DNA from: Vermamoeba vermiformis
Lineage: Eukaryota
Length of the DNA: 32,418 nucleotides
Direction: 5' to 3'
NCBI GenBank assembly: GCA_045837725.1
Contig: JBEWZL010000180.1
Location: forward strand, 1-32,418
Part shown: positions 1 through 32,418 of the stretch, piece by piece
How positions within the stretch are numbered: the first letter of the stretch is position 1
Layout of the letters: every line of letters starts with the position of its first letter
Position numbers and translations under genes: made by a program
Notes under the pieces: model-generated
Seen by the model: only the letters and a program-made list of their open reading frames with translations
The model's database searches: none
What the model was told of the DNA's origin: nothing

Positions 1-247
1 CAACCCTAACCCTAACCTTAACCCTAACCCTAACCCTAACCCTAACCCTAACCCTAACCCTAACCCTAACCCTAACCCTAACCCTAACCCTAACCCTAAC
101 CCTAACCCTAACCCTAACCCTAACCCTAACCCTAACCCTAACCCTAACCCTAACCCTAACCCTAACCCTAACCCTAACCCTAACCCTAACCCTAACCCTA
201 ACCCTAACCCTAACCCTAACCCTAACCCTAACCCTAACCCTAACCCT
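1..247. repeat. Telomeric repeat array (CCCTAA)n / (TTAGGG)n, left chromosome end
   Basis: About 41 tandem hexamers from base 1, C-rich strand 5'-terminal as expected for a chromosome end. One CCTTAA variant at 16-21. Abrupt switch to unique sequence at 248. Confidence 0.98.
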
Positions 248-570
248 GTTTCTGCCGACAATACCATCAGCATCCAAACCACGAGATCTTTGGAAGTTCT
301 AAATAACGCCCGTTAGCCAAAGAATAAATTTGAATATTCAATCCCAAAAAGAGATCTTGCGAAATAAAATCAAATCAGATTCTAATGCTTACTCTGACAG
401 CGCCGTCAGTTCCAGGACCAAATTGACCGTCAACAGAGATACCAGCTCCAAACTTGGTGCGGAGGAGATATTGCAAGGCACGAACTGCGTCGCCATTAGC
501 CCCTGTTCTAAGCACAGGACCAAGAGCGGCGATGGTATTAGGGCTGAGCTGGTTAGAAGCTTTGGCCAAT
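248..570 (-). pseudogene. Truncated fragment encoding a PG_binding_1-type peptidoglycan-binding domain, cut by the telomere
   Basis: Minus exon ~570-393 (VLRTGANGDAVRALQYLLRTKFGAGISVDGQFGPGTDGAVR), phase-0 intron 392-299 (GTAAGC...CTAAC...TTTAG), then exon 298-248 (NFQRSRGLDADGIVGRN). Matches the PGBD pattern LxxGxxGxxVxxLQxxL...DGxFGxxTxxAVxxFQxxxGLxxDGIVG. No credible start codon and no stop. Confidence 0.85.
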
Positions 571-593
571 TTTCTTATCGGATCTTTCTTTAG

Positions 594-781
594 GTAACTT
601 GGCCGCAAGACCTGGTTACAGTAACCATCAAAACGGTATTGCTCTCGATCTCAACGTCGGTGGTGGTGTCTACGCTTGGTTGTCCGCTAATGCTCACAGA
701 TTCGGCTTTGTTCGCACCGTGCCCTCTGAGAACTGGCATTGGGAGTACCGTCCTGGATCCCCTCGTGCCTCTTTCACTTAA
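594..781 (+). pseudogene. Orphan terminal exon of a VanY-like / M15B Zn peptidase (peptidoglycan DD-carboxypeptidase/endopeptidase)
   Basis: 3' splice site TTTCTTTAG ends at 593. The exon reads NLAARPGYSNHQNGIALDL...WLSANAHRFGFVRTVPSENWHWEY, with the SxHxxGxAxD and ExxH motifs of M15B. TAA at 779-781 and AATAAA at 821-826. No upstream exons in the + orientation. Confidence 0.85.
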
Positions 782-982
782 GTCGATGATGGAGCTACTT
801 GTCTCTGATCTATATGTACGAATAAATGATGTTTTGTAGTTTATTCAAACCTGACTTTCTCCCGTTGTCTCCTGACTGCCGAATTGTAGATATTGATGGG
901 AGAAATGTGTATGGTGTATGGCCATTAGACCAGAGATTTTTTTCGTGTGAATAGTGATTTTAGTTTTGAATAACCAATAGAT

Positions 983-3923
983 TTACATTGCGCCGTAAGC
1001 AGGACCACCACCGCCTTCAGGGGTAGTGTAATCAATCAACTGACTGGGTTCTTTAATGTCGCACGTCTTGCAATGCAAACAGTTCTGTGCATTGATCTGC
1101 AAACGAGGCTTGTCACCGGTCTCAACCCACTCGTACACGCCAGCTGGGCAGTATCGTGTTTCAGGTCGCTAGAATATTCCATTAATAACGCTCACAGCTA
1201 AATAATAACAGTGTAGTACGTACATCATAAACGTTCAAATTCTTCTGAGTAAATTTCTCCAGTTCTCGGACCTTCAAGTGAGCAGGTTGATCTTCATTGT
1301 GATTGGTTCCTGTGCACTATATTAATACCATATCTTTCTAATGTCACCACAGTGCAGTTACGTACCACTGCGTGAAAGATTGGTCAACAGATCGAAGCTG
1401 ATCTTGCCGTCAGGTTTGGGATATTCAATGGGCTTGCATTCCTTAGCAGGCTTCAATCGCTCGTAGTCTTCGTGTTTGTGATGCAAGGTCCACGGTTCTC
1501 GACCGCGCATGATCATGTCTGCGCCAGAGTAGATCATGCCCGGAATAGTTCCGAGTTGGAATGCAGGGCGAATGTTACGCACTGTCAACATATCGTGGTT
1601 AGGCGTGTTGTAATATAATAGTAAGGTGTATTAATATACCTTTGTAAAGGTCGTCCCACAGCCATGATCGCTTCAACATTTCAGGATATTTGCTCAGATA
1701 CAATGGCTTGGACTTGTCAGCCTCACCAGCCTCCTTCAACGCGTTAAAAATGGCCTCAGCAGCGACCATGCCTAAATTAGGAAGGTAAGATCGATCGTAC
1801 TCGACACCGCGAATAATTTCATACCTGATTTCATGGCGTTGTGCGAGCCTTTGATCTTGGGCACGTTCAAAAATCCAGCGGCACAACCGACGAGTGCAGC
1901 ACCAGGGGCAATGAGCTTGGGAATCGATTGGTAGCCTCCTTCGTTAATTGCGCGAGCTCCGTACGAGATGCACTTGCCACCTTCGAGCAAGTTTGAAATC
2001 AACGGATGGTGCTTCCATTGCTAATAAAAACAAAAAAGCTTATCAGTAAAGCAGATTACTTTAATAAGCTAAATACACCTATTATTTAATTTTGTGCGAG
2101 ATATTTAGCACAGTTAATCGGATTAAGAACGGACACTTGGTATTTTTTCAAAAATATTATCGTGCAAAAATTGACCTGGAATGACTTACTTGGAATTCCT
2201 TATAAGGACTCAAATACGGGTTTTCATAGTCCAAACCAACGACGTAACCGATCGACAACAAATTGTTCTCCCAGTGATACAAGAACGCACCACCCCATGT
2301 CTTCATGTCGACTGGCCAGCCCAATGTGTGCATCACAGTACCTTGGTTGTGCTTCTCTGGATTAATTTCCCACACCTAGAATGGAAATCGGTCATTATAT
2401 TTCCTTTTATGGTATGCTGGAAAATATGAATTGAAATCAGATCTTTTCGACAACTTTTATCTGTATACCTAATAGGATCTATATGATAGTATGTATATGT
2501 AACTTACTTCTTTCAAACCGATGCCATAGGTTTGTGGATCTGCTCCTTCGCGCAAATTGAATTTTTGGATCAACTTCTTGGACAACGAGCCTATTAACAA
2601 GTCAACACTAATCTATATTAATACTGATATTAATGTACCTCTAGTGCCTTCAGCGAGCAATGTGATTGGTGCGTGAAGTTCTAGACCGCGTTGGAAGTTC
2701 TCGGTCGGTTTGCCGTCCTTGCCAATGCCCATGTCACCCGTAGCAACACCTTTAATCGAGCCATCTTCGTTGTACACGAACTACACGAGCAATAATAAAG
2801 TTAATAAAAATAAAATTGATAAAATAACTGCGTAGGGAATTGCGCACCTCAGAACCAGGGAAACCGGAATAAATTTCAACACCCATTTCAGTAGCTTGTT
2901 CTGCTAACCATCGGCAAAGATTGCCCAGACTATGCGATAGATTGATTAGCAATATTTCCTTTTATGGTAATTTCTATTGACGTACCTGATGATGTAATTG
3001 CCGTGGTTGGACATGTGAGGCGGTGTTGGGCAACGAAGAGCCATCTTCTTGGTCAAGAAATAGACCTTGTCATTTGTGACTGGTACGTTTAATGGAGCCT
3101 ATGATATATTAATATTAATCGGACTAATCACCGCTAAGCGAAACTCGAATTATTTGGATCCGTTACAAAAACGAATTTAAATTTCAGAATAATATTTCGA
3201 GCTTATATTCTATGTACTTACGCCACGGTCCTTCCAATCAGGGAATAATTCGTTCAAAGCGCGAGGTTCGAGTACTGCACCGGACAAGATGTGGTTTCCG
3301 ACTTCAGCACCCTTCTCCAACAAACAGACGCGCAAGTCCTTGCCGTGGTCTTTGCCTAATTGTTTCAATCGAATTGCGGCTGAAAGGCCTGCTGGACCAC
3401 CGCCTAATAAAAAGATTATCTGTTAGTGGATCTGGAAATCAAACGTTTTTCTGGAGAAATTTACGGCAGATCCATGGTGTTGTTAAGTAAATGGATCCGA
3501 TAAAGTATTAAGTTGAGGCATATTAAGGATAATATTTAAATAATAGTATTAGTTGCGAATGTAATAGACGCGGGAAACGGACATTGCAAAAAGAAAAATA
3601 ATTGCAAAAAGATTTTCAATTATTTAAAGGCCTTACACTACAAGCATACAAAAATATAACATGACTCTTATTAAATTAAATTTTAGAGAATTTTTGAAGT
3701 CCAATATTTTTGTTAACTCACCAACAATGACTACATCCGCATTATCAGTGTCTCTAGGCGCATTTAATATTGCCTTTTCTTCTTCAGTGAGGTTGCTGGT
3801 CTGTGAAGCTTGACGACGTGCAGTAAGCGAGAAAGATCTGCTTGACGCGCCTGTCCACAGAATAGGGCCGAATCTGGATCTCTTCGAGACTAATCTCGTA
3901 GCGCACTTAATTGATTGTAACAT
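983..3923 (-). CDS. ETFDH: Electron transfer flavoprotein-ubiquinone oxidoreductase, mitochondrial (multi-exon)
   Basis: ATG 3923 with Arg/Ser-rich transit peptide; [17 protein letters not shown] motif across intron 1; [27 protein letters not shown]; 4Fe-4S ligands RYCPAGVYE and [10 protein letters not shown]-terminus [15 protein letters not shown] 983-985. Confidence 0.96.
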
Positions 3924-4140
3924 ATTATATATTGCGCTAGTTGTGGCGTTGAAGTTCGTTAAAAAAAAATTAATGAACGAAGAGACAAAAGATCGTTTTG
4001 ACAAAGTCGCACCAGGTCGCATTACTCTTTCATTGTTCTTTAATAATAATAATAGAACCAATTTATAGACAATTTATTACATGAATGTAACAATTAGATA
4101 CCGCCAAAGGCTATTTCGACAGAGATCGTGATCGGTTACT

Positions 4141-4737
4141 TTACAATTTAGCCTTAGGAGCCTTCCACTCGCGCCATTTGGGCACCAATTTGTCTAATTG
4201 CTTAATATAAGCCTTCATAGCGTCTTCTTTGCTCATGTTACCCAACTTGTTCCATACATCCCTAACAAAATTGCGTAAACAAATAATTTTCGTCGATTAT
4301 GCATAATAATACGTGATTAATATGTTAATAAATCTCGTGCTACATATCCAAACTGTAACATGGATCCGCTATGGAAAATAACGCACATTTGATTAGATCA
4401 AAGGTATTTTGAAACACAAATCAATAATAAATAATTCTAAAATGTCAATAATACTATGCATAATATATTATTAATTACCACTTGGCTCTAGCGATCATAT
4501 TCAATCGGCTAGGTTGTTTTTCGTTGACTTTGCCAGTTGTTCCTTGCTTGAAATAAGCATAGAAGTTCAATTTCATATCATTGGTAATATTGTCAATTGG
4601 GGGGCCTATAATAAATTATTATTATACGATTAGCCAAGGTCTGCGACAAGATCCCACAGTAGATCTTGTCATCTTAACGTTTTGCGCGTACCTTCTTTGA
4701 CGTAATTAACGGCGTTTTCAAATTCTTCTTTAGACAT
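4141..4737 (-). CDS. ACBP: Acyl-CoA-binding protein (small ACBP) with C-terminal PTS1 (-AKL)
   Basis: Not in the ORF track. Exons 4737-4692, 4605-4479 and 4261-4141 splice to MSKEEFENAVNYVKEGPPIDNITNDMKLNFYAYFKQGTTGKVNEKQPSRLNMIARAKWDVWNKLGNMSKEDAMKAYIKQLDKLVPKWREWKAPKAKL. ACBP motifs YxxFKQ, KWDxW and AMxxYI are present. Confidence 0.92.
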
Positions 4738-4825
4738 TATTGTATTTCGTGGACTAAATGCAACAAAAGCAAGAGAATCGCAAACAAATTTTTATTATTT
4801 TGTTCTGTTTGAAGCTTTACCGACT

Positions 4826-6553
4826 TTATTGGTGATGAGCGCACTTAGGTACACGATCGTGTATGTACTTTCGAATTTTTGAAAAGGAATTAGCAAGCCT
4901 ACAAATGTTCTTTTCGTCCCACGGACATCCGTTTTCGTGCGCGTAATTCAAGCACTCAAACTGTCCCATAAGTGTTGCTACAGCACACACTGCTTTGTCC
5001 CATTCAGCTCCGTTCTCGTGTGCATATTTAAGGCACTCAATATTTCCACGTTTAGCAGCTTTGTAACAACTATTCTGCCAAGGACATCCTCGTTCATGCA
5101 CGTATTTTAAGCAGTCCACATTACCGCTTTTTACAGCCAATGGGCACAAGTGTTTAGCATTCCAAGGACAACCATTATCATACGCGTACTTAAGGCAATC
5201 AATGTGCCCGTACTTAACTGCTGAAAAAGTCGTGCCAGTATCCCACGGAGCTCCATTTTCATGAGCATATTTCAGTACTTCTAAGTGACCACCTATTGCT
5301 GCAAATGTGCACGCTTCACCCCAGCCACAACCATTTTCATGTGCGTACTTCAAACACGTGAGCTGGTTCTTTTTTGCAGCGTAAGTGCACACATCTGAAG
5401 ACCATGCACAACCATTGGTATGCGCGTAGATCAAGCAGTCCAAGTGGCCATTTTCTGCTGCCATTGTGCACGTAGAATTGTTCCATTCGCAGCCGCGTTC
5501 ATGCACGTACTTGAGCAATTCCAAATTGCCTTGAGCAGCAAGTCCAGCGGTCGTGTCGGCATCCCATGGACAGCCATTCTGTTGTGCATAAAACAAACAC
5601 TCGTAATGTCCATTTTTCGCCGCTTCAGCGCACGTAAGAGCGTCCCAAGTACAGCCGTTTTCGTGAGCGTACTTGAGACACTCAAGTTGCCCTTGAGAAG
5701 CAGCTTTTGCGCACGTTTGAGCTGTCCATTGAGATCCAGGCTGTTCATGAATGTATTTCAAGCACAAGAGGTGCCCACCTTCGGCAGCGTACGAACAACA
5801 AAAAGCTGAACTCCATTCCGCTCCGTGTTCGTGTGCGTACTTTAAACAGTCCAAGTTACCTCTTTTTGTTGCTGCGCCACATACATCTCTGATCTTTTCC
5901 CACTTGCAGTCATTCTCGTGTGCGTATTTGAGGCAGGAAAGGTGCCCGTTCTCGGCTGCGTATAGTAATGTAAACGGATCCCATTTTGCCCCATTTTCAC
6001 GCGCAAATTTCAAGCATTCTAACTGCCCATTCATGCTTGCTATGCCAGTTACATATGAATTAACGGGTTGTTTTTTGTCGTGTGAGTAAGTGAGGCAGTT
6101 CATAAATCCGTTCCATGCAAAGTACGCGTGAAAGTTGTAGCGCGAGACTTTGTGTCCGACCAGTCCAAGCGACTGCTTAATTTTGTGGCAGCACGCGTGA
6201 AGCTGTTTTGAAACTGATGAAGGGAAAGCTAGTTTGACAAACTGCAGATCAAACACTTCGACGTAAGCGTTAGGAAGATCCTCAGTTTTGATAAGCTGTT
6301 GCAAAATAACGCCCCAAACGTCCGTTGGTAGTGAAATTGGATCTATCTATATTAAGCGTTATTAAAGGTCTTGGTAAAAGTTCAATTTTAGTTATTTCAA
6401 AAAAATTCAATTATTAATTTATCGCTCTACACGTGTAATTATGATATTTGTGGTTCGCTTATATTGTTAGAAAGCAATATTACAATTAAATTTCGTGTCT
6501 CTTTCCAAAATTCTTACCTGCGTCTGCATCCTATTGTCTGATACTAGTTCCAT
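4826..6553 (-). CDS. F-box-like + Cys/Trp-rich ankyrin-type repeat protein
   Basis: Short first exon 6553-6518 (GTAAG donor) joined in frame to one long exon 6346-4826. N-terminal SLPTDVWGVILQQL is F-box-like, followed by about 16 repeats of ~25 aa (CxxAAxxGxLxCLKYAHENGCxW). The start codon is tentative. Confidence 0.82.
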
Positions 6554-6692
6554 TAACCTAATAATAATAAGAAAATATTGTTGTTACACAAAGCCAATAA
6601 TTGAATGGCTCGTTCAGTGTGTTGTTTGCATTTGATCTGTCTGCATTTTTAAAAACAACCGGCGAGGAACACCAACACCATCGACACTCACC

Positions 6693-7591
6693 ATGGCCAA
6701 AACATTAGATAAATTAAGCGCTGGCAATAATTTGACAAAGGAAGATTGCGCTCTATTCGTGCAGCAGGTAAAGTCAGAAATATCTTGCAGATCGAGCACC
6801 ACCAAATGAATCGGATTATTTGATTATTAATTTAAATATTATACTAACAATAATTTATTGACTGTGTTAGGCAAGAGAATTGGCAGGTACTACGGGGATA
6901 GAAATTTTTATTTTGCTGACTAGACGAGGTAATGTCAAGACATATTCGACAGAAGGGTACGGCCATCAATATTCTATTATTATTTTACTATTTTTTTTAG
7001 TTACGAAATTATTAATAAACGCAAAACTTTACAGATTCTCGCCGCTGATTGACGAGGGTCCTGGGCGAATGCTGATTGTCAAAGTATTGCGTGAAAATTA
7101 TAGACCTAAGCAAGGTAATGCACATTGATCGTAGTTTTAATTTGAAACACGCTTTAATGCGCACTTTTGTATCGTAGCACCTGAAGAAGCAGAAGAAAAC
7201 ACTACCGAAGATAATTTAGAAGAGAATTTTACCTTGATTGAAGACCACAAAGTCAGGCATGAAACATTTACTGCTACATTCAATGCTTTGCGCGAAGCTG
7301 TACGTATTTTTGGATTCCGGGAGTAGATCAGTACACTCGCTAACTTCTATTGCAGCTGATATCTAAAACTAGACCAAGTAATACATTTGGCGAAGAAGGT
7401 CTACTCATAGTTGCAACACCGTCTCATAAAGTATTGACCTGGTCGAGTCCTGGATTCGATCACTTAACCAAGACAGCGGTAAGTCCCGGGATTTTTTGCG
7501 CAGTACAAAATATAACTATCGTTCGTAGGATGGTCAAAAGATCTTATCGTCGTTGCTCAGTCAAAATTTCAGCGACGAAAATGCGAAATAA
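6693..7591 (+). CDS. 182-aa protein with two tandem degenerate SRF-type MADS-box/SAM-subdomain units
   Basis: Six exons (6693-6767, 6871-6956, 7035-7114, 7178-7299, 7356-7478, 7529-7591), all GT-AG and phase-consistent, 549 nt ending in TAA. Unit 1 is ARELAGTTGIEIFILLTRRGNVKTYSTEGFSPLIDEGPGRMLIVKVL. Unit 2 is IEDHKVRHETF...GEEGLLIVATPSHKVLTWSSPGFDHLTKTADGQKILSSLL. Both align by eye to the SRF core. The gene model is firmer than the domain call. Confidence 0.72.
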
Positions 7592-7952
7592 AGTTCTGCT
7601 TCTCGAAGAAACTGCGTGCCCATTTAATCAACCAAAGTACTTTGGCACCGTGTATTAACAAATGTTTTCGGTTCGTTTTTGCTCGGAACTCTCCGAGTTC
7701 TGCTGCAAGCGTGCTAAGGTGTGCGAGTTGAAACTAACGAGATCTCAAGTTCGAATCACACCGTTAATCCAATAGCGATACCCTTAGTTAGTTATCGGGA
7801 TATCCGAACGCTTTCCGTATGTAATGTGCGGGTCTATGCGTTCCGGTCCGAAAAAACGGCAATTTTTCTGGCGATGGCCCTAAAAATTCACAGCTTGCAT
7901 TTTGCGATTGTTTTTTTGTTTGCCCAAGAGACACCCACCACTCACCAATACA

Positions 7953-10601
7953 ATGGCCGATACTACTTATACTGATGGTCCCCAAAAGTGCACTTGGCAC
8001 TTGGGCACGACTGAGAAGTCACCTCACATTCACACCAGGTAAACAAACGGAACACGCCATCTTCGATCGTGATCGTTATTAATCCCTCGTTTGACGCTTG
8101 TAGACCCATCCGCAATAAGATCTACAACAGCATCTTGGAGCATATTGGTAATACTCCTATCGTTCGTTTGGAGCGTCTTATGAAGAAGGAAGGATTGAAA
8201 TGCGAACTCTGTAAGCTTTATTTGAGCTCATACGCGTGTAATAATTATTGTTATAATTAACAAATATTATTTCAGTGGCTAAGTGCGAGTTTTTCAATGC
8301 TGGTGGCTCTTTGAAGGACAGAATCGGCTTGCGTATGGTTGAAGATGCCGAAAAAACTGGCCGTATTAAGGCTGGCGATATTTTGATTGAACCTACTTCT
8401 GGCAACACTGGTAAGATAATAATCGCAACCATTACTTTGAACATACTTTTACCAAGCAAATCAGATTTTCAGAAATTCAGTTCTCGCTTTATTCTGAACC
8501 CTGCTTCACTCTGTTTGTAATTAATATGTTGCATGAAAAATTTAGCACGAGCGATCGCTTAATATTGATTTTGGATCGGTTGTATTAACCGGATCTCAGG
8601 TATTGGTTTGGCTTTGTCCGCAGCCATTAAGGGCTACAGAATGATCATCACTTTGCCCGAGAAGATGTCGAAAGAAAAGGTGAGTTAATTTCAGAATACT
8701 ATTGAATAACTGCTAATTATTGCGATCCAAACAATCGTATCCGTTGGTGAATTACCTTCAGAAAAAATTGTGTTACGATTTATCATAGCATGATACTTAA
8801 ATATCATAGTCACGAAGTTCCACGAGCTATTAGGATCTATGAATTTTCTATTTAACTTTCATGGAACCTGCGCGAACCTTCGTTTCGGCACTAAAAATAC
8901 CTGGATCTAGAATAACATTTGTCTAATTATTTCCAAATATAGGTCGATATCTTGAAGGCTCTTGGTGCTGAAATCATTCGTACTCCTACTGAAGCTGCTT
9001 GGGACTCACCGGAATCTCACATTGGTGTTGCTCGCCGCTTGAACAAGGAGTTGGCCAACTCTCACATTTTGGATCAAGTACGTATCTGTAATAATTGTAA
9101 TAAGATCACTACAACAGCACATTGTTGGGTTTAGTTGCCGTTGCGCAAAATTTTCTTTGAATCTGACTTTCCTTTTTAGTACAAAAATCCGTCCAACCCG
9201 TTGGCTCACTACGACGGTACCGCCGAAGAATTGATTGAACAGTGCGACGGCAAGATCGATTACGTCGTTGTTGCCGCTGGTACTGGTGGTGCTTTGACTG
9301 GTTTGGCTCGCAAACTCAAGGAGAAGATCCCCAACGTTAAGGCAAGTCTCGATTATAGAATCAGATCTAATTGAGACAAATTCATATTTTGCAAATGGTT
9401 AACCCCTTTTGGGCTGTTTAAGCGTTGTTTGCGGAGCAGTGTATTAACAGAGACGTCGTTTTTAGATTATTGGTGTCGACCCTAAGGGCTCCATTTTGGC
9501 TCAACCCGAAGAGCTCAACGCCGAAGGTATTCACAGCTACGCCGTTGAAGGTATCGGCTACGACTTTATTCCCACCGTTCTCGACCGCAGCTTGTGCGAC
9601 AAGTGGATCAAGAGTGACGACAACGAGTCCTTCACCATGTCTCGCCGTTTGATCAAGGAAGAAGGTTTGTTGTGCGGTGGTTCTTCTGGCTCCGTCGTCT
9701 GGGCTGCTTTGCAAGTTGCCAAGACCCTCCCTGAAGGTACGCACTGACATCCATTCAAAGCGTGATCTTGTAGGTCTAACGGTGTTTGTCGTGCAGGTGC
9801 TCGCGTTGTTTGCATTCTTCCCGACTCCATCAGAAACTACATGAGCAAGTTCCTCGATGACGACTGGATGTGGGAGAAGGGTTTCTTCCAATCCTCCGAA
9901 GAAGAGAAGGCCGCTGAGCCCTGGAGAACCAGACTCGTTGCTGACCTCCACTTGCAATCCCCTTACACCATCGTGCCTAACTGCAGCTGCAAGAATGCTA
10001 TTGCCATCATGGCCGAGCACGTAAGTCCTACCATTAATGACTATGATCGGAGGCACTGAGTACTAACTGCGGTGGCACTAGGGTTTTGATCAATTGCCCG
10101 TCGTTGACGAGAAGACTGGTGAGATCTTGGGTACCGTCACTGAAGGCAACTTGACCTCGCACATTGTCAACAAGCGCGTCACACCTGATGACGAAGTCTC
10201 CAAGGTCTTGTACAAGAAATTCAAGTTGGTAAGTAATTCTTGCATGCACTTGTGTTCTCTTCTCCAAGTCATCTTTTAAAGCAATGAACGAATCATATCA
10301 TGAGTTTATTGCGTCGGAGGATGACGATATATTTTAATACTACAATACTGCATAATTTGGAGTTTCGATACAAGAGCTAACGTGGATGTAGGTCACTTTG
10401 AACACCACCCTCGAAGAGTTGTCCAAGATTTTCGACAAGGAGCCTTTCGCTTTGGTCGTCGCCACTCAAAAGTGCTTCTCATCGACCGGCGTTGCCTCTG
10501 AGAAGAAGGTTATCACTGGTGTTGCCACTCGTTTGGATCTTGTTCGTTACATCACCACTAGCTCTTCGAACACTCCTGTCACTCCTAAGGCCCACAATTA
10601 A
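7953..10601 (+). CDS. CBS: Cystathionine beta-synthase (heme motif + PLP catalytic core + CBS-domain pair)
   Basis: ATG 7953; exon 1 [40 protein letters not shown] (PLP Lys); [60 protein letters not shown]-terminal GFDQLPVVD...[11 protein letters not shown] domains. Confidence 0.97.
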
Positions 10602-11186
10602 CTGTGCTAGCGACAATAAAGATTTATAACTTAGATACAGTACATTAATATCCTCACAACTCGAAGCCGTACGTGGTACCTTGGGCGTTGATCTGCCGTC
10701 ATGGGGACAGGTGCGTGGCAATTTCATAGTGAAGATTGCGCAACTTTTATTGACAGTTCTGGTAGCGGCATTACCATCGACAAGAGGTATCACGTGTGGT
10801 TGTTGTGCGGCCATCCCAATATCCCGTATCTTCTGTCACTTAACGCCCACCATCACGCTCGACAAAAACATTTTTGTTTTGTTTTGAACAGTCTACAAGC
10901 TGCGAGGATTTAAGACGCCTGCATATACAGAGGAGCTTGTCGACCCTGGAAGCTACCCTCAGCCAAAACTGGACGCATCTGCTCCCTCGCTCGGCTTCTC
11001 TCAAAGTATTAACTCAACAAGTTGGAGCATTTGATAATTGTGCTTGACAGCCTTTTCAACATCATGGATGACTTTGCTACTGGTGATCTTTAAGTAATTT
11101 ATTAAAAAATATTTTCCGCTTCTCCAGGAGAAGGATCACAACAAAATCAATTTGCAACGCACCAACAATCAATGCACTTAATTTAA

Positions 11187-12398
11187 ATGGAAGACAACTT
11201 AGATAATTTAGAGCCACCTCGAAAGAGATTCAAACGTGCGGATCAACGTCCTATTTCAACCTTCGAAGATCCCTGTGTGCTTCTAAATATTCCACAAGAT
11301 ATCTTCAGCGAGCTATTGGATTATTTGGACACCAAAGCAATTTACAACCTCTCAATCACCTGTCATTATTTCAAAAAGACCAATTTATGGTCATTAGTCA
11401 CCAAGCTTGATCCGTCAGCACGTGCAATATTGCCAGTTATTAATAGTGTAGACGTCAACAAACTAACCAAACTCGAGAATTTCGACATCGATAGAGCGGA
11501 CGACAAAGGATATCTATCAGCCCTACATCGTTTGACGAACGTCAGGTCATTAAATATGAAGGGCGGGCATCTTCGTACTTCTTTGGTTGCCAATCTACTG
11601 CCTCGTTTTCCACTGATCCGAGAACTAACGACACCACTGGATCCGGACGTTCTTGCCAATTATCCAGGGGCATTCCTGACAAAACTGGCCTTGCGGCCCA
11701 CTTCTTTTGACGCAAGATACATCAAGCATTTTAGCAAACTCGAGGTACTGTACCTGCGAAGTATTCAAGAGATGACTAACACCGATGCGCTGACGCACCT
11801 CGCCTGTCTCACAGCTTTGATCATGACTGGTCGCGGTGTCAAAAAGTCAGACCTCAAATTAGCCTGTTGCCTCACTCAATTGAAGTACCTTGAAACGATT
11901 GCCATTGGCGGGCCAAAGATAACTTCTCTCAGCAATTTGAGCAACTTGACGTGTCTGAAATGCGACTTCAGTCTATCGAAGAATGACTGGACGAAGACGT
12001 TAGCCCCAATGACTGCGCTGCAGCGCATTGACGTTTTCACCCTCGACGTGCGCAGTTTCACTCCTCACCACTGCTCGACACTCACGCACCTCGCGTACTA
12101 CAAAGATAGCAACCAAAGTCCCGTGTTTGATTTGACAGCACTTCAATGTCTGACCATCAATATTTCACCTGATCCCGCGATGCACAGCAGGTTCAGCGAG
12201 CTTCAACGACTAACCAGCTTGACTTTGCGGCTAAATAGACGCGAGAACAAAGTTAACACCATGTTTTGGACAGCACTTACACACTTGTCGCATTTGGAAT
12301 TGCCACGAGAAACCGATGAACGACTTGTTAATGCTACCAAACGACTGATGCCTTCGGTGAACGTGGATTGGCGTGGCCCCTACCAAAAGTTTATTTGA
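11187..12398 (+). CDS. Intronless F-box/LRR protein
   Basis: 403-aa uninterrupted ORF. NLS-like PPRKRFKR, F-box-like LLNIPQDIFSELLDYLDTKAIYNLSITCHYF, then degenerate LRRs (LTNVRSLNM, LTQLKYLE, LSNLTCLKC, LQRLTSLTL, LTHLSHLEL). Confidence 0.8.
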   Translation: MEDNLDNLEPPRKRFKRADQRPISTFEDPCVLLNIPQDIFSELLDYLDTKAIYNLSITCHYFKKTNLWSLVTKLDPSARAILPVINSVDVNKLTKLENFDIDRADDKGYLSALHRLTNVRSLNMKGGHLRTSLVANLLPRFPLIRELTTPLDPDVLANYPGAFLTKLALRPTSFDARYIKHFSKLEVLYLRSIQEMTNTDALTHLACLTALIMTGRGVKKSDLKLACCLTQLKYLETIAIGGPKITSLSNLSNLTCLKCDFSLSKNDWTKTLAPMTALQRIDVFTLDVRSFTPHHCSTLTHLAYYKDSNQSPVFDLTALQCLTINISPDPAMHSRFSELQRLTSLTLRLNRRENKVNTMFWTALTHLSHLELPRETDERLVNATKRLMPSVNVDWRGPYQKFI

Positions 12399-12675
12399 TC
12401 GTTGTACACTGCGCGATTAACAAAATTTAAATCGTCCTCATTGTCGTAATTATCGTAACTGTTTTATCTCTCTTCGTGCAGAGGATCTTCTTTGGGAGAA
12501 ATGCTATTTCGTAATCTGATTATCGATTAACGCAGTTCATTTACATTTCACGTAACGGTATCGTTTAAATGCCTTCGTTTGCCGAACAAATCAATGTTTA
12601 ATATCATTTCGTAGATTACTCAAGCCTTTTTTAACTTTTAGCGTCTCATATTTATTGAAACTCGTTTCTTTGGTG

Positions 12676-15415
12676 TTAAAATTTGAATCCGTTAGTGTTG
12701 TTATTATTCTTGCCACCGAAGAAATCAACGTCGAAGTTGTAATCATCAGTAGCCATTTGTTCGCCTTGTTCATCTTCTTCATCGCTAGCATTTTTACGGT
12801 CCTTCTTGCGCTCTTGTTTCAACAACTTCTTGCGGTTCTGATTGGCACGAGGATTGACGAAATCTTCGGGAGTAGCGAGTTTTTGCTTACGACCAGGTTG
12901 TTGAGGCTTTTGCTATAAGAACCAAAAGTTAATTTTCCGAAAGACAAGAAATTCGACGGATTCGGTTTTACCTCTTCAACCATAGGTTGATCATCATCGA
13001 CCATTTCATCGTCGCTGCCATCCTCATCGTCTTCTTCATCTTCTTCGTCATCTTCTTCGTCGTCTTCGCTGTCTTCTTCGTCGCTATCTTCCATCTCGTC
13101 GTCATCGTCGTTCAGATCGTTCAAGAAAGTGCTCGAGAGGTTAACACCGGTCGAAGAGGGTTGCTATAACAATATATTAGTTCTATATTCAATTTAAAAT
13201 CGTTTCTAAGTCTAGCTTACGAGTTCACTGAAAACAGTGTCTTCGGCGGGATCGTGCAGTTTCTTCATAACAATATCGCGCTCCATTTTCATAACTTCAT
13301 CGAGATTGAACTCTTTGCTCCATTGTTGCACAATAGAAGATTCAACGATCGATTTGTTTTCAGGAGGCAAAGTGTAGAACGGGATCTTGCCTGCATTCCA
13401 GTCTTGCATTACAATCTTAGCAGCGCCGGTCATTTCAGCACCACCACCCTGTATAGAACATAGTTAATACTAATCCTAGAAGCTTAGGCAAAATAACCAA
13501 TTTCGCATCCAGATTTAGGAAAATACTTACGTGCTTCAGCTTGCCGCGCTTCTGAGCGACGTAGCTTAAGAATTCTACGGCGTTGTTGAAGTTAGGAATG
13601 TGGAAGATTTCCATCAACTGTTCTTTTTTAACTTTCTTCAAGAGTGCCTCAATAACACCAACTGGATCTTGCAGCTGATCAATTTTAATGGCGTTTCTGA
13701 GCGCAGCCTCGCTTTCTTCAACTTCGTCGTCTAAAATAACACCCGGGCAATCCATCAAGGTAATATTGTTATCCAAATAAACTTCCTAAAAGAAAAGTAA
13801 GATCAGATCCGCAGTTCAAAATTCAAAATAAATTAACTAAAAATATAGGAGAGTAGTATTAAGATATATATAATTACCTGAGCAGCTTTAGTGAAGCCAG
13901 GAGTAGCACCAACACCGACAGCCTTGGCGCGTTTCAAACTGTTGATGAGCGAAGATTTACCGACATTAGGAATACCGATAATACCAACTGTAATTGACTT
14001 CTTCATATCGCCACTGCGGCAGTAGTTCTTCAGCAGCGAGATCAAAGTTTCAGTACCGAGAGTCTCACTTCCTTGGAGCAGATCTTCGGTCGCGTGCTTT
14101 GTGTTAACTAAAATATACTCAGTTAACATCTTATTGCTTCAAAAATAATATAGAATGCAATGGTGCTATTATTTATATAATGCATGCGTATAAGACTTAC
14201 TTGTAGTCATGCCCATGCGTTTTCGTTGATTTTGAGTGGAACACTTGAAGGCAATGCAAGGGAAGTCGTGTCGCAAATATTTAAGCCACTTCTCCATGAT
14301 AGGCTTGGGGACAAGATCTATAGTGGTAGTATTATGTCAGTTCTATTGTTATTGTAAAAGAAATGTGGATCCAGTTCGCTGAAGTCGCATGATCCAAGCG
14401 ATCCAAAAACAGTCCTTGAACGTACCGATTTTGTTTAATACGAGAATAATCTTCTTATTAGGATCTTCAGCAAGAATCTTTTGTTCGATTGAAGGGCAGC
14501 GAGTACCAATAGGATCACGAGCATCTAACACTTCAATAATAACGTCTGATCCCTTGATGACCTTCTTCAATTCTTTAACGAATGCTCTCTTCGAGTTATC
14601 TAATATACGTGGTTAATTAAGGAATAAATATAATTCGTAACAGCGTCAGAAAACTTGATTTTGTGCGGATTGAATCCTGATCGTGGTTTCAATTTGCAAC
14701 AAAAAATCTTAAATATATTTGAATACGTACCCTTCATTAATCGCTTTGATTTTTCGCCTTGTTTCTTGTCAAATTCTTTGTTTTTCTGGTTGGCCATCAT
14801 CGCGAGTTCGGCCATCTCGCTTTGACCCTTAGCAATTCGAGCTAATCTTTGCTCCTCTTTCTTCTGTAGCTTTTCTTTTTCATTTTGTTCTTTTTGTTCC
14901 TTCACTCTGCGCAACAGATCCTCCTTGAAGGGATACAGATTGGGAATACCTGGATCTTTCTTTGCTTCTGTTTATAGTACAATCGTTAGACATCACATTA
15001 TTAATGATATTAATTGAGTGAGAGCGCTAATAGTAAACAGGATGTCAGAGCGAACAGAAAAAGTGAATCCGATCGCGATCTGGAAGTTAATAAAATCTCC
15101 AAATAAATCAGATTAAATACAGGGGTATAAAATTAACGTTGCTAACGATAGAGGATAATATTTCTTTGCTAAACGTAATTGTTTGACGATAATTTGAGAT
15201 TTGGATTTGATCGCGAATCTTACTTCGTAACTCTGGATGGCTCTTAGCTTCTTTGCGGAGCTTTCTCTTATGTTCACGAACTTTACGTTCGACCTTATAT
15301 TTCTTGTGAAGGCTTTGACGCTTGCTTTGTCTCTCTAAAAGAAGATCATCCATCAGTTACTACATCCAGATCATGCCACCTCGAGGTTGCTTGTATACGT
15401 ACTTTTCTTGACCAT
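12676..15415 (-). CDS. GNL3: Nucleolar circularly permuted GTPase, GNL3/nucleostemin/Nug1 family
   Basis: [26 protein letters not shown] basic N-domain; [72 protein letters not shown]; acidic tail ending DDYNFDVDF...GFKF, TAA 12676-12678. Confidence 0.94.
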
Positions 15416-15586
15416 TGTTGCTTTTGTTATTAACTTCAAAGTATGAATAAGGAAGTCGCGCTGCGATAATTTTATTTTTGACCGACAGTTGTTTTTGGTT
15501 TGGGAGCTGCTCGTTTGGTAATTTTATTTATTTATGTATCATATAACACAATAGCCGTTAGTACATCGTTCATATTTATTTATAAA

Positions 15587-18500
15587 ATGGACGTGCCCCG
15601 CGGATTTCTGAACAAACTCGGCGAAAAGGGGATCAAAACGTGGAAGAAACGATTTTTTGAATTTAAGGACTATCAATTATATTATTATACAAGCGAAAAT
15701 TTATCAACATGCTTGGGCTACATTAATTTAAACACTGGTATGTCCATCCTACCTTCGCGCTTTCGAGATCTCGCACCGCGATACCCACAAATGAAAATAT
15801 CTTACAAAAATTAATACTGACACATTAAATAGCCATGTCCGTGGAAAATGCCGATAAAATTGCCCCTTCGAAAGATCAATTCGGCTTTGTGGTAAGTTGA
15901 AGGTTCTATGCAGTTTAACTCCCCATGCGATATCATAATATTAATTTATAAATTATATCAAGCATTTACGAGATTGCTCGATTTTAAATTGCAAATATCA
16001 AGGCACGTCAAATGGATTAGTGACATTTTACTCTGCAAAATGTTTAATATTTTGTTTTGTTATACCTTAATCATGATTAAATTGTCATTTTTAGACGAGC
16101 GTATGTTCATATTTAAATTAATAAAATATTTCAAGCCTAATCCGGATTTGAATTCCAGATCTACTCGTTGTTTTCAGCGTTTATCATCGTCTTATTAATA
16201 TTTGTTTCCCAGATTATTCTTCCAGATAGAAAATGGCATTTGGCAGCGCCCAGCGAGTCAGAACGCGATCATTGGGTTCGAACAATCAAGAACTTGATTA
16301 CAAACACAAATAATGCCGCGAGTATTGGCTCAAATGCGAGTCCAATGACTGGTTCGCCGCTGAATACTAGCGAGGAGATTCCACGAGCGAAGGTAAAATT
16401 GACAGCAAAATAGTTCGTTTAGAAATCGCTCGAGATTGCGTTATTCTAGAATTTTATTAGAATTAATAGGCGGAATTGTTGTTACTGTGGTATATGTAAA
16501 GTTTGAAAGTATATCTAATGACCGGATCTATTTCATAGCCGCGTCGGTCAATCTCTCAAGGCAATATTGCAGCAGTGCCCTCGTTTCATCCAATGGTAGC
16601 CTCAAAGCCACAAAGCACAGTTGTCTCGCGCCGTAACTCGATGTAAGTCTCATGCGTGCACGCTATCACCGTTCGTATATTTATTCCTCGCAAAGTGGTG
16701 AATCAGAAGAGGTGCAGTACTCGTCTTCACCGGTCAATGGACGACCAATCCCACCATTACCGCCGCGCAAAGGAGGTCCATTTGAGGGTAAGTAGCGTGT
16801 AAATGCGAAAGAGCGATATGAATTCGCTAGCAAGACCCGATCTGGCAAACATCTAATTTTTGTCTCAGGTCCGCCACTTGCAGGCACACCACCCGGAGCC
16901 GCAAAGAAAAAAAGACCAATGCCACCACCACCAGTACCCAAGAGTCCTAAAGGCGCTGGCGCCACTGGCCCCAATCCCAACGCCGTCTCGAACGTGCCAC
17001 CAGTGCCAGCACGACCAGGCGATCAGAGCGCACCAATGGGCTCACCTCCTTCGGTGCCTAGTGCCTCCTCGAGACCTACTTTGCAACGCAATGTTACAAG
17101 TCATAACACCTTGTCGTCATCGTTCAAAACTCCGCTCGGAGAATTCTCCGCTAACTCGCAGCAAGGTCAGACAGATTGTTAATATTTTACCGAATATTGA
17201 CACCATTTTAGGCTTGGGACCTAAGAATCTTACCATTCCTATTGTTATGAATCCATCGCCTCGTACTACTGTGCAGTTAGGTCCGACTGATGGCAAAGAA
17301 ATCGCGTCAGATCCGCAAAAAAGAGCGAACGCAGCAAAAGAAATTTTGTCTACCGAACAATACTATGTTGATTGCCTTAAGATCATGATCGATGTAAGCT
17401 TAATTACGAAATTAGTCATTTTCTAAATTAGGCTAATCCCATTTTTAGCGTTATATGAAACCGCTGCAACAATCGTTACAATCAAAAGATAGAACAGTAA
17501 CTTATACTGAGGCTGATATTAAGACACTATTTTCCAATTTGGAAGTGGTTATTCCGCTCAACGTCGAGTTGCTCAAAGAACTGACCTCAATCGTCGGAAA
17601 TTGGTCCGAACAACAAAAAATTGGCGCAACATTTCTTAGAATGGCACCGTTCTTGAAGATGTATTACGAATACAGTATTGCTTATAATACTGCTTTAGAC
17701 ACGTACAACAGACTAGTACGCGATCAAAATTTTGCTCAACGACTCTTAGTAAGTCTCATCTACGATTATTTCTTATTTTCTTGTAATTTTAACGTTAATT
17801 TTACGCGTCCAGACGTACAGAACTGATTCGGGCATTAATTTGAGTTTAGAACACTTGTTGATTATGCCTGTACAACGTATTCCTCGTTATGTATTATTAC
17901 TTACAGTACGTATAAGGCATGGTATTGTGGTGCCTCATTTGTTAACTTTTTGCAGGAATTATCGAGATCCACGCCTTTTTCACATCCAGACAAAGAAGAT
18001 CTGGAAAAAGCGATCGCCAAGTTACAAGAGGTCACGCAACACGTCAATGACTTTATTAAGAAAGCCGAGAGTTCTAAAAAGATGTCTGGCCTCGAAGTAT
18101 TTATTCAGCCACATCGTTCATTGATTTGGGATGGCATGCTTGAGCCCAAGTTAGGCAAGTATTTCCTTATATAGCAATTCAAGGATCTTGCTAACAACGG
18201 CATTTAGATAACATAAAGGGCAAGCGCGATGGACGGCGCTTTATTTTGTTCAATGATTTGCTCGTGCATCTGCCACAAAGTCGCGCGAAGAGCAACGACG
18301 CCATGCAAGTGCACGAGTACCAGTGGCCGATGTACTTAGTCTGGCTCAACCCTATTAAAGGTAATAGTGTGCCTTATATAGATGAGAGTTTGGTGGGGTT
18401 CTAACGGGCTTCAAATTAGATGGCGTTGAACTGGTCGGACCCACGAAGACCTACGTGTTCACGTACAAAGATCAAAGTCCCGAAGAAAAACAATTCATTG

Positions 18501-20191
18501 CAGGTGTTACTGATGCTCTCAAGAAGGCACTCGGCGTCGATGTACCGCCATTAGGTTCGTTAAAAATCCGCCAATGACGTTTGACTTTCATTGACACGTG
18601 TCATCAGAGCGAAGTGGATTCTATCAATTCGACGAAGAGCGTACTTACGAAGGAGATTGGGTGCTCGGTAAAATGCACGGCAAAGGCACGCAAGTGTTTT
18701 TACACAGCAGTCAGTACAAAGGAGATTTCAAGGACAACATGAAGAACGGCAAAGGTGTCATGGTCTGGGACGGCGGTGAGATGTACAGTGGTGATTGGCA
18801 AGACGACAAACCTCGTAAGTATACATTATTTTTCATTGCGTTTATTCCGGATCCGACATCCACAACAAATTCTTGCATAATTCTCAGTGCAAATTGTAAC
18901 ATTTGTATTATTAGACGGCCAGGGAGAGATGAACTATCCCTCAGGCGACAAATACGACGGAGGTTGGGTCGATGGCATGAAGTTCGGTCAAGGAACTTTC
19001 TTGTTTATAAACGGTATGCAATCAAGCTACCAATCAATGGTGGTACTTATATTAAATTAATCATATTATAGGTGATGTGTTCAAAGGTATTTGGGCTAAA
19101 GACGTGCCAAACGGCGCTGGATTTTTCAGCTCACACAACGGCTATGTTTATGAAGGCAACTGGAAGGACGGATTGGTACGTCAAAATTCTTAAAAGAAAA
19201 TTTGCATCAGATACTAATATGACTTACAGTACAATGGTGAAGGCACGCTTATTGGGCCCGCCTTCAAGTACACCGGAAATTGGCTCGATGGTTTGCGCCA
19301 CGGCCAAGGAAAATTAACTAATGGAACAACTGAATATGAAGGCAATTGGAAGGCTGATAAAGTAAGCTCAATAAGAAAGTTTTGAGCAAGATCGTTTTTT
19401 TTGACACTTTTGACAGCGTCATGGCAAGGGCAGATGGAAAACTACAGTTAATGGCTTGGAAATGGTGTACGAGGGCGAATGGGACTACGATCAAAAGAAC
19501 GGCAAAGGAACAATGACTTATTGGGACAAATCGGTTTATGTCGGTTTGTGGAAGGATGATAAGGTACGAAAGAGTAACGAAGAATTTAATATATATCCTT
19601 ATAATAATGATTTATTATTGTTTATTTTACGTTTCCTAAGCAAATTAATTGGCTAAATCTTGAACTTTTGGATCCGTGCAAGAGGCTAATTTAGTGACAT
19701 TACTGTTCTATAATGTATGATCCGATACTAATGCCTCTTTCATTTATAGCGAGCAGGTACCGGCTCCTTCACATTCTCAAGTGACGCAGCTGGTCGTAAA
19801 ACATACGAAGGTGAATGGGCCAATGACAAGATGAACGGCAAAGGCAACTTGACTTTCACTTCTGGCGAATTCTGGGACGGCCATTTCAAAGATAATCAGG
19901 TACGATATATTAACATTATGTAGTATCATATGATAGCATGGTTGTTAATTGTTTTGTTTTTAGCCACACGGATCTATGTTGATTACAAATAGCAACACCA
20001 ACACCAAAGTAGACGCTAAATTTGAGCATGGAAAGCGAGAAGGAAGAGCAGTAATTGGACCTGCGACGAAGACGAACGACAAATGGAAATTTGAAGGTAA
20101 TATTAAAGGCAATGTTTTGGATCGACCAGGAAAAACAGATGTACTTGTTGCTCCACCAACACCGCACTTTAATTTGCCGCAAATCTATTAA
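15587..20191 (+). CDS. RhoGEF with N-terminal PH, Pro-rich linker, DH-PH and C-terminal MORN repeats
   Basis: PH: GFLNKLGEKGIKTWKKRFF...ERDHWVRTI. Poly-Pro region 16740-17070. DH: RANAAKEILSTEQYYVDCL, FLKMYYEY, LLIMPVQRIPRYVLLL. Second PH: RRFILFNDLLV. Many YxGxWxxxKxxGxG MORN repeats from ~18640 to 20050. Confidence 0.9.
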
Positions 20192-20333
20192 AATCTTTGT
20201 TAATAAATCGGAATTGTACAATTAACATTGGTGGCCTTAGCAGCAGCTCCGATAGGGGCTTTACCGGCCCGTTGAAAGTTCGGCACTAAAAATTAAACAA
20301 CAATCATTTACACTCACTCTAACACGAGTCCTC

Positions 20334-32418: not shown

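What the first reader, a model, noticed from the sequence alone, without database searches (positions are those of the whole stretch)
1..300. Telomere repeats joined directly inside a coding exon (chromosome-healing signature)
Seen: on the minus strand a correctly spliced exon reads AAC TTC CAA...GGT ATT GTC GGC AGA AAC A then GGGTTAGGG..., so the peptidoglycan-binding domain is cut at DGIVGRN, just before the usual TW helix. There is no degenerate-repeat transition zone and at most ~1 nt of overlap. Established: abrupt junctions with minimal seed homology typify de novo telomerase addition at breaks, including programmed chromosome fragmentation in ciliates and nematodes. Inference: this end arose by breakage plus healing, either as a one-off or as part of a fragmentation process not yet described for this lineage.
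Basis: partly seen in the sequence, partly recalled or inferred. Interest (0 to 1): 0.8.

Follow-up and report, generated by a model that had tools for sequence, protein, structure and literature searches.

The report
Telomere capping a broken, rearranged gene remnant
This chromosome end is a repair scar: telomere repeats were added straight onto a broken and partly flipped copy of a cell-wall-digesting enzyme gene, a tidy but ordinary example of chromosome healing rather than a new fragmentation process.

Summary
Window 2-247 is 41 clean CCCTAA units. At 247/248 they abut a minus-strand exon piece ending ...DGIVGRN, cut inside a peptidoglycan-binding domain. The intron 299-392 is real: it is spliced out in RNA contigs and reads.

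The cut piece is not part of a working gene. Intact relatives read signal peptide, PGBD1, PGBD2, linker, VanY/M15 peptidase on one strand. Here only two pieces remain, on opposite strands. PGBD2 (248-544, minus) lies 49 bp from the last VanY exon (593-781, plus). The 103 codons between them and the whole N-terminus are missing. A spliced transcript contig from a close relative covers both pieces colinearly, which proves the inversion.

Differences from expressed homologues fall mostly on third codon positions (33 of 41), so the remnant is young. Overlap with the telomere repeat is one nucleotide.

Best reading is a one-off terminal break and rearrangement capped by telomerase. This is known from Magnaporthe and Plasmodium. 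Nothing supports programmed fragmentation, and it could not be tested because no genome is held. Independent read-level proof of the junction is still missing.

The parts
1..247 (-). Terminal telomere array. It is (TTAGGG)41 on the minus strand, running outwards, with one variant unit TTAAGG at 16-21.
247..248 (.). Telomere/unique-sequence junction. A247 is shared between the repeat and the expected Thr codon, so the seed is 1 nt.
   Evidence: One search gives the sequence. One search shows L002 reading AAC ACT TGG at the homologous place.
248..298 (-). Truncated exon piece, the second half of PGBD2 (NFQRSRGLDADGIVGRN). It corresponds to P0004 residues 147-163.
   Evidence: The X3 contig piece lies on 257-298 with 0 differences.
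299..392 (-). Intron of 94 nt with GTAAGC...CTAAC...TAG on the minus strand. The relative L002 has an intron at the same position.
   Evidence: The joint 298->393 is seen in X3 and in 16 X21 reads. L002 intron.
393..544 (-). Exon piece covering the end of the PGBD1/PGBD2 linker and the first half of PGBD2 (..SPNTIAALGPVLRTGANGD...TDGAVR). Homology to intact genes stops at 544.
   Evidence: The X3 contig piece lies on 393-544.
545..592 (.). Joint region of the inversion, non-coding. Its right part is the 3' end of an intron on the + strand (pyrimidine tract, AG at 592-593). The joint is at 544|545, or inside 545-~570 if the lost gene had an intron of its own here.
   Evidence: Both X3 alignments stop at 544 and 593. 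L002 has a phase-1 intron at the same NNG|NLAARPG place and none at the 544 place.
593..781 (+). Last exon of the same gene in its original orientation: the VanY/M15 C-terminus (GNLAARPGYSNHQNGIALD...SENWHWEYRPGSPRASFT) with stop TAA at 779-781.
   Evidence: Pfam VanY E 8.7e-8, 32.5 bits, profile 57-131 of 132. tblastn to P0004 residues 267-328, 91.9% identity, E 1.4e-35.
782..846 (+). 3' UTR, alignable with the 3' UTR of the intact relative gene in L002. It contains AATAAA.
   Evidence: blastn aligns window 668-846 to L002 2275-2452 at 80.7%.
986..3923 (-). Neighbouring complete ETF-ubiquinone oxidoreductase gene, convergent with the remnant. Its 3' end lies about 740 bp from the telomere repeats.
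   Evidence: tblastn of P0243 (601 aa) covers residues 1-601. Homologue list.

Best explanation
This is a genuine chromosome end produced by a one-off terminal rearrangement followed by de novo telomere addition.

The last gene on this arm encoded a secreted bacterial-type cell-wall hydrolase: signal peptide, two peptidoglycan-binding domains and a VanY/M15 peptidase. It lay on the + strand, convergent with the ETF-QO gene.

DNA breaks removed everything distal to an intron near the gene's 3' end. A 297-bp piece of the same gene (PGBD2 with its intron) ended up joined backwards, 49 bp from the last exon. Three routes give this result: a prior inversion, capture of a fragment by end-joining, or fusion of unequally resected sister chromatids followed by a second break. 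The free end of that piece, ...AGAAACA-3', was extended by telomerase from a single-A seed into TTAGGG repeats.

Both gene pieces are dead remnants. The only working feature is the telomere cap.

Shown: the anatomy, the inversion relative to intact homologues, the truncation point, the 1-nt overlap and the youth of the remnant. Inferred: telomerase as the agent, the order of events, and that it happened once.
For: (1) The array is clean, terminal and correctly oriented, with no subtelomeric or degenerate zone.

(2) Intact homologues are colinear. P0004 has PG_binding_1 x2 plus VanY at 217-320. The genomic relatives L001 and L002 carry the whole gene on one strand.

(3) In the window, P0004 residues 95-163 map to the minus strand (548..248) and residues 267-328 to the plus strand (593-778). 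Residues 1-94 and 164-266 are absent.

(4) An 836-nt spliced contig of run X3 lies on window 593-792 in one orientation and on 257-298 plus 393-544 in the other. 318 nt of the contig between these pieces are absent from the window. That matches the 103 missing codons (309 nt) plus 9 nt in the stretch the tool skipped (table 8).

(5) The remnant is young. All three pieces keep open frames and canonical splice sites. 33 of 41 listed differences from the X3 and X21 transcripts are at third codon positions (on table 3).

(6) The locus is unique in the source data. One X1 contig of 10,484 nt lies on 257-1500 with 0 differences, runs on 36 nt toward the end, and has no part 'running on unlike'. An X2 contig spans the inversion joint (477-1500).

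(7) There is precedent. In Magnaporthe, 19 of 24 de novo telomeres extended 1-4-nt seeds (passages of PMC7367193). In P. falciparum 3D7, 5 of 28 ends are healed, 4 of them inside var coding sequence (passages of PMC5550746).
Against: Junction support is not independent. X1 and X2 come from the sample that may be the source of the assembly. The tool skipped 224-256, so the contig letters across the junction were not shown. The X2 contig stops at 477 and never reaches the junction. No raw DNA reads were available, so heterogeneity of the end is unknown.

Synteny is unproven. L002 ends 150 nt after the gene, so it is not shown that the intact gene of relatives sits next to ETF-QO.

Telomerase was not observed, and a recombinational origin of the repeats is not formally excluded.

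The RNA evidence that the remnant is silent is ambiguous. For example, 0 of 219 X21 reads at position 718 carry the window's letter. But only 2 of 466 laid reads are 99% or more alike, so X21 may be another strain.
Confidence: 0.8

Rival explanations
1. The telomere tract was acquired by recombination (break-induced replication or telomere capture from another end) rather than by telomerase priming on the broken end.
For: It cannot be excluded from sequence alone. Both routes end in perfect repeats.
Against: Capture normally brings subtelomeric sequence of the donor end and needs homology. Here pure repeats start after a 1-nt overlap. The only other TTAGGG hexamer nearby (538-543) is in the wrong orientation and is internal.
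Confidence: 0.08
2. The end is an assembly or library artefact: a chimeric join of a telomeric read, an inverted gene fragment and the ETF-QO locus.
For: Only data from the probable source sample cover the junction. The X2 contig stops at 477. The letters across 224-256 were not displayed.
Against: A de Bruijn contig rebuilt independently by Logan from run X1 follows the window for 257-1500 with 0 differences and goes 36 nt further without diverging. That is about as far as a 31-mer graph can enter a shared repeat. A second run (X2) spans the inversion joint 545-592. Both breakpoints fall at biologically sensible places, namely an exon and an intron 3' end.
Confidence: 0.06
3. The end is one product of a recurrent or programmed break-and-heal process in this lineage.
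For: There is none specific. It rests only on an abrupt junction with a minimal seed, which programmed systems share with accidental healing (listing; passages).
Against: The break lies inside a coding exon of a remnant that carries a second, unrelated rearrangement, which looks like damage rather than a defined site. The source contig runs unbranched into the telomere. The 12 papers listed of 51 found all concern ciliates or nematodes, none fungi (listing only).
Confidence: 0.03

Closest known systems
De novo telomere formation at terminal truncations in Magnaporthe oryzae, a TTAGGG fungus (PMC7367193; passages read)
   Same: Repeats are added directly to non-telomeric sequence after terminal loss. 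Seeds of 1-4 nt were seen in 19 of 24 events, and 'minimally T or A' suffices. Here the seed is one A.
   Different: There the events were watched arising in culture, mostly in rDNA or telomeric retrotransposons. Here it is a single fixed scar in a protein-coding gene, with an extra inverted fragment, in an unnamed early-diverging-fungus-like organism.
Telomere healing in Plasmodium falciparum subtelomeres (PMC5550746; passages read)
   Same: [quoted passage not shown] Everything distal is lost.
   Different: The repeat and the organism differ. The Plasmodium cases are simple truncations of multigene-family members. Here the truncated piece is itself inverted relative to the rest of its gene.
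Programmed chromosome breakage with telomere addition in ciliates and nematodes (listing only; e.g. PMC7599177, PMC10980081)
   Same: The junction is abrupt with little or no homology.
   Different: Those systems use defined sites or motifs at many loci, are developmentally timed, and distinguish germline from soma. None of these features could be shown here, and the site looks accidental.
Inverted-duplication/terminal-deletion products of breakage-fusion-bridge cycles (recalled from general knowledge, not read here)
   Same: An inverted segment lies next to a healed telomere. Fusion of unequally resected sister chromatids followed by a break in the single-copy spacer would give exactly telomere - reversed distal piece - proximal sequence.
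   Different: The defining inverted duplication of proximal sequence is absent from the window. The longest inverted pair in 240-1000 is 20 nt at 75%. This route is therefore possible but leaves no diagnostic trace.
PG_binding_1 + VanY (peptidase M15) cell-wall hydrolases of bacteria and scattered microbial eukaryotes
   Same: Both remnants are 82-92% identical to P0004 and carry the family's motifs, including the conserved C-terminal SxHxxGxAxD and ExWHW stretches (motif names recalled).
   Different: There is no start codon and no signal peptide. PGBD1 is missing, as are the linker and the first ~56 profile positions of VanY, and the pieces lie on opposite strands. It is not a functional member.

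Membership tests
De novo telomere addition (chromosome healing) scar | A terminal array of the organism's canonical repeat in outward orientation. | tested here: met
   41 units, 99% matches, at the first base of the window, with the G-strand outward.
De novo telomere addition (chromosome healing) scar | The repeats abut unique sequence directly, with no subtelomeric repeat or degenerate zone. | tested here: met
   The perfect units run to 247 and unique coding sequence starts at 248. The source contig is unbranched from ETF-QO into the repeat.
De novo telomere addition (chromosome healing) scar | The abutting sequence is demonstrably truncated relative to an intact version. | tested here: met
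   P0004, L002 and the X3 transcript all continue past GRN with TW....
De novo telomere addition (chromosome healing) scar | A short (0-4 nt) seed shared with the repeat at the junction. | tested here: met
   The shared seed is 1 nt (A247). This is judged from the relative's codon ACT and the conserved Thr.
De novo telomere addition (chromosome healing) scar | The same locus continues distally in a progenitor or sister strain. | tested here: inconclusive
   L001 shows two more genes upstream of the intact gene and none of them is in the window. Linkage of that gene to ETF-QO in relatives was not shown.
De novo telomere addition (chromosome healing) scar | Single molecules span the junction. 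| tested here: inconclusive
   Only contigs of the probable source sample were available, and the junction letters were skipped by the tool.
Programmed chromosome fragmentation / DNA elimination | A recurrent break motif or defined sites at many ends. | not testable with these tools
   No whole genome is held. There are no earlier notes on this genome.
Programmed chromosome fragmentation / DNA elimination | Heterogeneous addition sites, or intact and broken forms in one organism. | not testable with these tools
   Contigs cannot show minor forms, and the one read-laying run is used.
Functional PG_binding_1-VanY hydrolase gene | One colinear reading frame with a start codon, a signal peptide, complete PGBDs and a complete VanY domain. 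| tested here: not met
   The pieces lie on opposite strands and P0004 residues 1-94 and 164-266 are absent. PG_binding_1 is covered only over profile 1-35 of 57 and VanY only over 57-131 of 132.
Fold-back inverted duplication with terminal deletion | The inverted segment duplicates the adjacent proximal sequence. | tested here: not met
   The inverted piece (248-544) is single-copy and derives from sequence that lay distal to the joint. There is no long inverted repeat in 240-1000.

The most novel reading that the evidence does not exclude
The exon-interrupting telomere is not an accident. It is one instance of a recurrent, perhaps regulated, break-and-heal process that reshapes chromosome ends in this early-diverging-fungus-like lineage. 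In that case other ends of the genome would show the same kind of gene-internal junctions and the addition sites would vary between nuclei.
Probability: 0.03. Interest if true: 0.85.

Novelty: new member of a known kind. Interest (0 to 1): 0.25.

Why it matters
As a single case it matters little. It adds a nucleotide-resolved example of chromosome healing in a poorly studied microbial eukaryote. It shows that telomerase there can start from a one-base seed.

The useful details are practical. Gene predictors would be tempted to call a 'PGBD protein' and a 'VanY protein' here, and both are dead halves of one gene lying head to head. A complete housekeeping gene (ETF-QO) now ends about 740 bp from the repeats, so this end has no buffer of subtelomeric DNA.

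The scar also records a three-breakpoint event: an inverted 297-bp fragment plus healing. That is the kind of small complex rearrangement expected from end-joining or fusion-bridge-breakage at damaged ends. It would only become important if other ends of the same genome show the same pattern.

Tried and rejected
1. Survey of the other chromosome ends.

2. Naming the organism. The ankyrin-repeat ORF search (4471 hits at E<=1e-10, 120 listed) gave no informative names. The ETF-QO fragment search gave nearest named relatives at only 75-82% (Mucoromycota, chytrids, one amoebozoan). I therefore say only 'early-diverging-fungus-like'.

3. The idea that the joint joins two intron 3' ends. On the minus strand a CTAAC (556-552) and an AG (545-544) precede the exon, which looked like an intron end. 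The genomic relative L002 has no intron there. This is left open, and the joint is given as 544|545 or within 545-~570.

4. The idea that the TTAGGG hexamer at 538-543 is a relic of an earlier telomere. It is one of only 7 such hexamers outside the array in 32 kb. I rejected the idea because the intact X3 transcript matches the window through 544 with no listed difference in 510-544. The hexamer is therefore native coding sequence, and native sequence continues one base past it.

5. Microhomology or hairpin models. The 9-nt inverted pair 260-268/531-539 and the 8-nt pair 441-448/546-553 sit near the breakpoints. But 10 direct and 11 inverted families of this size in 761 nt is what chance gives.

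6. Classical fold-back inverted duplication. Rejected because no proximal sequence is duplicated.

7. Expression of the remnant. The X21 reads over 257-792 all carry other letters. Since only 2 of 466 laid reads are 99% or more alike, the run may be a different strain, so this does not show silence.

Their small shares are no evidence of anything.

9. Supplementary tables of PMC7367193 (the junction list) are closed and were not seen.

Full report
WHAT IS THERE

The window opens with 41 head-to-tail CCCTAA units (2-247; 99% matches, no indels). A scan for the 12-mer with up to one mismatch finds 39 hits, all inside 4-243, against a shuffle mean of 0.09. The single variant unit (TTAAGG, 16-21) is at the outer tip. 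The array is therefore clean right up to the junction and oriented as a true left chromosome end.

From 248 the minus strand reads an exon piece, NFQRSRGLDADGIVGRN (298..248). Before it, on the minus strand, comes a 94-nt GT..AG intron (392..299) and then a further exon piece...SPNTIAALGPVLRTGANGD...TDGAVR (544..393). The intron is real. A contig of run X3 skips exactly 299-392, and 16 reads of RNA run X21 carry the same joint (table 5).

WHAT THE GENE WAS

The best homologue, P0004 (328 aa), runs signal peptide, PGBD1, PGBD2, Pro/Gly linker and VanY/M15 peptidase on one chain. Pfam gives it PG_binding_1 in two stretches (E 8.7e-31) and VanY at 217-320 (E 5.1e-18).

Two metagenome contigs, L001 and L002, carry a genomic relative with the whole gene on one strand. 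Two of its introns sit at the same positions as in the window: after DGAVK, and at NNG|NLAARPG in phase 1. Its 3' UTR can be aligned with window 782-846 (80.7% over 668-846). The family is bacterial in type and turns up in scattered microbial eukaryotes such as amoebae and chytrids.

The plus strand at 593-781 encodes the C-terminal 62 residues of the same protein, with its stop codon. The evidence is VanY E 8.7e-8 and 91.9% identity to P0004 residues 267-328 at E 1.4e-35. The PGBD2 pieces on the minus strand correspond to P0004 residues 95-163.

Two parts of one gene therefore lie head to head, 49 bp apart. Residues 164-266 (103 codons) and 1-94 are missing.

Run X3 settles the point. Its 836-nt spliced contig lies on 593-792 in one orientation and on 257-298 plus 393-544 in the other. 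Between those pieces it has 318 nt that the window lacks. That equals 309 nt for the 103 codons plus 9 nt in the stretch 248-256 that the tool skipped. The contig then continues into a PGBD1-like stretch (table 8). So an intact colinear mRNA exists in a close relative. It differs from the window at 0 of 42, 9 of 152 and 4 of 200 positions. Relative to it, the window's PGBD2 piece is inverted.

Homology to intact genes stops at 544 on one side and at 593 on the other. The 593 boundary is an intron 3' splice site: a pyrimidine tract with AG at 592-593. The 544 boundary lies in what is continuous exon in L002. The joint is therefore at 544|545, unless this lineage had an extra intron there.

AGE AND STATE

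All pieces keep open frames and canonical splice signals. Of the 41 differences that one search lists between the window and the X3 or X21 transcripts, 33 are at third codon positions. Five further differences were not shown by the tool. The divergence therefore accumulated under selection, and the remnant has had little time to decay. The rearrangement is young on that scale.

Neither piece has a start codon. In X21 every read over the region carries the other letter at the listed sites, for example 0 of 219 reads with the window's letter at 718. However, only 2 of 466 laid reads are 99% or more alike. X21 may therefore be another strain, so this is not proof of silence.

IS THE END REAL

A 10,484-nt contig rebuilt from run X1 follows the window over 257-1500 with no difference. 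It runs 36 nt further toward the end, and none of it 'runs on unlike'. A contig of run X2 spans the inversion joint (477-1500) but stops at 477.

Both runs belong to the sample that may be the source of the assembly, and the tool did not display the letters over 224-256. This speaks against an assembler artefact. It also speaks against the fragment being an identical repeat shared by many ends, because the graph is unbranched from ETF-QO into the telomere. It is not independent read-level proof.

MECHANISM

In L002 the codons at the break read AAC ACT TGG. In the window AAC A is followed by GGGTTAGGG. One base, A247, is shared.

This is the pattern described for accidental healing. In Magnaporthe, 19 of 24 new telomeres extended 1-4-nt seeds and 'minimally T or A' suffices (PMC7367193, passages). 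In P. falciparum 3D7, 5 of 28 ends are healed, four of them inside coding sequence (PMC5550746, passages).

The inverted 297-bp piece needs two more breakpoints. Three routes give the same product:
- an inversion between the PGBD1/PGBD2 boundary and the last intron, followed by a terminal break;
- capture of a small fragment backwards by end-joining;
- fusion of unequally resected sister chromatids, followed by a break in the single-copy spacer.

A classical fold-back duplication is excluded, because nothing proximal is duplicated. I cannot choose among the three.

WHAT IT IS NOT SHOWN TO BE

Nothing supports programmed fragmentation. The break is in an exon of a gene that also carries an unrelated rearrangement. 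There is only one end to look at, because no genome is held. The 12 papers listed of 51 found for programmed elimination with telomere addition all concern ciliates or nematodes (listing only). Earlier notes of this scan on other genomes describe similar telomere-on-pseudogene ends as known healing. I did not test those notes.

CONTEXT

The next gene, a complete ETF-ubiquinone oxidoreductase (986-3923, minus), ends about 740 bp from the repeats. In the relative L001, two more genes lie upstream of the intact hydrolase gene: a glycogen-phosphorylase C-terminus and a galactosyltransferase-like gene, both named from my reading of the printed sequence. Neither is in the window. If the loci are syntenic, at least those genes were lost, but the synteny is not shown. 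The nearest named ETF-QO relatives are Mucoromycota and chytrids at 75-82%.

VERDICT

The healing interpretation is supported as an inference. The 'interrupted working exon' and 'fragmentation process' readings are not supported. This is a new example of a known kind, with a neat extra inversion. Interest is low to moderate.

Noticed in passing
window 538-543 (+): A single TTAGGG hexamer sits directly at the inversion joint (544|545). It is one of only 7 TTAGGG/CCCTAA hexamers outside the telomere in 32 kb. It is native coding sequence (codons AGC CCT AAT on the minus strand), because the intact X3 transcript matches here. Whether it influenced where the break or joint fell is unknown.
   Followed up: partly
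window 260-268 and 531-539; 441-448 and 546-553: Perfect 9-nt and 8-nt inverted pairs lie close to the breakpoints of the inverted piece. The 9-mer is DGI read backwards as NTI. Their number and size are what chance gives in 761 nt.
   Followed up: partly
window 820-846 (+) and L002 ~2425-2455: The 3' UTR of the hydrolase gene keeps a conserved inverted repeat, GAATAAA...TTTATTC, around the AATAAA signal in both the window and the relative. It may be a conserved 3'-end element.
   Followed up: no
window 477 (run X2): The X2 contig from the same sample ends at 477, where the listed differences from the X3 transcript begin (477-509). This is probably a graph break at paralogue-like sequence, but it leaves X2 silent on the telomere junction.
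   Followed up: no
window 257-792 (run X21): RNA reads labelled with the same species come from a 90-95% identical, spliced, expressed homologue whose 3' UTR diverges from the window's within about ten bases after the stop codon (loose end at 783, 96 reads). The species or its strains therefore carry at least one working copy of this hydrolase.
   Followed up: partly
L003 814-1113 (+) and 1270-1187 (-): A metagenome contig of a more distant relative has a VanY gene followed 74 nt later by an inverted partial copy of the VanY C-terminus that runs to the end of the contig. This is another inverted arrangement in this family.
   Followed up: no
window 4829-6346 (-): A 506-codon open frame of ankyrin repeats (LKYAHENGCPWD-type units) has thousands of database relatives (4471 at E<=1e-10). 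It is a large expanded family close to the chromosome end.
   Followed up: no
window 986-3923 (-): A complete, spliced housekeeping gene (ETF-ubiquinone oxidoreductase) ends only about 740 bp from the telomere repeats. This end has essentially no subtelomeric buffer.
   Followed up: partly
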